Shown: positions 1 through 64,000 of the stretch, one piece after another
How the letters are laid out: each line of letters starts with the position of its first letter
Position numbering within the stretch: position 1 is the first letter of the stretch
Source of the DNA: an uncultured Candidatus Saccharibacteria bacterium
GTDB taxonomy: Bacteria > Patescibacteriota > Saccharimonadia > Saccharimonadales > 2-12-FULL-41-12
Length of the DNA stretch: 64,000 bases
Direction: 5' to 3'
Assembly (NCBI GenBank): GCA_947085495.1
Contig: CAMTWJ010000002.1
Location: 38,599-102,598, forward strand
Made by a program: the position numbers and the translations under genes
Notes under the pieces: model-generated
Database searches by the model: none
The model's input: only the letters and a program-made list of their open reading frames with translations
What the model was told of the DNA's origin: nothing

Positions 1-1
1 G

Positions 2-121
2 AATGTTCGTTTGGCTGAAGCACCCAGCTTTGGCAAGCCAATATCGGAACATGACAAGTGGAGTAGAGGTGCACGGGCTTATAAAAACTTAGCAAAAGAA
101 GTAGCGAATAGACTGGGTTAG
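2..121 (+). CDS. parA: ParA/Soj-type partition ATPase, C-terminal fragment (gene begins upstream of the window)
   Basis: The frame is open from the window edge: [39 protein letters not shown]. This is a typical ParA tail and ends 14 nt upstream of parB. Confidence 0.7.
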
Positions 122-135
122 AGAGGGAAGACAAT

Positions 136-999
136 ATGGCAAATAAAACAGGACTAGGTAAAGGATTTGGTAGTTTACTCCCGAATAACTTCGATGAATC
201 TATACTTTTAGATAAAAAAGATCGAACACAAAAATTGTTCATTACAAATATTTCACCTAATTTGGAGCAGCCTAGAAAGCACTTTGACCCGGAAGCACTG
301 AAAGAACTTTCTATGTCGATAAAGCGGCATGGTATCTTGCAGCCCATTGTAGTAACGCCAGGAGAAAATGGTGCTTATATCATTATTGCCGGCGAAAGAC
401 GTTATAGAGCAGCTAAGTTAGCAGGACTCCAAGAAGTACCGGCACTTGTAAGAAGTAGCGAGGAACTTGATCGGCTGGAGATAGGTTTGGTTGAGAATGT
501 TCAACGAGTTGATTTATCTCCTCTAGAACAAGCAATCTCTATTGCGAAGCTAAACGAGCAGTTTAATATCCCGCTAGAAGACATAGCAAAGCGCCTAGGC
601 AAAGCCCATACAACAGTAGTAAATAGTGTGCGATTGCTGCAATTGCCAGATGCTGCCAAGCAAGCTTTAACAGAAGGTAAGATTAGTGAGGGGCATGCTA
701 GGTCAATTTTGGCGCTGAAGGACTCGCCAGAAAAGCAGCAGCTACTTCTGGATCTTATTATTAAGAACAAATGGTCAGTTCGGCACGCTGAGCAGTATGT
801 TCAAGAATCTAAGGGCAAAACACCTAAGGCGACAGTGAAGAAGGCTGCGTCCAAAGAAGACGAGCGAGCATCTGCCGAACTGAAAAAGAAATTTAGTACA
901 AAAGTATTAATTCAAAGAGGTAAAAAGGGTGGCAGGCTACAGATTTTCTTTGATTCTGACGAGCAGCTAAATCAGATTATCTCAAAGATAAGAGATTAG
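136..999 (+). CDS. parB: ParB/Spo0J chromosome partitioning protein
   Basis: 287 aa. ParB-box motifs LEQPRKHFDPEALKELSMSIKRHGILQPIVV and GERRYRAAKLAG. Follows parA. Confidence 0.95.
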   Translation: MANKTGLGKGFGSLLPNNFDESILLDKKDRTQKLFITNISPNLEQPRKHFDPEALKELSMSIKRHGILQPIVVTPGENGAYIIIAGERRYRAAKLAGLQEVPALVRSSEELDRLEIGLVENVQRVDLSPLEQAISIAKLNEQFNIPLEDIAKRLGKAHTTVVNSVRLLQLPDAAKQALTEGKISEGHARSILALKDSPEKQQLLLDLIIKNKWSVRHAEQYVQESKGKTPKATVKKAASKEDERASAELKKKFSTKVLIQRGKKGGRLQIFFDSDEQLNQIISKIRD

Positions 1000-1634
1000 A
1001 ATCTAGTTATTTCGTTGAAGGGGTAAATGCGCACTGATAACTTGCCGACGATGTCGCTCAGTTCAATTGGTCCGAAAGCACGAGAATCTAAAGAGTTAGG
1101 ACGATTATCTCCCATAACGAAGACTTCTCCCTCGTTAACAGTTTGGTCTATTTCTGAGCTTGCGGTAGTTTCGCCAATTACGGCTGCTTCTGGGCCTTTT
1201 TGGTCAACCAAAAATCCGTTGGGATTTTCTGGGTTATAAACTCTCACTACTCCATCTTTTACTACAACCCTATCGCCGGGTAAGCCGATTACTCTCTTGA
1301 TTAGCTGCTTGTCTGTTACGCCATCAAGTCCATAGTTCTCGGTATGATTAAAGATAATTACATCGTATCTCTTTGGCTGGTAGTCATGACCGGTAATTCG
1401 TGCCCAGGTGCGAGACGTTTTATTAACGAGCAGCCGGTCTTTATTAAACAAAGTTTTTTCCATGCTGGGACCGTCGACTTCATATGATTGGAAGACAAAC
1501 GCAGTAAGAAAAAGAGCCACAAGAGGGGCGATAATAATAATCGCAAGCGTTGAGAGAATTTCTCGCTTCTGGCTCGACTTAGAGCCAGGCTCAGGAGACC
1601 CATAAACGGGCCCAGGATTATTTTGATCTTGCAT
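996..1634 (-). CDS. lepB: signal peptidase I
   Basis: N-terminal TM segment. Motifs GPSMEKTL, LIKRVIGLPGDRV and GDNRPNSLDSR. Confidence 0.9.
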   Translation of the reverse strand: MQDQNNPGPVYGSPEPGSKSSQKREILSTLAIIIIAPLVALFLTAFVFQSYEVDGPSMEKTLFNKDRLLVNKTSRTWARITGHDYQPKRYDVIIFNHTENYGLDGVTDKQLIKRVIGLPGDRVVVKDGVVRVYNPENPNGFLVDQKGPEAAVIGETTASSEIDQTVNEGEVFVMGDNRPNSLDSRAFGPIELSDIVGKLSVRIYPFNEITRF

Positions 1635-1690
1635 TGCTAACAGATTAACATACTTTAGCGGGATGAGTCAGCTGCCAAGCAATAAGCGAT

Positions 1691-1719
1691 TTAGCAAAAC
1701 AAAGAAAAACAGCTATAAT
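1691..1719 (+). promoter_or_regulatory. sigma70-type promoter TTAGCA-17-TATAAT upstream of the LCP gene
   Basis: TTAGCA at 1691-1696, a 17-nt spacer, TATAAT at 1714-1719. It lies in the divergent lepB/LCP intergenic region. Confidence 0.55.
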
Positions 1720-1859
1720 GATGGTCTGTTAGGGTACTCTTATCCAAGATGACAGAACTCAGAAGAAGAGACCAACTAACGGAGTTAACCAAGAATAAGG
1801 ATAGATATAATCATAAAGCGCTAGCAAGAAGTCAGCGTAAATAATATAATTGCATACTT

Positions 1860-3518
1860 ATGAATAGCGATCACCCCAATCAGCCGCATAAACGCCGCAA
1901 GCTTTCTATTGATGGTGTAAGCCCTTCTGGTGGTGTGAGTGGTAATCGACAGATAGATTTTAAGCGACCAAAGTCGTATCGACCACAAGGCTCGCTAGAT
2001 AACTTTAAGCGCCCAGAAGGTCTGCAGGGAGGCGGTCAAGGGGCTTCCTTGACACCAGCAACACGCAAGAAGAAGTCCTTTGAGCCCCCAAAAGAGGCAA
2101 AGCAAAAACGTGGCTGGAGATTCTGGCGCCGTAACAAAAAAGATAAGTTGCCGTTTCGGGAGAGATGGAGAAACTATAGCAAAAAGCAAAAAGCCCTTCG
2201 TATTATTGGTACGATTCTTATAATATTAATGCTTGTATTTGGTTTTTTGTTTGCCCAGGGCTATTTGAACTTACGCAAAGTGCTTGGAGGTGAAGGTGGT
2301 GCTGCAGCGCTCCAAAAGGACGTAGACCCTTCAAAACTAAAGGGTGAAGGCGATGGACGAATTAACATCTTAATTATGGGCCGTGGTGGTGATGGTCATG
2401 AAGGTGCTGATCTGACAGACACAATAATTCTTGCAAGCATTAACCCAATCGATAAAGATGCGGCACTTGTGAGCATACCAAGAGATCTCTATGTTTCGGT
2501 ACCAAGACAAGGTTCTATGAAAATTAATGCCGTATATTCTACAGGCAAAGCGAGCGTACTAAATAAATACTCTAAGCCGACAGCTGAGCAGAAAAAACAA
2601 GCGGAGCAAGCTGGCTTTGATCTGGCAGAAAGCACAGTAGAGTCAGTTTTGGGTGTGCCAGTGCATTACTATGCCATGGTTGACTTCACAGGCTTCAAGC
2701 AAGCAATTGATACTGTAGGTGGTGTTGATATCAATGCCCCACAAGCAGTAAGAGAGCAAATGAGAATTGATGGCAAGACCTATATTCTAGATGTAAAGCC
2801 AGGCTGGCAAAACATGGATGGGCATAAGGCGTTAGCGTACTCTCGCTCACGGCACACGAGTGCACGAGGAGACTTTGATCGATCTGAAAGGCAGAGACTG
2901 ATGATAGTGGCTCTGAAAGAAAAAGTATTTAGTCTGGGCACATTCTCGAACCCTGCCAAGATATCGCAGCTTATTGATAACTTTGGTAATCATGTGCAAA
3001 CCGACTTTAGTTTGCAAGATCTAACTCGTCTGTATGATCTGAGTAAAGAGATACCAGGTAACAAGATTCAATCTATCGGCTTGATTGATCCACCTCACGA
3101 TTACTTAACGACCAGTAACATTGGCGGCTTGTCTGTGGTTGTGCCTAAGGCAGGGCAGAACAACTATAAAGATATCCAGTCCTACATCAGGAACACCTTA
3201 AAAGATAGCTTTATAAAAAATGAGAATGCGAGCATTCTGGTTCTTAACGGCACGCAGATACCAGGACTAGCTACTACTAAGTCTGACGAGTTGAAGTCGT
3301 ATGGCTATAATGTGATAAATGCCACAAATGCTCCAACTAAAAACTACACCAAGACAGTTATTGTGGACATGCGTGGAGGAAATAAGAAATATACCAACCG
3401 TTATCTAGAACAGCGCTTCAAAACCACAGCCACCGGATCATTGCCCGACGCTAGTATAAACTCCCAAAATGCAGACTTTGTTATAATACTGGGTAGCGAT
3501 CAGGGAGCGACCAACTAA
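1860..3518 (+). CDS. LytR-CpsA-Psr (LCP) family cell-envelope phosphotransferase
   Basis: Basic N-terminal tail, one TM segment, then INILIMGRGGDGHEGADLTDTIILASINP, VSIPRDLYV, KINAVY and HYYAMVDFTGFKQAIDTVGGVDI. Confidence 0.9.
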   Translation: MNSDHPNQPHKRRKLSIDGVSPSGGVSGNRQIDFKRPKSYRPQGSLDNFKRPEGLQGGGQGASLTPATRKKKSFEPPKEAKQKRGWRFWRRNKKDKLPFRERWRNYSKKQKALRIIGTILIILMLVFGFLFAQGYLNLRKVLGGEGGAAALQKDVDPSKLKGEGDGRINILIMGRGGDGHEGADLTDTIILASINPIDKDAALVSIPRDLYVSVPRQGSMKINAVYSTGKASVLNKYSKPTAEQKKQAEQAGFDLAESTVESVLGVPVHYYAMVDFTGFKQAIDTVGGVDINAPQAVREQMRIDGKTYILDVKPGWQNMDGHKALAYSRSRHTSARGDFDRSERQRLMIVALKEKVFSLGTFSNPAKISQLIDNFGNHVQTDFSLQDLTRLYDLSKEIPGNKIQSIGLIDPPHDYLTTSNIGGLSVVVPKAGQNNYKDIQSYIRNTLKDSFIKNENASILVLNGTQIPGLATTKSDELKSYGYNVINATNAPTKNYTKTVIVDMRGGNKKYTNRYLEQRFKTTATGSLPDASINSQNADFVIILGSDQGATN

Positions 3519-3552
3519 AGTAAACGAAGGCTCCCCAGCTTACATACATATA

Positions 3553-4305
3553 ATGGCAACATTTTTAACTTCTAAAATACGTCCAACAAAAGGATTCGCA
3601 CATTTTCTGCATATTGCTTTTGTAGTGCTTCTGCCGATTGTCTTATTGGTGCTAGTTCGCCTTAATCTAGATATTTTGGCGCTACTACTAATCTTGCTGA
3701 GTAAGTGGCGTATGTTTGCAGTAAAGGCGCATCACTGGGTTGCGCATATTCGTACCAATGCTGTTGATATCATTGTGGGCTTGAGTGTATTAGCCTTCAT
3801 GAGCAATACAGGTTCATTGCCATGGCAGCTACTGTGGGTAGTTTTGTATGAACTTTGGCTGCTGGTTCTCAAGCCTGGCTCAAATGTATTAATGGTGTCT
3901 TTGCAGGCAGTCGTTGCGCAAACCTTAGGCTTTATATCGATATTCTTGGTATTTGAAGATATTCACTTATCTTTGGTGGTTTTAGCCTACGGGTTTATCG
4001 CCTACTTCTGTGCCCGACATTTTTTGTCTAGCTTTGATGAACCACATGCGCAGATACTTGCCTCTCAGTGGGGTTTCTTTGCAGCAGCATTAATGTGGGT
4101 TCTTGGGCACTGGCTACTGTTTATTGGCCCAATTGCACAGCCTGCGCTTATCTTGTCGGTGCTTGGTTATGGACTTGGTGGCCTTTACTATCTTGAAGAG
4201 ACAGACAAGCTCTCACGTTTAGTTAGAAGGCAAATTTTACTTGTAATGATAACGGTAATTTTGGTAGTGTTGGTTTTTGCAAACTGGGGCGACAAAACCG
4301 TTTAA
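3553..4305 (+). CDS. polytopic membrane protein, function unknown
   Basis: 250 aa with multiple hydrophobic segments. No motif recognised. Confidence 0.55.
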   Translation: MATFLTSKIRPTKGFAHFLHIAFVVLLPIVLLVLVRLNLDILALLLILLSKWRMFAVKAHHWVAHIRTNAVDIIVGLSVLAFMSNTGSLPWQLLWVVLYELWLLVLKPGSNVLMVSLQAVVAQTLGFISIFLVFEDIHLSLVVLAYGFIAYFCARHFLSSFDEPHAQILASQWGFFAAALMWVLGHWLLFIGPIAQPALILSVLGYGLGGLYYLEETDKLSRLVRRQILLVMITVILVVLVFANWGDKTV

Positions 4306-4338
4306 TTCTCAGGTGTCTATAAGTCAGCTCGTAGTATA

Positions 4339-5526
4339 ATGGTTATGACTATGGGTGACCACAACAAGAGTACTGAAGCATTGCCAAAACAAGCTAACCG
4401 AGCTAAGTTAGCAGCCTTGTCACTTCTTATTATTAGCAGTGTGAGCGCTGGGTTTATTGGTGGTTATTTCGGCGCTAATTTTAATAAAGACAATCACTCA
4501 AGTGCCAGCAAAGGCCAAGCGGTTGTATCAAGCGAGAGCGAGCTTATAACTAAAATTGCCAAAGATGTTGGACCAAGTGTAGTGTCGATTAGTGTTACGA
4601 CCAGGACTACACAAGCAAGTTTTTTTGGGACTCGGCCGGTCACACAAGAGAGTGCCGGAACAGGAGTGATAATTGACTCCACTGGAGTAGTTGTTACGAA
4701 TCGACATGTAGTACCCAAAGGCACTACCAGTGTAACAGTGACGTTATCAGACGGGACAGAACTTAAAGACGTAGAAGTACTCGGGCGGACGAGTGACAGC
4801 GATACGTTGGATGTGGCATTTTTGAAAATCAAAGATAAAAAAGGTAAAGAGCTGAAGGCAGCAAAATTGGGTGATTCTTCAAAAGTCCAAGTTGGTGAAA
4901 AAGTAGTGGCCATTGGCAATGCACTAGGAGAATTTCAAAATACGGTAACCTCCGGCATTATCTCGGGCTATGGCCGAAACGTTGAAGCGGGAGACGAGGA
5001 GTCTAGCGAATCATTGCAAAACCTATTCCAGACAGATGCTGCAATTAACCAAGGCAACTCAGGCGGTCCGCTGGTTAACAGTAGCGGGGAAGTGATTGCT
5101 ATTAACACGGCTATTGCAGGGGGTACCGCTCAAAGTATTGGTTTTGCGATCCCGATCAGTGATCTCCAAGGCCTTATAAAGAGCGTATTAAAAGACGGCA
5201 AACTACAACGGCCATACTTGGGAGTTCGATACGTAACACTGACAGATGCCTATGCGGAAGAACGCAAGCTTGATACCAAGCAAGGTGCATACATAACGCC
5301 ATCACAAAGCGAACCCTCAATAGTTTCTGGTAGCCCGGCAGAAAAAGCTGGCTTGCAGGAAAAAGACATTATTACCAAAGTTGGTGACACAGAAATTAAC
5401 AAAGACAATACGCTAACTTCAGTGATTGGGCGTTATTCAGTCGGCGACAAAGTAAAGCTAACCGTAGTGAGAGATGGCAAAACAATTACTGTTGAAGCCA
5501 CTCTCGAAGCTGCTCAAACAGATTAG
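4339..5526 (+). CDS. htrA: HtrA/DegP-family serine protease with C-terminal PDZ domain
   Basis: GTGVIIDSTGVVVTNRHVV (His region) and TDAAINQGNSGGPLVN (Ser region). PDZ-like GSPAEKAGLQEKDIITKVGD. N-terminal TM anchor. The start could also be ATG 4345 or 4351. Confidence 0.9.
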   Translation: MVMTMGDHNKSTEALPKQANRAKLAALSLLIISSVSAGFIGGYFGANFNKDNHSSASKGQAVVSSESELITKIAKDVGPSVVSISVTTRTTQASFFGTRPVTQESAGTGVIIDSTGVVVTNRHVVPKGTTSVTVTLSDGTELKDVEVLGRTSDSDTLDVAFLKIKDKKGKELKAAKLGDSSKVQVGEKVVAIGNALGEFQNTVTSGIISGYGRNVEAGDEESSESLQNLFQTDAAINQGNSGGPLVNSSGEVIAINTAIAGGTAQSIGFAIPISDLQGLIKSVLKDGKLQRPYLGVRYVTLTDAYAEERKLDTKQGAYITPSQSEPSIVSGSPAEKAGLQEKDIITKVGDTEINKDNTLTSVIGRYSVGDKVKLTVVRDGKTITVEATLEAAQTD

Positions 5527-6329
5527 ACCTGTTCGAATACGGATATTAATAATTTAGTTTCCCGAACTTTATAGTTTGCTAATTTAGCCAACGTTTTTAA
5601 TTCTTCTTGCTGCGTTTCCAGGGATTCAGCCAAAATATAGGTAGGTTTATTTTGCAGCTTCTCAATTTGTATCCAGAATTCTTTATAATGATCCAGCCCA
5701 TCAACACCCGAGAAAAGCGCTAGCTTTGGCTCTTTGATAATCTCGGGGCTCGTTATGAGTTCGTCTGGGACGTAGGGCAGATTTGCAATAATGGTGTAGT
5801 CTTTTAGCTCGGTATCCTTTATGGGTTCCAGCAGTGATCCCTGTAAAAATTCTATTGAAGCATTGTGGGTATTAGCATTCTGCTTGGCTAACGCCAGGGC
5901 AGACGTATCGATATCTGTAGCAATAACTTGTGATTCTGGTAGCTCCAGCTTCGCAGTGATCGCTAAGGAGCCGCTACCCGTGCCAATATCTACAATTGTT
6001 TTAGGTTCTAGCTCGTTTAAGATGTTTATAAAGTCTTCCGACTCAGGACGTGGGATTAAAACGTCGTGGCTAACTGCAAAAAATCTGCCATAAAACCAAG
6101 CCTTTTCTCGGATATATGCCAACGGTTCTCGCTGTAAGCGTCGATCTATTAGCTTATTTACCGTTTCAATCTCATCGTTTCCTAGGTCGTACTCAGGATG
6201 TGCTAATACCCATGCTCGATCTTTGTTTAGAGTATCCTCGAGCAATACAAGTGCATCACGCCGTGGCGAATCTACCCCGGCTTCACCCAGCTTTTTCATT
6301 GTTCCTACTAGCCAACTAGCAATTTGCAT
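5523..6329 (-). CDS. prmC: release-factor glutamine N5-methyltransferase
   Basis: SAM motif IVDIGTGSGSLAI and NPPY-type motif ANLPYVP. Same strand as prfA and downstream of it. Confidence 0.9.
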   Translation of the reverse strand: MQIASWLVGTMKKLGEAGVDSPRRDALVLLEDTLNKDRAWVLAHPEYDLGNDEIETVNKLIDRRLQREPLAYIREKAWFYGRFFAVSHDVLIPRPESEDFINILNELEPKTIVDIGTGSGSLAITAKLELPESQVIATDIDTSALALAKQNANTHNASIEFLQGSLLEPIKDTELKDYTIIANLPYVPDELITSPEIIKEPKLALFSGVDGLDHYKEFWIQIEKLQNKPTYILAESLETQQEELKTLAKLANYKVRETKLLISVFEQV

Positions 6330-6391
6330 ATAATAGTTATACCGAAAACATTAATATATTGATACACTTAAGTTTACGGAGAGGAAATACT

Positions 6392-6898
6392 ATGTTGATA
6401 CGAACTATCGAGAGTAGCAGGATATCCCACATTGATGGAGTGATGAATGAAACTCTTGAAGAGGTGCACCGACTTCTAATGCCAGATGACGCAGAGGGAG
6501 TAATTGACGCATGGAGAGAAGCTATGTCTAGTGCCGACAGAGAAAAAGTAATAAATGAAGCGATCAATATATTTTCTGAGCATCCCAAGTATGGCGTGTA
6601 TGGTGCAATTGGCCAGGTGGCAATTAATCGTTTGACGAGCATGACTCTTGATAGAGAACTGGAGCTTGAAAAGGAGTTAGCTGAGCAGTTTGGTAAATTT
6701 GATCTTGACGGTCACTGGGTCGCAGTTCGTAAACATCATCTGGTTGCTGCAGATATATCAATGGATGTATTAAGAGATCCGCAAAAAATGCCACAGCATG
6801 TTTTTATGCCAGGGGATAACCCATCTAAAAATCCAGTCAATCCATCAGAAGATCCTGTGTTTAGGGTTTTGCCCAGAGATACGACATTATTTTTGTAA
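6392..6898 (+). CDS. hypothetical acidic protein (ORFan)
   Basis: In-frame ATG at 6392 preceded by GAGAGGAAA. The ORF-track start at 6359 has no SD. No motif recognised. Confidence 0.55.
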   Translation: MLIRTIESSRISHIDGVMNETLEEVHRLLMPDDAEGVIDAWREAMSSADREKVINEAINIFSEHPKYGVYGAIGQVAINRLTSMTLDRELELEKELAEQFGKFDLDGHWVAVRKHHLVAADISMDVLRDPQKMPQHVFMPGDNPSKNPVNPSEDPVFRVLPRDTTLFL

Positions 6899-6991
6899 GT
6901 AAAAATCTTAATTTTGCGAGTTAGAAATATTACAGGTGTATTGGCATAATTACAGCTATTCTTTAGATATAAATTAACAAGGAGTTCTAAT

Positions 6992-7387
6992 ATGACAGCC
7001 ACATTAGAAACAGATCCAACTGTTAAAAGAATGCTCACTGGGGAGTCGCCACCGATGCCTCCAGACATAATTGTAGAAGATGGTGATCATCTTCCAGATC
7101 CAGGCGTCGTTAGGGTCACTATGAATGTAAGAGAAGATACCTGGGATGCAATTCGAGACATTACTCAGGTTATAGAGCAGAATACTCAGCAACCACGCAC
7201 GGTTGGGCAGGTTGTGAACCGTCTTTTAAAAGAGGCAGTAGAAATACGGGAGATGCTTACAGAGCAGAAGCTTACAGACTCAGGTGCAAAATTAATTATC
7301 GAAAGCACCAGAGGGCGTACAATTATTAGTAACTCCTTTTTTGAGCTTGGCCTCGCTGAAACAAAATCTCCTGAAAAAGAAGGGTAG
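6992..7387 (+). CDS. hypothetical protein with possible ribbon-helix-helix segment
   Basis: AAGGAG SD. VRVTMNVREDTWDAIRDITQVIE..PRTVGQVVNRLLKEAVE has a beta-alpha-alpha layout like CopG/Arc-type RHH domains (inference by eye). Confidence 0.55.
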   Translation: MTATLETDPTVKRMLTGESPPMPPDIIVEDGDHLPDPGVVRVTMNVREDTWDAIRDITQVIEQNTQQPRTVGQVVNRLLKEAVEIREMLTEQKLTDSGAKLIIESTRGRTIISNSFFELGLAETKSPEKEG

Positions 7388-7395
7388 AATTTAGC

Positions 7396-8448
7396 TTATT
7401 CGGCTTTGATAAGTTGGCGCTCGGCCGTCTGAAGTTGCTCGATTAAATCGTCTATATCACCAGCGAGTGCGGCAGGGATGTTGCTGCGAGAAAATCCAAT
7501 CCGGTGGTCGGTTATGCGATCTTGGGGGAAGTTGTATGTGCGGATCTTTTCGCTTCTATCGCCTGAGCCAATAAGTTTTTTTCGTGCGTCAGATAATTCT
7601 TTTTGCTCGGCTTCAATTTTTGCCTGTAACAAGCGAGAACGAAGCACTCCCATAGCTTTTTCTTTATTTTTTATCTGGGATTTTTCGTCTTGGCAGGTAA
7701 CAACTGTGTTGGTAGGAAGGTGAGTAATGCGGACTGCAGAGTCCGTGGTGTTTACGCTCTGGCCACCATGGCCACCAGATCGAAATACATCAATCCGTAG
7801 GTCTTGTGGGCTAATCTCAAAGTCCATTTCTTCGGCTTCAGGCATCACAGCTACGGTAACAGTACTAGTATGCACACGTCCTTGTGATTCTGTAGCAGGT
7901 ACACGTTGGACTCGGTGGACCCCGGCCTCGAACTTGAGAGCTTTGTATACTTCATCGCCCCGAATAGCAAAACTGATTTCTTTATAACCACCAACATCGT
8001 TTGGGCTGTCGTCGATGTGCTCGGCCTTGAGATTGTGGTTTTCTGCCCACCGCACGTACATCCTGTACAACTCTGCTGCGAACAGGCTGGACTCGTCACC
8101 ACCAGCTGCAGCCCGAATTTCGACGATTACGTCTTTGTCATCGTTTGGATCTTTGGGAGTTAGTGCTTCGTCTAAAGATTCTTGAACAACTTTTTTCTTA
8201 GTCTCTAGCTCTCCGAGCTCAGTTTTTGCAAGTTCTGCCAACTCACCGCTACCCGAAGTTAACTCGTTAGCTTGAGCCAAGCCATCTTCGATCTTTTTTA
8301 GCTCATCAATTAGGGTAAGGATGTCCTCGAGCTCTTTCGAGCGCTTAGCAAGTTTTGGATATTTTGGGTCACTAAAAACAGACGGATCCTGCAATTTCTT
8401 TTGCAGCTCCTCGAGCTCTTTTCGTAATGCTTTTTCCTTTTCTTCCAT
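7396..8448 (-). CDS. prfA: peptide chain release factor 1
   Basis: RF1-type PAT tripeptide ([13 protein letters not shown]) and the GGQ motif ([22 protein letters not shown]). Start set at ATG 8448 (MEEKEKAL) because a consensus promoter lies inside the longer ORF-track N-terminus. Confidence 0.95.
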
Positions 8449-8458
8449 CTGCTTAAGA

Positions 8459-8487
8459 ATTATATCACCTCTGTTGAATATTGACAA
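8459..8487 (-). promoter_or_regulatory. promoter TTGTCA-17-TATAAT with TGa extended -10, for prfA
   Basis: On the minus strand the -35 is 8487-8482 and the -10 is 8464-8459. The predicted +1 is about 8452, 4 nt before ATG 8448. Confidence 0.65.
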
Positions 8488-8509
8488 AAAGCCCATTTTT
8501 TGCTATACT
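8481..8509 (+). promoter_or_regulatory. promoter TTGACA-17-TATACT for ORF 8516
   Basis: TTGACA at 8481-8486, a 17-nt spacer, TATACT at 8504-8509. The predicted +1 falls on the A of ATG 8516. Confidence 0.65.
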
Positions 8510-8515
8510 TATACT

Positions 8516-9007
8516 ATGTCTGAATCACTAAATAATCCTGGTCATCGCATTAATAACTCGGTGCAAGCCGAATATATGGCGCACGCCATGGACCCCCATA
8601 TGACTTATTTGACCCATCTAAATAAGCAAAAAGATGAATTAGAAGGATATGTTTCTGTCACTGGATTTCCATACTACAAGGATAAGCTAGAAAAGGTTAC
8701 AAATGCTGTTCACTCAACTAATTTACTTGCTGAAATAGCTGAACTGGAAGGAATAATGGAATACGAAACGCAAGAGTCTAATAAGCAGCTGCGTCGTCCG
8801 CTTCCACCTCAAGGGCCTGTTGACGATGGGCCAGATTATCATCTTGCAAGTGGACTTTATATAGATCCTGAGACTGGTGAAACAGCCGGTACGGCTGTTG
8901 CCACCTTTGAACACAGGTCAGGTCAACAGGTTACTCCGTGGAGATCCTCACACAAAGCGGCGACACAATCTGCCCCAAAACCAAAACAACAAGGCGCTGG
9001 TCACTAA
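8516..9007 (+). CDS. hypothetical protein (ORFan), probably leaderless
   Basis: In-frame ATG at 8516 (MSESLNNPGHR..). The upstream part of ORF 8321..9007 overlaps prfA and the promoter. No motif recognised. Confidence 0.55.
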   Translation: MSESLNNPGHRINNSVQAEYMAHAMDPHMTYLTHLNKQKDELEGYVSVTGFPYYKDKLEKVTNAVHSTNLLAEIAELEGIMEYETQESNKQLRRPLPPQGPVDDGPDYHLASGLYIDPETGETAGTAVATFEHRSGQQVTPWRSSHKAATQSAPKPKQQGAGH

Positions 9008-9069
9008 TCTAAGCATCTACAAGAAAACTTCTGGATACGGTACGTTCCAGGGAGGGGGTGGAATAATGA

Positions 9070-9393
9070 CTATTTGCCGAGTTTTTGAGCTTCGGTTTGT
9101 TCTTTTTTAGGCTTAGCAGACTTTTTGGCTGCAGCTTCTCGAGCTTTTTTGGCAGCTTCGGCACGAGCCTTAAATTTGTCTACACGACCTTCAATATCAA
9201 GCAACTTCTCCTGTCCTGTAAAGAACGGGTGAGAAGCACTGCTGATGTGCACTTTTACAAGTGGGTATTCAACGCCATCAACTTTGATAGTGTCATCTGT
9301 TTTAGCTGTAGATTTTGTCAAGAATGTTTCGCCATTTGAGAGGTCCTGAAACACAACTGGACGATAATCTTTTGGATGAATATCTTTCCTCAT
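9070..9393 (-). CDS. rpmE: 50S ribosomal protein L31, type B (no CxxC), with a long Lys/Ala-rich C-terminal tail
   Basis: MRKDIHPKDYRPVVFQDLSNGETFLTKST..SSASHPFFTGQEK..DIEGRVDKFKAR. The tail is AEAAKKAREAAAKKSAKPKKEQ. Confidence 0.9.
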   Translation of the reverse strand: MRKDIHPKDYRPVVFQDLSNGETFLTKSTAKTDDTIKVDGVEYPLVKVHISSASHPFFTGQEKLLDIEGRVDKFKARAEAAKKAREAAAKKSAKPKKEQTEAQKLGK

Positions 9394-9480
9394 AGAACAT
9401 AGATTATACCCTACTTGATAAGAAGTTACAACAGTAGTACAGTAGGTAGGTACCTAAACAAAATAAAGATAATCAAATAA

Positions 9481-12444
9481 ATGGACACACAACAGGACGA
9501 ACTTCCTAATGAACTGAATCCTTCGGCTTCAGTTGTTGCAGCTCCCATGCACTCTTCTGAAGAGATTATGCAGATGCAGCCCGAAGCTGCTGACCTTACC
9601 TCGTCAAGTGAAGCAATACGAAATAGTAGAATTATCTCCAAAGACGTAGACCCCTCTGACGGTATTAATACGGAGACAGAAATCTTTGCCTCTGAGGCAG
9701 GAGGCTTGGCGCTTGGGGGTGAGAGTCCTCCATTTGATGTGGTGGCGGGAGATGTCAAAGAGCAAATAACTGATGCTCCTGGAGTCTCTGTGGAGGAAAA
9801 TGAAGAGTGGGAGCTATATACTCCAGAACAACTCGAGGAGCAAACCCGAGAAGAGACTGAACGACAGGAAAAACTAGCAAAATACGAACAAGAAGCCCAA
9901 GAGCGAAGAGCCCAAAAGGCAAAAGATAATGAACGTATAGAAAAAGAGCAGGTCGAGAGGTCTCGAGCGTATGAAAACTTACCAGATATTGCAAAAGAAG
10001 CAATGGATTTTACGGATAAGTTCGGCCACAGAAAGTATTTTGACCCCGTAAAAGTAGAAAAATTAATGCCAATAATTGAAGTGCTTGATGTTGGCGAAAA
10101 GGAAGAACTCAGAGAAGAAGATCAAAAGTTAATTTTTGATCTCGCTTTAATGGCTCATTGTGAAGAAGATCAGTCTTACATGTCTGATGAGAAGAAAGAG
10201 TTAGAAGTTAAAAAGGGTCAAGAATTCTTGGATTTTACTCAGAAAATTATGGAAAAGGGTGTATCTGCCAGGGGCTTAGTAGAGCTGGTGAGAACTCAGG
10301 AAAATATGGATACAATTATAGATCTACACAAGCAAAACCCGGACTCTTTAGGCGACGAAACATCTTCTTTGGGGCTGATACTTCGAATGGCTAACCTTCC
10401 TCTATATAGTCTTGCGCCCGAAGATAAAGAATATTATACCAATGGGCAGGGCAGACAAGCGGATGTTCGGGATTCAGTTATAGCTACGATAATAGAAGCT
10501 GCAGACCAGGCTGAGTTTGCAGAAAACCCGGACACACAAGAAAGTTACCAACAAGAACTTGATGGATACGCACAGTATATTACTGAGCTTGAAGAGAAAG
10601 TCCCAGCATTACAGCAGACAGATTTCCCACTTGATAAGATCGGGAAGATTTTGCTAACGAAGTTTAACCCGAGTATTAGAATTAATATCTACGACGATAA
10701 CTATGAGACGAAAATTATGGATAGATGCATGCAGGTGGGAGGCAGAATGCGGGAGCTAGAATCTATCGACTCCTCCTTGGCGCACCAAGTAGTTCATGGG
10801 GAAAATGATTTGAGCGAAGTTATCGATCTTGCTGGCAAGATCGATAAAGTAAAATCGGAAGAACCCGAGGCCTATAAGATATTCGATGATTTTAAAAAAA
10901 TGCGCATTTTTAAAGGGAGTCATTTGCCAAATGTAGTGCACTATCTAAAACTAGCTAGGGGTATAGCTAATTCACCAGAGCTTTATAAGCTTGTCGAGGA
11001 AGAAGAAGTTAGAGAGGATGGTGGGCTCATTTACCTTGCAAAAAATACCAAAATGCTTGCAGACATGAACAGGTGGGAGAGAGACTCCGATAAGCTTGAT
11101 GAGTTCTTCGAGAATTGTCATAGTTTGCGAGATCTTATATCTGATGAGCGGATTAGCACGGAAGACATGCTGAGTGCTGCAGGTCTGGATGCTGAGCAAC
11201 TAGAGACATTCATGGGCATAATGAATAGTTCGGACGTTCAGCTAGCATACGACGATCCAGAGGCGGCAGATCACCTTAATAGATCGATGTTTTGGATCAA
11301 GCAGAGTATGAACCCTGAACTGATCACGAAATCACTAGGGCTATTTAAATCGTTAGACAAAAAAGCACATTTCCCGTTATACAGTATTATCAGGAATGCT
11401 CATGAGCTTAGTAAGCATAGTAGCTATGGAGAAACTGTTGATACGTCTGCATTTCTTGATACGGTCAAGAAAGCTTCCAAGATGATAGACAAAAATGGCT
11501 TTCCGTACGACTCTATCGAGAGTGTAGCCACGGCTTTAAAGTTTCTTGAACGAGAAAGCAAAAAATACAAAGATCCTGAAGCGGTTAAGAAAGAGATGCT
11601 GGGTTGGTTTGAATCAAGCGGGTTACCCTACGCAGCCTTGCAGCCTGTCGTCAAAATAGCAGAAGAGGCCGAGAGACAGGGCGTAGCATTTGAGCCAATG
11701 GCTGTGTACAAGTGGATGTTTGAAGACGAACAGCGCATAAAAGAAACTAGTCGAGAGAATCTTAAAGATTATCTTAGTCTGAGGAAGAACATATCCTTAA
11801 AGGTAGATGAAGAAAAAACAGAAGAGGTGATAGCCGAAGCAAAAAAAGAGATTTCTGAGCGGGCAGAGTCCTTTCGTGTACTCATGAACATAAAACAGAA
11901 TGTATTACAAAACTCTGTAGCTAACTCTGGTGAACTCCAGTCGATGTTTGATGAGGTGGAGATGACAGAGCGTGGTGCGGACTATGAGCTCTATCGGAGT
12001 GGTGTCGAGATTGCTCTGGGCATTCGCTCACTTGATGAAGCTGAAGAGCATCGGGTTTATGGAACCTGTGCTTTTATTGATAAAGGTGTGCCTACTGGGG
12101 CAGAAGGGTATGGGGATATAGTGCTTGTGTTCAAGCCTGATGATGAGCTCCTGGCAAGCACTACTTATACTCCAGAAGATAGTTTTCATGGCGCAGATCG
12201 TTTGACCATGGAAGATGCTCAGATTGTACGCTACCTAAAGGATAAAGAAGGGATAGGTCACGGGGAGCCTAAGGGCTTGTTTGGGTCATTAGCTACTTCA
12301 GAATACGTAGAAGCTCAAATACCTGGGGAGGTAACCTTACAAGATGTCGAGCAGATCGTTGCACGTAACGAACAGCAAGCCCAAGAGCTTCGGGAGCAGT
12401 TACCCGCAGGGCTTGCCGAAAAAGTAGTAGCTAGAGAAGCCTAA
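9481..12444 (+). CDS. large (987 aa) acidic hypothetical protein
   Basis: Uninterrupted 2.96-kb ORF. The N-terminus is low-complexity and rich in Glu, Lys and Gln. The C-terminal ~150 aa look globular (VYGTCAFIDKG..GYGDIVLVFKPDDELLASTTYTPEDSFHG). No confident family. Confidence 0.7.
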   Translation: MDTQQDELPNELNPSASVVAAPMHSSEEIMQMQPEAADLTSSSEAIRNSRIISKDVDPSDGINTETEIFASEAGGLALGGESPPFDVVAGDVKEQITDAPGVSVEENEEWELYTPEQLEEQTREETERQEKLAKYEQEAQERRAQKAKDNERIEKEQVERSRAYENLPDIAKEAMDFTDKFGHRKYFDPVKVEKLMPIIEVLDVGEKEELREEDQKLIFDLALMAHCEEDQSYMSDEKKELEVKKGQEFLDFTQKIMEKGVSARGLVELVRTQENMDTIIDLHKQNPDSLGDETSSLGLILRMANLPLYSLAPEDKEYYTNGQGRQADVRDSVIATIIEAADQAEFAENPDTQESYQQELDGYAQYITELEEKVPALQQTDFPLDKIGKILLTKFNPSIRINIYDDNYETKIMDRCMQVGGRMRELESIDSSLAHQVVHGENDLSEVIDLAGKIDKVKSEEPEAYKIFDDFKKMRIFKGSHLPNVVHYLKLARGIANSPELYKLVEEEEVREDGGLIYLAKNTKMLADMNRWERDSDKLDEFFENCHSLRDLISDERISTEDMLSAAGLDAEQLETFMGIMNSSDVQLAYDDPEAADHLNRSMFWIKQSMNPELITKSLGLFKSLDKKAHFPLYSIIRNAHELSKHSSYGETVDTSAFLDTVKKASKMIDKNGFPYDSIESVATALKFLERESKKYKDPEAVKKEMLGWFESSGLPYAALQPVVKIAEEAERQGVAFEPMAVYKWMFEDEQRIKETSRENLKDYLSLRKNISLKVDEEKTEEVIAEAKKEISERAESFRVLMNIKQNVLQNSVANSGELQSMFDEVEMTERGADYELYRSGVEIALGIRSLDEAEEHRVYGTCAFIDKGVPTGAEGYGDIVLVFKPDDELLASTTYTPEDSFHGADRLTMEDAQIVRYLKDKEGIGHGEPKGLFGSLATSEYVEAQIPGEVTLQDVEQIVARNEQQAQELREQLPAGLAEKVVAREA

Positions 12445-12448
12445 TTTC

Positions 12449-12477
12449 TTGAGATATGTAGGATTTAATGGTAGAAT
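12449..12477 (+). promoter_or_regulatory. promoter TTGAGA-17-TAGAAT with TGg extended -10, for rpsB-tsf
   Basis: TTGAGA at 12449-12454, TGG at 12469-12471, TAGAAT at 12472-12477. The predicted +1 is about 12484. Confidence 0.6.
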
Positions 12478-12483
12478 AAAACC

Positions 12484-12743
12484 ACTATAAGGTAAGCAGC
12501 CGAGGACAGGATTATCCTGTCGGTGGATGCGAAATTCTAGAAACTGGTAAGTCTCGAGAATAGTTTGCCAAGTATTTTTTGAATCGTATCTTTCGATACG
12601 AAGAGAAAAATCTGGGCGAAATAGGCCGAGAATTACAGTTTTATAGAAGAGCAGATATCGTCAGAATAATCCACAATTCCTCCGAACGTGACAGCCGTGC
12701 AGGCGACGATTTGGTACCTCGAGCGAAGAGAAAGGAACAAACT
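12484..12743 (+). promoter_or_regulatory. long (~260 nt) structured 5' leader of rpsB, a candidate r-protein autoregulatory leader
   Basis: Hairpins GACAGGA-TTA-TCCTGTC (about 12505-12521) and TCGTATC-TTTC-GATACGA (about 12583-12600). No credible coding potential. Confidence 0.4.
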
Positions 12744-13469
12744 ATGGCATCAGTTGATGTTAAGAAACTATTAGAATCAGGTGCGCACTTTGGTCATAAG
12801 ACCAGCCGATGGCATCCTAAAATGGCACCATATATTCACAGCAAACGTGACGGTAGCCACATTATTGACCTAACTAAAACTGCAGAAAACTTGGAAACTG
12901 CGCTAGCATTCTTGGAAAAGACAGCCAGGGAAGGCAAGCAAGTCCTGTTGGTTGGTACCAAGCGTCAAGCAAAAGATATTATTAAAAAAGCAGCCGACGA
13001 CACAGGCATGCCGTATGTTACCGAGCGATGGGTTGGCGGAATGTTGACCAACACAACTACTATGAACGGTCGGATCAAGCATCTTAAAGATCTTGAGCAG
13101 CAGATGGATTCTGGTGCGCTAGCCAACAAGTACAACAAGCTTGAGATACAACGATTCCAGGAAGAAATTGATACCCTAAACTTTATGTACGGTGGTATTA
13201 AATTTATGGCTAATCGAGTAGGTGCAGTATTTGTAACTGACGTAATTAAAGACGCAAACGCTGTGCGAGAAGCTCGCAAGCTTAACATCCCAATCGTAGC
13301 TATTGTCGACACCAACGCAGACCCAAGCTTGGTAAATTACCCAATTCCTGCAAATGACGATGCCATCAAGGCAGTTCAGTTAATTACCGACTACGCCGTT
13401 GAAGCAATATCTGCTGGTAAGGCCAAGCAAACTAAAAAAGCTGACAAAACAGAAGAAGAGGAGAAATAA
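12744..13469 (+). CDS. rpsB: 30S ribosomal protein S2
   Basis: MASVDVKKLLESGAHFGHKTSRWHPKMAPYI. AAAGGAA SD. The start at ATG 12744 is in-frame within ORF 12579..13469. Confidence 0.95.
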   Translation: MASVDVKKLLESGAHFGHKTSRWHPKMAPYIHSKRDGSHIIDLTKTAENLETALAFLEKTAREGKQVLLVGTKRQAKDIIKKAADDTGMPYVTERWVGGMLTNTTTMNGRIKHLKDLEQQMDSGALANKYNKLEIQRFQEEIDTLNFMYGGIKFMANRVGAVFVTDVIKDANAVREARKLNIPIVAIVDTNADPSLVNYPIPANDDAIKAVQLITDYAVEAISAGKAKQTKKADKTEEEEK

Positions 13470-13471
13470 GA

Positions 13472-14062
13472 GTGGACATTGAGAGTATTAAAAGACTACG
13501 AGAACTAACAGGTGTTGGTATTACCGATGCCAAGAAAGCTCTTGTTGAAACAGATGGTGATTTTGACAAAGCCCTAGAAGCTATGCGAAAGAAGGGTCTG
13601 ACAAAGGCCGAAAAGCGTGGTGAGCGAGAAGCTCGTGCCGGCATAATCGGTACATACAACCACGACAGCCGTATTGGTGTGCTTGTAGAAGTAAACTGCG
13701 AAACTGACTTTGTAGCTCGTAACGAAATCTTCACAGATTTTGTAAAAGATATTTCTATGCACATTGCTGCGACTGCGCCGCAATACGTATCAAGCGAAAA
13801 TATTTCGGACGAGGATAAAGCTGCTGCAGAAAAAGAATTTAGCGAAAAGGCTAAAAGCGAAGGCAAGCCAGCCGAGATGATTCCTAAAATCGTTGAAGGC
13901 ATGGTAAAAAAGCATTTTTCAGAAAAGTGTTTGCTCGACCAACCATATGTTAAGAACCCAGACCAAACAGTAGGGGAGTACTTGAAAGAGCACATTGCCA
14001 AGCTTGGTGAGAACATTGTGATTCGACGATTCGAGCGCATGGCTATCGGCGAAGTTTCCTAA
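13472..14062 (+). CDS. tsf: elongation factor Ts (short form)
   Basis: GTG start. IKRLRELTGVGITDAKKALVETDGDFDKALEAMRKKG. Follows rpsB. Confidence 0.93.
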   Translation: MDIESIKRLRELTGVGITDAKKALVETDGDFDKALEAMRKKGLTKAEKRGEREARAGIIGTYNHDSRIGVLVEVNCETDFVARNEIFTDFVKDISMHIAATAPQYVSSENISDEDKAAAEKEFSEKAKSEGKPAEMIPKIVEGMVKKHFSEKCLLDQPYVKNPDQTVGEYLKEHIAKLGENIVIRRFERMAIGEVS

Positions 14063-14100
14063 GAGTCAATAGAAAAGGCCGTCTATTTATGGAGAGAGAA

Positions 14101-14688
14101 ATGCCGCTTGAGCCAAAAAATTGCTGGGAAGTCACGGCTGTTGCTGAAAAAGAAGGAAAGTATAGGGCTGATACTCGTGATTGGGCACCCCTAGAATATG
14201 GCAGCCCCTTATTGGCCGCTGCAAGGGATGAAGATTATGATGAGCGTCATAATCAAGTCATTCATTCACTACTATTGGCAAATCAGGGGATATGTCTACC
14301 TGTAATAGATAGTCCTAAGAGATTTGAGGAGGGTATCGCTACTATAGAAGAGGATTTTTCTGATGACTTACTTTCTGCGGCGATGAATCTGCTAACCCGT
14401 AAAGACACTGTGAGGCTACAGGATGTAAGTAGTATGGTTGATAGTCTAGAATCATATATTGAAGAGCACGAAGTCTTGAGGACATTTGCGCAGCCTAGCC
14501 ACGCTCAAAAAATTCTGGGTGCATATGTTTGTGGTGTATCAATAAGGGGGCTGGTGGCTGACTACGAAGATGACGGAATTATAAATCCGTTGCTTGAGTT
14601 CAAAATGGCTGACAAGCAAGGCAGTGAGGGGTTTTTGCCGCTTGGCTACAGAGCCAAGCATTTGCTGGTTCCTGACTTGTTGCAATAA
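14101..14688 (+). CDS. hypothetical acidic protein (ORFan)
   Basis: ATG 14101 is preceded by GGAGAGAG. The alternative start at 14089 has no SD. No UMP-kinase motif, although it occupies the usual pyrH position. Confidence 0.55.
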   Translation: MPLEPKNCWEVTAVAEKEGKYRADTRDWAPLEYGSPLLAAARDEDYDERHNQVIHSLLLANQGICLPVIDSPKRFEEGIATIEEDFSDDLLSAAMNLLTRKDTVRLQDVSSMVDSLESYIEEHEVLRTFAQPSHAQKILGAYVCGVSIRGLVADYEDDGIINPLLEFKMADKQGSEGFLPLGYRAKHLLVPDLLQ

Positions 14689-14745
14689 AAACCTGGGCGT
14701 TTTGGTGAAAACTCTGTAAGATAAGAGTAAGAGGAATTTGGGATA

Positions 14746-14976
14746 ATGTTTTCAGATCGTTTTGAATCAAAAGAGGGGCTATTGAGCTCATCGGTGCTTT
14801 CTCAGCAAGATGCAATTAATGAAATTATTGCCAATACTGCAGAAGATTTTGAAGGTGCGTTAGAGAAGGTTTCTCCAGAATTGGCAGAAGAAGTTAGAGA
14901 GAGCCAAAGTGCTGTTGCAGAGTGTATGAGAAATGCTGAAATAACGATGCTCTCTGATAATACGAGGTATTTATAA
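14746..14976 (+). CDS. small acidic hypothetical protein (76 aa)
   Basis: AGAGGAA SD. Its stop overlaps the frr start (TAATG), which suggests translational coupling. Confidence 0.55.
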   Translation: MFSDRFESKEGLLSSSVLSQQDAINEIIANTAEDFEGALEKVSPELAEEVRESQSAVAECMRNAEITMLSDNTRYL

Positions 14977-15539
14977 TGAGTCCTAGCCAAGTTATTAACG
15001 ACGCAAAAACAAAATTAGACGGAGCATTAGCTCGATTTGAAGACGAAGCAAAGAAGCTTCGTACTGGTCGTGCGCATCCAAGTATGCTGGACGGAATTAC
15101 GGTTGAAGCGTATGAGCAACAGATGCCGCTTATTCAGGTTGCTACGATCACAACCCCAGAGCCACAGCTTATCCAGGTTTCGCCATTTGATCCTAATACT
15201 TTGCAATCTATTATCTCAGCAATTCGTGACAACCAGTCTCTTGGTCTTAACCCAACAGATGATGGACGGATTATTCGGGTGCCAATCCCGCCTCTAACAA
15301 CTGAACGACGGCAGCAGATTGTAAAAACTCTTGGAGAGAAGACAGAAGATTGCATGATTGCGTTTAGAGGTGTGCGACACGACGCACTAAAGACGCTGGA
15401 CTTGGCCAAGAAGGACAAAGATATTAGCGAAGACGAACACAGCCGGCTATCGAAGCAGATAGATGATCTGATGACTCAGTACAAAGAGAAGTCAGATGAA
15501 GTGGCAAAACAAAAAGAAAAGGAAATCTTAACGATTTAA
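14976..15539 (+). CDS. frr: ribosome recycling factor
   Basis: LRTGRAHPSMLDGITVEAY..LIQVSPFDPN..LGLNPTDDGRIIRVPIPPLTTERR. Confidence 0.95.
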   Translation: MSPSQVINDAKTKLDGALARFEDEAKKLRTGRAHPSMLDGITVEAYEQQMPLIQVATITTPEPQLIQVSPFDPNTLQSIISAIRDNQSLGLNPTDDGRIIRVPIPPLTTERRQQIVKTLGEKTEDCMIAFRGVRHDALKTLDLAKKDKDISEDEHSRLSKQIDDLMTQYKEKSDEVAKQKEKEILTI

Positions 15540-15545
15540 ACTACT

Positions 15546-16112
15546 ATGAGCCACCCAGAGATGCTAGAGCTAGTCACAGAACAAACTCCTCTTGAGCAAC
15601 TCGGGGTAGGAACTCTCCGCTCCCCTTTGGTAGACTCGTATAATAGGTGGGCTCAAAATGATTCACTTGGCATAATGACAGATCCGTCTGCTCGTATGAG
15701 CTGTCGTGGTGTAGCGAGTCAACTCATAACGCCAGAGCACGTAGAGTTTTCTAAGAGGATTGAGGTAATTCATCCTCCAGAAGAACGGTTTATACATCAA
15801 ACAGACTATAGTTTGTCTACTACTATCGATGAGGCGGAACATTCAGCAGAGATTATCAGTGGCTGGGAGGACAAAAAATTTATCGTTGCTCCTGTGCTTG
15901 GCATAAAAAATGGTCATCCTGAGGAATTCGCTTTTATGCTGCCTGGACGAGGTATTGTCTATGATAGGAATGAAGAAAATAGACTCAAACAAATTATTGA
16001 GGAACAATCGCAAGATATAGCTCCACATGTCTTATGGATGAATGACAGGGAGATATTAGGAACGTTACGTCATATTAGTCTTGTTGTTGGTGATGACAAG
16101 AGAGTTTCTTAG
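15546..16112 (+). CDS. hypothetical protein (ORFan)
   Basis: 188 aa. Starts 6 nt after the frr stop, with no SD. No motif recognised. Confidence 0.5.
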   Translation: MSHPEMLELVTEQTPLEQLGVGTLRSPLVDSYNRWAQNDSLGIMTDPSARMSCRGVASQLITPEHVEFSKRIEVIHPPEERFIHQTDYSLSTTIDEAEHSAEIISGWEDKKFIVAPVLGIKNGHPEEFAFMLPGRGIVYDRNEENRLKQIIEEQSQDIAPHVLWMNDREILGTLRHISLVVGDDKRVS

Positions 16113-16162
16113 CCCTAAAGCGCTAGTCTTAACTCAGGTAACTCAGGTATACTAGAGCTCAT

Positions 16163-17284
16163 ATGTCAGTATTTTTGTTGATTTTGGGGATAGTCCTCTT
16201 TGTTCTGTTGGTTGTTGTCCACGAATGGGGGCACTTTATTGCTGCTCGAAGAGGCGGGGTAGACGTTGAAGAATTTGGAGTAGGTTTTCCGCCAAAAGTT
16301 TGGGGCAAAAACATTGGTGAAGGAAGAAAGAAGTTCCTCTTTAGTGTTAACTTGCTACCGCTTGGCGGCTTTGTAAGGTTAAAGGGCGAGAATGATTCGG
16401 ATACTCAAAAAGGCAGCTTTGGTGCGGCTCCGCTGCCAACCAAGGTAAAAATTATGATTGCCGGAGTAGTTATGAACCTCATTGTTGCTTTTGTGGCATT
16501 AACTCTTTTGGCTGCAGTTGGTATGCCAAAACTAGTCGACAATCAATACACAGTTGCAAGCGATACTAAAACTACCCGAGAAGTAGAGAACAAAGGCAGC
16601 GTAAAAGTTGGCACAGTTCTCGATAATTCACCGGCCGCAAAAGCAGGAATTCAAAAAGACGACCAGATTGTTTCGTTTGATGGGCAGAATATTACCGAGC
16701 CAAGCCAAGTAGCGAGCGTAGCGAAAACCAAGCCAGGCCAAACAGTAACAATTGTTTTGCAGCGTGGAGATGAGACAAAGACGGTCCAAGCTACATTAAA
16801 CCAACACAATTCAGGACAGGGCTATTTAGGTGTAGGAAGTGTTTCGGGCCAAAAGGGAATAGAGCTGCGCCGTTCAACGTGGTCTTCACCGGTTGTGGCA
16901 GCCGGAGTGATGAAGCAATTTACCGAACTAACTTATAAAGGCATTGGCAATGCTCTGAGCAATCTAGTGCGTGGCAATACTGCCGAAGCGAGCGAGCAAG
17001 TGTCTGGCCCGGTGGGCATCGTGGTGATCCTGAAAGAAGGCAGCAAGCTGGGCATTAACTTTATCCTGATGATAATTGCGGTCATATCACTCACGTTGGC
17101 TCTTATAAACATATTGCCCATTCCAGCGCTCGACGGGGGACGATTGTTTGTAACGCTTCTATTCCGAGCGCTTAACAAGCCGCTCACAAAGAAAAAAGAA
17201 GAGTTTATTCACGGCACGGGATTTGTGCTGTTAATGGGCCTATTCGTGTTGGTAACCATTGTTGATGTAAAACGATTCTTCTAA
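16163..17284 (+). CDS. rseP: RIP metalloprotease RseP/RasP (M50 site-2 protease) with PDZ domain
   Basis: HEWGHFIAARRGGV (HExxH), a central PDZ-like segment and NILPIPALDGGRL. Confidence 0.93.
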   Translation: MSVFLLILGIVLFVLLVVVHEWGHFIAARRGGVDVEEFGVGFPPKVWGKNIGEGRKKFLFSVNLLPLGGFVRLKGENDSDTQKGSFGAAPLPTKVKIMIAGVVMNLIVAFVALTLLAAVGMPKLVDNQYTVASDTKTTREVENKGSVKVGTVLDNSPAAKAGIQKDDQIVSFDGQNITEPSQVASVAKTKPGQTVTIVLQRGDETKTVQATLNQHNSGQGYLGVGSVSGQKGIELRRSTWSSPVVAAGVMKQFTELTYKGIGNALSNLVRGNTAEASEQVSGPVGIVVILKEGSKLGINFILMIIAVISLTLALINILPIPALDGGRLFVTLLFRALNKPLTKKKEEFIHGTGFVLLMGLFVLVTIVDVKRFF

Positions 17285-17285
17285 G

Positions 17286-18062
17286 ATGATGGAACGATAT
17301 AAAAAATACTTTGCAAGACCCAAGGTAACGGGATTTGGTCCGAAGTCAGCATTTTTTGTTACGTTACTTATCTATTTTGGTTCTCAGCTTTTTGCGGGTA
17401 TCTTAATTGGTCTGTATTTTGCTATGCAGGGCAAAACTACCGAGCAGGCTGTACAGACAATCAACAATTCCGTTACTTCTCAGTTCATATTTATTTTGAT
17501 TGTTGAGATTGTTTCTTTGGTGGCTTTGTATTTGTTTGTTAGATATCGTTCGATATCCTTAAGCGACCTCGGGCTTAAGAAGCCAAGCCTCAATAACCTA
17601 TTGTTTGCATTACCGACATTTGCAGTGTACTTTGCAGTGCTGATAGTTTTGCTATCTGTATTAAAGCCGTTACTGCCTGGACTAGACTTTGAACAAGAGC
17701 AACAAATTGGTTTTGATTCTGCTCGGGGTGCTGCATTAGTTCTAGTCTTTATAAGTCTCGTTATATTGCCGGCTTTAGTGGAAGAAATTTTGGTTCGAGG
17801 TTTTTTGTATGGAGGTTTCCGGAAATCTTTTAATAAGAAAACAGCTGCCTTACTAGCTAGTTTTATCTTTGGCATTGCCCACCTGCAGCTCGGTAGCGGT
17901 GAGCCACCGTTGTGGGTAGCTGCGATTGACACGTTTGTGCTCTCTATAGCTCTCATTTGGCTGCGAGAAAAAACGGGCAATATCTGGGCAGGCGTGGGAG
18001 TTCACATGATCAAGAATACGCTGGCATTCTTGAGTATTTTCGTCTTTGGAGCCTTCTTCTAG
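17286..18062 (+). CDS. CPBP (CAAX-type) intramembrane metalloprotease family protein
   Basis: Multi-TM protein with EEILVRGFLYG and FGIAHL motifs. Confidence 0.85.
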   Translation: MMERYKKYFARPKVTGFGPKSAFFVTLLIYFGSQLFAGILIGLYFAMQGKTTEQAVQTINNSVTSQFIFILIVEIVSLVALYLFVRYRSISLSDLGLKKPSLNNLLFALPTFAVYFAVLIVLLSVLKPLLPGLDFEQEQQIGFDSARGAALVLVFISLVILPALVEEILVRGFLYGGFRKSFNKKTAALLASFIFGIAHLQLGSGEPPLWVAAIDTFVLSIALIWLREKTGNIWAGVGVHMIKNTLAFLSIFVFGAFF

Positions 18063-18075
18063 TACAATCATTGGT

Positions 18076-19329
18076 ATGAATAGTACTCGAATCTCTCAGT
18101 TGTTTACCAAAACGAGCAAGAATGTCCCTAGTGATGAGCAGGCAAAAAATGCCCAACTTCTTATCCAGGCAGGGTATGTTCACAAGGAGATGGCAGGGGT
18201 TTATGCATATTTGCCGCTCGGTCTGCGAGTACTTGAAAATATCAAAACAATCGTTCGAGAAGAGATGAACAAAGTCGGCGGCCAGGAACTTGCAATGACG
18301 ACATTGCAGCCTAGAGACATTTGGGAGAAGACCGATCGTTGGGATGATAAAAAGGTAGACAACTGGTTCAAGACCAAGCTGGCTAACGGTACAGAACTGG
18401 GCGTGGGCTTAACACATGAGGAGCCGATCGTAGACGTACTGCGAGATTATGTGAATTCGTATAAAGATCTGCCGTTTTCTGTGTATCAAATTGGCCCAAA
18501 GTTTCGCAATGAGCTGCGTGCCAAGAGTGGATTGCTTCGAGGCCGAGAATTTCTCATGAAAGATATGTATAGCTTTGCCCGAAATCAGGAGGAGCACGAG
18601 AAAATCTATGAAGACACTGTGAAGGCGTATCATAACGTCTATAAGCGGCTTGGTTTGGGTGATGAAACATATCGAACCTACGCTGACGGTGGTATTTTCA
18701 CGGCTCGCTTTTCTGACGAGTTTCAGACATTAAGCGAAGTTGGTGAGGACACAATATTTGTCGATGAGACTAAGAAAATTGCAATCAACCAAGAGATTAT
18801 GAGCGATGAAAATCTAGAAAAACTTGGTCTAGATAAAAAAGATTTGGTAGAAAAACGAGCCGTGGAAGTAGGTAATACATTTCATCTTGAGAGCAAATAC
18901 ACCGATGCGCTAGATGTGTACTTTATGGATGAGTCAGGTAAGCGACAGTCTATTATCGCAGGTTGCTACGGCATCGGTATTAGCCGTTTGATGGGTGTGA
19001 TCGCCGAGAAGTTTGCCGATGAAAATGGCTTGGTTTGGCCGGAGAATATCGCACCGTTCCAGGTGTACTTGGTGCAAATTGGAGACACAGATAAAGAAAC
19101 AAAAGAGCTTTACGATGAACTAACAAACAAGGGTATAAGCGTACTTTGGGACGACCGAGATGAGCGCCCAGGTACTAAATTTGCTGATGCAGATTTGCTC
19201 GGGATTCCATACCGAGTAGTGGTGAGCCCACGGGGTATCGAGGCAGGTAAGTTTGAATTTAAAAAACGAACAGAAAAAGAGCCAGAAGAAATCGATGCGG
19301 CAATGTTAATAAATCGACTTGCACAGTAG
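18076..19329 (+). CDS. proS: prolyl-tRNA synthetase, short form without an inserted editing domain
   Basis: MNSTRISQLFTKTSKNVPSDEQAKNAQLLIQAGYVHKEMAGVYAYLPLG. About 417 aa from ATG 18076. The ORF-track start at 18046 is a TTG inside the previous gene. Confidence 0.9.
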   Translation: MNSTRISQLFTKTSKNVPSDEQAKNAQLLIQAGYVHKEMAGVYAYLPLGLRVLENIKTIVREEMNKVGGQELAMTTLQPRDIWEKTDRWDDKKVDNWFKTKLANGTELGVGLTHEEPIVDVLRDYVNSYKDLPFSVYQIGPKFRNELRAKSGLLRGREFLMKDMYSFARNQEEHEKIYEDTVKAYHNVYKRLGLGDETYRTYADGGIFTARFSDEFQTLSEVGEDTIFVDETKKIAINQEIMSDENLEKLGLDKKDLVEKRAVEVGNTFHLESKYTDALDVYFMDESGKRQSIIAGCYGIGISRLMGVIAEKFADENGLVWPENIAPFQVYLVQIGDTDKETKELYDELTNKGISVLWDDRDERPGTKFADADLLGIPYRVVVSPRGIEAGKFEFKKRTEKEPEEIDAAMLINRLAQ

Positions 19330-19346
19330 CATTAAATAGCTATAAT
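19319..19346 (+). promoter_or_regulatory. promoter TTGCAC-16-TATAAT for greA
   Basis: TTGCAC at 19319-19324 overlaps the 3' end of proS. TATAAT is at 19341-19346. The leader carries an AAAGGAG SD. Confidence 0.55.
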
Positions 19347-19406
19347 CTATATGACCATATTCCAGTTGGCAAAGGTCAATCGACTTCAACTGAAAGGAGT
19401 TACAGA

Positions 19407-19865
19407 ATGAAAAAACAGTTTCACATGACCAAAGAAGGTATTGCTGAATTGCAGGCTGAGCACGATGCATTAGTTGCTCGCCGAGGTGAAATCGCTGATG
19501 CTATTAAAACTGCTCGTGAGCAGGGCGACTTGAGCGAAAACGCCGAATATCATGCCGCAAAGGACGACCAGGAACGCACCGAGGGACGAATTGCAGAGCT
19601 CGAACACATATTGCAGAACGTTGAAGTTATCACTAAACCACGAAGTGACAGCAAAGTTCGCTTAGGAAGCACTGTAAAGTTAAAAGGTAAGACAGCAGAG
19701 AAGGTTTTTCAGGTGGTTGGTACGGTTGAAGCAGACCCGTTGAACGGTAAAATTTCTGACGAATCACCGATTGGTGTTGCCTTGATCGGCAAAAAAGAAG
19801 GTGAAGAAGTTGAGATCAAGACACCTGTCGACACCAACAAGTTCGTCATTGCTAGCATTTCATAA
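19407..19865 (+). CDS. greA: transcription elongation factor GreA
   Basis: MTKEGIAELQAEHDAL..AREQGDLSENAEYHAAKDDQ..GRIAELEHIL. Confidence 0.93.
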   Translation: MKKQFHMTKEGIAELQAEHDALVARRGEIADAIKTAREQGDLSENAEYHAAKDDQERTEGRIAELEHILQNVEVITKPRSDSKVRLGSTVKLKGKTAEKVFQVVGTVEADPLNGKISDESPIGVALIGKKEGEEVEIKTPVDTNKFVIASIS

Positions 19866-19921
19866 GATAAAACAATCTAGCGCAACAAGAGAAAATTAGT
19901 TACTCTTTATAGAGTTAATTT

Positions 19922-21451
19922 ATGCAGTGGTTAGAAAAAATAGTTGATGAAATACTATCTCGTCATCCAGACGGGGAGATAGTGGTTAGCTCTGGGGTCT
20001 CTCCTTCAGGTACATATCACTTGGGTACGCTCAGGGAAGTTTTGACTGCAGAAGCAGTAGCTCGTGAGGTTCGCAGGCGAGGTCGCACCAGCCGCCATAT
20101 ACATGTGGTTGATGATCTTGATGTATTCCGAAAAGTTCCCGTTGGCGTGCCAGAAACACACAGTAAATATTTGGGTATGCCGCTCTGCGATGTACCAGCA
20201 CCGGATGGTTCGGACATGTCGTATGCAGATTATTATCTGAAAGACCTTTTGGACGCTGCAAAAGAACTTCGGCTCGATGTAGAGATTATGAGAGCTCACG
20301 AAAAATATCGTGAAGGCTATTTTGTTCCAGTTATCGAAAAAACCCTCGTAAATATAGATACGATTCGAAAAATTTTGGCGGAAGTATCTGGCCGAGAACT
20401 AGACAATCAATGGTCGCCCATACAAATTATAGAAGATGGATACCTTAAAAACCGTCAATTTGTGAGCGTTGATACTGATACAAAAGAGCTTGTCTATAAA
20501 GACAAAGACGGCAATGACGCTACAAAAAAATATGATACCGGAGAAGTAAAGCTAAGCTGGAGAATAGATTGGCCAGCCCGTTGGTCGCTGTTAAACGTAA
20601 ATGCAGAGCCATTTGGGCGAGATCATGCCACAAAGGGTGGATCATACGATACGGGCAAGCGAATTGTAAAAGAAGTTTTTGACGGCGATGCACCGTTGCC
20701 GATTCCATATAACTTTATAAATAAGTCTGGTGAAACCAAGAAAATGAGCAAAAGTGCAGGCGATACTATTACTGCAGCCGAGCTTTTAACTGTTTTGCCT
20801 GCAGAAATTGTTTGGTACTTTATTCTGCGATTTGCACCAGACAAGCAACTCTTTTTCGATGAAGGTCCCACGCTTATTCGTTTGGTTGATGAGTATGCTC
20901 AGCTTCAAGCAAAACCAGACAAAACAGATCAGGAAAAGCATTTGCTAGAGCTTTGCAATGAACAAATCGAGCATCAGACAGTTAGTAATGTGCCATTTTC
21001 ACATCTTGTAGCAAGTTATCAAGCTTCGTTAAAAGACGCAGGTAAAACCATTGAAGTTATTGAGCGAACAGAGCACGGAGAAACTGCAAAAGAACAGAAA
21101 GAAATAATTGTTCGTGAGCTTACTTTTATAGATAATTGGCTAAAAAATTGGGCGCCAGAAGATGTAGTGTTTGATCTTATTGATACACCCCCAACAGATG
21201 CAAGCGAGCAGCAAAAAGAATTTTTGGCACAACTTGCAAGTGCAGTTGAAAAAGCTCCAGAGGATGCTGACGGTAATTGGTTCCACCAAACAATTTACGA
21301 CCTCAAAGACAAAGTTGGCATGGAGCCAAAAGAAATGTTCTCGACACTTTACCAAGTGCTAATCGGCAAGAATGCTGGCCCTCGGGCTGGTTGGTTCCTT
21401 AGTATTTTGCCCCGAGACTGGCTTATTAAGAGACTCAACCTGGAGGGTTGA
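19922..21451 (+). CDS. lysK: class I lysyl-tRNA synthetase
   Basis: SGVSPSGTYHLGTLREV (HIGH-type motif) and KMSKSAG. About 509 aa, as expected for class I LysRS. Confidence 0.88.
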   Translation: MQWLEKIVDEILSRHPDGEIVVSSGVSPSGTYHLGTLREVLTAEAVAREVRRRGRTSRHIHVVDDLDVFRKVPVGVPETHSKYLGMPLCDVPAPDGSDMSYADYYLKDLLDAAKELRLDVEIMRAHEKYREGYFVPVIEKTLVNIDTIRKILAEVSGRELDNQWSPIQIIEDGYLKNRQFVSVDTDTKELVYKDKDGNDATKKYDTGEVKLSWRIDWPARWSLLNVNAEPFGRDHATKGGSYDTGKRIVKEVFDGDAPLPIPYNFINKSGETKKMSKSAGDTITAAELLTVLPAEIVWYFILRFAPDKQLFFDEGPTLIRLVDEYAQLQAKPDKTDQEKHLLELCNEQIEHQTVSNVPFSHLVASYQASLKDAGKTIEVIERTEHGETAKEQKEIIVRELTFIDNWLKNWAPEDVVFDLIDTPPTDASEQQKEFLAQLASAVEKAPEDADGNWFHQTIYDLKDKVGMEPKEMFSTLYQVLIGKNAGPRAGWFLSILPRDWLIKRLNLEG

Positions 21452-21452
21452 T

Positions 21453-21938
21453 ATGCAAAAAGCAACCTTTGCAGCAGGATGTTTCTGGGGTGTGCAGGCT
21501 TATTTTGATGAGGTTCCTGGTGTAGTTAGCTCGGTTGTGGGATATACGGGTGGTCATACAAAAAACCCTACCTACGAACAAGTTTGCACCCACACGACAG
21601 GTCATGCAGAAGCGTTAGAGCTGGAGTTTGACGAGAGCAAGGTTAGTTATAAAACCCTGTTGAAGCACTTATTTCGTATTCACGACCCAACTCAGTTGAA
21701 TAGGCAAGGTCCAGATATTGGCGACAGTTATCGATCAGCAATTTTTTATCATAGCGATGAACAAAAGAACGAAGCAGAGGAGCTTATAAAAACGCTACAG
21801 AAAAATTATGACAAGCCAATAGTTACTCAGATTGTCCCAGCAGGCGAGTTTTATAAGGCAGAAGAATACCATCAAAAGTACACCGAAAAGACCGGAATGG
21901 GGGCATGCCATGTGGCGTATGCAGAGGTTACAGAGTAA
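21453..21938 (+). CDS. msrA: peptide methionine (S)-sulfoxide reductase
   Basis: MQKATFAAGCFWGVQAYFDEVPGVVSSVVGYTGG. Start at ATG 21453, 2 nt after the lysK stop. Confidence 0.93.
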   Translation: MQKATFAAGCFWGVQAYFDEVPGVVSSVVGYTGGHTKNPTYEQVCTHTTGHAEALELEFDESKVSYKTLLKHLFRIHDPTQLNRQGPDIGDSYRSAIFYHSDEQKNEAEELIKTLQKNYDKPIVTQIVPAGEFYKAEEYHQKYTEKTGMGACHVAYAEVTE

Positions 21939-21941
21939 ATG

Positions 21942-21950
21942 TGGTATAGT
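21942..21950 (+). promoter_or_regulatory. extended -10 element TGgTATAGT upstream of the heliorhodopsin-like gene
   Basis: TGG at 21942-21944 and TATAGT at 21945-21950. The predicted +1 is about 21957, 3 nt before ATG 21960. Confidence 0.45.
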
Positions 21951-21959
21951 TGAGGCATT

Positions 21960-22745
21960 ATGAAAGCACCAAGTAAAAAAGTATTACAAGAACAGATTAA
22001 AAAAATAAATATGGCCACCGCAGTAGTCTCTGCAGTTTTGGCAGTTGTGTCAGCAACTTTGCTCGCAACGACCAATGTTAGCCTATGGCTGAGCTATATG
22101 GCTAGAGACCTTTTGGCTCCTGGCGAAAAAGTAGTTTTGGCCCCAGCCTTTAAGGAATTATTTAGTGTTGAAGCTCGCTATCTATTGGCCGGAATTTTTG
22201 TTTTTTCTGCAGTTTTATCAGTTCTGTTGTTTACCAAACTCCGAGCAAACTACGAGGCAACCCTAAAAGCTAAAGTATCTGGCTACAAGTGGGTATTTGC
22301 AGGTCTTACCGCTGCATTTTTGTTTGAACTCGTAAACTTGCTTGCTGGCATTAGCGACCTTGCAACCCTAAAAGTTGTCGGTGGATTAGTGTTTATTGCA
22401 TCACTCCTTTGTTGGATTGCCGAGCGAGAAAACGATGGCGCAACCAAGAAGAAATGGCTCGCTTTTATTGCAGCAATTTTTGCAGGTATTGGCGCCTGGT
22501 TCCCGCTAGCAGGCAGCTTCTTTGGCACTGCTATTTACGGCATGGAACGATTCACCTGGGGTGTATATGCGCTAGCAGGTACGCTGCTCATTAGCTTTAT
22601 CTTGTATGGCTTAAATCAATACTATTACCTCTCTGGCCGAAAAGGCTGGAAAGAGTACTTGTTTATCGAAAGAAACCATCTAGCAATTAACTTTGCTAGC
22701 TTACTTGCCTTTGGCTTAATTGCAATCGCAGCGTTCTACAAGTAA
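21960..22745 (+). CDS. heliorhodopsin-like seven-TM protein lacking the retinal-binding lysine
   Basis: 261 aa, seven TM segments. Gapless by-eye match to heliorhodopsin: YEATLKAKVSGYKWV..GISDL..LLCWIAERE and QYYYLSGRKGWKEYLFIERNH. The TM7 position of the Schiff-base Lys is Leu248. The only Lys in the last helix region is the C-terminal residue. Confidence 0.6.
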   Translation: MKAPSKKVLQEQIKKINMATAVVSAVLAVVSATLLATTNVSLWLSYMARDLLAPGEKVVLAPAFKELFSVEARYLLAGIFVFSAVLSVLLFTKLRANYEATLKAKVSGYKWVFAGLTAAFLFELVNLLAGISDLATLKVVGGLVFIASLLCWIAERENDGATKKKWLAFIAAIFAGIGAWFPLAGSFFGTAIYGMERFTWGVYALAGTLLISFILYGLNQYYYLSGRKGWKEYLFIERNHLAINFASLLAFGLIAIAAFYK

Positions 22746-22757
22746 GGAAACGACAGG

Positions 22758-23444
22758 GTGCGGGTACATCGTTTTTATGTGTCTGATTTAGAACTCAAAC
22801 ATGATTTTTGGATGCATGATGCAGCATTACTATGGCAATGGAATAAAGTATTGCGCTTTAAGGTTGGACAACAAGTCATTTTATTTGATGGCCATGACAA
22901 AGATCGACTGTATAAACTAGCAGACATTAGTAAAACTGAAGCGCATTTGCAACTGGTTACGGATATGGAGCGGGTGCTACCGAAAAGGCATATATATCTG
23001 CTGTGGAGTTTGCTCAAGAAAGACAACAACGATCATATTCTCCAAAAATGCACCGAACTTGGTGTGACCAATTTCGTCCCGATATTGAGCGAGCGCTCGG
23101 TGCGCACAAACTTTAATATGGATCGTGCCAGTAAAATTGTAATCGAAGCGAGTGAGCAATGTGGTCGCTCCAACGTGCCAACAGTAAGGGAGCCAATTCA
23201 CCTAGAAAAAGCCCTAGAGCAGTATAAAGATCATGCGGAATTTGTCGTGTGCGAGCAAGGGGAATCCCCAGGGCTAAAGCTAGACGATAGTAAAAAATAT
23301 GCACTTTTGATTGGGCCTGAAGGTGGGTGGAGTGATGCGGAAAAAGAACTCTTTAAAAGCAGCGGATTTCATCACATTGCCATCAGTGATCATGTGCTGC
23401 GAGCAGAAACTGCCGCAGTTGTTGCTGTGAGCAAGTTGCTTTAA
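22758..23444 (+). CDS. rsmE: 16S rRNA (uracil1498-N3)-methyltransferase
   Basis: GTG start. MRVHRFYV.. at the N-terminus and LLIGPEGGWSDAE near the C-terminus. Confidence 0.88.
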   Translation: MRVHRFYVSDLELKHDFWMHDAALLWQWNKVLRFKVGQQVILFDGHDKDRLYKLADISKTEAHLQLVTDMERVLPKRHIYLLWSLLKKDNNDHILQKCTELGVTNFVPILSERSVRTNFNMDRASKIVIEASEQCGRSNVPTVREPIHLEKALEQYKDHAEFVVCEQGESPGLKLDDSKKYALLIGPEGGWSDAEKELFKSSGFHHIAISDHVLRAETAAVVAVSKLL

Positions 23445-23483
23445 AGTGCCTTTTGCCTAAAAAGATGCTACGCTTGACATAGA

Positions 23484-24077
23484 ATGGGCAAGCGGAGGCC
23501 ACAAAAACCAAAAAGACGGGTGCAGGATATTGCCAAGGAGCGAGGCGTATATGCCATTAGAAGAACTTTGGCAGAGGGTTCAGAAGAGGTGTTAGAGCCT
23601 TTGTACGAAATATTGCCGCCGTATCTCGAGGGAGCTAAGGGGCGGATTTTCACCCAGGAGACCCTCGGTGTAACAGTAGTAGGAGCCAGCCGCTTTAAAG
23701 ATAATCACTTTGACAAAGGTCCAGCTACAGCCCAAGTTTTAGAGCAAGTGCCTAGTGCGGATAGTTTCATTAGTGCAAAAATAGGCTCTATAGCTTTGTT
23801 TGGTTCAGGCAGTCGTATGAATAAGCTTGGCTTTTGCCTCCAGAGCACTAGCTTACAGGCAGAGAACGAGGCGCTAAGGGATGTGTATAAAAATCTAGGC
23901 TTTCCTCTGCACGTGCCCTGGTATGAGAAAGAAGGGTTTGTGCCACATTGTAGTGTTGCTATTCTGTACACAGATCAGATAGGGCGATTTTCTAACGATG
24001 ATATACTTGATCGGCTTGATAAGAGCATCGGTATAAGAGAACAAGAAATCGTTCTAGCTCCGGTAGCTCGAAATTGA
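23484..24077 (+). CDS. hypothetical protein
   Basis: 197 aa with a basic N-terminus. No confident motif. Confidence 0.5.
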   Translation: MGKRRPQKPKRRVQDIAKERGVYAIRRTLAEGSEEVLEPLYEILPPYLEGAKGRIFTQETLGVTVVGASRFKDNHFDKGPATAQVLEQVPSADSFISAKIGSIALFGSGSRMNKLGFCLQSTSLQAENEALRDVYKNLGFPLHVPWYEKEGFVPHCSVAILYTDQIGRFSNDDILDRLDKSIGIREQEIVLAPVARN

Positions 24078-24103
24078 CAGTAAACTAAAATATGTGCTAA
24101 CAT
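24074..24103 (+). promoter_or_regulatory. promoter TTGACA-18-TAACAT with TGc extended -10, upstream of the pheA leader
   Basis: TTGACA at 24074-24079 overlaps the stop of the preceding ORF. TGC is at 24095-24097 and TAACAT at 24098-24103. The predicted +1 is about 24110. Confidence 0.55.
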
Positions 24104-24111
24104 CGAAGACA

Positions 24112-24174
24112 ATGAAAAAGAACATGAGCTGGCAAGAGTTTTTCTTTACCGACTTTAAAGAGGCGGCTCGTTAG
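24112..24174 (+). CDS. candidate Phe-rich leader peptide (pheL-like), 20 codons
   Basis: ATG AAA AAG AAC ATG AGC TGG CAA GAG TTT TTC TTT ACC GAC TTT AAA GAG GCG GCT CGT TAG, which translates to MKKNMSWQEFFFTDFKEAAR. It lies directly upstream of a terminator and pheA. Confidence 0.55.
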   Translation: MKKNMSWQEFFFTDFKEAAR

Positions 24175-24198
24175 CTATTGTTTGTGAATAAAAACTAG

Positions 24199-24223
24199 TC
24201 GCCTCGGGAACGGGGCGATTTTT
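24199..24223 (+). terminator. intrinsic terminator (attenuator) between the leader ORF and pheA
   Basis: 8-bp stem TCGCCTCG (24199-24206) paired with CGGGGCGA (24211-24218), including one G:U pair. GGAA loop, followed by TTTTTAATTTT. Confidence 0.7.
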
Positions 24224-24255
24224 AATTTTAAAGGAAGAAATTTTAGGAGAAAATT

Positions 24256-25107
24256 ATGTACAGCACACCAGAAATAATTACAGGACCAGAAGTGAGCTAT
24301 CTTGGGCCGAGAGGAACATATTCAGAAGAAGCAGTCTTGCAGCGGTTTGGTCCGAACGTAGGTCTTAGACCAGAAAAAAGCATCTTTGCCGCAGTTTATA
24401 GTATGCATACTGATGCAGACCATGCGGTTATACCGCTAGAAAACTCTACGACAGGACTCGTAAGAGAATCTCAAGAAGTCTTAGAGATGGAGCGTTACCC
24501 AGAGCTAGAAATTATTGGCGAGGAAATATTAACGATAAATCATGCCCTTTTAACGCAGAGAGATGTGCAGTTAAAAGATATTCGTATTATCTATGGTCAT
24601 GGACAAGCGCTTGCTCAGTGCAAGGAAAGCTTGGCATTAAGTTTCCCTAGTGTCGATCTAGCTTTGGCTGCGAGCAACACAGCGGCAGTAGACAAAGTAA
24701 TACAGCGGCAAGATGCAGCCCTAATTGCTTCTCCTCGAGCTGCTCAGAAGACCGGCTTGAAGGTTGTTGAAAAAAATATGAGTGACCACCTGGGAAATGC
24801 CACCAGATTTGTAATCTTGGGTGCTCACGCTGCAGAGCCAACAGGGAATGACAAAACGTCAATTATCTGTAAGCCTCTCGATAAAGCAGGTGGCCTGCAT
24901 GCCATGATTGGACCTCTAAGCGATCGAGATATATCGATGACCAGTATTCATTCACGGCCAAGTCGAGAGGGTGGGCACGCTATGTATCTGGAGATTGAGG
25001 GGCATGTTGCAGACGAGCCAGTATCGCAGGCTATTGAAGAAATGGAGCGCAGAGCTGCAAGTGTTAAGATACTTGGCTCGTATCCAGTGGCTGAGCTGTT
25101 ACAATAA
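24256..25107 (+). CDS. pheA: prephenate dehydratase with C-terminal ACT domain
   Basis: YLGPRGTYSEEA, IPLENSTTGLV, GHGQALAQC, NATRFVILG, and the ACT-type segment DKTSIICKP..GGLHAMIGPL..SIHSRPS..ILGSYP. Confidence 0.9.
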   Translation: MYSTPEIITGPEVSYLGPRGTYSEEAVLQRFGPNVGLRPEKSIFAAVYSMHTDADHAVIPLENSTTGLVRESQEVLEMERYPELEIIGEEILTINHALLTQRDVQLKDIRIIYGHGQALAQCKESLALSFPSVDLALAASNTAAVDKVIQRQDAALIASPRAAQKTGLKVVEKNMSDHLGNATRFVILGAHAAEPTGNDKTSIICKPLDKAGGLHAMIGPLSDRDISMTSIHSRPSREGGHAMYLEIEGHVADEPVSQAIEEMERRAASVKILGSYPVAELLQ

Positions 25108-25113
25108 GTGTAG

Positions 25114-25899
25114 ATGAGTACTTGGGGAAGACAAACACCACCATATCAGCCTGGCCAAAAGACTCCGTTTAAGGTTAGTCGGACAAAGATTGAGGATTTT
25201 CATAATTGCCCTCGTTGCTTTTGGCTCGATCGGCGGCTGAAGATCACACGCCCTAGCTCGCCACCGTTTAACATCAACAAAGCGATCGACGAACTTTTTA
25301 AAAAAGAGTTTGATGCCTATCGGAAAAAGGACGAGCAGCATCCTTTGCAAAAAGATTTTGGTATAGACGCTAAGCCGTATGCCCATAAAGACCTGGATAA
25401 GTGGAGGGCTAACTTTACTGGAGTCCAAGCGCTGCATGAGCCAACAAACCTGCTGGTTTTTGGAGCAGTTGATGATGTGTGGGTAAACCCTGCAGGGGAA
25501 TTGATTGTAGTGGACTACAAAGCTACGGCGAAAACCGCAGAGATTACAGACCTTGGCCCAGTGGGCGGATGGCAAGACACATACCGTCGACAGATGGAAG
25601 TGTATCAGTGGCTACTTCGCCAAAACGGCTTCAAAGTAAGCAATACGGGATACTTTGTTTACGCCAACGGCGACGCTAGTAAAAAACATTTCAAAAATGT
25701 AGTGGAGTTTCGAACCAACGTTTTTCCGCACAAGGGTGATGATTCCTGGGTGGAGCCAACACTATTAAAAATGAAAGAATGCCTGGAGGGCGACATGCCA
25801 GAAGTCGGGGTGAGTGTAATGGGCGGACCTTGCGAGCATTGTACGTATGCTCGAGCCCGAACAGAATTAACGCTAAAACACTTAAATAAAAAGGTATAA
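25114..25899 (+). CDS. PD-(D/E)XK nuclease family protein, Cas4-like with four Cys
   Basis: N-terminal CPRC, GAVDDVWV..ELIVVDYKAT (D..DxK), QMEVYQWLL, and C-terminal CEHC. Confidence 0.75.
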   Translation: MSTWGRQTPPYQPGQKTPFKVSRTKIEDFHNCPRCFWLDRRLKITRPSSPPFNINKAIDELFKKEFDAYRKKDEQHPLQKDFGIDAKPYAHKDLDKWRANFTGVQALHEPTNLLVFGAVDDVWVNPAGELIVVDYKATAKTAEITDLGPVGGWQDTYRRQMEVYQWLLRQNGFKVSNTGYFVYANGDASKKHFKNVVEFRTNVFPHKGDDSWVEPTLLKMKECLEGDMPEVGVSVMGGPCEHCTYARARTELTLKHLNKKV

Positions 25900-25939
25900 T
25901 AAAGTAGGTCTCCTTACAGACTAGGATATTGGATAAAAA

Positions 25940-26068
25940 ATGATGATGTTTGAGCGAAAAAAGCAAAAAAGAACGAAGCATAGCAATCGCTATGTTGAGA
26001 GAGATTTTGCACGTTTGCAGCCAAACAGGGCATTTTTTAACGATGTAATTGTTTGGGAGGAGACCTAA
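25940..26068 (+). CDS. possible 42-codon basic small ORF upstream of serS (low confidence)
   Basis: MMMFERKKQKRTKHSNRYVERDFARLQPNRAFFNDVIVWEET. Its TAA abuts the serS ATG (TAAATG). No clear SD of its own. Confidence 0.25.
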   Translation: MMMFERKKQKRTKHSNRYVERDFARLQPNRAFFNDVIVWEET

Positions 26069-27310
26069 ATGTTGAGTATTGATTTTATTCGTGAGAACCC
26101 AGAACTTGTTGCTGAAAAGGCCAAGCAAAAAGGTGTAGAAGTTAATGTCAAAGGGCTCCTTGAGAGAGACGAGTCACGCCGAAGCTTGCTTACCCAGATT
26201 GATGAGCTTAGATCTAAGAGGAACGAACTGAACGCTGAAAATAAAGGCCAAAAACCTAGTGAAGAACTTATAGAAAAAGGTCGCAAGCTCCGTGAAGAAA
26301 TTGAGGCGATAGAAGCAACCTTGGAAAAAACAGCAGTTAGCTATCAGGAGGATTTGGAAAAGATCCCAAACGTATTTCCAGATGACACGCCACTAGGCGG
26401 CGAAGAGGCAAACAAACCCATTAAGCACGTGGGTGAAGCTAATAAAAAAGACGTTAAAGATCACCTGACCTGGGGCGAAGCAAAAGGATACTTAGACTTC
26501 GAACGAGGAGCTAAAGTAGCCGGTGCTAAATTTTATTACACAAAGGGCCCCTTGGTAGAGTTGGAGCTTGCCTGCATCCAATTAGCAATGAGCATTGCTA
26601 TCAAACATGGCTTTACGCCAATTACCGTGCCGCACATGGTGAACGAAAAAACAGCCAACGGCACGGGCTTTTCTCCAAAAGGTGAGGAAGACCAGATCTA
26701 TACGATTGAAGGGGAAGACCTTAGCCTTATAGCAACTGCAGAGATACCAATTACTGGATACCACGCCGGCGAGATACTAGAAGCAAAAGATTTACCGCTG
26801 CTTTATGTTGGCTTGAGCCCGGCATACCGAAAAGAGGCTGGTGCATATGGCAAGCACAGCAAGGGCTTGTTTCGAGTGCATCAATTTAACAAAGTTGAGA
26901 TGTATGTATTCTGCAAGCCAGAAGAAAGTCCAAAGTGGCATGACAAGCTGGTAGAGATCGAGGAAGAACTGTGTGCGAGCCTTGAGATTCCATATCAAAT
27001 GGTGCGAATTGCAGCAGGAGATCTGGGTGCCCCAGCATACAAAAAGTTTGATATCGAATATTGGAGCCCGGTTGAGGGAACATACCGAGAGCTTATGAGT
27101 TGCTCGAACGTAACAGATTACCAAGCACGTAGGTTAAAGATCCGCTACCGCAATGACAAGGGCAAGACAGAGCTGGTTCATACACTTAACGGTACAGCGA
27201 TGGCCTTTAGCCGAATTGCAATTGCACTGATCGAAAATCACCAAGATAATTCTGGCGATGTAACAATCCCCACGGCACTACGCCCGTACATGAGTAAGGA
27301 CAAGATATAA
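26069..27310 (+). CDS. serS: seryl-tRNA synthetase
   Basis: N-terminal coiled-coil arm (IDELRSKRNELNAE), a class II core (FRVHQFNKVE, TLNGTAMA) and a GGGAGGAG SD. Confidence 0.95.
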   Translation: MLSIDFIRENPELVAEKAKQKGVEVNVKGLLERDESRRSLLTQIDELRSKRNELNAENKGQKPSEELIEKGRKLREEIEAIEATLEKTAVSYQEDLEKIPNVFPDDTPLGGEEANKPIKHVGEANKKDVKDHLTWGEAKGYLDFERGAKVAGAKFYYTKGPLVELELACIQLAMSIAIKHGFTPITVPHMVNEKTANGTGFSPKGEEDQIYTIEGEDLSLIATAEIPITGYHAGEILEAKDLPLLYVGLSPAYRKEAGAYGKHSKGLFRVHQFNKVEMYVFCKPEESPKWHDKLVEIEEELCASLEIPYQMVRIAAGDLGAPAYKKFDIEYWSPVEGTYRELMSCSNVTDYQARRLKIRYRNDKGKTELVHTLNGTAMAFSRIAIALIENHQDNSGDVTIPTALRPYMSKDKI

Positions 27311-27322
27311 CAGGAGGTCTAT

Positions 27323-27679
27323 ATGATTAAAAAACTAGAAATCAGCGGCATACACACTAAATTAACAGATAAAACTGAGAATTATATAAAAGCTAAGATT
27401 GGGGGCTTGGATAAGTATGTTCCAAAGAATGCTCGTTCTTCACAGCACGTTGAAGTAAAGCTTAAAGAAGCTAAATCTAAGCAAAAACTAAACTTTGAAT
27501 GCGAAGTTATTATGTACTTGCCTCACACGCAACTAACCACTAAGGCTCGGGGGTCAACACCCGAAGCGGCTATTGATGAGGCAGAGGCAAAGCTAAAGAT
27601 TCAACTCAAAAAATATAAAGAAAAGCACGGGGGTCCTCAGTTTCATCACAAAGTTATTTCGTATTTAAAACGACGTTAA
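27323..27679 (+). CDS. hpf: ribosome hibernation promoting factor / RaiA family (short form)
   Basis: MIKKLEISGIHTKLTDKTENYIKAKIGGLDKYV..VEVKLKE..EAAIDEAEAKLKIQLKKYKEKH. AGGAGG SD. Confidence 0.85.
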   Translation: MIKKLEISGIHTKLTDKTENYIKAKIGGLDKYVPKNARSSQHVEVKLKEAKSKQKLNFECEVIMYLPHTQLTTKARGSTPEAAIDEAEAKLKIQLKKYKEKHGGPQFHHKVISYLKRR

Positions 27680-27685
27680 AACAGC

Positions 27686-27714
27686 TTACAAAGAAGTCAT
27701 AAACACGCTATAAT
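27686..27714 (+). promoter_or_regulatory. promoter TTACAA-17-TATAAT for secA
   Basis: TTACAA at 27686-27691, a 17-nt spacer, TATAAT at 27709-27714. Confidence 0.55.
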
Positions 27715-27750
27715 ATGTAGCAGTTTAATTCGGGGATATTTTAAATACTT

Positions 27751-30360
27751 ATGAAAAAGGTTCTGAAACGTGTGCTTGGTGATCCGCAGATGCGGATGGT
27801 AAAGAAGCTACAAAAACGTGTAGCTAGTATTAATGACCTCGAGCCAAAATATAAAAAAATGTCAGACAAAGTTCTGGCCAGCCAGACTGACGAACTAAAG
27901 AAGCGCTTAGAAAAAGAATCTCTCGATAAAATTTTGCCAGATGCGTTTGCAATTGTCAGGGAAGCCTCTCGGCGCAAACTCGGGATGCGTCACTTTGATG
28001 TACAGCTGGTAGGTGGTATGGCGCTACATATGGGCAGTATTGCCGAAATGAAGACCGGTGAAGGTAAAACTCTTGTTGCTACTGCGCCTGTGTATTTGAA
28101 CGGACTAACTGGCAAGGGTGTCCACGTTGTCACAGTTAACGATTATCTAGCGCAACGTGATGCAGGCTGGATGGCAGAAGTTTATCATTTCTTGGGGCTT
28201 ACAACAGGGATAATTATTCCAGATCAATCGTTTCTATATGACCCAGACTTTGTAAATAAAGACCATGCCGACCCTCGCATGAAACATCTAAAGCCGTGTA
28301 CTCGCCAAGAAGCCTACAATGCAGATGTTACGTATGGCACCAATAACGAATATGGATTTGATTATCTGCGTGACAACATGGTCAGGGAAGTTGACCAACT
28401 GCGACAACGAGAGCTGAACTTTGCTATCGTCGACGAGGTTGACTCAATCCTGATCGATGAGGCCAGAACACCGCTTATTATCTCGGCTCCATCAACTGCG
28501 AGCGGTGAACACTATGAGCAGTTTTCGAAAGTAGTCCGAAATCTAAAACGTGACGAGCATTATGAGGTTGATGAAAAGCGAAAACAGATCGCAATTACCG
28601 AAAAGGGAATTGATAAAGTCGAAAAAATCTTGGGTATTGATAATCTGTACGCAACTACGAACATTCGAACCATTTATCACTTGGAGCAAGCTTTGCGAGC
28701 CCAAGGGTTATTTAATAGAGACAAAGACTATGTGGTTACTAAAGACGGCGAAGTAGTAATTGTCGATGAGCACACAGGTCGTTTACTAAAAGGGCGACGT
28801 TACAACGAAGGACTTCACCAGGCTATTGAGGCCAAAGAAGGGGTGGAGATCCAAGAAGAATCTCAAACACTAGCGACAATTAGTTTCCAGAATTACTTCC
28901 GTTTGTACGAAAAACTATCTGGTATGACCGGTACCGCAGCAACTGAAGCGGAAGAATTTCACCAGATTTATAAGCTTGATGTGCTCGAGATTCCGTCCAA
29001 CAAGCAGTTGGTTCGAGATGATTTACCAGATAAGATCTATAAAACCGAAGAAGCAAAATTCCGAGCGATAATTAAAGAAATTGGCCGTCTACACAAAAAA
29101 GGACAGCCGGTTCTTGTTGGCACCGCATCAATTGAAAAGAACGAATTGCTGACCAAGCTTCTTAAAAAAGCCAAGATCCCACACCAGGTACTTAATGCTA
29201 AAAATAATGAAAAAGAAGCAGCGATTATCGCAAAGGCTGGGCAGAAGGGTGCGGTGACGCTAGCGACAAACATCGCTGGTCGTGGTACCGACATCGTGCT
29301 TGATAAAGATGCCAAGAAAGCTGGTGGTCTGTTTGTGCTGGGTAGTGAAAGACACGAATCAAGACGAGTAGATAACCAGTTGCGTGGACGTTCTGGGCGA
29401 CAGGGTGATCCTGGTGCAACGCAGTTCTTTGTGAGTTGTGAAGATGATCTGATGCGAATATTTGGTGGTGAGCGAATTATGCGAGTGATGGATCGGCTTA
29501 AAGTTGACGAAGATACGCCAATACAAAATAGGGTAATCAGCAAGAGTTTAGAGGGTGCCCAGAAGAAAGTAGAAGGCTTTAACTTTGACACTCGTAAAAA
29601 CGTGGTGCAATACGATGACGTTATGAACCGTCACCGTCGAGCGACCTACAGTATGCGTAAAGAAATTTTGCACCAGGCAGACATTAGTCGAAGAGTGACA
29701 GACTTTGTGCATAGTCAGGTTCACGATATGGTTAATTCTCCGTCGAGTCTTACCCCAGAATTTGAAGATGTTCTAAAGGGACATTTCCCGCTAAGCGACA
29801 AAACAGTAGACAGATTATTTGATCTTCCAGCTGATCAGTTTGAGTCCGAGCTTACCAAGGCAATCGATAAGCTCTATAAAGATCAAGAAAAACGTTTTGG
29901 CGAAGAAATCTTGCGGAAGGTTGAGCGAGACGTGTATTTGCAAACACTCGACAATTACTGGATGCAGCATCTTGAGAATATGGACCACCTGCGGGAGGGC
30001 ATTCACTGGATGGGCGTTGGTCAACGTGATCCTTTGGTAGAATATCGAACTCAATCACAACGTATCTTTGAAGAGATGCAGCGTAGTTTGCGGCATGATG
30101 TAGTGCAGTCTCTGTTCCATGCTCGTCCTGTCACCCAAGCCGAGATTGATAATCCTGTAGAAACCGAGCTAACCCGAGCGGCTCGAAGTTCGGTAGATAA
30201 TGCAGACAAGATTATCGATCTGGAGGAATTTGAAGAAACAGATTTTGTAAGCTCCAACCAAGAACAAGCGCAGGTGGCGCAAAAAAAGAAAAAGATTAAG
30301 AAAGCCCGAAAAGCCGAACGCCAAAACAAGAAAAAGGCTAAAAAAAGACGTAAGAAATAA
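27751..30360 (+). CDS. secA: preprotein translocase ATPase SecA, with a polybasic C-terminal tail instead of a Cys-rich zinc motif
   Basis: MKTGEGKTLVA (Walker A), DEVDSILIDEARTPLIIS, TNIAGRGTDI, LRGRSGRQGDPG. The tail is QKKKKIKKARKAERQNKKKAKKRRKK. Confidence 0.97.
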   Translation: MKKVLKRVLGDPQMRMVKKLQKRVASINDLEPKYKKMSDKVLASQTDELKKRLEKESLDKILPDAFAIVREASRRKLGMRHFDVQLVGGMALHMGSIAEMKTGEGKTLVATAPVYLNGLTGKGVHVVTVNDYLAQRDAGWMAEVYHFLGLTTGIIIPDQSFLYDPDFVNKDHADPRMKHLKPCTRQEAYNADVTYGTNNEYGFDYLRDNMVREVDQLRQRELNFAIVDEVDSILIDEARTPLIISAPSTASGEHYEQFSKVVRNLKRDEHYEVDEKRKQIAITEKGIDKVEKILGIDNLYATTNIRTIYHLEQALRAQGLFNRDKDYVVTKDGEVVIVDEHTGRLLKGRRYNEGLHQAIEAKEGVEIQEESQTLATISFQNYFRLYEKLSGMTGTAATEAEEFHQIYKLDVLEIPSNKQLVRDDLPDKIYKTEEAKFRAIIKEIGRLHKKGQPVLVGTASIEKNELLTKLLKKAKIPHQVLNAKNNEKEAAIIAKAGQKGAVTLATNIAGRGTDIVLDKDAKKAGGLFVLGSERHESRRVDNQLRGRSGRQGDPGATQFFVSCEDDLMRIFGGERIMRVMDRLKVDEDTPIQNRVISKSLEGAQKKVEGFNFDTRKNVVQYDDVMNRHRRATYSMRKEILHQADISRRVTDFVHSQVHDMVNSPSSLTPEFEDVLKGHFPLSDKTVDRLFDLPADQFESELTKAIDKLYKDQEKRFGEEILRKVERDVYLQTLDNYWMQHLENMDHLREGIHWMGVGQRDPLVEYRTQSQRIFEEMQRSLRHDVVQSLFHARPVTQAEIDNPVETELTRAARSSVDNADKIIDLEEFEETDFVSSNQEQAQVAQKKKKIKKARKAERQNKKKAKKRRKK

Positions 30361-31653
30361 ATGAGACATACAGTTAAGGAGCTTGTTCTAGATAATGGTG
30401 CAAGGGGGCTTCTGATCGATGTGCCCGACGCTAGTGTGATGAGCTTCCAGATTAGTTTTAGGGCCGGCGAATTTTTGGTTACTGAAAAAAAATGGGAAAC
30501 CCCACATGTCATGGAGCACTTATTGCTTGGGGCAAACAAGGACTTCCCAAGAGCACGAGACTTCCAGGCAGAGTTTGAAAAAAATGGAGCCTATTCCAAT
30601 GCGAGCACCAGCGTAAATGACGTAACGTACGAGGCTGAGTGTGCAGATATCGAATGGCAACGAATACTTGATTGTATGGTGCTAGCTATTACCAAGCCAC
30701 TCTTTTTAGAAGAAGAATTTCGTGCGGAGATGGGTAACGTAAAGGAAGAGTTATCTTCTCGCTCTAACAACCATTTCCAAAGACTTAATCTGTCACTACG
30801 TGAAGCCTACGGGTTTCGAGCTACGACCTATCAAAACCGACTAAAACTTCTCAAAAACGTTACGGTGGCTGACACCCAGGAACACTACAAGTCAACGCAT
30901 ACGACAAGCAATATGCGCTTTATTGTGGCTGGCAAAATTACACCAGCTCGAAAAGCGCAATTAAAAGAAGTGCTAGGAAACATGAATCTTCCAAAGGGAA
31001 GAGGACGAAAGACACCACCCGTCTATAAGCCAAAAGGCCTAAGTCAGCCGCTATATATCTCGAATAATAGTGTTAAAAATCATTATTTTTACTTTGATAC
31101 ATTCCGAGATGAAAAGCTCAGCGAACCCCTGAGAGATGCACTTAATCTGGTAGACACCACGCTTACCGGCACCTTGTATTCTCGAATTTTGGGCACTGCC
31201 AGGGAGCGAGGTCTGGTGTATGGAATGAGCTCTGGTGTAGGCTGGGGAAATGACTTTACCAACTGGTGGTTTGGAGCCCAGGTGCGGCCGGACAACGCCC
31301 AAGCACTTTTTGACATTATTATTAACGAACTCAAAAAAGTTTTAGCGGGTGAGCTTACGGCCGAGGATATTAATGCGGCTAAACAATACAGTATAGGTCG
31401 GTTTCAGCGCAGCGCCCAGACAGTTAGCGGTTTAGCGTATGGGTATATGAGCCGGTATTTTTACGATGATCACATCGAAGACTACAATCTTATCCCAGAC
31501 CGTATTAAGGCAGTAACCAAGAAGGACATCGTGGAAGGCGCAAAGCTCTTATTTGAAGAAGGCTCCTGGGGGTTGGGTGTGCTAGGCGGTCGTTCTGGTA
31601 ATAATATTGAAGAACTTCACTCTCAACTTAGTCAGCTCTGGCAAAATAACTGA
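30361..31653 (+). CDS. M16 (pitrilysin/insulinase) family zinc peptidase
   Basis: HxxEH motif in PHVMEHLLLG. About 430 aa with the two-lobe M16 size. Starts immediately after the secA stop. Confidence 0.8.
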   Translation: MRHTVKELVLDNGARGLLIDVPDASVMSFQISFRAGEFLVTEKKWETPHVMEHLLLGANKDFPRARDFQAEFEKNGAYSNASTSVNDVTYEAECADIEWQRILDCMVLAITKPLFLEEEFRAEMGNVKEELSSRSNNHFQRLNLSLREAYGFRATTYQNRLKLLKNVTVADTQEHYKSTHTTSNMRFIVAGKITPARKAQLKEVLGNMNLPKGRGRKTPPVYKPKGLSQPLYISNNSVKNHYFYFDTFRDEKLSEPLRDALNLVDTTLTGTLYSRILGTARERGLVYGMSSGVGWGNDFTNWWFGAQVRPDNAQALFDIIINELKKVLAGELTAEDINAAKQYSIGRFQRSAQTVSGLAYGYMSRYFYDDHIEDYNLIPDRIKAVTKKDIVEGAKLLFEEGSWGLGVLGGRSGNNIEELHSQLSQLWQNN

Positions 31654-31691
31654 AAAGACGCTTACCAGCCGAATAAAGGTATAATTTAGAC

Positions 31692-32780
31692 ATGCAAATG
31701 CAGGATCTCAAGAATAATGCAGATGAACAAGCCAGCCAGATTGCAGATGCAATCAAGGTTCTTGATATTGCTAGCAAAAAAACAGAATTGGCCACACTAA
31801 AGAAAGAATCTGAAGCATCAGATTTCTGGCAAGATAACCAAGCAGCCCAAGCGACCATGCAAAATATTGCGGCTCTTGAGCAGCAAATAACACCGTGGGA
31901 AGCGCTGCAGGCATCCGCAAAAGACGTACAAGAACTTATTGGCTTAAACGATGAGTCGTTGCGGTCTGAAATTGAAATACAGATGCAGACTTTACGAGAC
32001 AAATTTGAGAAACAGCAAAAAGAGCTGGCCTATAGTGGTCCATACGATCATGGCAATGCGATTCTTAATTTCTATGCAGGAGCAGGTGGCACCGATGCGC
32101 AAGACTGGGCGCAAATGTTACTGCGTATGTATACTCGTTTTGCAGAAAAAGAGGGCTACAAAGTTGCATTGCTCGATGAATCGAGCGGTGATGAAGCCGG
32201 CATCAAAAGCGCTACGCTCGAGGTAAAAGGGAACTTAGCCTACGGTAAGCTAAAGGGAGAAAACGGAGTACATCGCTTGGTGCGCCTCAGTCCTTTTAAC
32301 TCAGACAACTTGCGTCAAACCAGCTTTGCTAAGGTTGAAGTATTGCCAGAGATTGATACGCCCGAGCAAGTGCCACTGGACGATAAAGACCTTAGGATCG
32401 ACGTATTCCGTGCTGGTGGCCATGGTGGGCAGAGTGTGAATACTACAGACTCTGCAGTGCGGGTTACTCACTTGCCGACAAACATTACAGTCAGCATTCA
32501 AAATGAGAGATCGCAAATTCAAAACAAAGAAACAGCGCTGACCATTCTGCGCTCTAAGCTTGCAGCTCTGCAGATAGAGCAACACAAAGAAACCATTGCT
32601 GAGCTAAAAGGCCCAAGCCAAGCCAACGAGTGGGGAAGTCAGATTCGTAACTACGTGCTTCATCCGTACAAGCAGGTAAAAGACTTGCGCACCAAATATG
32701 AAACAACCGACGTCGAGAAAGTCCTCGATGGTGATCTAGCTCAACTTATTGAAGCAAACGCCAAGCACCAAATTGCTTAA
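31692..32780 (+). CDS. prfB: peptide chain release factor 2, single uninterrupted frame
   Basis: SPF tripeptide (VRLSPFNSDNLRQTSF) and GGQ ([22 protein letters not shown]). No internal in-frame TGA frameshift site. Confidence 0.95.
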   Translation: MQMQDLKNNADEQASQIADAIKVLDIASKKTELATLKKESEASDFWQDNQAAQATMQNIAALEQQITPWEALQASAKDVQELIGLNDESLRSEIEIQMQTLRDKFEKQQKELAYSGPYDHGNAILNFYAGAGGTDAQDWAQMLLRMYTRFAEKEGYKVALLDESSGDEAGIKSATLEVKGNLAYGKLKGENGVHRLVRLSPFNSDNLRQTSFAKVEVLPEIDTPEQVPLDDKDLRIDVFRAGGHGGQSVNTTDSAVRVTHLPTNITVSIQNERSQIQNKETALTILRSKLAALQIEQHKETIAELKGPSQANEWGSQIRNYVLHPYKQVKDLRTKYETTDVEKVLDGDLAQLIEANAKHQIA

Positions 32781-32783
32781 AGT

Positions 32784-33572
32784 CTATTTTTGGTTCTTGT
32801 TGATGATGTGGAAGGTTGGCTGAGAACCGTCTAGTGGGATAGCTTTTGCAACAATGCTCACAAAATTATCGCCAGCTAAAATCTCCGCATATTTCTCGGC
32901 ATTTTCCTGTGCAGTTTGTTCTAACCCAACAGTGTATGGGTCGCCAGAGAATGATGGAATGGGATCTCCGTCTCTATCGTATGTGTGAACACAACTTCCG
33001 GCACCCACAATGCCCTTCTCGTAATGCTGCTCGATAAGATTAACAGCATGGATAGATCTGCCGATCTCTCCGTATTCTGACGCACGCTTTACAATTGATA
33101 GCATACTTGCGGTAAATGCACCCTGGCTATATATCATTACAGAGATTCTTGGGGTAAAGTTTGGCTTATCTGGTTCGTAGGCCCAGTCTAGAAGAGCCTT
33201 ACCAAATGCACTCACACGTTCTACTAGATATTGTTGTTGGGAGACTTTTTCAAAGACAGGATCCGTTTGATGACCGTTAGAAACAATATGGAAGTCGGCA
33301 TCGTGTCCTTCGGATGTCTCTCGAACTGAAGCTCCTCGCATAGCGTTATAAATAGTGAGACTGTGATCTTCGCCAGGAACTTTCTCAAAAGGTGCAGTCC
33401 AAACAGCGTCTGCTACTCCCTCGATTACTCTATTTCTGGAACCCTCACTTCGGCCCATAAGCCAGTAAAGCTGAATGGCGTTTTCTGCATCAGGGCTCAA
33501 GCCCTGTATTATCCCTCGCCCGGGGTATTCATTGGCTGCAAGCATTTGTTCATTCTCTAAAATCTCTGACAT
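32784..33572 (-). CDS. PurO-like IMP cyclohydrolase family protein
   Basis: MSEILENEQMLAANEYPGRGIIQGLSPDAENAIQLYWLMGRSEGSRNRV matches my memory of the archaeal-type IMP cyclohydrolase family N-terminus. Start at ATG 33572 with a GGAG SD. Confidence 0.65.
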   Translation of the reverse strand: MSEILENEQMLAANEYPGRGIIQGLSPDAENAIQLYWLMGRSEGSRNRVIEGVADAVWTAPFEKVPGEDHSLTIYNAMRGASVRETSEGHDADFHIVSNGHQTDPVFEKVSQQQYLVERVSAFGKALLDWAYEPDKPNFTPRISVMIYSQGAFTASMLSIVKRASEYGEIGRSIHAVNLIEQHYEKGIVGAGSCVHTYDRDGDPIPSFSGDPYTVGLEQTAQENAEKYAEILAGDNFVSIVAKAIPLDGSQPTFHIINKNQK

Positions 33573-33653
33573 TGTAAAACTCCTTTCAATAAGTATGCCA
33601 AAGCTGGGGCAGCATGCAACCATAAGCGCAATCTGTTATCTGTAAGGCGGGTT

Positions 33654-33662
33654 TGCTATAAT
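33654..33662 (+). promoter_or_regulatory. extended -10 element TGcTATAAT for ftsE
   Basis: TGC at 33654-33656 and TATAAT at 33657-33662. The predicted +1 is about 33669, 2 nt before the ftsE ATG at 33671. There is no SD. Confidence 0.55.
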
Positions 33663-33670
33663 GCTTATAT

Positions 33671-34354
33671 ATGATTCTCTTAGACAGGGTAAGTAAGGCA
33701 TACGTCAAAAAGGGTGAAGCTGCGCTAGAGCGCATCAACCTTCATGTAGAGCCAAAAGAGTTCGTGATTATTATTGGTCCTTCTGGAGCTGGTAAGTCTA
33801 CACTGCTCAAGTTGCTAACTCGTGAAGAACGACCAACCAGCGGCAAGATAATTGTTGGAGGTATTGATTACGATAAGTTAAAAGATCGTAATATCCCGCA
33901 GCTCCGCCGTAAGATTGGCGTAGTTTTCCAAGACTTTAAACTACTCTCTAATAAGACTGTATTTGAAAACGTAGCGTTTGCGCTCGAGATTGTTGGTATG
34001 AGCAACAGAGAAATCCAGCACACTGTCCCCAAAGTTCTAAATATTGTGGGCTTAAAAGGAAAAGAAAATAACTATCCAAACGAGCTTTCTGGTGGAGAGC
34101 GACAGCGTGTGGCTATCGCCAGGGCAGTGGTGCGTCAGCCAAAGATTTTAATTGCCGATGAGCCAACAGGCAACCTCGACCCAAAGCATGCATGGGATGT
34201 TATACGAGTGCTCGAAAAAATTAATCGTTACGGCACAACTGTTCTGTTGACGACTCATAACCAAGAAGTAGTGAATCGATTGAAGCGGCGAGTGATCCGG
34301 ATAGAAAAGGGCAGAATCGTTAGCGATAAAGCCGGCGGAGCGTATAAAGAGTGA
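33671..34354 (+). CDS. ftsE: cell division ABC transporter ATP-binding protein FtsE
   Basis: MILLDRVSKAY, GPSGAGKSTLLKLL (Walker A), LSGGERQRVAIARA and ILIADEPTGNLD. Confidence 0.93.
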   Translation: MILLDRVSKAYVKKGEAALERINLHVEPKEFVIIIGPSGAGKSTLLKLLTREERPTSGKIIVGGIDYDKLKDRNIPQLRRKIGVVFQDFKLLSNKTVFENVAFALEIVGMSNREIQHTVPKVLNIVGLKGKENNYPNELSGGERQRVAIARAVVRQPKILIADEPTGNLDPKHAWDVIRVLEKINRYGTTVLLTTHNQEVVNRLKRRVIRIEKGRIVSDKAGGAYKE

Positions 34355-35307
34355 AGCGGGAATTTGATTTTAAGCACGAAATGATTACGTTCTTCCGAAT
34401 TGTGAGGACTGGTGCTCACAACGTTTTTCGAAATACCTGGCTTAGTCTTGCAGCTGTAGCTGTCATGTTGGTTGCTTTGGTTATTATCTTGTCTACAGTT
34501 GTTCTGAATGTAACGGCCAATAACGCAATCAATGAACTATCAAAGAACCTAAAAGTTTCTATATACCTAAAAGATGGCGCAGATAAAAATAAAACCAAAG
34601 AACTCGAGAAGGCAATTCTAACCAATCCAGAAGTAGAGAGTATCGATTACGTATCAAAAGATACAGCCCAAGAACGTTTTACTAGCAGTTTTAAAAACGA
34701 CGAGCAGCTACTTGAAGGTTTGACTTTACTCGGCAGCGATACACTGCCCGCATCGTACGAAGTTAGCGTTAAGGACCTGAGCAAGCTCAGTGATATAGAG
34801 AAGATTGCTAACCACGATGAATATAAAGACGTGGTAGACAGCATTACGTTGGGGCGAACAGATGCTCGCAAAACTATAGAGCGTGCAGCCTCTGCTCAAA
34901 AATTTATCACTACTGCAAGTATCTTTGCGGCTAGTATATTCACGATCATCTCAATCTTGATTATCTTTAATACCATTCGAATTGCAATCTTTACCCGAAG
35001 TGAAGAAATTAGAAATATGAAGTTGATTGGCGCTACGCCAGGATACATCCGTGGTCCATTTTTGGTAGAAACAACGATATATGGAGTAGTGGCCGGTATT
35101 GTTTCAGCAACTGCCGTCTACTCAATTATCTTGTCTGTCGGCTCAAAGATTGCCAACCAAGAAGAATTTGCCGATGCATATAATTTCTTTACTAGCCCAT
35201 CTGTTGCAGCGGCAGTTTATATAGGCACCATCCTGGTAGGGGTGTTGGTAGGAATCTTCTCTAGTGCGCTTGCGATGGAGAAATACCTAAAGCTTAAGCG
35301 CTGGTAG
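34351..35307 (+). CDS. ftsX: cell division permease FtsX
   Basis: Overlaps the ftsE stop. One TM segment, a large extracytoplasmic domain, then three C-terminal TM segments (FtsX topology). Confidence 0.88.
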   Translation: MKREFDFKHEMITFFRIVRTGAHNVFRNTWLSLAAVAVMLVALVIILSTVVLNVTANNAINELSKNLKVSIYLKDGADKNKTKELEKAILTNPEVESIDYVSKDTAQERFTSSFKNDEQLLEGLTLLGSDTLPASYEVSVKDLSKLSDIEKIANHDEYKDVVDSITLGRTDARKTIERAASAQKFITTASIFAASIFTIISILIIFNTIRIAIFTRSEEIRNMKLIGATPGYIRGPFLVETTIYGVVAGIVSATAVYSIILSVGSKIANQEEFADAYNFFTSPSVAAAVYIGTILVGVLVGIFSSALAMEKYLKLKRW

Positions 35308-35458
35308 CGTCTGTGTTACAATAGATCATTCATAAGCAGTTTGCTTGTGTTCCTAAACCTGAGTGCTCTTATATAACTTTAAGAGCCACATTTATTCGAA
35401 ACTAAAACATCTTTCAATCAGAATACTATTACTCTAATAACGTGCAGAAGGAGGGCTC

Positions 35459-35487
35459 TTGCATCGATTTATCCATAAGCGTATAAT
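35459..35487 (+). promoter_or_regulatory. promoter TTGCAT-17-TATAAT for the M23 hydrolase gene
   Basis: TTGCAT at 35459-35464 coincides with the ORF-track TTG start. TATAAT is at 35482-35487. The predicted +1 is about 35494. Confidence 0.6.
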
Positions 35488-35518
35488 AAAAGACGGTAAA
35501 TACACCAAAATAAACACA

Positions 35519-36676
35519 ATGAAAAAGATAAAAGTTAGCTGGCGCATAAAGTCTATAACAGTCCCTTCTATGATAGTGGTTTTTGTTTTGTCTTTCATAG
35601 GCACGCCATTTCTTCTAGGTCATGGCGCTGCAGAATCAGTACAAGAACTACGTAATAAGTCGGCTCAGCTACAAAAAGAGATCGACGCAAACAAGAAGCA
35701 AGCAGAAGAGCTGGCTCACCAAGGAGATACACTTAAGTCTGCTATCGCAGGCCTTGATGCACAGATCTTTCAGCAAACAACTCAGATAGAGTTGACCACC
35801 ACAAAAATTAAGCAGCTACAGATAGAGCTTGATACTGCCCAGAAAGAGCTTGACCGACAAAAGGGTTTACTTAAGGCAAACATGAGAGCCCTATATAAAA
35901 GAGGTGACGCTTCTTCCGTGGAGTTAATTGTAGGTAGCGACAGCTTCTCTCAATACATAGACGAACAAGAGTATTTAGAGCGCTTAAAGATGGGAATTCA
36001 GGAATCTACCGAAAAAGTCATTGCCCTTAAGCAACAAATTACTAAGCAACAAGAAGAGCAGAAGCAACAGTTAAATATTCTTGAAACATCAAAGAAAGTT
36101 TTGGACGATACACGAGCAGGAAGAGCTCAACTATTGGCACAAACTCAGGGACAAGAAGCAGCGTATCGTGGGAAGGTTGAGGAACTAAAAAAACAGCAGG
36201 CTGCAGCAGAAGCAGCGCTCGCTCGCTCTCTTAACAGTGGTAGTTATCGTGTAGCTTCTGTCGGTCCTGTTTCCGCAGGAGACGTAGTAGGAGCTATTGG
36301 CAATACTGGTTTATCATCTGGGCCACACTTGCACCTTGAAGTTAGAAATGGATCAGGAGTTACGAACCCGACCCCATACATTGTGTCTCAACCTGTTAAT
36401 ATGCCACCAGCTTGGATTAGCCAAGGCTATGGCAACCCAGACCCAATCTATGCCCGAGGATATCACCCAGGAATCGACTATGCAGGCGCAGCAGGCGCAC
36501 CGATCTTTGCTATAAATGGCGGACATATGTACCGAGGTTGTTCAAACCAAATGCTCGGTACTTCACGTAACGACTACGGATATGTTGCAATAGTAGAGCA
36601 CAGTAATGGCACCAAGAGTGTATATGCACACATGAGTGGTGGCCCTGCAGCCTGTAACTACAACACGTACTATTAG
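35519..36676 (+). CDS. coiled-coil M23/LytM-family peptidoglycan hydrolase (EnvC/CwlO-like partner of FtsEX) with permuted catalytic motifs
   Basis: Signal/TM segment and a long Gln/Glu/Lys coiled coil. Then GNTGLSSGPHLHLEVR (HxH) precedes GYHPGIDYAG (HxxxD) and SVYAHMSG. Start set at ATG 35519, downstream of the promoter. Confidence 0.85.
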   Translation: MKKIKVSWRIKSITVPSMIVVFVLSFIGTPFLLGHGAAESVQELRNKSAQLQKEIDANKKQAEELAHQGDTLKSAIAGLDAQIFQQTTQIELTTTKIKQLQIELDTAQKELDRQKGLLKANMRALYKRGDASSVELIVGSDSFSQYIDEQEYLERLKMGIQESTEKVIALKQQITKQQEEQKQQLNILETSKKVLDDTRAGRAQLLAQTQGQEAAYRGKVEELKKQQAAAEAALARSLNSGSYRVASVGPVSAGDVVGAIGNTGLSSGPHLHLEVRNGSGVTNPTPYIVSQPVNMPPAWISQGYGNPDPIYARGYHPGIDYAGAAGAPIFAINGGHMYRGCSNQMLGTSRNDYGYVAIVEHSNGTKSVYAHMSGGPAACNYNTYY

Positions 36677-36757
36677 ACGGAAAAATGTTCGCTAACCTCT
36701 AGGGTTTTGGTGTAGAATAAGTCTAACCAAGAGTCTAAAACTAAGAGGGGAATCTAT

Positions 36758-37984
36758 TTGCGTAAACCTAGTTTGCCTAAGGCGTTACAAACTAAAAAAG
36801 CTAAAACTATTCTAAAAACCGGGTTCAATGTAGCAGTCTTGTTGATCGTATTTGGCGTAGGGATTGGCGTAGGGCAAGGCAAAATTGTTTTTGGGCCCGA
36901 TGCTGTCTATAGGCGTTCTGTGAGCAATAGCCCAGAAAAGATTGACACAGCAGGCGTACAAGAAGTTTATAAGATGCTCCGCCAAAGTTTTGATGGTAAT
37001 TTAGATACGAATCAGCTCGAAGACGGCATGAAAGAGGGGCTTGTTAAGGCCGCTGGCGACCCGTACACCGAATTCTTGAATGCCAACGACAGTAAGCAAT
37101 TCAACGAGCAGCTAAGTGGCTCATTTGAAGGCATCGGGGCAGAGCTTAGTAAAGACGGCAACAATATTGTCATTGTGTCGCCAATCGCTGGTTATCCGGC
37201 TGAAAAAGCCGGCTTGAAGCCAAAAGACATACTTGTTCAGATCAACGGCGAAGATGCGACTGATCTTACCGTAACAGAGGCAGTTAATAAGATTAGAGGA
37301 CCAAAAGGCACAACCGTGAAGCTCAAAGTAGCTCGTGATGGCCAGCCACTCGACTTTACAATTACTCGAGAAACCATAACGCTACCGAGCGTCGAGTACA
37401 AAATGGAAGCAGGTGGTGTCGGCGTGATCACTATATCTCGTTTTGGCGAGGATACCGTAGAGCTAGCCACCAAAGCAGCCACAGATCTTAAGGCGCAAGG
37501 CGCAAAGAGTATTGTGCTTGATCTACGGGGCAACCCAGGCGGCCTGCTAGAGTCGGCAGTGGATGTATCGAGCTTGTGGCTCGATAAAGGGGCAACCGTA
37601 CTGCAGGAAAAGCGGGACAACACAGTAATCAGGACATACTATGCCGATGGCAATAACATACTCAAAGGAGTGCCAACCGTAGTCTTGATTGACGATGGAA
37701 GTGCCAGTGCTAGCGAGATCACCGCAGGTGCATTAAAAGACAACAAAGCAGCCACACTGATGGGCGTAAAGAGCTATGGCAAGGGAAGCGTGCAGGAAAT
37801 CCGTAAGCTAATGGGCGGCGGCACGCTAAAAGTTACTGTAGCTCGCTGGTTCACGCCTGGTGGACGAAACATCGACAAACAGGGTATCGAGCCAGATACA
37901 AAAGTTGAGATTACCGACGAAAACATCAAAGCTAAGCAAGATACACAAAAAGACGCAGCCTTAAACAAACTCCGAACTCCTTAA
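36758..37984 (+). CDS. ctpA: S41 carboxy-terminal processing peptidase with PDZ domain
   Basis: TTG start with an AGAGGGG SD. FEGIGAEL, PDZ segment GYPAEKAGLKPKDILVQING, VLDLRGNPGGLL and SASASEI. Confidence 0.9.
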   Translation: MRKPSLPKALQTKKAKTILKTGFNVAVLLIVFGVGIGVGQGKIVFGPDAVYRRSVSNSPEKIDTAGVQEVYKMLRQSFDGNLDTNQLEDGMKEGLVKAAGDPYTEFLNANDSKQFNEQLSGSFEGIGAELSKDGNNIVIVSPIAGYPAEKAGLKPKDILVQINGEDATDLTVTEAVNKIRGPKGTTVKLKVARDGQPLDFTITRETITLPSVEYKMEAGGVGVITISRFGEDTVELATKAATDLKAQGAKSIVLDLRGNPGGLLESAVDVSSLWLDKGATVLQEKRDNTVIRTYYADGNNILKGVPTVVLIDDGSASASEITAGALKDNKAATLMGVKSYGKGSVQEIRKLMGGGTLKVTVARWFTPGGRNIDKQGIEPDTKVEITDENIKAKQDTQKDAALNKLRTP

Positions 37985-38046
37985 AAAACTTGCTCGAGCG
38001 AAGGTAGTACGGTAGTATTTAAGTAAAGATAGCGAGGCGAGGTATT

Positions 38047-39633
38047 TTGGCTAATCAAACAAAATTTATTTTTGTTACCGGAGGTGTATTATCCGGACTT
38101 GGGAAGGGCATAACAGCCGCTTCCATTGCCCGCACCCTTCAAGCTCGTGGCCTCAGAGTAAACTTACAGAAACTTGATCCGTACCTAAACGTTGATGCTG
38201 GCACACTTAACCCAGCAGAACACGGTGAATGTTTTGTAACCGCCGATGGTGCAGAGACTGACTTAGATCTTGGTCACTACGAACGTTTTCTTGATATTGA
38301 GCTAACGCAATCGAGTAGTGTTATGAGCGGTCGTTTACTGCTTGGTCTTATCCAAGACGAACGAGCAGGCAAATTCTTGGGCCAGACCGTCCAAGTTCTG
38401 CCTCATTTCACCGGTGCGATCAAGGAGCAAGTTCTAAAGGCTGGCGAAGGTTTTGATGTACACATTGTAGAAATTGGCGGAACTGTTGGCGATTATGAAA
38501 GCCCGGCATTTATAGAAGCTATAAGGGAGCTCGGACTTACTCTTGGCAAGAAGAATTGCGTGTATGTGCACGTGGTTTACTTACCGTATTTGGGAGCAAG
38601 CCAAGAAATTAAGACCAAACCTGCACAGAATGCACTGAAAGACTTACGGGCAGTTGGTATTGTCCCAGATGTACTAGTAGCTCGCAGTGAGGTAGAGCCT
38701 CCTACAGAGGTCCGTGGCAAGTTAAGCCTCCATGGTGGTGTCGACAGAGACGCTGTCGTATTGCTACCAAATGCCAAGACAATCTATCAGGTGCCGTTAA
38801 CTCTAGAAGAGCAGGGCATCGGCAAACTTATTGCAGAACGACTTGGTTTTGGCGGAAATGGGGTTGACCTCAAAGACTGGAAGTCTATGGTTGATCGAGC
38901 ACTTGCTTCTCCAGAAAAAACTTACAAAGTCGGCGTTGTTGCCAAATATCTAGACAACCAAGATACCTATATATCTGTTTTCGAGGCAGTACGAGCAGCT
39001 GCTTGGGCTGAAGGCGTATCACTTGACCTTGCGTGGGTAAACGCCGAGAAGTTAACTGACACAAAAGAGCTAGAGCAGTACGATGGCCTACTAGTTCCTG
39101 GTGGCTTTGGTGAGCGTGGTGTCGAAGGCAAGATAACGGCTGCAGAGTTTGCTCTGGATACTAAAAAACCGTATCTTGGACTTTGCTTAGGACTTCAGGT
39201 GGCAGTTATTGCAGCGGCTCGTCGTGCGGGGCTAAAAGATGCCAATTCTACCGAGTTTTCAGACAGCACAAAAAATCCAGTTATTGCCACAATGAACGGC
39301 CAAAAGGGCAAAGAAAACACTGGTGGTACCATGCGACTTGGCAACTACCCATGTGTGCTCGAAAAAGGCAGTAAATCAGCCGACCTGTACGGAGGCCTGG
39401 AGATAGATGAACGCCATCGACATCGTTATGAATGCAACAATGATTACCGAGATCAATACGGATCTTGGGGCATCGAAGCAGTTGGCCTAAGCCCAGATGA
39501 AAAATTAGTTGAAGTTATTGAGGGCACAGACCATCCATTCTTCGTGGCTAGCCAATTTCATCCAGAGTTTAATTCTCGTCCAACCCGGCCTCATCCACTG
39601 TTTGTTGGCTTTGTCCGTAGCTTGAAAAAATAG
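38047..39633 (+). CDS. pyrG: CTP synthase
   Basis: TTG start. KFIFVTGGVLSGLGKGI, a glutamine amidotransferase domain (GLCLGLQ), and HRHRYE. Confidence 0.96.
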   Translation: MANQTKFIFVTGGVLSGLGKGITAASIARTLQARGLRVNLQKLDPYLNVDAGTLNPAEHGECFVTADGAETDLDLGHYERFLDIELTQSSSVMSGRLLLGLIQDERAGKFLGQTVQVLPHFTGAIKEQVLKAGEGFDVHIVEIGGTVGDYESPAFIEAIRELGLTLGKKNCVYVHVVYLPYLGASQEIKTKPAQNALKDLRAVGIVPDVLVARSEVEPPTEVRGKLSLHGGVDRDAVVLLPNAKTIYQVPLTLEEQGIGKLIAERLGFGGNGVDLKDWKSMVDRALASPEKTYKVGVVAKYLDNQDTYISVFEAVRAAAWAEGVSLDLAWVNAEKLTDTKELEQYDGLLVPGGFGERGVEGKITAAEFALDTKKPYLGLCLGLQVAVIAAARRAGLKDANSTEFSDSTKNPVIATMNGQKGKENTGGTMRLGNYPCVLEKGSKSADLYGGLEIDERHRHRYECNNDYRDQYGSWGIEAVGLSPDEKLVEVIEGTDHPFFVASQFHPEFNSRPTRPHPLFVGFVRSLKK

Positions 39634-39657
39634 CAAAAAACTATTACCATAAACATA

Positions 39658-40035
39658 ATGAGTAAATCAAAAACAATCTTGATCGTCGAGGATGATGAGA
39701 ACCTAGGAAGTGTCTATGAGGCACGTCTGCAGGCCGAAGGCTTTACGACCAAACGGGTAGCTAACGGAGAAGAAGCGATAGCTGCGGCTACTCAGGCCCT
39801 ACCAGATTTGATATTGCTTGATGTTATGATGCCAAAAGTAAGCGGCTTCGACGTGTTGGATATTTTGCGCAGCACTCCAGAGACTGCCACAGTAAAAGTT
39901 ATTATGCTTACGGCACTCAGCCAAGACAGCGACAAAGAGCGAGCTCGTCAACTTGGAGTTGACGATTACTTAATCAAGTCCCAGGTTGTAATTGCAGAAG
40001 TCGTTGAAAAAATCAAACAACACTTAGCAGAATAA
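39658..40035 (+). CDS. single-domain response regulator (CheY-like receiver), canonical residues intact
   Basis: ILIVEDDENL, LILLDVMMPKVSG (phospho-Asp), VIMLTAL and DDYLIKS. No kinase gene is adjacent. Confidence 0.85.
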   Translation: MSKSKTILIVEDDENLGSVYEARLQAEGFTTKRVANGEEAIAAATQALPDLILLDVMMPKVSGFDVLDILRSTPETATVKVIMLTALSQDSDKERARQLGVDDYLIKSQVVIAEVVEKIKQHLAE

Positions 40036-40048
40036 CAGGGGTGATGGA

Positions 40049-40077
40049 TTGACAAATTAGCAAAAATTTGCTATTAT
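40049..40077 (+). promoter_or_regulatory. promoter TTGACA-17-TATTAT (TGc extended -10) with a palindromic operator-like site in the spacer
   Basis: TTGACA at 40049-40054 and TATTAT at 40072-40077. The inverted repeat TAGCAAA-aa-TTTGCTA spans 40058-40073. The predicted +1 is about 40084, 5 nt before ATG 40089. Confidence 0.6.
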
Positions 40078-40088
40078 AAAAATGAGAT

Positions 40089-40673
40089 ATGACTCAAACA
40101 AAAACTCTCACAAAACCAACATTAGAACTAGCAGAAGCACAAAGCCCCGATTATTATTTGTTGACTAGCGACACGCTCAGGGAGTTCTCTGATGTGATTA
40201 CATTAGCAACGAGAGATATTACAAAAGATCCAAAAAAGGCTGCTGAGAACGAACGAGAGGCTGTGCTTGCTATTGCCGAAGCCTCTGCAAGAGGTCTCAA
40301 TAGTGTATTAATCTCAGACTCAACATTGCTCCAGGACGAGGGTATTAGTCAAAACATCAAGAAAGCCTATGGTATTAAGTCCAATAAGGTTATTAGCCCA
40401 ATTGAGTTGGCTAAAGGTGTCGATACTACCTTGGGCATATTGCACGCAGAAAACGATATGAGCAACGAGCGCAAGATTAGCAAACACTTCGCAAAAGAAG
40501 CACCAAAGATCGAAGATATTGTAGAAGGATCACTAGCGGCACTTACCGAGATAGCCGAAGTTCGAGGCGGGTTAGAAGCAGCGCCATTCTTGAAGGATGA
40601 AATCGAAAAAGCCCAACAAGCTTTTGATGTTCTAGAGATTACAAGCGAGCCCCAAGAACTTGTCGCTGCCTAA
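40089..40673 (+). CDS. hypothetical protein (ORFan)
   Basis: 194 aa. No motif recognised. Confidence 0.55.
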   Translation: MTQTKTLTKPTLELAEAQSPDYYLLTSDTLREFSDVITLATRDITKDPKKAAENEREAVLAIAEASARGLNSVLISDSTLLQDEGISQNIKKAYGIKSNKVISPIELAKGVDTTLGILHAENDMSNERKISKHFAKEAPKIEDIVEGSLAALTEIAEVRGGLEAAPFLKDEIEKAQQAFDVLEITSEPQELVAA

Positions 40674-40696
40674 ATAAAAAGAAAGTATTATTTTTT

Positions 40697-41995
40697 ATGT
40701 CTACTCAATCGCCTGAGTATACCAATACAGCCCATCAAGTTCCTGTGATCGAGCAGGTTCAAAGGTTGCGCCATCAAGAGAATCTAGCAAAAAACACTTC
40801 TGGGGCAGTAGCATTATCGAAGACCAGCCTTGATATCAGCTCCGGTGAAGCAGCTATGAAGTATGTTGGCTATTCAGAGGTTGATATATCCAAAAGCGAT
40901 TACCAACGTGACTACGAGCAGCTAGTAGAGGCTGGGGTCGCAATTAAGATTGCAGAGCGTGGAAACGGTAGGGTCGTAAGCATAAAGGGTAACCCTAGTT
41001 TAAGTAAGTTCGATCGTGAAGAAAAAGCAGAGGAAATATTCGCTAATTCAATGGTGCACATAAAACTAGGGGAAGTCAGCCGGGAAGTTGAGGACAAGGT
41101 GCCTTTAGTAGCTGAAGGCAAAGAGCCTTACCTTGAAATTGTATTTGATAAGAATGATCCAGCAGACAAGACTGTTATGGATACGCTCGACAGCATCACG
41201 GTTGGCCTTATTTGCTATGAAGAAGACAGGGATAACCCAGATATACTACATGCAAAGATAAATCAGATAGACAGGTTTAGCGAAGGCAATATGTATATAG
41301 ATACCGATTCTGGGCGGCAATTTGTCGATGCAATAGAAAAAGCTGGCTTGGTTTTAAAGCCAGCTGTGATCAAAGAATTAGCATTTGAGAACGAGCACCG
41401 ATATGGCAATGGCTACGCTTGGTTAACCCGTGAGCTTGCAAAGAGTATTAATGCGCCAGATAGAGGTATCCCGATTTTTGAATCCAGTGGAGGCGTCGAG
41501 AATTTAGAAAGAACTGGCGATAGGGCAGCAGATGTAGCGATTGATGTTATTCAACAACTTGCAACTCGTGATAGCAATGTGTCAGACATACCAGTGACTA
41601 GATATAATGTGGCAATGAAGATGGGGGCATGCAAAGACGTAGAAGAGTATTACTCGCAAAGTATATTTATTAAGAGTGCTCATAGAAACGTTGATGAATC
41701 TGGTAAGAAGTTCTGGCATAAGAAGCATGGTATAGAGACATATATAAATCTGGAGCCGGTAATGTTTAATGGCATCGAATTACCCCAAGGCTTCTTGTTT
41801 AATAAGTCTCCTGATGACGATAATTTTTATGTACAGCGGGCAACAGGTTTTTGCTTTGAAGAGGCCGAGGCTAAGGAAGTATTTGGCCCTCATATGTATA
41901 ACCAGAGCGATGATAATCTGAGAAAAGTTTTTGATGCTTTCGAACGAGATATTTTTGCTGTTGAGCGTTCTAGACGAACAAACGGGTCGTTATAG
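40697..41995 (+). CDS. hypothetical protein (ORFan)
   Basis: 432 aa, acidic. No motif recognised. The 3' end overlaps the convergent LPXTG gene by 26 nt. Confidence 0.6.
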   Translation: MSTQSPEYTNTAHQVPVIEQVQRLRHQENLAKNTSGAVALSKTSLDISSGEAAMKYVGYSEVDISKSDYQRDYEQLVEAGVAIKIAERGNGRVVSIKGNPSLSKFDREEKAEEIFANSMVHIKLGEVSREVEDKVPLVAEGKEPYLEIVFDKNDPADKTVMDTLDSITVGLICYEEDRDNPDILHAKINQIDRFSEGNMYIDTDSGRQFVDAIEKAGLVLKPAVIKELAFENEHRYGNGYAWLTRELAKSINAPDRGIPIFESSGGVENLERTGDRAADVAIDVIQQLATRDSNVSDIPVTRYNVAMKMGACKDVEEYYSQSIFIKSAHRNVDESGKKFWHKKHGIETYINLEPVMFNGIELPQGFLFNKSPDDDNFYVQRATGFCFEEAEAKEVFGPHMYNQSDDNLRKVFDAFERDIFAVERSRRTNGSL

Positions 41996-42767
41996 CATAG
42001 TAGAGTACTGAGCTCAGGCTGCTAACACCGAAGAAAGTTGCAACAACTGCTCCCGTGCCTGCGCCGGTCTCTGGTAGTGTTGTGGTAGCTGGAGGGGTAT
42101 AGCTGTCAGATTGTTTAACTTGTGAGGTTGTTGTATCGGCGTTGGCCGGAGTAACTGTATTGTTTACCACAGTGCTTTGGCTTTGCTGTTGGCTTTGGGT
42201 TGGAGCAGGAGGGGTAGGAGCTGGTGGTGCTGGCTTTGTAGCGGCAGGGGGCGCCGGAGCTGGAGTGGGTTTTTGCTCGCAAGATTGGGTGCCGCCGTGT
42301 CTAGCAGCAAGCAAAATATGGTTAGGTGAAGTAGTATATGTAGTTTGGTTGAAATTTTGGAGCAAATCTCCTCGAGCAAGGTCTACCTGGTAGTAGCAGT
42401 TAGGTAGAGCGACAGATATAGAATGTCTTCCTGGGCCAAATAGGGCACGGCTGGAGGCGTATAGCTTCTGCGAAGTATAAGGTTTGCCATCTGTGCCGTT
42501 TGGCGCAGTGTAGGAGGCTAGTAATACGTGGGTTCCTGGGCAACCAGAGGGTACTGTAAATTTGCCGGTAGCGGTATTGCCAGAAATGCTAATAGATTCA
42601 GCCGAGGTTGTGCATTTACTAGAGAGATTGTTGGTTGGCGAAGCATTGGTAGGCTTGAGGACGAGCAGGCTGATTGAGGCGAAAACACCAAAAGTAAGTA
42701 AAACCCAAGTCGCTAAAAGTAAGCGCTTGGTGCTTTTGTATTGAAATAATTCTCTAAGTTCTCCCAT
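41970..42767 (-). CDS. LPXTG-anchored surface protein (sortase substrate)
   Basis: N-terminal signal/TM segment and a Pro/Ala/Thr linker (PTPAPAPPAATKPAPPAPTPPAPT). The C-terminal LPETG (42063-42077) is followed by a hydrophobic stretch and Arg. Confidence 0.8.
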   Translation of the reverse strand: MGELRELFQYKSTKRLLLATWVLLTFGVFASISLLVLKPTNASPTNNLSSKCTTSAESISISGNTATGKFTVPSGCPGTHVLLASYTAPNGTDGKPYTSQKLYASSRALFGPGRHSISVALPNCYYQVDLARGDLLQNFNQTTYTTSPNHILLAARHGGTQSCEQKPTPAPAPPAATKPAPPAPTPPAPTQSQQQSQSTVVNNTVTPANADTTTSQVKQSDSYTPPATTTLPETGAGTGAVVATFFGVSSLSSVLYYAITTRLFV

Positions 42768-42826
42768 TTGACCTATTTTCTCAGGAAAATGAAAGGGTGA
42801 CTATGAAATAAATTACAAAGAGGGGA

Positions 42827-43099
42827 TTACTCTACAGTAACTTCGGTGCGTTTAGTAGTTTTGCCAGTGAACTTACGGATTTTACGAGTTCGGTAAGTTA
42901 CTATGCCATCACGGTCTGCGTGAATGGTAAAGTTGCGGCTTAGCTTGGTGCCTTTGCCGGCTCGCTTGGTAAGACCAACCTGTCGAACAATAACCTGACC
43001 TACAGATACTTTTTCGCCACCAAATAGCTTTACGCCAAGTCGTTGACCTTGGCTGTCTCGGTTATTTTTACTGGAACCACCTGCTTTAACTTTACTCAT
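42827..43099 (-). CDS. rpmA: 50S ribosomal protein L27
   Basis: MSKVKAGGSSKNNRDSQGQRLGVKLFGGEKVSVGQVIVRQ. No N-terminal pro-peptide. Confidence 0.93.
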   Translation of the reverse strand: MSKVKAGGSSKNNRDSQGQRLGVKLFGGEKVSVGQVIVRQVGLTKRAGKGTKLSRNFTIHADRDGIVTYRTRKIRKFTGKTTKRTEVTVE

Positions 43100-43102
43100 T
43101 TT

Positions 43103-44284
43103 CTACTTTCTTTCTAATACTACGAGTTCACGAGCGACAAATTGATCTGGTCGATGATAGATCAAATCACGTTCTTTAGCATGAACAAATTTAATACGAT
43201 TATACCCCAGTTTCTCGAGAGAATCAAGTACTGGCAGGTATGCAAAACTATTCAGAGTCTTCCAGGCCGGTATTGCGATGCACATTCGGAAGCCTGGTTG
43301 GGTCTGCCGAGCGATATTTTTTAAGAATTTTGTGTGGATGGTATCGCAATCTTGAATAATTTTTTTCAAAACTTCTGTACTCGGGGATGAAGAGAGTGGG
43401 CGGCCCAAGAATGTCTCTGCAGCCAAGACGCTGGGAATTGGGTCCCACTTGTGAGAGGTAGCGTCCCCTTGCTTAACAGATATAAGTTGTCCAGGGTAGT
43501 CGGCCTTTTCCTGGAGCCAAGCCATGTTCTTTTGTGAGTATTCAACCATTCGTTCGTCTAGGTCGGTGCCGATTGCTGAAGTGCCCATAAGCAGGGCTTC
43601 TTGCAATATTACGCCAGTACCGCAAAAAGGATCGAGCAGTGTAGTAGTCTCCTCGGGGGTTTTATTGCCCAGACTCAGGTTGATAATGATTTGAGCGAGC
43701 TTGGGCGGCAACATGCCAACTTTGCTGTCTCGGTAGGGGCGTTGTTGATCTCGGGCAGCGTAGCGTTCAATATCTTGCACAGCGATGCTCTGAGCCACAA
43801 TGGTTTTGTTGCCATCACGCATAAATACAAGTTCCCAGCCGAGCTTACCCGTTAATTGATTATGGAGTACTTGAGCACTGTTAAGATCGAGTTCTTTGTT
43901 TGGTACGAGGCGAACAGAACGGCCAGATTTGCGGATGTGTTTTTTGAGTTCTAGCCCAGTAGCCATAACTTCTTTTGGATTAGTCTTGAGGCCGTATACG
44001 CTTAGTCCCAAGCGAAGTTTGCCCTCTGGCAAACTGGCTGCATGACCGGGAGTAACATCAACTAAAAATTTATGGATACCACCCCAGCTAGTTGTGTCTA
44101 GGGTAGTGAGGATTTTGCAAAACTTTACCATACCACCGAGGCGAGCAAATCGAACTTCGTGAGGCTCAATGTTTACCACGGCAGCAGCATCAGCTATTGG
44201 GCGGATTTTGTCAGCGCCGTAGATGCTTTCGAGCTCTGCCAAACTCAGCGCAGATTGGCGTCCTAAAATAAATAAACTATCCAT
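43103..44284 (-). CDS. SAM-dependent RNA methyltransferase, Trm11/UPF0020-like
   Basis: MLPPKLAQIIINL and LLDPFCGTGVILQEALLMG (motif I), preceded by a ~190-aa N-terminal domain. Confidence 0.65.
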   Translation of the reverse strand: MDSLFILGRQSALSLAELESIYGADKIRPIADAAAVVNIEPHEVRFARLGGMVKFCKILTTLDTTSWGGIHKFLVDVTPGHAASLPEGKLRLGLSVYGLKTNPKEVMATGLELKKHIRKSGRSVRLVPNKELDLNSAQVLHNQLTGKLGWELVFMRDGNKTIVAQSIAVQDIERYAARDQQRPYRDSKVGMLPPKLAQIIINLSLGNKTPEETTTLLDPFCGTGVILQEALLMGTSAIGTDLDERMVEYSQKNMAWLQEKADYPGQLISVKQGDATSHKWDPIPSVLAAETFLGRPLSSSPSTEVLKKIIQDCDTIHTKFLKNIARQTQPGFRMCIAIPAWKTLNSFAYLPVLDSLEKLGYNRIKFVHAKERDLIYHRPDQFVARELVVLERK

Positions 44285-44309
44285 TAATACCTAGTATAAT
44301 GTTAAACAC

Positions 44310-45356
44310 ATGAGTGACGAAGAGAAAAAGCAGCGCACCAGTCGACGATGGCGACTAATTCTTACCTGGTTTACCCTGATAGCTCTTGTTTTTTTGGTCT
44401 TTTTCTTGCGAGATGAAATAGTTGATACGTTTGCAAATCTGCAGCAGGTACACTTGTGGATCTTGAGTTTTATTATTGTTTGGCAACTTCTTAATTACCA
44501 TAGCTACACAATTTTGTACCAGAGCCTGTTTGAAATATTAGGCAAAAAGCTCAAGTACCGGCCTCTGTATAAAATCATGTTGGAGCTTAACTTTGTAAAC
44601 CATGTATTCCCGAGCGCTGGAGTCTCGGGCTTTTCATACTTTGGAGTTCGAATGAAGACTCTTGGCGTGAGCCCCGGCAAGTCGACGCTTGTGCAGATGA
44701 TGCGGTTTATCACTACCTTTATTTCATTCCAAGCACTATTGTTCCTTGGCTTATTTGCATTGGCAATTAACGGTAAGGCCAACGACTTAACCCTCTTGGT
44801 TGCTAGCTCTATAGCAACTTTGGTGCTCGTGAGCACTTTGCTCATGGCTTATATCGTCGGTAGTCGCAGCCGTATCGATACATTTCTAACGCAGGCCACA
44901 AGATTTTTAAATCGATTGATACAGCTGGTGAGGCCAAAGCATCCGGAGACAATCAATATCAAATCTGCACGGGGGACGTTTTTGGAGCTGCACGAAAACT
45001 ACGTGATTTTGACGAAAGATTATAGCAAGCTAAAAAAGCCTCTGATCTGGGCATTTATAGCCAACTTCACCGAAGTAGCAACGATCTATACAGTCTATCT
45101 GGCTTTTGATTCGCCGGTAAATATCGGAGCAGTTATTTTGGCGTATGCCGTTGCTAATTTTGCAGGACTCATTTCGGTATTGCCGGGCGGCATTGGGGTG
45201 TATGAAGCGTTAATGACGGCAGTATTAGTAACGGCCGGCGTGCCAGCGGCGCTGAGTATCCCAGTAACGATCATGTATAGGATTTTGACCTTGGCCATAC
45301 AGTTGCCTCCAGGTTATTTCTTTTATCACCAAGCATTGAATAAAAAAGCAAAATGA
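44310..45356 (+). CDS. flippase-like / lysylphosphatidylglycerol-synthase TM-region (UPF0104) family membrane protein
   Basis: About 8 TM segments. The basic N-terminus and the LPGGIGVYEALM motif are typical of the family. Confidence 0.7.
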   Translation: MSDEEKKQRTSRRWRLILTWFTLIALVFLVFFLRDEIVDTFANLQQVHLWILSFIIVWQLLNYHSYTILYQSLFEILGKKLKYRPLYKIMLELNFVNHVFPSAGVSGFSYFGVRMKTLGVSPGKSTLVQMMRFITTFISFQALLFLGLFALAINGKANDLTLLVASSIATLVLVSTLLMAYIVGSRSRIDTFLTQATRFLNRLIQLVRPKHPETINIKSARGTFLELHENYVILTKDYSKLKKPLIWAFIANFTEVATIYTVYLAFDSPVNIGAVILAYAVANFAGLISVLPGGIGVYEALMTAVLVTAGVPAALSIPVTIMYRILTLAIQLPPGYFFYHQALNKKAK

Positions 45357-46465
45357 TAGGGAGTGCCCCCACGTTTTCGGCTTCAGAATTTGTCGCTGTC
45401 TTTAATCAGTCGGTAGAGATGATATATCCGAGCGTGCGGATAGTGGGAGAGCTTGCGAACTTTCGAGTGAGCAGGGGGCGCTGGGTCTACTTTGATCTTA
45501 AGGATGACTTCGCCAGCGTAAAGTTTTTCGGTGCTGTGCAGCAATTGCCAGGACCTTTAGAGGAAGGCTTGATACTGGAAGTTGATGGTCGGCCAAGACT
45601 TCATCCAAACTTTGGGTTTAGTGTGAACATCGATGAAGTGAGGGTTTCTGGCGAAGGTTCGATCCGCAAAGCGCAGGATCTGCTAGCACGAAAATTAACG
45701 AGCGAAGGTTTGTTTGATGAAGCTCGCAAACGTTCTTTGCCGTTTGCTCCCAAAAGAATTGGAGTGATATCTTCCAAAGAGTCAGCAGCCTTAGCAGATT
45801 TTCGTAAAATTATTGATGCTCGGTGGGGGAATATCGAAGTTCAACTGGCAGATGTTCAGGTGCAAGGAGCTGATTCGCCCAAGCAGATTGTTGAAGCGGT
45901 GCAGCTCTTTAACCAACTAGCAGAACCACCAGAAGTTTTGATATTAATTCGGGGAGGTGGAAGTGCGGATGATTTGGCTGCATATAGTACGGAGCCTGTG
46001 GTACGGGCAGTGGCTGCGAGTCGCATTCCTACGCTTGTGGCAATTGGGCACGAGACAGATCTAAGTTTGGCCGAGCTTGCTGCAGACAAGCGTGCTAGCA
46101 CCCCAAGCAATGCCGCAGAACTGTTAGTGCCAGATCGTTCTCATGAAAAAGCAGTCTTAGCCACGCAGGCCAAGAGTCTGAACGCAGCGGTTCAGCAAAT
46201 ATTTAAAAGCGAAGAGGTAAATCTACAAGTCACAAAAGAACATCTTGTAGAGCTTGTTCAGGGTTCATTTACTTCATCAGAAAGGTATCTTGAACGACAG
46301 GCAGAACTACTTCGTCTTCTGGATCCGAAAGCGCCACTAAAGCGAGGCTACGCCCTTGTTTATAAAGAGGGCAAGTTGGTCCGTTCCACTAAATCAGCTC
46401 AAAAAGGCGATGAGCTTCAGGTCACACTGCAAGATGGTATGATAGAAGTAAAGGTAGATAAATAA
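45353..46465 (+). CDS. xseA: exodeoxyribonuclease VII large subunit
   Basis: RIVGELANFRVSRGRWVYFDLKDDFASVKFFG (OB fold), GVISSKESAALADFRKII and IRGGGSADDL. Confidence 0.92.
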   Translation: MIGSAPTFSASEFVAVFNQSVEMIYPSVRIVGELANFRVSRGRWVYFDLKDDFASVKFFGAVQQLPGPLEEGLILEVDGRPRLHPNFGFSVNIDEVRVSGEGSIRKAQDLLARKLTSEGLFDEARKRSLPFAPKRIGVISSKESAALADFRKIIDARWGNIEVQLADVQVQGADSPKQIVEAVQLFNQLAEPPEVLILIRGGGSADDLAAYSTEPVVRAVAASRIPTLVAIGHETDLSLAELAADKRASTPSNAAELLVPDRSHEKAVLATQAKSLNAAVQQIFKSEEVNLQVTKEHLVELVQGSFTSSERYLERQAELLRLLDPKAPLKRGYALVYKEGKLVRSTKSAQKGDELQVTLQDGMIEVKVDK

Positions 46466-46650
46466 TGGCAAAGTATCAGGAATTAAAGGGGCAGCTCGAC
46501 GAAATTATTGAACAGCTAGAGCGTGAAGATATTGATATCGATGAGGCAGTAAAGCTACACGAGCAAGGGCAAAAGGTTGTTGCTGAACTCGAAACATATC
46601 TGGCCAAAACAAAACACAAGTTCGAGGTTATTAAAAAGGGCAAAGCGTGA
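46465..46650 (+). CDS. xseB: exodeoxyribonuclease VII small subunit
   Basis: 61 aa. LDEIIEQLEREDIDIDEAVKLHEQGQKVVAELETYL. Start overlaps the xseA stop. Confidence 0.9.
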   Translation: MAKYQELKGQLDEIIEQLEREDIDIDEAVKLHEQGQKVVAELETYLAKTKHKFEVIKKGKA

Positions 46651-47132
46651 TCATTGTTGTTGCGCTTGTTTTGGTTGGGGCATTATTTTGCGGAGCAGTG
46701 TTTTTTGGAGCACCGTACTTGCCAACCTTGAAGCCGCAAATACACGAAGCCTTGGATTTGCTTGACCTAAAGCCGGGGCAAATCATGATCGAGCTTGGCT
46801 CTGGCGACGGGCGAGTACTTAGGGCAGCTGCAGAAAAGGGGATACACGTAGTTGGATACGAGATAAATCCATTCCTGGTAGTTGTTTCGTACTTTGTGAC
46901 TTTGAAGTATCGCAAACAAGTTACCATTGTCTGGGGTAACTTTTGGCGAAAGAAATTGCCCAAAAGCGATGCAGTTTTTGTGTTTCTCCTAACTCGCTAT
47001 ATGAGTAAACTCGACTCAAAAATGAAAGATTACTCTTATAAACCAATCAAGGTAGCGAGCGTAGCATTCCAGATCCCAGACAAAAAACCAGCCCAAAAAA
47101 AGGGCGGCGTGTTCTTGTATATGTATAAATAA
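46647..47132 (+). CDS. small membrane-anchored class I SAM-dependent methyltransferase
   Basis: GTG start overlapping the xseB stop. N-terminal TM segment and IMIELGSGDGRVL..VVGYEINP. Confidence 0.7.
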   Translation: MIIVVALVLVGALFCGAVFFGAPYLPTLKPQIHEALDLLDLKPGQIMIELGSGDGRVLRAAAEKGIHVVGYEINPFLVVVSYFVTLKYRKQVTIVWGNFWRKKLPKSDAVFVFLLTRYMSKLDSKMKDYSYKPIKVASVAFQIPDKKPAQKKGGVFLYMYK

Positions 47133-47171
47133 AGTTGCACACGCACCCCATATTCAGTTACCATTAGCACT

Positions 47172-47816
47172 ATGAACGAGCGAGGTTCGCTAAATATTCT
47201 CTTGATCCCATTGATCTTTGCGGTGCTGTTTTTCTTTGGCGCAGCTGGTTTTGGTGCGTGGGCATACATGGAACGACAAGATTATAAAGATAACAGCGAT
47301 AAAAAATCGACAGCAGCAGTAGCCGTAGCGGTAAATAAAACCAAGAGCGAAAAAGATAATGAATTTGCAGAGAAAGAAAAAGAGCCACTCAAGTCATACG
47401 TGGGGCCAGAGTCGTTGGGTAGCATTACATTCCAATATCCTAAGACCTGGAGTACCTATGTCAGTCAGCCTGCGAACAATACGATAACAATCTTATCTAA
47501 CCCAGATATAGTAGTTGGCGGACAAAGTTCTTCGTACGCTCTGCGAGTAGAAGTAGTTAGCCAGACATATGACACTGTCGTAGGTACCTTTGATAACGCA
47601 GTAAAAACTAAGAAGGTGACGGCTACCGCATATGCGCTTCCGAAGGTTCCGAAAACGGTAGGACTTCGCTTTGATGGAGCAATTGCCACAGATAGACAAG
47701 GTGCTATTGTGATTCTGCCACTTCGTGACAAAACGGTTAAGATTTCTGTAGAGTCTACTAATTATCTCAAAGATTTTAACGGCATAATTTTGCCAAACTT
47801 TACCTTCAGTCCATAG
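47172..47816 (+). CDS. hypothetical membrane-anchored protein
   Basis: One N-terminal TM segment, then a ~170-aa beta-rich-looking domain. No motif recognised. Confidence 0.55.
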   Translation: MNERGSLNILLIPLIFAVLFFFGAAGFGAWAYMERQDYKDNSDKKSTAAVAVAVNKTKSEKDNEFAEKEKEPLKSYVGPESLGSITFQYPKTWSTYVSQPANNTITILSNPDIVVGGQSSSYALRVEVVSQTYDTVVGTFDNAVKTKKVTATAYALPKVPKTVGLRFDGAIATDRQGAIVILPLRDKTVKISVESTNYLKDFNGIILPNFTFSP

Positions 47817-47857
47817 CTCCCGCCGTGCTATACTTTAGAGAGTAAAAGCGAGGGTAA

Positions 47858-48583
47858 TTGATCTTGGGCGATACGCAAACCGTGGAGGTGGCAAACCTTA
47901 AATCCGACAAGGTTTTAAAGGCGCTAATTCGTGAGCTTAAGAACCCGCTGCTGTTGGTGGCCCGTTCGAGTGAGCTAGCAGCAAAAGACGGCTCTGCAGT
48001 AGACTTTGCAGAGATTGAAAAGACAGCCGAGCAAGCACTCCAGCTGATAGACAATTATCTCTTGAGCGCACAGAGTGAGTATGGACAGAAACAACTGCAG
48101 CTAGAGCCAATTAGTCTGGGCTCTATATTTTATGATGTAGCAAACGAGATTAATGCTCTGGCTAAGGCTAACAATTATGAGCTGCAGGTAGATACTCGTC
48201 ATACGGCTCCTGTTATGGTGGATCCACAAGCCGCTCGCACAGCGCTTGGTAGCTTGAGCCAGATTATGATGATCCCAAACCAAGATAAGAGGGCAAAAAT
48301 TTTGCGCCTCACTGCGTTTAAAAAATCAACCAGCGAAGTGGTGGCAGGAGTGTTAGTGCCCGGTTCAGAAGGCTTCACGGAGTCTGAACTGGCAGCTGCC
48401 GATAGACTGCAGGGTAGTACTGTGACCGTGCTCGGCAAGGGGTCTGTCAGTAGTGGGATACACTTGGCTATTGCGCAAAGCTTGGCAGAAGCCATGGGCG
48501 GACAGGTCCTTCCGGTAAAGCGACTTCGCATGAAGGGCCTCGGCATGCAACTTATCAAGAGTGAACAGCTAGCATTGGTATGA
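47858..48583 (+). CDS. cytoplasmic histidine-kinase-like protein with a degenerate H-box (His to Arg)
   Basis: TTG start. KALIRELKNPLLLV aligns to the SHELRTPL H-box, with Arg25 (47930-47932) in place of His. DHp-like helices. The ATP-lid motifs are degenerate. Confidence 0.6.
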   Translation: MILGDTQTVEVANLKSDKVLKALIRELKNPLLLVARSSELAAKDGSAVDFAEIEKTAEQALQLIDNYLLSAQSEYGQKQLQLEPISLGSIFYDVANEINALAKANNYELQVDTRHTAPVMVDPQAARTALGSLSQIMMIPNQDKRAKILRLTAFKKSTSEVVAGVLVPGSEGFTESELAAADRLQGSTVTVLGKGSVSSGIHLAIAQSLAEAMGGQVLPVKRLRMKGLGMQLIKSEQLALV

Positions 48584-48960
48584 AGGTCTTACTCATAGAG
48601 CCGCAGAATGATTTTGCTCGAGTGATTAGCAAAAGCCTAGAGCTTAGTGACATCGAGGTGCTACACGCAGTAAATGCGCAAGCTGCCGTGCACGAAGCAG
48701 AACAGGGTATTGATGTGGTGGTGCTGGAGCTAGCGTTGCCGGGCCACAACGGCTTAGAATTTTTGTATGAGTTTCGCTCGTATAACGACTGGCGGCACAT
48801 CCCCATAGTTATGTATACCCATATTTCTAGCGAAGAAGCTGGTTTTAATGCTGAGATCTACGAGCGGTTTGGAATTGCTGCGCATTTGTATAAACCAACA
48901 ACTTCTTTAAAGAAGCTCGAGGATGCCATTCGAGGAGCTGCGCTTGAACCAGTTCGTTAG
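48580..48960 (+). CDS. receiver-like protein with the phospho-acceptor Asp replaced by Glu
   Basis: Start overlaps the upstream stop (ATGA). KVLLIEPQ replaces the acidic DD pair and VVVLELALPGHNG replaces DxxMPxxDG. The conserved Thr (MYTH) and Lys (LYKP) are kept. Confidence 0.65.
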   Translation: MKVLLIEPQNDFARVISKSLELSDIEVLHAVNAQAAVHEAEQGIDVVVLELALPGHNGLEFLYEFRSYNDWRHIPIVMYTHISSEEAGFNAEIYERFGIAAHLYKPTTSLKKLEDAIRGAALEPVR

Positions 48961-49636
48961 TAAGGGTCTTGTCTTGCACCGAATTAACTACGGGGAGAAA
49001 GATCGTATTCTCACGCTGCTTTTAAATGATAAAGGCAAGGTGCGAGTGCTGGCTAAAAGCGTGCGGTCCAGCAAGAGTAAGCTAGCTGGAGGCATAGAGC
49101 TGTTTAGTGAAAGCACGGTGGGGCTGGCTAAGAGCAGGAGCGAATTATACGTGTTAACTTCGGGTCGCCTCGACAGGCATTTTGGGAATATTGCCAAAGA
49201 CTTGCAGAGAACAATGCTGGGGTATGAGCTGCTAAAAATTATTAACAAGTTGTGTGAAGATGGATCGGGTGAAGACTTTTACCCGATACTTGTAAGCAGC
49301 CTAGAAGGCCTGGATGGCGTGGGGATAGATAAAGAGGTTACCGAGCTTTGGTTTAACGTGCAGGTTTTGCACGAAATCGGTAGCTTGCCCAATCTTCAAA
49401 CTGCGCCAAATGGCACTGATCTTGAACAAGCAAATATGTACTCGTTCGATTACGACACGCAGTGTTTTGCCCCAAATGACAGAGGTAGTTTTACGCAAAA
49501 TCATATCAAATTGCTTCGGCTTATCCTGAGTACAAAAAATCCACGAGTGTTGGTTCAGATTGAGAATATGGCAGAGCTAGTGCCCGCTACGCATAAGCTG
49601 TCTCGCCAGCTCATCGAGCTGCATGTACAGCGGTAA
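48923..49636 (+). CDS. recO: DNA repair protein RecO
   Basis: GLVLHRINYGEKDRILTLLLNDKGKVRVLAKSVRSSKSKLAGGIELFSE (OB fold). The start overlaps the previous gene by 38 nt and is uncertain. Confidence 0.85.
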   Translation: MPFEELRLNQFVSKGLVLHRINYGEKDRILTLLLNDKGKVRVLAKSVRSSKSKLAGGIELFSESTVGLAKSRSELYVLTSGRLDRHFGNIAKDLQRTMLGYELLKIINKLCEDGSGEDFYPILVSSLEGLDGVGIDKEVTELWFNVQVLHEIGSLPNLQTAPNGTDLEQANMYSFDYDTQCFAPNDRGSFTQNHIKLLRLILSTKNPRVLVQIENMAELVPATHKLSRQLIELHVQR

Positions 49637-49678
49637 CTATATGCTACCAGCCGTAACTGGGGTATAATTGGGGCAATT

Positions 49679-50977
<1,299 letters not shown>

Positions 50978-51020
50978 AGCATCTGCTACAATGGTGTAGT
51001 AAAGATTTAAAAACAAACAT

Positions 51021-51944
51021 ATGCTCCCACAATGGTTTCTGATAGCTCTTATAGCGCCGCTGATTTGGTCGGCTACGTATCATATTGATAAGATTGCCAT
51101 TACAAAGTTTGGCCGTGGGGTCAAAAATATACAGCTAGCAATTGTTACTGGTCTGAGCGGATTTTTTGTCATTTTAGTACTGTTAGCTCTAGACCCTAGC
51201 AAGATTAATGCTGGGTGGGAGATGAAGCAAATAGTCCCGGCTTTTGCGGGTGGTCTGTGTTATTTGCTAGGTCTATTCTTCTACTTCATAGGAATTAGCA
51301 AGGAAGAAGCAACTAGGGTTGCGCCTCTTTATTCGTTCTCTCCAGTTATTGCAATTATTCTTGGATCGGCTCTATTGGGTGAGCAGATTTCACCCATTCA
51401 TGCAGTAGGCATATCAGTTGTTGTAGCAGGCGGCGTCTTGGTCGATAGTCGAGTTGTGCGCCATATATTTAGAGTTAATTGGCAAGTTTTACTAACTATA
51501 CTGCTATCATCGACATTCTTTGTATTAGGTAGCATTGGGTTTAAGAAAGCAGGTGACTTTTTAGATTTTCAGAGTAGCTTAGTCTGGTTCTTTGCTGGTT
51601 CTGTGCTTGGAAGTTTATGTCTTTTGTTGCCGCCCACAAATAGGAAGAATTTCCTAAAGCTCTTTAAGACTTCGAAAAAGAAGAAGCTCGTGGGTGTAAT
51701 GGTTTTGAGTAACCTGCTTGGTAATATTGGCAGGGCCGCACACAACTACGCAATATTACTTGTTCCTATTGCTTTTGTTCAGACGATAGAAGCATTTGAA
51801 TCAGCTTTTGTGCTAGCGATCGCAATCCTTCTGATGCGATTTTTTAATGGTTTAGAGCCAGATGATTTATCTAGAAAAGTTCTATTGCAAAAGTCTTTGT
51901 CGGTCGGTGTGATTATCACTGGCTCTTTAATGCTCACTCTGTAG
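51021..51944 (+). CDS. EamA/DMT-family transporter
   Basis: 307 aa, about 10 TM segments in two repeated halves. Confidence 0.7.
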   Translation: MLPQWFLIALIAPLIWSATYHIDKIAITKFGRGVKNIQLAIVTGLSGFFVILVLLALDPSKINAGWEMKQIVPAFAGGLCYLLGLFFYFIGISKEEATRVAPLYSFSPVIAIILGSALLGEQISPIHAVGISVVVAGGVLVDSRVVRHIFRVNWQVLLTILLSSTFFVLGSIGFKKAGDFLDFQSSLVWFFAGSVLGSLCLLLPPTNRKNFLKLFKTSKKKKLVGVMVLSNLLGNIGRAAHNYAILLVPIAFVQTIEAFESAFVLAIAILLMRFFNGLEPDDLSRKVLLQKSLSVGVIITGSLMLTL

Positions 51945-51961
51945 TCTGCTACAATTGAGTT

Positions 51962-52237
51962 ATGAAGATTGAGGCGAAAACAGTTTTTGTTGATGTCAGG
52001 GAGCCAGAAGAGTATGCTCGGGGGCACGTAGAAGGTGCGATAAATGTGCCGCCTGCAGAGGTTATGGCAGGCTCGGATAAACTAAAAGATTTACCAAAAG
52101 ATACGCCGCTGGTTTTGTACTGTGTAAGCGGCAGTCGTTCTAATGTGACAAAGAATATTTTGCAATCTCAGGGTTTTACCAACATAACCAATGGCATCAA
52201 CCAAAGACAGGTTGAAGTAAAGTATTTTGCTGGGTAG
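51962..52237 (+). CDS. single-domain rhodanese-like sulfurtransferase
   Basis: VDVREPEEYARGHVEGAINVP and the active-site loop LYCVSGSRS. Confidence 0.85.
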   Translation: MKIEAKTVFVDVREPEEYARGHVEGAINVPPAEVMAGSDKLKDLPKDTPLVLYCVSGSRSNVTKNILQSQGFTNITNGINQRQVEVKYFAG

Positions 52238-52244
52238 CTAGTTA

Positions 52245-52511
52245 CTAGCAGCTTTGAATACTGATAGCCACTTCTCGGGGTGTGCCAGAGGGCATAGGAC
52301 GTTCGTGGTCTTTGCCGATTGGCTCGATACTTACTGCAAGAGAGTCCTGAGATAGACCAGACTCGTTAGCAGAGGCTGCGATGTGCCCAACTTCTGCAGC
52401 GATTGCACTGGGGTTAATTTTTGTACTGCGCTCCGGGCATACACTCATAGGTGCGCCAGAAACCATGCTGTCATATACGGCAGGGTTCTCAAATTTAGGT
52501 AGGCGGGTCAT
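52245..52511 (-). CDS. hypothetical small protein (88 aa)
   Basis: Start moved to ATG 52511, which has a GGAG 8 nt upstream. No motif recognised. Confidence 0.45.
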   Translation of the reverse strand: MTRLPKFENPAVYDSMVSGAPMSVCPERSTKINPSAIAAEVGHIAASANESGLSQDSLAVSIEPIGKDHERPMPSGTPREVAISIQSC

Positions 52512-52624
52512 TGTTTGTCTCCAAATTTTATAAATAAATACAACGATACGCTTGCTGTAGGCAGATGTCAAATAAAGCAGAAGTCGAGGTGGTATACTTA
52601 AATTATCAAAAAGAGGAGGGGCGT

Positions 52625-53023
52625 GTGGATATTCTAATCAAGTATGCAGTAGCGGCAGTCGTGTTTGCTGGTGTCGATTTTGTGTGGTTAGGTTTTGTAG
52701 CTAATAAATTTTACAAATCACAGATTGGTTCGTTGCTGCTCGACAAACCAAACTTTCCTGCAGCTATTTTGTTTTACGCAGTATTTTTAGCTGGTTTAAT
52801 ACTTTTTGTTATTAACCCTGCACTTAAGGCGGATGACTGGAAGCTCGCACTTGGTTTGGGCGCAGCATTTGGTTTTGTTACCTATGCAACATACGATCTA
52901 ACAAACTTAGCGACGCTTAAGGGTTATACCACAACATTGACAGTCGTTGATATGCTGTGGGGTACATTTTTGACGGCGACGGTTAGCGTGGTTTCGTTTG
53001 CTATCTTAAGTAGAGTCCTCTAA
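52625..53023 (+). CDS. DUF2177-like membrane protein
   Basis: GTG 52625 is preceded by AGAGGAGGGG. The VDFVWLGF..FYKSQIG pattern is as I recall for DUF2177. Four TM segments. Confidence 0.6.
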   Translation: MDILIKYAVAAVVFAGVDFVWLGFVANKFYKSQIGSLLLDKPNFPAAILFYAVFLAGLILFVINPALKADDWKLALGLGAAFGFVTYATYDLTNLATLKGYTTTLTVVDMLWGTFLTATVSVVSFAILSRVL

Positions 53024-53025
53024 CT

Positions 53026-53808
53026 GTGAGTGACGCAGGTCTGTTGGCTCTTTCTTGGCTGGCTGGGTTTGTGTTCTTGTGCGCAGTCTTTTGCTATGCG
53101 TTTACCCAAAAACGCTATGACGTCATTGATAGTGCGTGGGGCATGACTTTTATTGTTATGGCGCTTACGAGCTTTGTGCTTTCAGAAAAAACAACCGTAG
53201 GATTGTTGCTGACAACCTTGGTGGTCGTTTGGGGTTTGCGTTTGTCGTCGCATATTTTTAGACGTTTTTTGGCTTCGTCTTCTGAAGACCAACGGTATGT
53301 TGAGCTGAGAAAAAAGTGGCGGGGCAGCATTGCTGTGAACACGTTCTTTAGGATTTATGTTGTTCAGGCAGTCCTGGCATTTTTGGTATCTATACCGGTG
53401 TTAATAGCAAATCTGAACACCGATAATGATACATCTTTACTTATTATTGTTGGTCTGGCTATTTGGGTATTTGGCTACGCTTTTGAGATAGTCTCCGACA
53501 AGCAGCTCAAAGACTTCGTAACGAATCCCAAAAACAAAGGCAAGCTTATGACAGAAGGGCTATGGCAGTATAGTAGACACCCTAATTATTTTGGTGAGAT
53601 TACTCTGTGGTGGGGGATTTTTATTATGTCTTTTGCCGCAACGGGGCTTTGGTGGGCAATTATTGGCCCGATTACTATCACGCTCCTCATACTATTTGTA
53701 TCGGGTATTCCGCCTAGTGAGAAACGATTTGCAGGTCGCCCAGGTTGGGAAGAGTATAAAGCTAAAACGAGCGTGCTGATACCGTTGCCCAAAAGCACCC
53801 GAAGCTGA
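53026..53808 (+). CDS. DUF1295 / steroid-5-alpha-reductase-like membrane protein
   Basis: GTG start. The C-terminal motif is GLWQYSRHPNYFGEITLWWG. Confidence 0.75.
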   Translation: MSDAGLLALSWLAGFVFLCAVFCYAFTQKRYDVIDSAWGMTFIVMALTSFVLSEKTTVGLLLTTLVVVWGLRLSSHIFRRFLASSSEDQRYVELRKKWRGSIAVNTFFRIYVVQAVLAFLVSIPVLIANLNTDNDTSLLIIVGLAIWVFGYAFEIVSDKQLKDFVTNPKNKGKLMTEGLWQYSRHPNYFGEITLWWGIFIMSFAATGLWWAIIGPITITLLILFVSGIPPSEKRFAGRPGWEEYKAKTSVLIPLPKSTRS

Positions 53809-53862
53809 CAATAAAACGCTTATGATTGCTGTCGGCCCTTAACAGGAGTAGGATTAGATATT

Positions 53863-54864
53863 ATGGCCGGAAAGTTTGAAATTATGGGTCCACTTGATAT
53901 GGTGCGACAACTAAACGCTACAGCAGGGGATTATGATGTGTATGCAAATATGTATATGCAAGATGATGAGCATGAACAAAAGAAGTTCCAGGGCAGAGTA
54001 GATGCATTAAATGCTTCCCACCCACTTATTGGCGAGCCGGTTATTGTGTATGGTGATATTTTGTCGATATCAATGGATGAAGAGGGTAGAGAATTTACGG
54101 CCGTTGTCCCTGGTAGTATACAGAGCGATAGCAGAGAATTGGCACGAGTTGACAGAGAGTATTTAGCAGAGGTGATGGGTGAGCACCACGTTCCAGTGGT
54201 AGGAGTTTATAGAGGATATGATATTTGGAAGACATTTGATATTAACTCTCAAGAGTGGGTGCACCGAGTTACCCATAAAATAGGCAGAGAAACCGTAGAG
54301 TATACCGATCCATATGGGGCAGACCACAGTGTCTCGCACAATACATTTATATATGCATGGGGCAGCAAGATTTTTCCAATTGACCCTGTTAACGCCCATA
54401 GCCTTAAAGATTTAAGAAACGATAAAATTGTCCGATATGCTTTTGATAACATTGCGTTTGATGCAGAAATAAGTAGGCCAAATGCGATTATGAAAATAGG
54501 GGAGATAGCGCAAAAGGCTTTTTCTGGGTGGATAGAGCAACCAGAGATTGATCAACAGAGGATTAGTTACCTCAACAGTTTGGGTTTATTGGAAGGTTTA
54601 AGTATTATTTCCCAAGATTTTCTTAAGGTTAGCGGTTACGCTGACGAACCGAAAGTAAGTGTGCCTTCGCCCCCTGATCAGCCTTATGCTCAAATTGAGC
54701 CTGGGTTTTTTGTTTTAGCAAGAAGCTACAAACGAGATAGTCTTGGCCAGGCGTTTTATAGAAACGGGAAAGATCTCTGCATAAAAACTCCTATCGCTGA
54801 TGGAGAGGCTGTAGTAGTGCCAGTTCCAAATATAGTAGGCTTTGCAGAAGAAATCACAGGATAG
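53863..54864 (+). CDS. hypothetical protein (ORFan)
   Basis: 333 aa. No motif recognised. Confidence 0.55.
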   Translation: MAGKFEIMGPLDMVRQLNATAGDYDVYANMYMQDDEHEQKKFQGRVDALNASHPLIGEPVIVYGDILSISMDEEGREFTAVVPGSIQSDSRELARVDREYLAEVMGEHHVPVVGVYRGYDIWKTFDINSQEWVHRVTHKIGRETVEYTDPYGADHSVSHNTFIYAWGSKIFPIDPVNAHSLKDLRNDKIVRYAFDNIAFDAEISRPNAIMKIGEIAQKAFSGWIEQPEIDQQRISYLNSLGLLEGLSIISQDFLKVSGYADEPKVSVPSPPDQPYAQIEPGFFVLARSYKRDSLGQAFYRNGKDLCIKTPIADGEAVVVPVPNIVGFAEEITG

Positions 54865-54866
54865 TA

Positions 54867-54895
54867 TTGCTGATTAGCATACTTTATGTTAATAT
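54867..54895 (+). promoter_or_regulatory. promoter TTGCTG-17-TAATAT with TGt extended -10, facing the structured locus
   Basis: TTGCTG at 54867-54872, TGT at 54887-54889, TAATAT at 54890-54895. The predicted +1 is about 54902. Confidence 0.5.
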
Positions 54896-54901
54896 ATAGT
54901 T

Positions 54902-55310
54902 TGCTAGAAGTTTTTTACAAAAAGTACTACGTCTAACGTAGAGTGAGCATTAACAAGAGATCTTTCTCGCAGAGGAAAATAGAATAAGGTAGGGATGACA
55001 TGGAAGTGTCAGAGCAACGTCTTTCCGGCATGATGCCTGGACATTGAACCTTATTTGCTTTTTCTGCCCAAAAGAAGCATGAGAGAAGCTGCCAAGAACG
55101 GCAATCGGCATGAGCAAGGATGCTCAACTCTCGTGGCTTACTACGAATCTTCCTGGCCGAGAGGAAGTGAGAGCACATAGACATGATTGTCTACCACCAC
55201 CAGCAGGCATGGATGCCTCCCGCTCTCAGTTTGGTTGTGTAATTATGAGTCCGAGCTTTGATAGCTCCTCGTATATCCCCACAAACACCAAACTCCACTC
55301 ACACTTTTTT
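54902..55310 (+). ncRNA. candidate ~400-nt structured RNA of unknown class (alternatively a very long cis-regulatory leader); strand tentative
   Basis: A 475-bp gap with no credible ORF. At least 12 local or nested helices. Two stems contain T:G wobbles that would be A:C mismatches on the other strand. Ends in a T6 run at 55305-55310. Confidence 0.45.
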
Positions 55311-55339
55311 ATAAATAACTTCTAGCATTTTTCTTATCA

Positions 55340-55798
55340 ATGTATTTGAGCTTCTGGGTAGGGTGGTATGATAGATATGAAATGGGAGCCCCAAGAAGTT
55401 TTCGCTACGACTCGTTGGCGCACAAGCTTTCACAGTTTGTTCTGCCAAAAGCACACAGTAATGTGATGAGTATTGTTAATGTCGAGCACTTGGATGACGA
55501 CGAGCTAGTTAAGATACAAAGTCGAGTTGGCTTTTCGTATGTTTTACTTAGCCAGCACAAAATAGGGACAATGGATGAGCTCAAGCAACGGATAGAAAAG
55601 TGGTGCAGTGAGCCCATAGACAAATTTATCGCACCCAGGAAACAGACTAGTTTTGAAGAAACACTGGGCGCACGATTTTATAAAAAGCACGACACAAAAG
55701 CTACTGCCACATGGATGCCGTATGCGGTGCCAGCTGGACACGAGTATGCTTTTTTGGCATTACTTAAACCAAAGGAATTAAACGATGAATCAGAATAA
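55340..55798 (+). CDS. hypothetical protein (152 aa); start uncertain
   Basis: No SD at ATG 55340. Overlaps the NYN gene start by 14 nt. No motif recognised. Confidence 0.45.
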   Translation: MYLSFWVGWYDRYEMGAPRSFRYDSLAHKLSQFVLPKAHSNVMSIVNVEHLDDDELVKIQSRVGFSYVLLSQHKIGTMDELKQRIEKWCSEPIDKFIAPRKQTSFEETLGARFYKKHDTKATATWMPYAVPAGHEYAFLALLKPKELNDESE

Positions 55799-56354
55799 TC
55801 TACCTAATAAATTACAAACAAAACAACCAAGAGCTTACGCTTTTATCGATAGTCAAAACTTGAATTTGGGTATTCAGAAGGCTGGCTGGAAAATGGACTG
55901 GCGTAAGTTTCGTCAGTATTTAAACGATGAATACAACGTTACACATGCTTTTATGTTTATCGGCTATATGCACGAACACGAGGACTTGTACGAGTACATG
56001 CATGAGCTTGGCTTTTTGGTAGTCTTAAAGCCAACGCTTGATATGAACATAGACCCGGACGATAAAGAAGCCAATAAAGACAAGCCGCCGACAAAAGGGA
56101 ACATCGACGCAGACTTGGTTCTGTATGCGATGAAAGAGATACCAAATTATGACAAAGCAATCATTGTTTCGGGTGATGGTGATTTTTACGGCTTGATCGA
56201 ATACTTACACAAGAAAAGAAAGATGCTTAAAGTTTTGGCACCAAACAGACAGTATTCAAGCCTGCTTAAGCCATTTGAAAAATATATAGAACGTTTGGAC
56301 ACCCAAAAGCGAAAGTTGCAATATTACGATCGCAAAAAGCAGACCAAAAAATGA
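55785..56354 (+). CDS. NYN-domain (LabA/DUF88-like) putative ribonuclease
   Basis: AFIDSQNLNLG, KGNIDADLV and IVSGDGDFYGLI (the acidic residues of the NYN/PIN-like fold). AAGGAA SD. Confidence 0.8.
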   Translation: MNQNNLPNKLQTKQPRAYAFIDSQNLNLGIQKAGWKMDWRKFRQYLNDEYNVTHAFMFIGYMHEHEDLYEYMHELGFLVVLKPTLDMNIDPDDKEANKDKPPTKGNIDADLVLYAMKEIPNYDKAIIVSGDGDFYGLIEYLHKKRKMLKVLAPNRQYSSLLKPFEKYIERLDTQKRKLQYYDRKKQTKK

Positions 56355-56794
56355 GCCTAGAAAACGAAATATTTGAACATTTAAAAAATGCCAAAACGAT
56401 GCAGCTGGCTAGCGTTAACGACGGCAAGCCATGGATCTGCACGGTTTATTTTGTGCCACACGAAGGTAAATTGTACTGGCTTAGCTTGCCAAGTCGGCGA
56501 CACAGCCAGGAGCTAGCTAATGATAACCATGCTGCCATAGCTATAGCTATTAAAACCGACAAGCCAGTAACGGGCGTACAGACAGAAGGAACAGTAGAGA
56601 TAGTAGCCGATAAGGATATTGTGCGGACTGTGTGTGATCTGTATGCAAATAAATACGACCAAGCTCATGACTTTTATGAAAGTTTTGTGGCTGGGACTAA
56701 CCAGCACAACCTGTATTGTTTTGCCCCCAAAGCGTGGGTATTGTTCGACGAACACAATCATCCCGACACACCTCGCCAAGAAGTAAAAGTGTAA
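56351..56794 (+). CDS. pyridoxamine 5'-phosphate oxidase-like FMN-binding protein
   Basis: ATGA overlap with the NYN gene. MQLASVNDGKPWICTVYFV..GKLYWLS..RHSQEL pattern of the PNPOx-like split barrel. Confidence 0.7.
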   Translation: MSLENEIFEHLKNAKTMQLASVNDGKPWICTVYFVPHEGKLYWLSLPSRRHSQELANDNHAAIAIAIKTDKPVTGVQTEGTVEIVADKDIVRTVCDLYANKYDQAHDFYESFVAGTNQHNLYCFAPKAWVLFDEHNHPDTPRQEVKV

Positions 56795-56816
56795 AGTCTG
56801 CTATGATGTTCATAGC

Positions 56817-58076
56817 ATGAAGCAAGACGAAAACACCGAAGTATTTCCCAAGCACTTTTTCTGGGGGGCAAGCACCGCAGCGCACCAGATAGAGGGCGGT
56901 AATCATAACCAGTGGTCAGTGTGGGAGCTCGCTCACGCTACGGAGCTTGCACAGACAGCTCATCAGCGTCTTAGCTGGCTGCCAAAGTGGGATGATGTAA
57001 AAGGGGAAGCTGAAGAGCCAGAAAACTACGTATCTGGTGATGGCGTAGACCACTACAATCGATACAAAGAAGACTTTGATTTGCTTGGTCAGCTCAACCT
57101 CAACTCTTTTCGTTTTACGATAGAATGGTCCCGGATTGAACCCGAGGAAGGGAAGTGGGACGAGAAAGAGATTGCTCATTATAAAGCTTACATTTCTGAG
57201 CTGCGAAAGCGTAAGATTGAGCCATTTATGAACTTGTGGCACTGGACGCTACCTACGTGGTTTACAGACAAAGGTGGCTTTGAAAAGCAAGGTAACCTAA
57301 AGCATTGGGACCGATTTGTCAGCAAGGTCGCCAAAGAGTTGCTCGACGAAGTTGAGTATGTACTAGTTCTTAATGAGCCCAATAATTACATGAGCTTTGG
57401 CTATATAACAGGGGAGTGGCCACCTCAGAAAAAGAATGCGCTAGGTGGATTATGGGTTTACATGAACTTGGTACGTGCTCACAAGCGAGCCTACAAAATA
57501 CTGAAGCTCAAAAAGCCAAGTATGCAAGTTGGAACCGCTACTAACCTAGCAAACATCCAAGCTAAGCGGCCTAGAAATTTCCTAGACACAATGTCGACAA
57601 AAGTGATGCGCTATGTCTGGAACTGGTGGTTTTTGAGGCGGATTCGAAAGCACCAAGATTTTATTGGGCTTAATTATTACTTTAGTGATTACTACAAAGG
57701 TTTTGGCAAGAAAGATAATCCAAAAGTGCCACTGAATGACCTGGGCTGGTATATGGAGCCAGAAGGTCTGTACCCTCTATTACTTCGCACGTGGAGTCAT
57801 TTTAAGAAGCCAATATTTATTACCGAAAATGGTCTGGCGGATGCCGAGGATGAATATCGCTGGTGGTGGATCCAGGAAACAGTGATAGCTATGGAGAAAG
57901 CTATTAGTGAAGGCGTAGACCTGCGTGGATACTTCCACTGGAGTTTACTAGATAACTTTGAATGGGCTTACGGCTGGTGGCCAAAATTTGGCCTTGTAGA
58001 AGTCGATCGCAAGAATAACATGAAACGCAAAATTCGCCCCAGTGCCAAACAATTCGCAAAGTGGCTCGAAAGCTAA
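56817..58076 (+). CDS. glycoside hydrolase family 1 beta-glucosidase
   Basis: FFWGASTAAHQIEGG, LNEPN (acid/base Glu), ITENG (nucleophile Glu) and WSLLDNFEW. Confidence 0.92.
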   Translation: MKQDENTEVFPKHFFWGASTAAHQIEGGNHNQWSVWELAHATELAQTAHQRLSWLPKWDDVKGEAEEPENYVSGDGVDHYNRYKEDFDLLGQLNLNSFRFTIEWSRIEPEEGKWDEKEIAHYKAYISELRKRKIEPFMNLWHWTLPTWFTDKGGFEKQGNLKHWDRFVSKVAKELLDEVEYVLVLNEPNNYMSFGYITGEWPPQKKNALGGLWVYMNLVRAHKRAYKILKLKKPSMQVGTATNLANIQAKRPRNFLDTMSTKVMRYVWNWWFLRRIRKHQDFIGLNYYFSDYYKGFGKKDNPKVPLNDLGWYMEPEGLYPLLLRTWSHFKKPIFITENGLADAEDEYRWWWIQETVIAMEKAISEGVDLRGYFHWSLLDNFEWAYGWWPKFGLVEVDRKNNMKRKIRPSAKQFAKWLES

Positions 58077-58124
58077 AAGCACTAGCATTAGCAAGTTTGT
58101 TGTCATACAATACAAACGAGAAAC

Positions 58125-58832
58125 ATGCAAAAATACAAATCGAAACAACTCAACCAGCTTAATATCATTAGCTACAACCTCAAGTTTAACAAGGCATTTG
58201 GGGAGCTCGACAAGCTAATAGAGCAACACGATAGCGACATTTTGTGTATTCAAGAGTGCTATACCAAGCGATTACAAGACACTATAGGATCGCTAAAGCT
58301 CTTTGATGCTACCAAGTCTGGGCATCTGGGTCTGGCGATCTACGCACGTCCTGATAGGTTTGAGCGAGTGTATAGCGAAAGTTGCCTGCTCGATACGACT
58401 CTATATGAAAGGATTCTGTATCAAAAACTATTGTCCCAAGAGAGAGAACGCTTGCTCTTTGCCGAACTGCACGATAAAAAGACAGATAAGACCTTTAACG
58501 TAGCGTCGTTTCATGCAACGCATCTTGTAACGCCTAATAGCATGCGTCGAAGACAGATTGAGAATGCTTACCGAGCTTTGGGCAGAGAAAAACCGACACC
58601 GACCATCATGGTAGGTGATTATAACTACCCGCTATTTAAGAAACAGCTCAAGTACTTTATTGAGAGTTATGGCTACAAGATGCTCCTAAGCGACCAACCT
58701 ACGTATAAAAGCATGATTTTTAAGGGTCACTTTGACTTTGTTACCGCCTTTAATGCTCGAGTAGAAGCAGTAAAGACATTGCCTCGAGGCTTATCAGATC
58801 ACATGCCAATTTTGGTCCAAGCAGCTATTTAG
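58125..58832 (+). CDS. endonuclease/exonuclease/phosphatase (EEP) family protein
   Basis: IISYNLKF, DILCIQE, VGDYNYP and SDHMPI. Confidence 0.8.
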   Translation: MQKYKSKQLNQLNIISYNLKFNKAFGELDKLIEQHDSDILCIQECYTKRLQDTIGSLKLFDATKSGHLGLAIYARPDRFERVYSESCLLDTTLYERILYQKLLSQERERLLFAELHDKKTDKTFNVASFHATHLVTPNSMRRRQIENAYRALGREKPTPTIMVGDYNYPLFKKQLKYFIESYGYKMLLSDQPTYKSMIFKGHFDFVTAFNARVEAVKTLPRGLSDHMPILVQAAI

Positions 58833-58961
58833 CCCTATACACCATATATTGAGTCGTTAGCGTCATAAAAATACACTTTGACACCACATGTTGTGTTAAG
58901 CGTAAGTATTGTGGATAACTTTGCCTGTTTTCTCTATAAAAACACAAAAAAACACTTGTTT

Positions 58962-59007
58962 GTGGGGAGTCGTGGGTAGTAAGCTATTGTCAGTGGGTAA
59001 TCGTAGG
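58962..59007 (+). promoter_or_regulatory. array of four MraZ-box-like direct repeats (GTGGG / GTAGG) upstream of mraZ
   Basis: GTGGG at 58962, 58972 and 58993, and GTAGG at 59003. The spacings are 10, 21 and 10 bp. The array ends about 70 bp upstream of the mraZ ATG. Confidence 0.6.
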
Positions 59008-59076
59008 TAAATCCAAAACAGATTTAGCTATAGCGAAAAACAAAAAAACCACTAGTAAATTAAAAGAAGGCCACCA

Positions 59077-59442
59077 ATGTCAAACCTGGACTACTTTGAG
59101 CGAAAGCTAGACTCCAAGCGCAGGCTAACTATACCTGCCGAGCTTCGTCATGCTTTTGCAAATGGGGTAGTGGTAACCAGGGGATTCGGCGACTATCTTC
59201 ACCTGTACCCAAAAGAGGTATGGGACCAGTTGGTAGAACCACGACTTGACGGCGACATCCTGGATGAGCGCATTGCTGATCTGAATGTACAGTTTCGAAT
59301 GGGTAAAGTTGAAACTGTTATTGATGAGAAGCAGGGGCGTATCACTCTAGAACAACATCAGCTAGATTTTGCTGGTATTGGGAAAGATGTTGTTGCTGTT
59401 GGAGTTGGACGATATTGGCGGTTAATGGCTCCAGAAAAATAA
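59077..59442 (+). CDS. mraZ: transcriptional regulator MraZ (short, 121 aa)
   Basis: Two SpoVT/AbrB-like halves: LDSKRRLTIPAELR and IDEKQGRITLEQHQLDFAGI. Confidence 0.88.
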   Translation: MSNLDYFERKLDSKRRLTIPAELRHAFANGVVVTRGFGDYLHLYPKEVWDQLVEPRLDGDILDERIADLNVQFRMGKVETVIDEKQGRITLEQHQLDFAGIGKDVVAVGVGRYWRLMAPEK

Positions 59443-59475
59443 TCTGGAAGGCCAGTACATTAAAAATTCGGTAGT

Positions 59476-59504
59476 CAAATAGCGAAGCCGAGGTTAGCTA
59501 TTTG
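59476..59504 (+). other. 8-bp hairpin 34 nt after the mraZ stop
   Basis: CAAATAGC (59476-59483) pairs with GCTATTTG (59497-59504) around a 13-nt loop. No T tract follows. Confidence 0.5.
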
Positions 59505-59767
59505 GCAGTCAGTAAGTGGATCATAGGGATAACCACTATAAAACCCTCGTACTTTTTGTCAAAAACACCTCCCAAAACTCCACCTCACACATAAGTCTCT
59601 AAAAACTTACAAGGAAGTTTTATCTATCAACACTCCAAAAAGTTAATAGAATTACTAAAATTTCCTAAATCAAAAACAAAAACAACAAAATACAAAAAAC
59701 TGGCTGCTGAATAGGTGATCTTGTAAAATAAAAACGTTTTACAGGCACACAGTGCCCCAAAATAAAA

Positions 59768-60652
59768 ATGAATCAAAACAAACACAAACCGGTTCTTTTA
59801 AGCGAAGTAAAAGACATTTTAAGCCCCGCAAAGGGCGAACGATACTTGGATGTAACTGCAGGCTATGGTGGCCATGCGAGCGCAGTTATTGACGCTATAG
59901 GCAGCCAAGGTGCTGCTGTTCTGGTCGACAGAGACCAAAATGCGATTAGTTATCTAAACGAAATGTTCAAAAATCGTTCGGAAGTGAAAATTGTAAAAAA
60001 CGATTTTCTGTCTGCAAGCAAAGATTTGCAGGCAACAGGTGCAAAGTTTGATCTGATTCTTGCAGATCTTGGAGTATCATCACCGCACCTTGACAATGCC
60101 ATGCGTGGTTTTTCTTTCAAAAGTGAAGGACCATTGGACATGCGAATGGACGAAGATCAAGAAATAACGGCTTCAGATATCGTAAACACTGCTGATCAAG
60201 CAGAACTTGTACGTATCTTGCGGCTGTATGGGGAAGTTAGAAATGCACCCAGAGTTTCACGGTTGATCATAGAACACCGTCCGTTCCATTCCACCACGGA
60301 ATTGGCTAGTGTAGTCGCTAAAACTTCCAAACGCTGGGAGAAGACTCATCCTGCAACCAAAGTGTTCCAGGCGCTGAGGATAGCAGTCAATCAAGAATTG
60401 GAGCAGTTGCAGCAAGCACTTCCAATCTGGATCGATCTGTTAAATGACAATGGTCGTTTAGCTGTGATTTCGTTTCACAGTCTAGAAGATCGTTTGGTCA
60501 AACAAGCGTTTGCAGAGTATGGGGCAAGTGGTTATGACGCAGTTGTGCGTATATTGACCAAGCACCCAATTGAAGGCGACGAATCCGAAATAGTTTTTAA
60601 TCCGCGTGCACGTAGTGCAAAACTACGAGCCGTAGCGAAAATAAAAATATAG
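59768..60652 (+). CDS. rsmH: 16S rRNA (cytosine1402-N4)-methyltransferase
   Basis: HKPVLLSEV, YLDVTAGYGGHA, LADLGVSSPHLD and ISFHSLEDR. Confidence 0.95.
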   Translation: MNQNKHKPVLLSEVKDILSPAKGERYLDVTAGYGGHASAVIDAIGSQGAAVLVDRDQNAISYLNEMFKNRSEVKIVKNDFLSASKDLQATGAKFDLILADLGVSSPHLDNAMRGFSFKSEGPLDMRMDEDQEITASDIVNTADQAELVRILRLYGEVRNAPRVSRLIIEHRPFHSTTELASVVAKTSKRWEKTHPATKVFQALRIAVNQELEQLQQALPIWIDLLNDNGRLAVISFHSLEDRLVKQAFAEYGASGYDAVVRILTKHPIEGDESEIVFNPRARSAKLRAVAKIKI

Positions 60653-60753
60653 AAAGGGGGATGCCTTAATGCCAATACAGGTACGAAGCACCTCCCGAGC
60701 TTATAAAATTCGAGTGAAGGTTATTTAACCCAAGCTTAAATTTTAAAAGCACG

Positions 60754-60784
60754 GCTCTCCTCTAACAAAACATTAGAGGAGAGC
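60754..60784 (+). other. perfect 12-bp inverted repeat (hairpin) between rsmH and ftsL
   Basis: GCTCTCCTCTAA (60754-60765), loop CAAAACA, TTAGAGGAGAGC (60773-60784). No T tract on the plus strand. Confidence 0.8.
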
Positions 60785-60824
60785 ACCAAAACAAATATTA
60801 AACATAACAAAAAACAAAAGAGAT

Positions 60825-61169
60825 ATGACATATTCAAGTTCACTATCGATGGGGCGCAGAAGATTTGCAACCCGACACCAAAACGTTGTTAACTGGGGCG
60901 AACAGACACGGGCTTTAGGGCCTGTGAGCAACACGGTAATATTGGTAGTTCTAAGCTGTTTGTTGGGACTTTTATACCTTACTCAAGTCACAAAAACCAA
61001 TGCCAGCGGCTACAAGGTAGATGGCTACGAAAAACAGTATAGCCAACTACAAAAAGAACATGACGAGTTACAACTATCGTCTGCACGATTGCAGTCACTA
61101 GATCGAGTCGCTGACAGTAAGCCAGCGAAAGAACTCGTTTCTGTGGCACCAAGCGCTACCGTTCGTTAA
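60825..61169 (+). CDS. ftsL: cell division protein FtsL-like (bitopic, coiled coil)
   Basis: 114 aa with a single TM segment (VILVVLSCLLGLLYLTQV) followed by a short coiled coil. Positioned between rsmH and ftsI. Confidence 0.7.
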   Translation: MTYSSSLSMGRRRFATRHQNVVNWGEQTRALGPVSNTVILVVLSCLLGLLYLTQVTKTNASGYKVDGYEKQYSQLQKEHDELQLSSARLQSLDRVADSKPAKELVSVAPSATVR

Positions 61170-61220
61170 TAAAAAGGCGAAGGACTATCTTTAACAGATA
61201 CGTTTACGCTACTAAAACAC

Positions 61221-62945
61221 ATGCAAAAATTTTCTTCACGTTCATTTAACAATGCTCGATTGGATCTATTTTATGGTCTGGTCATGATAGTTTTTGCAAT
61301 TTTTATCGTACGTTTATTTTATATTCAGGTTATTCAGCATCGTTATTATGCCAATGCAGCCCTGAGCGGCCAGTATAAAGAATATGAAATCCCAGCAGAG
61401 CGGGGAATTATCGTTGCCCACGACGGCGACACGACCGTGCCAATTGTTTTGAATGAAGATAAATTTACGCTTTTTGCGGATCCGAAGTATGTAAAAGAAC
61501 CGGGTAAAACAGCTGAAGACCTCGTAAAAATTACAGGAGGCAATAAATCTGAGTATGAAGATAAAATGAAGCAAAAAAATCGCTATGCGGTTTTGGCGAA
61601 GAAATTAGATGAATCTCAGAGCGAGCAGATCAAAAAATTAGAGCTTAAAGGTATCGGACTTCGTACTGAATCGATTAGAACATACCCACAAGGTACTTTG
61701 GCAGCCCAAATACTCGGCTTTGTAAATGATGAAGGTAAAGGCACGTATGGCGTCGAACAGGCACTGGACAGCCAGCTAAAGGGCAAAGCAGGGGAGCTCA
61801 AGGCTATCACTGACGTTCGGGGAGTGCCGCTTGCTGCAAACGGCGATAATGTGCGCAAAGAAGCAGTTCAAGGAAAGCAGACAACTCTAACGATCGACCT
61901 TGGTATGCAGCGAAAGGTGGAGGATCTGTTAAAAGATCATTTGCCAGCAGTGCGTTCAAACTCGGGCAGTGTAATTGTAATGGACGTTAACACTGGAGCA
62001 GTACGGGCAATGGCTAATTTCCCAACCTACAACCCCAGCGAATTTTATAAAGTTAATGACGCAAACGTGTTTAATAATGCGGCCGTTAGCTCTCCGCTTG
62101 AAGTAGGTTCTGTCATGAAAACTCTTACGGTTGCAGCGGGTATGAATGAAAATGTGATTAATGCTAACACCACCTATGCAGACCCTGGGCAATGGAAGAT
62201 AGATGATGCAACGGTAAAGAACGTAGAGGAAGATGGCGGCGCAGCTACACGTTCAACCTCGGACATTTTGCGGTATTCATTAAACACCGGGGCCACCTGG
62301 GTGCTCATGCAGTTGGGGGGCGGGAAGATAAATGAGCAAGGACGAAACAAGTGGTACGATTATTTGGTAAATCATTATCGATTTGGGCAAAAAACAGGAA
62401 TTGAACAGGGCTACGAAGCAGAGGGTTACGTGCCTGGCCCCAACGATGGCTACGGGCTTAATATTCAGTATGCTAACACCACTTTTGGGCAAGGTATTAA
62501 CATTACCCCAATACAATTTGCAGCAGCCTTTTCTGCCACCATCAATGGGGGCAAATACTATAAGCCACATCTTGTTGAGCCTGATAACGGTAAACCGACA
62601 GTAGTTAACGATGCAACCGTGCGTCCGGAAATTTCAGAGCAAATGCGGGCAATGCACGAAAATTCGGTGGCCAAAAACTATACATTCCTGAAGCGTCCTG
62701 GCTATCACATTGGTGGCAAAACAGGTACAGCCGAGATTACCAAACCCGGTGGCGGATATTATGACGATCGGTACAATGGAACGTTTGTTGGTTTTGTGGG
62801 TGGAGATAAGCCAGAGTATGTCATTATGGTGCGCATTAACGAGCCGCACGTTGCTGGTTATGCCGGAACAAAAGCTGCTGCGCCTCTGTTTGCCAAGGTT
62901 ACTGATATGCTGATAAATAATTTTTCGATCCAGCCGTCGCAGTAG
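61221..62945 (+). CDS. ftsI: class B penicillin-binding protein (FtsI-type transpeptidase)
   Basis: N-terminal TM segment and a dimerisation domain. SxxK (GSVMKTL), SxN (YSLNTG) and KTG (GGKTGTA). Confidence 0.93.
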   Translation: MQKFSSRSFNNARLDLFYGLVMIVFAIFIVRLFYIQVIQHRYYANAALSGQYKEYEIPAERGIIVAHDGDTTVPIVLNEDKFTLFADPKYVKEPGKTAEDLVKITGGNKSEYEDKMKQKNRYAVLAKKLDESQSEQIKKLELKGIGLRTESIRTYPQGTLAAQILGFVNDEGKGTYGVEQALDSQLKGKAGELKAITDVRGVPLAANGDNVRKEAVQGKQTTLTIDLGMQRKVEDLLKDHLPAVRSNSGSVIVMDVNTGAVRAMANFPTYNPSEFYKVNDANVFNNAAVSSPLEVGSVMKTLTVAAGMNENVINANTTYADPGQWKIDDATVKNVEEDGGAATRSTSDILRYSLNTGATWVLMQLGGGKINEQGRNKWYDYLVNHYRFGQKTGIEQGYEAEGYVPGPNDGYGLNIQYANTTFGQGINITPIQFAAAFSATINGGKYYKPHLVEPDNGKPTVVNDATVRPEISEQMRAMHENSVAKNYTFLKRPGYHIGGKTGTAEITKPGGGYYDDRYNGTFVGFVGGDKPEYVIMVRINEPHVAGYAGTKAAAPLFAKVTDMLINNFSIQPSQ

Positions 62946-62997
62946 TTTTACAGAAGCAAAAAAGGTATAATATCTAGAGAGATAAAAAAACAAAACT

Positions 62998-64000
62998 ATG
63001 ACAAACGGAAACATTTTCGGCTTTGAAAACTCACAACTTATAGAAATCCTGTTTTTTGCTTTTCTTGGGTTCTTACTGAGCATGATTATTACTCCGCTCT
63101 ATACGACACTTGCATACCAATATAAATGGTGGAAAAAGCCTCGCTCTACGGCAGTAACGGGCGAGAAAGCAACAGTTTTTGCCAAGCTGCACCATGCAAA
63201 GCACGAGCGGCACATTCCAACTATGGCAGGTCTCATCTTTCTTGTTTCTGTAACAGTAGTTACACTTTGTTTTAACTTGTCTAGGACCCAAACCTGGCTA
63301 CCGTTAGCGGCATTTGTCGGAGCGGGGGCTGTGGGTCTGATTGATGACATTATTAACATCAGGGGTACTGGAAGGGGCATAGCTGGGCTAAATTCTAAAT
63401 TGAAGCTACTTTTGACCACGATCATTGCTCTAATTGGTGGGTTATTCTTTTACTTTAAACTCGATGTAACCACAATTAACGTTCCAGGATTTGGTGACCT
63501 AGCGCTCGGTTGGCTAATTATACCGCTGTTTGTACTGGTTATTGTAAGTACTGCCAATGCAGTCAATATCACGGACGGCCTCGATGGATTAGCTGGTGGG
63601 CTAGTAGCTATGTCATTTAGTATCTATGCCATAATTGCATTCCTGGAAGGGCGTTTCGGTGTAGCCGGTTTCTGTATGGCTATTGTTGGAGCTCTTTTGA
63701 GTTACACTTGGTTTAATATCTATCCAGCTCGTTTCTTTATGGGTGACGTCGGCTCGTTTGCTCTCGGTACTGCTCTTGGGGTTGTAGCTATGATTACTGA
63801 CACGGTGCTACTCTTGCCAATAATTGGCGGTGTGTTTGTTATGGAAGCTGGCTCGGTAGTGATACAGATTTTGTCGAAGAAGTTTAGAGGTAAAAAGGTA
63901 TTTAAAGTGGCACCGATACATCACCATTTTGAGGCATCAGGGTGGCCAGAAACCAAAGTTACCATGAGATTTTGGGTGCTTGGTCAAGTCTTTGGTTTTG
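62998..64000 (+). CDS. mraY: phospho-N-acetylmuramoyl-pentapeptide transferase, 5' part (runs off the window)
   Basis: My own translation from ATG 62998: ..VGLIDDIINIRG..NAVNITDGLDGLAGG..PARFFMGDVGSFALG..APIHHHFE. No stop codon before position 64000, so it is absent from the ORF track. Confidence 0.93.
   Translation, partial: MTNGNIFGFENSQLIEILFFAFLGFLLSMIITPLYTTLAYQYKWWKKPRSTAVTGEKATVFAKLHHAKHERHIPTMAGLIFLVSVTVVTLCFNLSRTQTWLPLAAFVGAGAVGLIDDIINIRGTGRGIAGLNSKLKLLLTTIIALIGGLFFYFKLDVTTINVPGFGDLALGWLIIPLFVLVIVSTANAVNITDGLDGLAGGLVAMSFSIYAIIAFLEGRFGVAGFCMAIVGALLSYTWFNIYPARFFMGDVGSFALGTALGVVAMITDTVLLLPIIGGVFVMEAGSVVIQILSKKFRGKKVFKVAPIHHHFEASGWPETKVTMRFWVLGQVFGF

Follow-up and report, generated by a model that had tools for sequence, protein, structure and literature searches.

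The window analyzed here, a 64-kb stretch of Saccharibacteria DNA, carries on its + strand a pheA gene (24256..25107) encoding a monofunctional prephenate dehydratase (PDT) of 283 aa with a C-terminal ACT domain (PF00800, E 5e-46). A Shine-Dalgarno sequence, AGGAG (24245..24249, +), can be read directly in the sequence 6 nt before the ATG of the gene. The genes upstream of the 178-base gap that precedes pheA, rsmE and a 197-aa ORF, are co-directional with it and end at 24077. The earlier note had described pheA as an isolated aromatic-pathway gene, a description that holds for the 15-34 kb portion of the window (some 9 kb to each side of pheA) and is to be read for that stretch only. No copy of pheST was found in the 64-kb window.

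The gap begins with a putative sigma-70-type promoter. Its -35 hexamer, TTGACA (24074..24079, +), shares bases with the TGA (24075-24077) that closes the upstream 197-aa ORF, and an 18-nt spacer leads to the -10 box, extended as TGcTAACAT (24095..24103, +), which is separated from the leader ATG by 8 nt. In a 10-kb scan of the + strand, the best promoter-like site was the one in the pheA gap (10/12 matches, with the TG extension). A TTGnnn hexamer lies 16-18 nt upstream of the -10 box in all 12 loci of the leader family described below, and the distance from -10 box to start codon is 6-8 nt across the family, with one locus at 10 nt. The 6-8 nt spacing was recovered in 10 of the 11 loci scanned (L112, whose promoter TTGACC-18-TTAAAT was missed by the automated spacing rule, was read by eye) and in L283; such a spacing occurs at 1.8% of random window positions. 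The 16 nt that precede the leader start codon contain no Shine-Dalgarno sequence. Given this absence and the 8-nt promoter spacing, the two observations on which the prediction is based, the pheA leader mRNA is probably leaderless, with its predicted 5' end at AUG 24112 or within about 2 nt of it.

The leader ORF (24112..24174, +; MKKNMSWQEFFFTDFKEAAR) has 20 codons and ends at TAG (24172-24174). It contains four Phe codons, three of them consecutive (TTT TTC TTT, codons 10-12; 24139..24147, +) and the fourth at codon 15 (24154-24156, +), all read directly. No other short FFF ORF of the 64-kb window both occupies an intergenic gap and is followed by a terminator.

The remainder of the leader can be described by the alternative pairing of four regions. 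Region 1 (24136..24153, +) comprises the Phe codons and the ACCGAC (Thr-Asp) that follows, and would serve as the anti-antiterminator. Region 2, GAGGCGGCT (24160..24168, +; codons 17-19), has region 1 and region 3 as alternative partners. Region 3, AGTCGCCTCG (24197..24206, +), forms the terminator 5' arm and, in the alternative structure, the antiterminator stem with region 2, and region 4, CGGGGCGATT (24211..24220, +), is the terminator 3' arm, set off by a GGAA loop (24207-24210). The U-tract TTTTTAATTTT (24219..24229, +), read directly, is the predicted site of premature termination. The promoter, the 20-codon ORF with its FFF run, the terminator and the 9-bp antiterminator that the earlier note had listed were all found where it placed them. 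The hairpin it had drawn (24199-24206 / 24211-24218, GGAA loop, then TTTTTAATTTT) in fact extends to 10 pairs (24197-24220), and the strongest terminator-like + strand site in a 10-kb scan lies in the pheA gap (10 pairs). Its alternative helix is equally present, GAGGCGGCT (24160-24168) being complementary to AGTCGCCTC (24197-24205) through 8 Watson-Crick pairs and one G:U. This 9-bp antiterminator consumes the terminator 5' arm, and only 0.4% of 500 shuffles do as well as the region 2:region 3 duplex (-16.6).

In the minimum-energy fold of the pheA leader, nucleotides 24136-24148 are paired with 24156-24169, and across the family the ACCG of region 1 pairs with the CGGU of region 2. This region 1:2 helix appears when the window leader and most of its relatives are folded to minimum energy, and it would make the pheA leader a full three-helix attenuator (1:2, 2:3, 3:4). 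Neither the region 1:2 helix nor the probable leaderless start had been part of the earlier note. The fold of the entire leader has an energy of -39.8 kcal/mol (z = -3.17), which none of 200 shuffles equaled.

A 5' leader with a terminator/antiterminator pair and an amino-acid gene downstream also resembles a T-box, and the RNA could in principle sense tRNA or a ligand, as T-boxes and riboswitches do, rather than the ribosome. We consider that there is next to no probability of this. T-boxes have a specifier loop, a T-box sequence and a stem I-III architecture, and span about 200 nt or more. The pheA leader is about 110 nt long, mostly coding, and lacks that architecture; the RNA before the terminator measures only about 85 nt and is taken up by the conserved ORF, whose conserved part is the Phe codon run. 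Furthermore, there were no Rfam matches at gathering score in the 64-kb window or in seven related loci, and no Rfam leader family was matched in 23900-24400 even at a permissive E of up to 10.

The gap before pheA is best read as holding a ribosome-mediated (leader-peptide) transcription attenuator tied to the supply of charged tRNA-Phe, a reading to which we assign a probability of roughly 0.85. The support is computational and covers the sequence elements, three helices that exclude one another, the way these are spaced, conserved and covarying, and the link of the downstream genes to Phe.

From this evidence we infer where transcription starts, that initiation is leaderless, that transcripts terminate at the U-tract and that the pheA leader responds to phenylalanine; the attenuator would operate as follows. 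The sigma-70-type promoter (24074-24103) would start the transcript at, or ~2 nt from, AUG 24112, so that the ribosome would translate the 20-codon leader ORF from a leaderless mRNA. With ample Phe-tRNA, the ribosome would pass F10-F12 and F15 and sit on codons 17-19 (region 2, 24160-24168) and the UAG during the synthesis of regions 3 and 4; with region 2 occupied, the terminator (24197-24220 plus U-tract) would form and transcription would end before pheA. When Phe-tRNA is scarce, the ribosome would stall with a Phe codon in its A site, covering region 1 through ACCGAC, to about 24158-24160. Such a stall would leave region 2 just exposed and free to pair with region 3 once the latter is made, and the resulting 9-bp stem (a hairpin of about -17.8 kcal/mol) would block the terminator and let the polymerase continue into pheA. 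If there is no translation, region 1 would pair with region 2 and the terminator would form, making off the default state. We know of no study of transcription-translation coupling in Saccharibacteria.

Predicted energies are -17.8 kcal/mol for the antiterminator before region 4 exists, -16.4 kcal/mol for the terminator and -12.8 kcal/mol for the region 1:2 hairpin. When region 1 was masked in equilibrium folding, 8 of 9 loci, the window included, continued to favor the terminator as their minimum-energy structure. Consequently, antitermination must be kinetic, as it is in the trp operon of E. coli.

The same leader architecture, with FFFTD homologues of the leader ORF, was found in at least 11 other loci, and all named organisms among them are Saccharibacteria or Patescibacteria. 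Two of these loci (L036, 58% identity; L037, 56%) are syntenic pheA orthologues that were found by protein homology alone. Both keep the FFFTD ORF, a stop codon adjoining region 2, region 2/3 complementarity and the terminator, and sequence conservation of the leader among these orthologues is confined to a 21-nt block. Nine further loci carry the same device, which is retained, free of pattern selection, at L279 and L280, orthologues of a PDT that is only 23% identical to that of the window. The terminator is present in all 12 loci of the family set. Eight of the 12 were found with patterns that demanded the FFFTD codons and, in filters, the GGCGG/CCGCC cores. Members were extracted from DNA pattern scans with explicit filters, and the matches listed in the first two scans were almost all due to chance, in unrelated and often GC-rich genomes; among these listed matches, family members occur solely in Saccharibacteria/Patescibacteria contexts, and none of roughly 230 listed chance matches has the ORF-plus-terminator architecture. 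A genome scan with the window PDT alone returned distant PDTs only (45% identity or less), and a scan with an alignment of three PDTs added no locus beyond the contig of L036. Two candidates were set aside as doubtful, L041 and L104 (MVNKRNYFFSFFFTDLIGRRV), the latter with no clear terminator and preceding a membrane protein. No FFF leader was found upstream of the CM-PDT fusions carried by the three Saccharibacteria loci among those distant PDTs (L001, L004, L012), so the device is not universal in the phylum.

Genes behind the 12 leaders code for PDT (7 loci), chorismate mutase (1), DAHP synthase (1), an alaX-like/pheS arrangement (2) and an unknown product (1). The downstream product of one locus is a PDT by profile match (E 1e-12), and the chorismate mutase is of the AroQ type (E 7e-21 to PDB 2qbv). 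In L283, a Saccharibacterium, the leader precedes a DAHP synthase gene with chorismate-using enzymes adjoining. In L130 and L198 it is followed by a small ORF (127 aa and 60 aa, respectively), an alaX-like gene and pheS, and in L148 it precedes a gene for an unknown 195-aa protein.

This recurrence bears on the simplest alternative, that the hairpin merely ends transcription of the upstream operon, made up of rsmE and the 197-aa ORF, the FFF ORF being a product of chance and pheA constitutive or expressed by read-through. A terminator would indeed be expected somewhere after the upstream genes, which run in the same direction as pheA and stop at 24077, and chance short FFF ORFs do occur inside genes, on the antisense strand. 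However, ORF, Phe run, promoter spacing and both helices recur in at least 11 other loci with differing upstream genes, including loci with other downstream genes of the same pathway. The gene upstream of the leader is encoded on the opposite strand in L279 and L280, and the hairpin is thus not the terminator of an upstream gene. Moreover, only about 26 nt, including the Shine-Dalgarno sequence, separate the U-tract from pheA and leave no room for a separate pheA promoter. Coincidence is thus extremely unlikely.

The FFF run lies at about codons 8-11 of the leader ORF in all family members, and FFFTD is invariant in 12 of 12 leader peptides, with only two codon changes within it, both synonymous (ACT in L037, GAT in L198). 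Invariance of this kind could also indicate that the short ORF encodes a functional FFFTD micropeptide. Alternatively, the terminated leader RNA of ~110 nt could be a trans-acting sRNA, regulation of pheA being secondary in either case; attenuator-derived RNAs are reported to work in trans in Sinorhizobium (PMC6614838). Peptide conservation is nevertheless absent outside FFFTD, even the near relatives L145, L279 and L280 differing at several codons. Both ACT and GAT keep G:U pairing with region 2, and RNA-level selection therefore explains the two changes equally well. Attenuation, in turn, directly accounts for the association of the leaders with Phe genes, and we judge a primary role for the peptide or the RNA to be very unlikely.

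Covariation was measured on an anchor-based concatenated alignment because plain MAFFT alignment of whole leaders misaligned their unequal terminators. The alignment used for pair counts was anchored by hand on the GGCGG/CCGCC cores and leans towards structure. In this alignment of 12 loci, a set found partly by pattern, the antiterminator was 88.9% paired, with a score of 0.251 compared to 0.100 in shuffled data (0/500), and 4 of its 9 pairs had changed on both sides. Two pairs that belong to the antiterminator only, reaching into the terminator loop, were 70.8% paired compared to 42.3% (0/500), with three pair types each. The terminator was 100% paired, with double changes in 3 of 7 pairs. 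The ACCG:CGGU pairing of regions 1 and 2 was kept at 90.7% and is mostly invariant; 13 of 500 shuffles reached its score, and covariation support for region 1:2 is for this reason weak. The alignment of upstream regions among relatives, which the earlier note had proposed as a comparative test of ribosome-mediated attenuation, thus came out in favor of that reading: the Phe run, the placing of the stop codon and both helices are retained, both helices with compensatory changes.

The spacing of these elements also fits the dimensions of a ribosome. Counted from the first base of the third Phe codon, the GGCG core of region 2 begins after 17-19 nt in 11 of 12 loci (17 nt in the window), a distance predicted to put the core just past the footprint of the stalled ribosome. 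In nine loci, region 2 ends at positions ranging from -16 to +17 nt relative to the stop codon, within or adjoining the stop-codon footprint. In L037 region 2 lies 9-17 nt beyond the stop codon, and a terminating ribosome would therefore cover only part of it.

A ribosome stalled on the Phe codons might alternatively act mainly on translation or mRNA stability, unmasking the ribosome-binding site of pheA, with termination playing no main role. Leaderless short ORFs of this unmasking type have been documented (bioRxiv 10.1101/834739), and the minimum-energy fold does contain a weak helix in the A/U-rich stretch around the pheA Shine-Dalgarno sequence. This sequence, however, lies outside the conserved helices, and what the alternative helix competes with is the terminator arm, not the Shine-Dalgarno sequence. 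In all family members 4-7 U follow immediately on a GC-rich stem, as is typical of intrinsic terminators. We hold a mainly translational role to be improbable, and transcription attenuation remains the preferred reading.

The E. coli pheL-pheA system resembles the predicted device in its short ORF with Phe codons, its intrinsic terminator, an antiterminator that takes the terminator 5' arm, a pause/anti-antiterminator helix containing regulatory codons, and the prephenate dehydratase activity that is regulated (PMC3082878; PMC11802643). There is, however, no detectable homology in sequence or structure, no Rfam family matching the Saccharibacteria leader. E. coli pheL has its own Shine-Dalgarno sequence (PMC3082878), whereas the Saccharibacteria leader has none in 16 nt and appears leaderless; the peptide core is FFFTD, whereas enterobacterial pheL ends UUC CCC UGA; and the pheA of the window is a monofunctional PDT-ACT, in contrast to the CM-PDT fusion of E. 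coli. The L130 and L198 leaders, which precede a pheS operon, parallel E. coli pheM-pheST, where Phe-codon attenuation acts on Phe-tRNA synthetase (PMC11802643; PMC1262725), but have a small ORF and the gene for an AlaX-like editing domain between leader and pheS.

Leaderless leader peptides have a precedent in the ilvBNC attenuator of Corynebacterium glutamicum, whose leader-peptide mRNA is leaderless and forms anti-antiterminator, antiterminator and terminator hairpins (PMC11857589). The Saccharibacteria leader would resemble ilvL-ilvBNC in its probable leaderless start, predicted from promoter spacing, and in its three predicted helices. Similarly, C. glutamicum aroR (Phe-Tyr-Phe) controls DAHP synthase upon Phe limitation (PMC11802643), a counterpart of aroR-aroF being the Phe leader before DAHP synthase in L283. 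The C. glutamicum attenuators (ilvL-ilvBNC, trpL, aroR-aroF) nevertheless belong to another phylum and differ in leader peptides and sequences, and detectable homology with the Saccharibacteria leaders is unlikely. A survey of Actinobacteria reported no pheA attenuator (PMC1262725), and Phe leader candidates outside the proteobacteria are few (Bacteroides, Desulfobacterium) (PMC3082878). Mycobacterial poly-Cys ORFs (the 'Cys ribulon') are likewise leaderless, carry a codon run for one amino acid and precede several operons; they form a ribosome-mediated regulon that acts by unmasking a downstream ribosome-binding site (bioRxiv 10.1101/834739), whereas each Saccharibacteria leader has an intrinsic terminator, pointing to control of transcription. 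In the literature searched, no papers on Phe leader-peptide attenuators in Saccharibacteria or other CPR bacteria were found, which is consistent with the novelty that the earlier note had claimed for CPR bacteria. The predicted attenuator is a device of known type in a new lineage, and since its mechanism is textbook, the gain lies in distribution and physiology, with no new principle.

In the usual picture, Saccharibacteria and other CPR bacteria have lost amino-acid biosynthesis and most regulation. The predicted Phe attenuator suggests that some Saccharibacteria lineages retain and actively regulate the phenylalanine branch, and that cells this small may sense tRNA charging through coupled transcription and translation, apparently with leaderless mRNAs. 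The combination of FFFTD with the GGCGG/CCGCC helices provides a signature for locating Phe-related genes in Saccharibacteria genomes, and already leads to genes of unknown role, such as the one for the 195-aa protein of L148 and the small ORFs between leader and alaX-like gene in L130 and L198. A more tentative and rather doubtful extension is a phylum-level 'Phe ribulon', in which one leaderless sensor ORF would have been copied before four types of gene (DAHP synthase, chorismate mutase, prephenate dehydratase and the alaX-like/pheS operon) and Thr-Asp would also be selected at the level of peptide or decoding. Under this reading, the Thr-Asp after the Phe run might serve, for example, as a stall-sharpening context besides its role in RNA pairing. 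If the 'Phe ribulon' were true, some reduced-genome episymbionts would make phenylalanine, or complete it from host chorismate or prephenate, and would regulate this synthesis by ribosome stalling.

The gap upstream of pheA most probably (roughly 0.85) holds a classical ribosome-mediated attenuator that would sense charged tRNA-Phe. Its elements are read from the + strand: a -35 hexamer TTGACA (24074-24079); an extended -10 box TGcTAACAT (24095-24103), with a spacing of 18 nt after TTGACA; and a leader ORF of 20 codons, MKKNMSWQEFFFTDFKEAAR, from the ATG at 24112 to the TAG at 24172-24174, with Phe codons TTT TTC TTT at 24139-24147 and a fourth at 24154-24156. Region 2, GAGGCGGCT (24160-24168), is complementary to AGTCGCCTC at 24197-24205. 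A terminator scan delimits a stem of 10 pairs (24197-24220), longer than the hairpin of the earlier note, with the U-tract TTTTTAATTTT (24219-24229) on its 3' side. On re-reading, the coordinates which that note had assigned to promoter, ORF, Phe codons, hairpin and alternative helix were all correct. The U-tract is only ~26 nt away from the pheA ATG, a distance that includes the Shine-Dalgarno AGGAG of pheA (24245-24249), and the terminator therefore lies on the path of every pheA transcript. The gene encodes a monofunctional prephenate dehydratase (PDT) with an ACT domain. In a scan of 20-30 kb on the + strand, the best promoter-like and strongest terminator-like sites both fell inside this gap, and the leader fold (z = -3.17) was equaled by none of 200 shuffles.

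Two features had been overlooked in the earlier note. One is a third helix in the minimum-energy fold, in which 24136-24148 (the Phe codons) pairs with 24156-24169, region 2 included. The classical set would therefore be complete, with an anti-antiterminator (1:2) formed by region 1 (Phe codons and ACCGAC) and region 2, an antiterminator (2:3), and a terminator (3:4) whose 5' and 3' arms are regions 3 and 4. Their computed energies, in this order, are -12.8, -17.8 (with region 4 not yet transcribed) and -16.4 kcal/mol. The region 2:3 duplexes of the family loci have energies between -11 and -21 kcal/mol, and every one is better than at least 98% of shuffles. Since equilibrium folding with the ribosome footprint masked still favoured the terminator in most loci, the switch must be kinetic; region 2 would pair with region 3 before region 4 exists. 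The other feature is the leader ATG, which lies 8 nt beyond the end of the -10 box and has no Shine-Dalgarno before it, implying that the leader mRNA would be leaderless or nearly so.

Among 5.8 billion proteins, the PDT of the window had only two close relatives, 58% (L036) and 56% (L037) identical, both in loci syntenic with the window. Their upstream gaps encode MKKYTSSKGFFFTDFK and M(IFDMQIV)MSKGFFFTD, each ending in a stop; next come a region 2 that contains GGCGG and a CCGCC-loop-GGCGG-U6 terminator. The alignment of relatives' pheA upstream regions proposed in the earlier note thus finds the FFFTD ORF, region 2 and terminator kept in both. Between the window and L036, housekeeping proteins show 73-93% identity, and the two leaders share one conserved 21-nt block only, TTTTTCTTTACCGACTTTAAA, with region 2 and terminator altered together. 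The block at 23484-25899 (pheA; an upstream 197-aa hypothetical protein, 38% identical in L036 and missing from L037; a downstream PD-(D/E)XK nuclease, 63%) has diverged far beyond these flanking genes, apparently through fast evolution or relaxed constraint. The PDT of a further family locus, L145, is only 23% identical to that of the window and has its own relatives at 76% and 62% identity, whose contigs carry the leaders MSKILRNNAQFFFTDTIVAVCFA (L279) and MSKAFRNNVNFFFTDTFVAVRFA (L280), again ending in stops and with the same helices. In these two loci the hairpin cannot be the terminator of the upstream gene, because that gene lies on the opposite strand.

Both its genes and their order assign the window (GC content ~44%) to Saccharibacteria. 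Neighbours of pheA include a heliorhodopsin and a lysyl-tRNA synthetase of class I type, and the gene order rsmE / pheA / PD-(D/E)XK nuclease / serS / hpf / secA recurs in a MAG labelled Candidatus Saccharibacteria. The heliorhodopsin gene (21960-22745, + strand; PF18761, E 1e-24) lies three genes 5' of pheA and is kept in L036 (84% identity) and L037. Elsewhere, a perfect 13-bp inverted repeat at ~60755-60785, GCTCTCCTCTAAT(gtttt)GTTAGAGGAGAGC in - strand reading, occupies the intergenic space between + strand ORFs 59768-60652 and 60825-61169. It folds at -21.3 kcal/mol, ranking first in stability among the hairpins found in the window, and is followed by a TTTT run on the - strand only.

Two broad DNA pattern scans returned mostly chance matches; explicit filters applied to the matches listed gave L099, L112, L130, L145, L148 and L198, and none of the ~230 chance matches listed had both ORF and terminator. 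A final, very specific pattern, for which we estimate ~0.001 chance matches in 185,579 species-representative genomes, matched three, all labelled Candidatus Saccharibacteria and one of them new (L283). The family found comprises 12 loci, all named ones from Saccharibacteria or Patescibacteria (the label of L198). The leader is not universal in the phylum, being absent from three Saccharibacteria that have CM-PDT fusions. Ahead of a 360-aa membrane protein, a groundwater metagenome locus carries another short ORF with the FFFTD motif, MVNKRNYFFSFFFTDLIGRRV, at ~80-145 (+), and lacks a clear terminator; this may be a family member that has diverged or decayed, or the match may be due to chance.

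The anatomy is uniform. All 12 loci have a TTGnnn hexamer 16-18 nt 5' of the -10 hexamer and no Shine-Dalgarno before the leader start codon, which follows the -10 box by 6-8 nt (10 nt in L130); in L283 the arrangement is TTGACC-17-TATAGT-7-ATG. Promoters scoring at least 8 of 12 positions occur in 8 of the 11 loci scanned, and such a site is found at 5-8 nt in 1.8% of random window positions. The FFF run lies at codons 8-11 and is followed immediately by ACC GAC, whose ACCG, like that of region 3 (AACCGCC), pairs with the CGGU in region 2; regions 2 and 4 have almost the same sequence (GGCGGUU), and region 1 resembles region 3. Counted from base 1 of the third Phe codon, the GGCG core of region 2 begins 17-19 nt downstream (11 of 12 loci), where the footprint of a stalled ribosome should end. 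In the nine loci analysed, region 2 falls inside the stretch that a ribosome would cover at the stop codon, or adjoins it. The codon pattern TTT TTC TTT is found in 11 of 12 loci (window 24139-24153 included), L198 having TTC TTC TTT. Its middle C breaks what would be nine consecutive U, possibly avoiding polymerase slippage or a terminator-like U-tract.

Pair counts were taken from an anchor-based alignment that we set on the GGCG/CGCC cores. The terminator was 100% paired, with both sides changed in three of seven pairs (nine-locus alignment), and the antiterminator 88.9% paired, with both sides changed in four of nine. The antiterminator covariation score was 0.251 vs 0.100 when shuffled (reached by 0/500 shuffles), and sliding the partner columns lowered pairing to 24-57%. 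Two antiterminator-only pairs, in which bases flanking region 2 on its 5' side meet the first bases of the terminator loop, were unconstrained by the search patterns; they were 70.8% paired vs 42.3% when shuffled (0/500), with three pair types each. The base of the 1:2 helix is 90.7% paired and almost invariant; this helix is compatible with the data rather than proven.

The strongest functional argument is the enrichment of downstream genes in the phenylalanine branch and Phe-tRNA synthetase, a bias imposed by no search step. Seven loci have a prephenate dehydratase, and L283 a family I DAHP synthase. L112 has an AroQ chorismate mutase (reverse strand, 4085-4414 in reverse-strand coordinates), most like the intracellular enzymes of Mycobacterium tuberculosis (PDB 2qbv, E 7e-21) and Corynebacterium glutamicum (5hub, 1e-15). 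Both species belong to the Actinobacteria, which usually serve as hosts for cultured Saccharibacteria, and gene transfer from a host is possible. In L130 (2218-3861) the leader precedes an operon of a 127-aa small ORF, an AlaX-like gene and pheS. L198 begins alike on the reverse strand, its small ORF being 60 aa and Lys/Arg-rich. The AlaX-like genes encode an alanyl/threonyl-tRNA synthetase editing domain, and such a protein would here share Phe-supply control with PheRS. The 195-aa protein of L148 (548-1135), directly after a GC-rich leader version MAQFAYTFFFFTDTKRAAL, has no Pfam match and may serve a Phe-related function not yet recognised. In L283 (2755-6521; Saccharibacteria MAG palsa_1333) genes for a chorismate-binding enzyme of 586 aa and a glutamine amidotransferase adjoin that for DAHP synthase in divergent orientation; at least some Saccharibacteria thus keep chorismate metabolism. 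Downstream of this synthase, and likewise of the L112 mutase, lies trpS.

Conservation of the device in relatives, covarying helices and Phe-related downstream genes bear out the attenuator proposed in the earlier note; transcription start, leaderless initiation, termination and Phe response are inferences. The proposed switch follows the logic of E. coli pheL-pheA and pheM-pheST (PMC3082878; PMC11802643), although pheL carries its own Shine-Dalgarno (PMC3082878). Only a few pheL candidates have been reported outside proteobacteria (PMC3082878), and an actinobacterial survey turned up no Phe attenuator (PMC1262725). In architecture the leader comes closest to two attenuators of C. glutamicum: that of ilvBNC, which is leaderless and has three hairpins (PMC11857589), and the Phe-responsive aroR leader upstream of DAHP synthase (PMC11802643). 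The leaderless poly-Cys short ORFs of mycobacteria form a comparable regulon but act via ribosome-binding-site access (bioRxiv 10.1101/834739). The leader shows no homology to any Rfam family, and our literature search found nothing relevant on leader-peptide attenuation, leaderless mRNAs or prephenate dehydratase in Saccharibacteria/CPR bacteria. The finding is real, a small lineage-specific family of an already known mechanism, and its value lies in the physiology and regulation of reduced-genome episymbionts rather than in a new mechanism.

Follow-up and report, generated by a model that had tools for sequence, protein, structure and literature searches.

Between the genes ORF333 and ORF152 of the window, i.e. 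the whole 64,000-nt stretch of DNA under analysis, positions ~54902 to 55332 of the plus strand are most likely a separate gene for a structured non-coding RNA (ncRNA) of about 430 nt with predicted ends, which is perhaps trimmed to about 365 nt. This gene is real, non-coding and structured; it lies on the plus strand, is expressed, and is both modular and dispensable. Its product is very probably a genuine structured ncRNA from a family undescribed so far. A sequence-only reading of the same DNA had proposed a structured RNA of unassigned class on the plus strand, which is borne out by the lack of any Rfam or ARAGORN match, by covariation, by an excess of G·U pairs, by the promoter and by metatranscriptome contigs. 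Among the three options it considered, namely a divergent housekeeping RNA, a new ncRNA or a giant leader of the downstream operon, the second is the one that fits.

Regarding the interval itself, its non-coding nature is genuine and its extent has to be revised. It starts after the ORF333 stop at 54864 and, because the homologues of ORF152 are 132-143 aa long and begin with MGAPR, the true ATG of ORF152 is probably at 55382; the interval thus covers 54865-55381 (~517 nt) rather than the 475 bp first given, with the plus-strand RNA gene inside. Directly downstream and on the same strand lies the ORF152-NYN-PNPOx operon. The AlphaFold model of ORF152 (pLDDT 79) compared with the PDB by Foldseek gave no meaningful match, and in PADLOC the NYN gene alone was matched, by the LabA-like NYN nuclease model (E 1.6e-09), a result uninformative on the RNA. 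The gap does contain two ORFs, 71 and 83 aa long and overlapping, which could suggest a decayed or small protein-coding gene and had been described as SD-less and of low complexity. Neither their frame nor their length is conserved in relatives, the longest frames of the window, L021 and L003 copies (L numbers designate related lineages) not sharing one reading frame; Pfam returned no match on them, and a protein search with a chimeric query made from them returned no relatives.

Known RNA families did not account for the locus either. Rfam 15 at the gathering threshold gave 0 hits on the window, its E-value mode (E <= 10) gave noise only on the copies from the window, L025 and L003, and ARAGORN found neither tRNA nor tmRNA in the window copy; the models of RNase P, tmRNA, SRP and 6S RNA, all of which had been singled out for checking, stayed unmatched. 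Searches of the literature on CPR bacteria, Patescibacteria and Saccharibacteria, for structured RNAs or CsrA, turned up no account of this RNA. Its size and closing helix do resemble those of stable housekeeping RNAs, but a divergent RNase P, 6S, SRP or tmRNA is rejected because no model matches, even at E = 10 with three homologues, because the number of its units is variable and because three sister lineages lack it at the corresponding position. This reading, like that of a decayed or small coding gene, is almost certainly wrong.

The promoter TTGCTG-17-TGtTAATAT, pointed out early on, is present (Table 1) and conserved in L021, L025, L003 and L027, in the versions TTGATA/TTGCAA/TTGCAG/TTGAAA-17-TGnTA(A/G)TAT; a simple consensus scanner missed it because its -35 agrees at 3/6 positions. 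Transcription is predicted to start at ~54902. There begins the main closing helix of the RNA, P1 (54902-25/55304-27), which had been overlooked in the earlier chain of helices: its core, UGCUAGAAGU with ACUUCUAGCA, extends to about 22 bp, with a duplex energy of -18 to -23 kcal/mol in all 4 full-length homologues. The T6 run at 55305-10, formerly placed at the end of that chain, does exist but belongs to the 3' strand of P1 and is no terminator tail, the U-run being the one at 55328-32. The tail GCAUUU(U/C)(U/C)CUUAU is conserved across all carriers, and termination at the helix and U-run would put the end of the transcription unit within 55304-55332.

In 3/4 metatranscriptomes, contigs lie on the RNA (334, 152 and 107 nt), and the flanking genes appear in those metatranscriptomes as 30-60-nt fragments only. 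The metatranscriptomes X2, X7 and X25 come from bioreactor and soil studies. The X26 metatranscriptome yielded no RNA contig, though the DNA of that sample holds the locus. The conserved promoter and the helix with its U-run suggest a putative independent transcription unit, to which the metatranscriptome contigs, confined to the RNA, add neither strand nor exact ends.

Table 1. Features of the RNA gene and its immediate surroundings (positions of the window).
Feature	Position	Strand	Details and basis
Promoter	54867-54895	+	-35 TTGCTG 54867-72, 17-nt spacer, TGt 54887-89, -10 TAATAT 54890-95; read from sequence
Closing helix P1, 5' strand	54902-54925	+	invariant UGCUAGAAGU 54902-11 and AU-rich extension; RNAalifold consensus, pair counts
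Hairpin H1	54927-54941	+	CUACGU-CUA-ACGUAG; MFE
Unit B0, degenerate	54958-55067	+	RNAalifold, MFE, pair counts
B0 junction stem	54983-89 / 55049-55	+	AAUAAGG / CCUUAUU; double changes at A6 pairs 86-160, 89-157
B0 hairpin	54996-55011	+	UGACAU-GGAA-GUGUCA
B0 hairpin	55027-37	+	GGCA-UGA-UGCC
Unit A1	55075-55139	+	invariant in four homologues
A1 junction stem	55075-85 / 55128-39	+	AAGCAUGAGAG / CUCUCGUGGCUU; conserved U·G included
A1 variable hairpin	55090-55103	+	
A1 apical hairpin	55111-26	+	UGAGCA-AGGA-UGCUCA; covariation
Unit B1	55149-55228	+	
B1 5' hairpin	55149-67	+	CUUCC-UGGCCGAGA-GGAAG; compensatory C/G insertion in L021, L003
B1 junction stem	55168-74 / 55222-28	+	UGAGAGC / GCUCUCA
B1 variable hairpin	55178-93	+	UAGACA-UGAU-UGUCUA
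B1 apical hairpin	55205-18	+	AGGCA-UGGA-UGCCU; outer pair A-U/U-A/G-C/G·U among homologues
3' domain	55229-55303	+	RNAalifold, pair counts
3'-domain helix	55229-33 / 55282-86	+	GUUUG / CAAAC; window alternative 55229-35/55287-93 possible
3'-domain inner helix	55244-49 / 55268-73	+	UAUGAG / CUCGUA
3'-domain hairpin	55253-67	+	GAGCU-UUGAU-AGCUC
3'-domain single strand	55274-55303	+	CA-rich
Closing helix P1, 3' strand; putative transcription-unit end	55304-55332	+	extension 55304-16, invariant ACUUCUAGCA 55318-27, then UUUUU 55328-32
Extended -10-like element	55364-72	+	TGGTATGAT; outside the RNA, 9 nt upstream of the probable ORF152 ATG 55382-84

From 54896 to 55320, the plus strand folds at -129.2 kcal/mol (z = -4.0), an energy equalled by 0/100 shuffles, against z = -2.15 for the minus strand; for L025, z is about -5.2 (-5.23) on both strands and does not separate them. 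RNAalifold gives -72.2 for the plus strand and -67.3 for the minus strand, and the paired cells comprise 26 G·U vs. 3 A·C, which favours the plus-strand sense; along with the plus-strand promoter, this count upholds a strand assignment that had been drawn from wobble pairs. The consensus of 4 sequences comprises 94 pairs (94.6% paired), 14 of which are changed on both sides, vs. 4.3±1.7 in shuffles, with 0/500 shuffles reaching 14, and vs. at most 5 in slid controls. The pairs were counted on the very alignment that yielded the consensus structure, and the distinct sequences available amount to 4 full-length and 2 partial ones.

The fold is built from tandem units of ~90 nt. Each comprises a small hairpin on its 5' side and a three-way junction, whose two arms are a variable hairpin and an apical one (stem-CA-NGGA-UG-stem) and whose own stem, GAGAG(C)/(G)CUCUC, is invariant. 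Much of the helix chain drawn earlier is retained: the hairpins at 54927-41, 54996-55011, 55027-37 and 55149-67 are present and recur among relatives, as do the junctions closed by CATGAGAG/CTCTCGTG and by GAGAGC/GCTCTC, each with two inner stems, and the GTTTG/CAAAC helix enclosing 55244-73. The helices at 54963-77 and 55057-78 are possible, but RNAalifold and MFE (4 sequences) prefer a rival long-range helix, 54969-77/55059-67, and unit B0 is enclosed either by the latter or by the local hairpins. Hairpin H1 reads UACGC-UUU-GCGUA in L025, with a compensatory change from U-A to C-G (alignment A2), and is missing from L003. In the 3' domain, an inner pair undergoes a double change from U-A to A-U in L025, L024 and L026.

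Homologue searches with ORF152 and ORF333 led to 7 and 5 clusters, respectively, and the RNA was found in five lineages only, each time between the same two genes. There are 3 units in the window, 4 in L003 and 5 in L025, a number that shifts from 3 to 5 through duplication. The RNA is more conserved than the genes on either side: a 30-nt block belonging to unit A1 is identical between the window and L003, where those genes share identical stretches of at most 12-14 nt. In the sister lineages L001, L010 and L027, the RNA is missing at the site and the operon is kept in all three; where the RNA body would be, L027 has TTGCT-TC-AGCA, a clean scar left by deletion. L024 holds a GC-rich foreign ORF inside the locus, and sequence identity jumps across the locus in L021. 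A scan of genome contigs for CATGAGAG-N15-45-GCAAGGATGCTCA produced 8 matches, all due to chance in unrelated phyla and with no further similarity, that of metagenome contigs 4 matches, one true (L021) and three in a conserved coding motif, and that of viral contigs 0 hits.

The patchy presence in close relatives, the scar lying exactly at the site of the body, the foreign ORF and identity jump as marks of a hot spot, and the inverted repeats bounding the element (TGCTAGAAGTT...AACTTCTAGCA) could together evoke a non-autonomous, MITE-like mobile element or its remnant, of which P1 would be the terminal inverted repeats and whose patchiness would result from insertion and excision. However, the perfect repeat of 10-11 bp at 54902-11/55318-27 is equally explicable as an RNA helix. 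The element is single-copy, with no second one in the 64-kb window or any fetched locus, all true matches in the collections lie at one syntenic site, no target-site duplication flanks the repeats, and divergence roughly tracks that of the flanks, plus the gain and loss of units; the conserved promoter, the covarying helices and the expression also speak against a mobile element, which is highly improbable.

As the RNA is directly upstream of the ORF152-NYN-PNPOx operon and on the same strand, it could instead be a cis-acting leader or attenuator of this operon, in which a ligand (bound by tandem riboswitch-like aptamers) or a protein (e.g. of the ANTAR type) would set termination at the closing helix and U-run, or occlusion of the start codon by the tail. 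In keeping with this, the same promoter stands before ORF152 in L027 with the RNA body gone, a U-run comes after the closing helix, RNAalifold pairs the tail CAUUU (55326-30) with the start-codon AAAUG in all lineages, and terminated leaders likewise accumulate in RNA-seq. The rule for ANTAR targets is a pair of hairpins whose hexaloops carry A in the first position and G in the fourth; in ANTAR-regulated leaders these lie upstream of an operon together with a terminator-like element, and a decoy variant of such sites is known, the ANTAR-sequestering sRNA EutX/Rli55. The paired loops and the place ahead of an operon, with a terminator-like element, have counterparts here, the loops AAGGAU, AUGGAU and ACGGAU obeying the A1/G4 rule. 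However, neither GGA nor the A-U that closes the loop varies here, which is beyond what this rule demands, the second hairpin has no overlap with a terminator, and no ANTAR protein was found in the window proteins scanned. AU-rich and invariant, the start-codon helix is weak at -3.7 kcal/mol, and the refined alignment gives it no covariation. Riboswitches are expected to show a constant gene association and a single conserved aptamer; here, the operon occurs alone in the three sister lineages, 3-5 units would be odd for an aptamer, and Rfam gave no riboswitch match. Besides, TGnTAnnAT is found at an equal distance from the ATG in L001, L010, L027, L025, L024 and L003, which suggests that ORF152 is transcribed from a promoter of its own into a near-leaderless mRNA. 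Since ORF152 keeps this -10-like element with or without the RNA and the latter ends in its own helix and U-run, the giant leader formerly envisaged is weakened, and a leader function of any kind is unlikely.

The apical hairpins point to a possible function in trans. In 19 distinct instances, the A-NGGA-U tip is invariant; each RNA has 2-5 of these hairpins vs. 0.02-0.03 in 2000 dinucleotide shuffles, and the covariation score of their stems is 0.408 vs. 0.194, with 0/500 shuffles as high. A free N with a fixed GGA and closing A-U is the pattern expected of a protein site. In A1 and B2 of L025, in A1 of L003 and in the X2/X7 variant, a second hairpin with A(U/C)GGA(U/C) lies ~21-31 nt from the first, a spacing that suits a two-site CsrA-type dimer. 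Only two sites of the window copy are perfect; it further has one GGAA hairpin and two hairpins with degenerate sites (AUGAU, AAGAAC), and its GGA density of ~1 per 63 nt is far below that of CsrB. The apical hairpins fit the SELEX consensus of CsrA, RUACARGGAUGU with the GGA in a hairpin loop (PMC4347634), and UACA-CGGA-UGUG of L025 agrees with it at 11/12 positions. Following this analogy, the extended -10 promoter would drive an RNA closed end to end by the ~22-bp helix ahead of the U-run, whose GGA-tipped hairpins would be putative high-affinity sites for a dimeric RNA-binding protein of the CsrA type, and this RNA would act in trans as a multivalent decoy drawing the protein off mRNAs, like CsrB and RsmZ. 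We tentatively give such a decoy, the partner and function of which are deduced from these parallels, a substantial but less than even chance. Among the ORFs of the 64-kb window, phmmer detected no CsrA homologue, and ~47 window proteins scanned included no RNA-binding regulator; in groundwater ultra-small prokaryotes, csrA is reported to be among the highly expressed genes (PMC9938205).

Compared with the Csr/Rsm RNAs of Gammaproteobacteria (CsrB, CsrC, RsmX/Y/Z), the likeness resides in a dispensable ncRNA some hundreds of nt long and preceded by a promoter, in a repeat number differing among relatives, and in loop GGA motifs flanked by CA...UG, as in the CsrA consensus (PMC4347634). In contrast, there is no sequence or CM similarity (E <= 10; window, L025, L003), though Csr/Rsm families are lineage-specific and CM misses therefore exclude family membership, not mode of action. 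Multiple GGA motifs do stand in loops, at a low overall density, and the GGA sites are far fewer here, the window having 2-3 good ones and L025 5-7; they are set in three-way-junction units with the invariant GAGAG/CUCUC inside a ~22-bp closing helix, and the host is, by gene content, not a proteobacterium. TwoAYGGAY (RF01731; Weinberg et al. 2010, PMC2864571) also presents two neighbouring hairpins with AYGGAY terminal loops, and comparable pairs are found here in A1 and B2 of L025, A1 of L003 and the X2/X7 variant of A1. However, the RF01731 model misses all three copies at E <= 10, the hairpins here are arms of three-way junctions repeated 3-5 times per RNA, and the main loop of unit A, AAGGAU, falls outside AYGGAY; in the window, only the hairpin at 55205-18 (AUGGAU) fits, that at 55111-26 having AAGGAU. 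In the same window, a second gap, 59443-59767, is structured and expressed; its sequence includes a hairpin of CsrA-like type as well as a CA-rich segment related to that of the RNA. Were the decoy reading right, it could hold a partner RNA in the same circuit.

The invariant GAGAG/CUCUC stems and conserved three-way junctions, unlike anything in Csr/Rsm RNAs, hint at another or additional function. They exceed the needs of displaying a protein site, C-rich loops recur (CCCCCCCC in L021, AAACCCCCCA in L025 and L024), the 3' strand of unit A2 in L003, UCUCUCAU, has two tandem 5' strands as alternative partners, and stable structured RNAs typically show such a closed form with its long helix at the ends. 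The RNA might accordingly be a scaffold, an oligomerising or a catalytic RNA, in which NGGA tetraloops and C-rich loops would make tertiary or inter-unit contacts and the GAGAG/CUCUC repeats would allow alternative or intermolecular pairing. It resembles OLE, GOLLD, ROOL and raiA in being several hundred nt long, multi-domain, lineage-restricted and comparatively discovered, but differs in matching none of their models and in consisting of tandem repeats of one unit in variable number. On the other side, no particular activity is positively supported, the free N with fixed GGA and closing A-U is what a protein site predicts, and the RNA is dispensable in sister lineages; a function of this kind is somewhat unlikely.

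Returning to the decoy for a CsrA-type protein, such RNAs are textbook regulators in Gammaproteobacteria and, to our knowledge, the FliW protein is the sole known CsrA antagonist in most bacteria outside this class. Both RNA and protein (FliW) antagonists are listed in PMC4347634. It is conceivable, if rather doubtful, that a new class of regulatory RNAs begins with this one: built from repeats and closed by a long helix, it would display one or two CsrA-type GGA hairpins per tandem three-way-junction unit and titrate a CsrA-like regulator, in a lineage that is seldom sampled and probably ultra-small (Patescibacteria-like). Were this so, it would be the first CsrA-antagonist RNA outside Proteobacteria that we know of, its number of sites could be tunable by unit duplication, a decoy RNA in a distant lineage with reduced genomes would reveal more than one origin of this mode of control, and a handle would be gained on post-transcriptional regulation in organisms not yet growable alone. 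The narrow spread over five lineages and the dispensability of the RNA restrict the generality of the finding. Whatever its partner, this is a natural structured RNA growing and shrinking by the duplication of three-way-junction units, which is of relevance to RNA evolution and design.

The interval that follows the stop codon of ORF333 (54864) is non-coding up to the next gene, as had been read from the sequence alone, but the start of that gene was then placed at 55340; since seven database relatives of ORF152 measure 132-143 aa with the N-terminus MGAPR, the true ATG is probably located at 55382 (138 aa, not 152) and the gap would span about 517 nt. The gap contains just three frames, one of 71 aa on the plus strand and two on the minus strand (83 and 55 aa); none had a match in Pfam, and they are not conserved, the related locus L021 having a 59-aa version with a different end and the related locus L003 a different frame open, and on these grounds a protein-coding reading was rejected. 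Regarding known RNAs, Rfam 15 at the gathering threshold returned nothing over the whole 64 kb, and in E-value mode the gap and the elements of L003 and of a third related locus, L025, gave only noise (E > 0.3; miRNA, snoRNA and similar), so that the Rfam check proposed earlier assigned no family to the gap or to either copy. ARAGORN found neither tRNA nor tmRNA, and a housekeeping RNA was rejected on the lack of a family match with both tools. Besides, no description of such an RNA was found in the literature on CsrA or structured RNAs of CPR, Patescibacteria or Saccharibacteria.

The architecture is based on three alignments (A1, A2 and A6, distinct from the RNA units of similar names) and on single-sequence folds, all in agreement. 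A closing helix pairs the ends of the RNA; AU-rich pairs extend it to about 22 bp, with -18 to -23 kcal/mol in 4/4 full-length copies. Inside, each of the tandem units has a small hairpin on its 5' side and a three-way junction, in which a GAGAG(C)/(G)CUCUC stem is joined by a variable hairpin and, next to its 3' strand, by an apical hairpin; unit B0 is the exception, with AAUAAGG/CCUUAUU as its junction stem. Compared with the window, L003 has one more A unit and L025 one more A and one more B unit, while the hairpin of the 3' domain resembles a stripped A unit (AUGAG..GAGCU-UUGAU-AGCUC..CUCGU). The helices listed in the sequence-only reading are present in the sequence, but two of the hairpins (54963-77 and 55057-78) are in competition with a long-range helix, 54969-77/55059-67. 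In L003, the 5' strand of the extra unit A2 (3679-3750) is tandemly duplicated (CAUGAGA-AGAGAG), so that its 3' strand UCUCUCAU can pair in two registers, which could correspond to slippage or alternative pairing.

Features of the candidate RNA and of the RNA contigs matching it (window coordinates)
Feature	Position	Strand	Remarks
Closing helix	UGCUAGAAGU 54902-11 with ACUUCUAGCA 55318-27	+	invariant; alignments, folds
Hairpin H1	54927-41	+	3' of the closing-helix 5' strand
Unit B0	~54958-55067	+	
Unit A1	55075-55139	+	
Unit B1	55149-55228	+	
3' domain	55229-55303	+	GUUUG/CAAAC helix, hairpin, CA-rich single strand
X2 contig	54937-55270 plus 31 further bases, to about 55303	strandless	metatranscriptome
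X7 contig	54937-55088	strandless	metatranscriptome
X25 contig	55047-55153	strandless	metatranscriptome

Over 54896-55320, the plus strand folds at -129.2 kcal/mol (z = -4.0, equalled by 0/100 shuffles), against a z-score of -2.15 for the minus strand. Distinct sequences of the element amount to four full-length and two partial ones. From the core alignment of four sequences, RNAalifold derives 94 consensus pairs, with 94.6% of the cells paired. Both partners have changed in 14 of these pairs, whereas column shuffles give 4.3±1.7 (14 reached in 0/500) and sliding the partners by 1-3 columns gives at most 5, a count made on four sequences only and with the structure taken from the very alignment counted. 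These double changes are found in B0 (junction stem and inner helices), in B1 (outer pair of the apical hairpin, and the 5' hairpin, where L021 and L003 have an additional C/G pair) and in the 3' domain (helix and inner hairpin). The GAGAG/CUCUC stems and the closing helix never vary, and covariation thus speaks neither for nor against them. The wobble argument first advanced for the plus strand holds at this larger scale, with 26 G·U against 3 A·C in paired cells, G·U becoming C·A on the other strand, and the U·G in CAUGAGAG/CUCUCGUG is kept in all copies. RNAalifold gives -72.2 for the plus and -67.3 for the minus strand, and the folding z-scores of L025 do not separate the strands. The terminator-like match of the minus strand (54941-27) is H1 and the AU-rich helix extension read backwards.

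The proposed promoter TTGCTG-17-TGtTAATAT (54867-95) is present and conserved in L021, L025, L003 and the RNA-less L027 (-35 variants TTGATA, TTGCAA, TTGCAG and TTGAAA; -10 TGnTA(A/G)TAT), and the start predicted from it, about 54902, falls on the base where the closing helix begins. Directly 3' of this helix lies UUUUU (55328-32), and the conserved tail reads GCAUUU(U/C)(U/C)CUUAU. Upstream of ORF152, TGGTATGAT (55364-72) stands 9 nt from the ATG, and TGnTAnnAT occurs 9 nt before the ATG in all eight lineages compared, including the three without the RNA (L001, L010 and L027), from which we infer that ORF152 is transcribed from a promoter of its own into an almost leaderless mRNA; the RNA would thus be a separate gene and not an obligatory leader. 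A cis-acting leader, riboswitch-like or of the ANTAR type, would fit the position of the RNA, and the loops satisfy the ANTAR A1/G4 rule, yet three lineages keep the operon but have lost the RNA, the number of units varies and the gene has a putative promoter of its own, all of which makes this reading quite unlikely. RNAalifold also pairs CAUUU of the tail with the start-codon AAAUG, a pairing both weak and invariant. A search of the PDB with an AlphaFold model of the ORF152 product (pLDDT 79) found no similar fold.

The lineage is rare, since the flanking proteins have relatives in 7 and 5 clusters only, among 5.8 billion. On the contigs of the relatives, the gene order ORF333-like, ORF152-like, NYN, PNPOx, GH1 is common to the eight lineages. 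The element occupies exactly the same site in the window, L021 (found by metagenome scan), L025, L024 with L026, and L003 with L004 and L007. In L001 and L010, 36 nt only separate the two flanking genes; in L027, the promoter is kept and followed by TTGCT-TC-AGCA, the body being gone exactly between the closing-helix strands, which can be read as a deletion of the RNA body. In pattern scans of genome, metagenome and viral collections, no copy turned up at other sites, the genome collection, scanned with one pattern, giving chance matches only, and blastn of the window and of all fetched loci detected no further copy. Taken with the synteny of carriers and non-carriers, this absence of copies elsewhere indicates that the element exists in one copy at a syntenic site, has been inherited vertically and has been lost repeatedly. 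A MITE is highly improbable, as the element is single-copy and syntenic, without target duplication and with its own promoter. Nucleotide identity between L021 and the window goes from 72% in the upstream gene to 91% in the aligned part of the RNA and 96% in the downstream gene, a jump that suggests a breakpoint of recombination at the RNA locus or close to it. In L024, a 190-aa GC-rich ORF (1563-2135) lies inside the RNA gene, 3' of the promoter and the closing-helix 5' strand; its product is secreted (signal peptide) and contains a stretch rich in His as well as GPx repeats like those of collagen, and the ORF is either foreign DNA inserted there or the result of a chimeric assembly.

In 20 public runs from groundwater, soil, rhizosphere, bioreactor and aquatic samples, 11-48% of the element 31-mers are present. 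Three metatranscriptomes (X2, X7 and X25) gave contigs on the RNA and a fourth, X26, none, while the surrounding 19 kb gave only 30-60-nt fragments of conserved words, except for the mraZ-rsmH region. The X2 contig covers exactly the interior of the closing helix, a hint that this helix may be trimmed, and only a hint because contig ends can reflect strain variation.

Nineteen distinct apical hairpins, from orthologues and paralogues, align without gaps, with A-N-G-G-A-U (N being any base) invariant; the next pair is C-G in 15/19, the following one G-C in 14/19, and the outer pairs are GC, AU, UA, CG or GU. Covariation reaches 0.408 against 0.194 in shuffled alignments (0/500 as high), and 72% of the cells are paired, a share that falls to 27-41% after sliding. 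Covarying stems around an invariant A-NGGA-U therefore define the form stem-CA-NGGA-UG-stem, which corresponds, by sequence comparison, to the SELEX ligand of CsrA, RUACARGGAUGU, where ACA and GGA are fixed and GGA lies in a hairpin loop (PMC4347634). In L025, UACA-CGGA-UGUG agrees with 11/12 positions of this consensus. Four RNAs contain 2, 2, 5 and 3 apical hairpins, against 0.02-0.03 in 2000 dinucleotide shuffles, and just four others occur elsewhere in the window, both strands included. In several units, the variable hairpin has the same loop and lies 21-31 nt from the apical one (GU-AUGGAU-AC in L025, AUGGAC in an X2/X7 variant, ACGGAU in L003 and in unit B2 of L025), a spacing that a two-faced RNA-binding dimer would favour. 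Because the apical hairpins match the CsrA ligand, are enriched and in several units have a second such loop at 21-31 nt, we tentatively consider a decoy as the best-supported mechanism, in which the GGA hairpins would bind a CsrA-type protein. The GGA density of the RNA is much lower than that of classical sponges, and no csrA gene was found in the 64-kb window; in groundwater ultra-small prokaryotes, csrA is reported to be highly expressed (PMC9938205). The decoy model does not account for the invariant junction stems, and these conserved junctions, together with the C-rich loops, would suit a structural or other function, which we hold to be less likely than the decoy.

A second gap, 59443-59767, between mraZ (59077-59442) and rsmH (59768-60652), is ORF-free, without Rfam match, and has an unusually stable fold of -75.8 kcal/mol (z = -6.2) with a long-range closing helix of ~20 bp around 59490-59511/59699-59720. 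Its block 59562-59606 (AAAACACCTCCCAAAACTCCACCTCACACATAAG...) is found in RNA contigs from three metatranscriptomes, the flanks of which are unlike the window, and includes CACCUCC, anti-Shine-Dalgarno-like, and a hairpin AAAACUU-ACAAGG-AAGUUUU agreeing with 10/12 CsrA consensus positions. Compared with the 3' end of the first RNA, it reaches a local score of 31 (null maximum 30), a borderline similarity; this gap is a candidate second ncRNA, possibly related to the first. The window (44% GC) also has a heliorhodopsin gene (21960-22745; PF18761, E 1.3e-24) among housekeeping genes, with RRF, GreA, class I LysRS, MsrA and RsmE as neighbours; the class I LysRS (19922-21451) is of archaeal type, and a dimeric GlyRS and many orphan ORFs without Pfam family are also present; nearly all genes are co-directional in long runs and no tRNA occurs in the 64 kb. 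Gene content and habitats are consistent with a reduced-genome, Patescibacteria-like bacterium.

In its proposed working principle, the RNA is most like the Csr/Rsm sponges and, at the unit level, like the TwoAYGGAY motif; as model searches failed, it is placed in neither family. It likely represents a new family, of which the principle would be known and the build new, that is tandem three-way-junction units within a closed helix, with a copy number varying among relatives.
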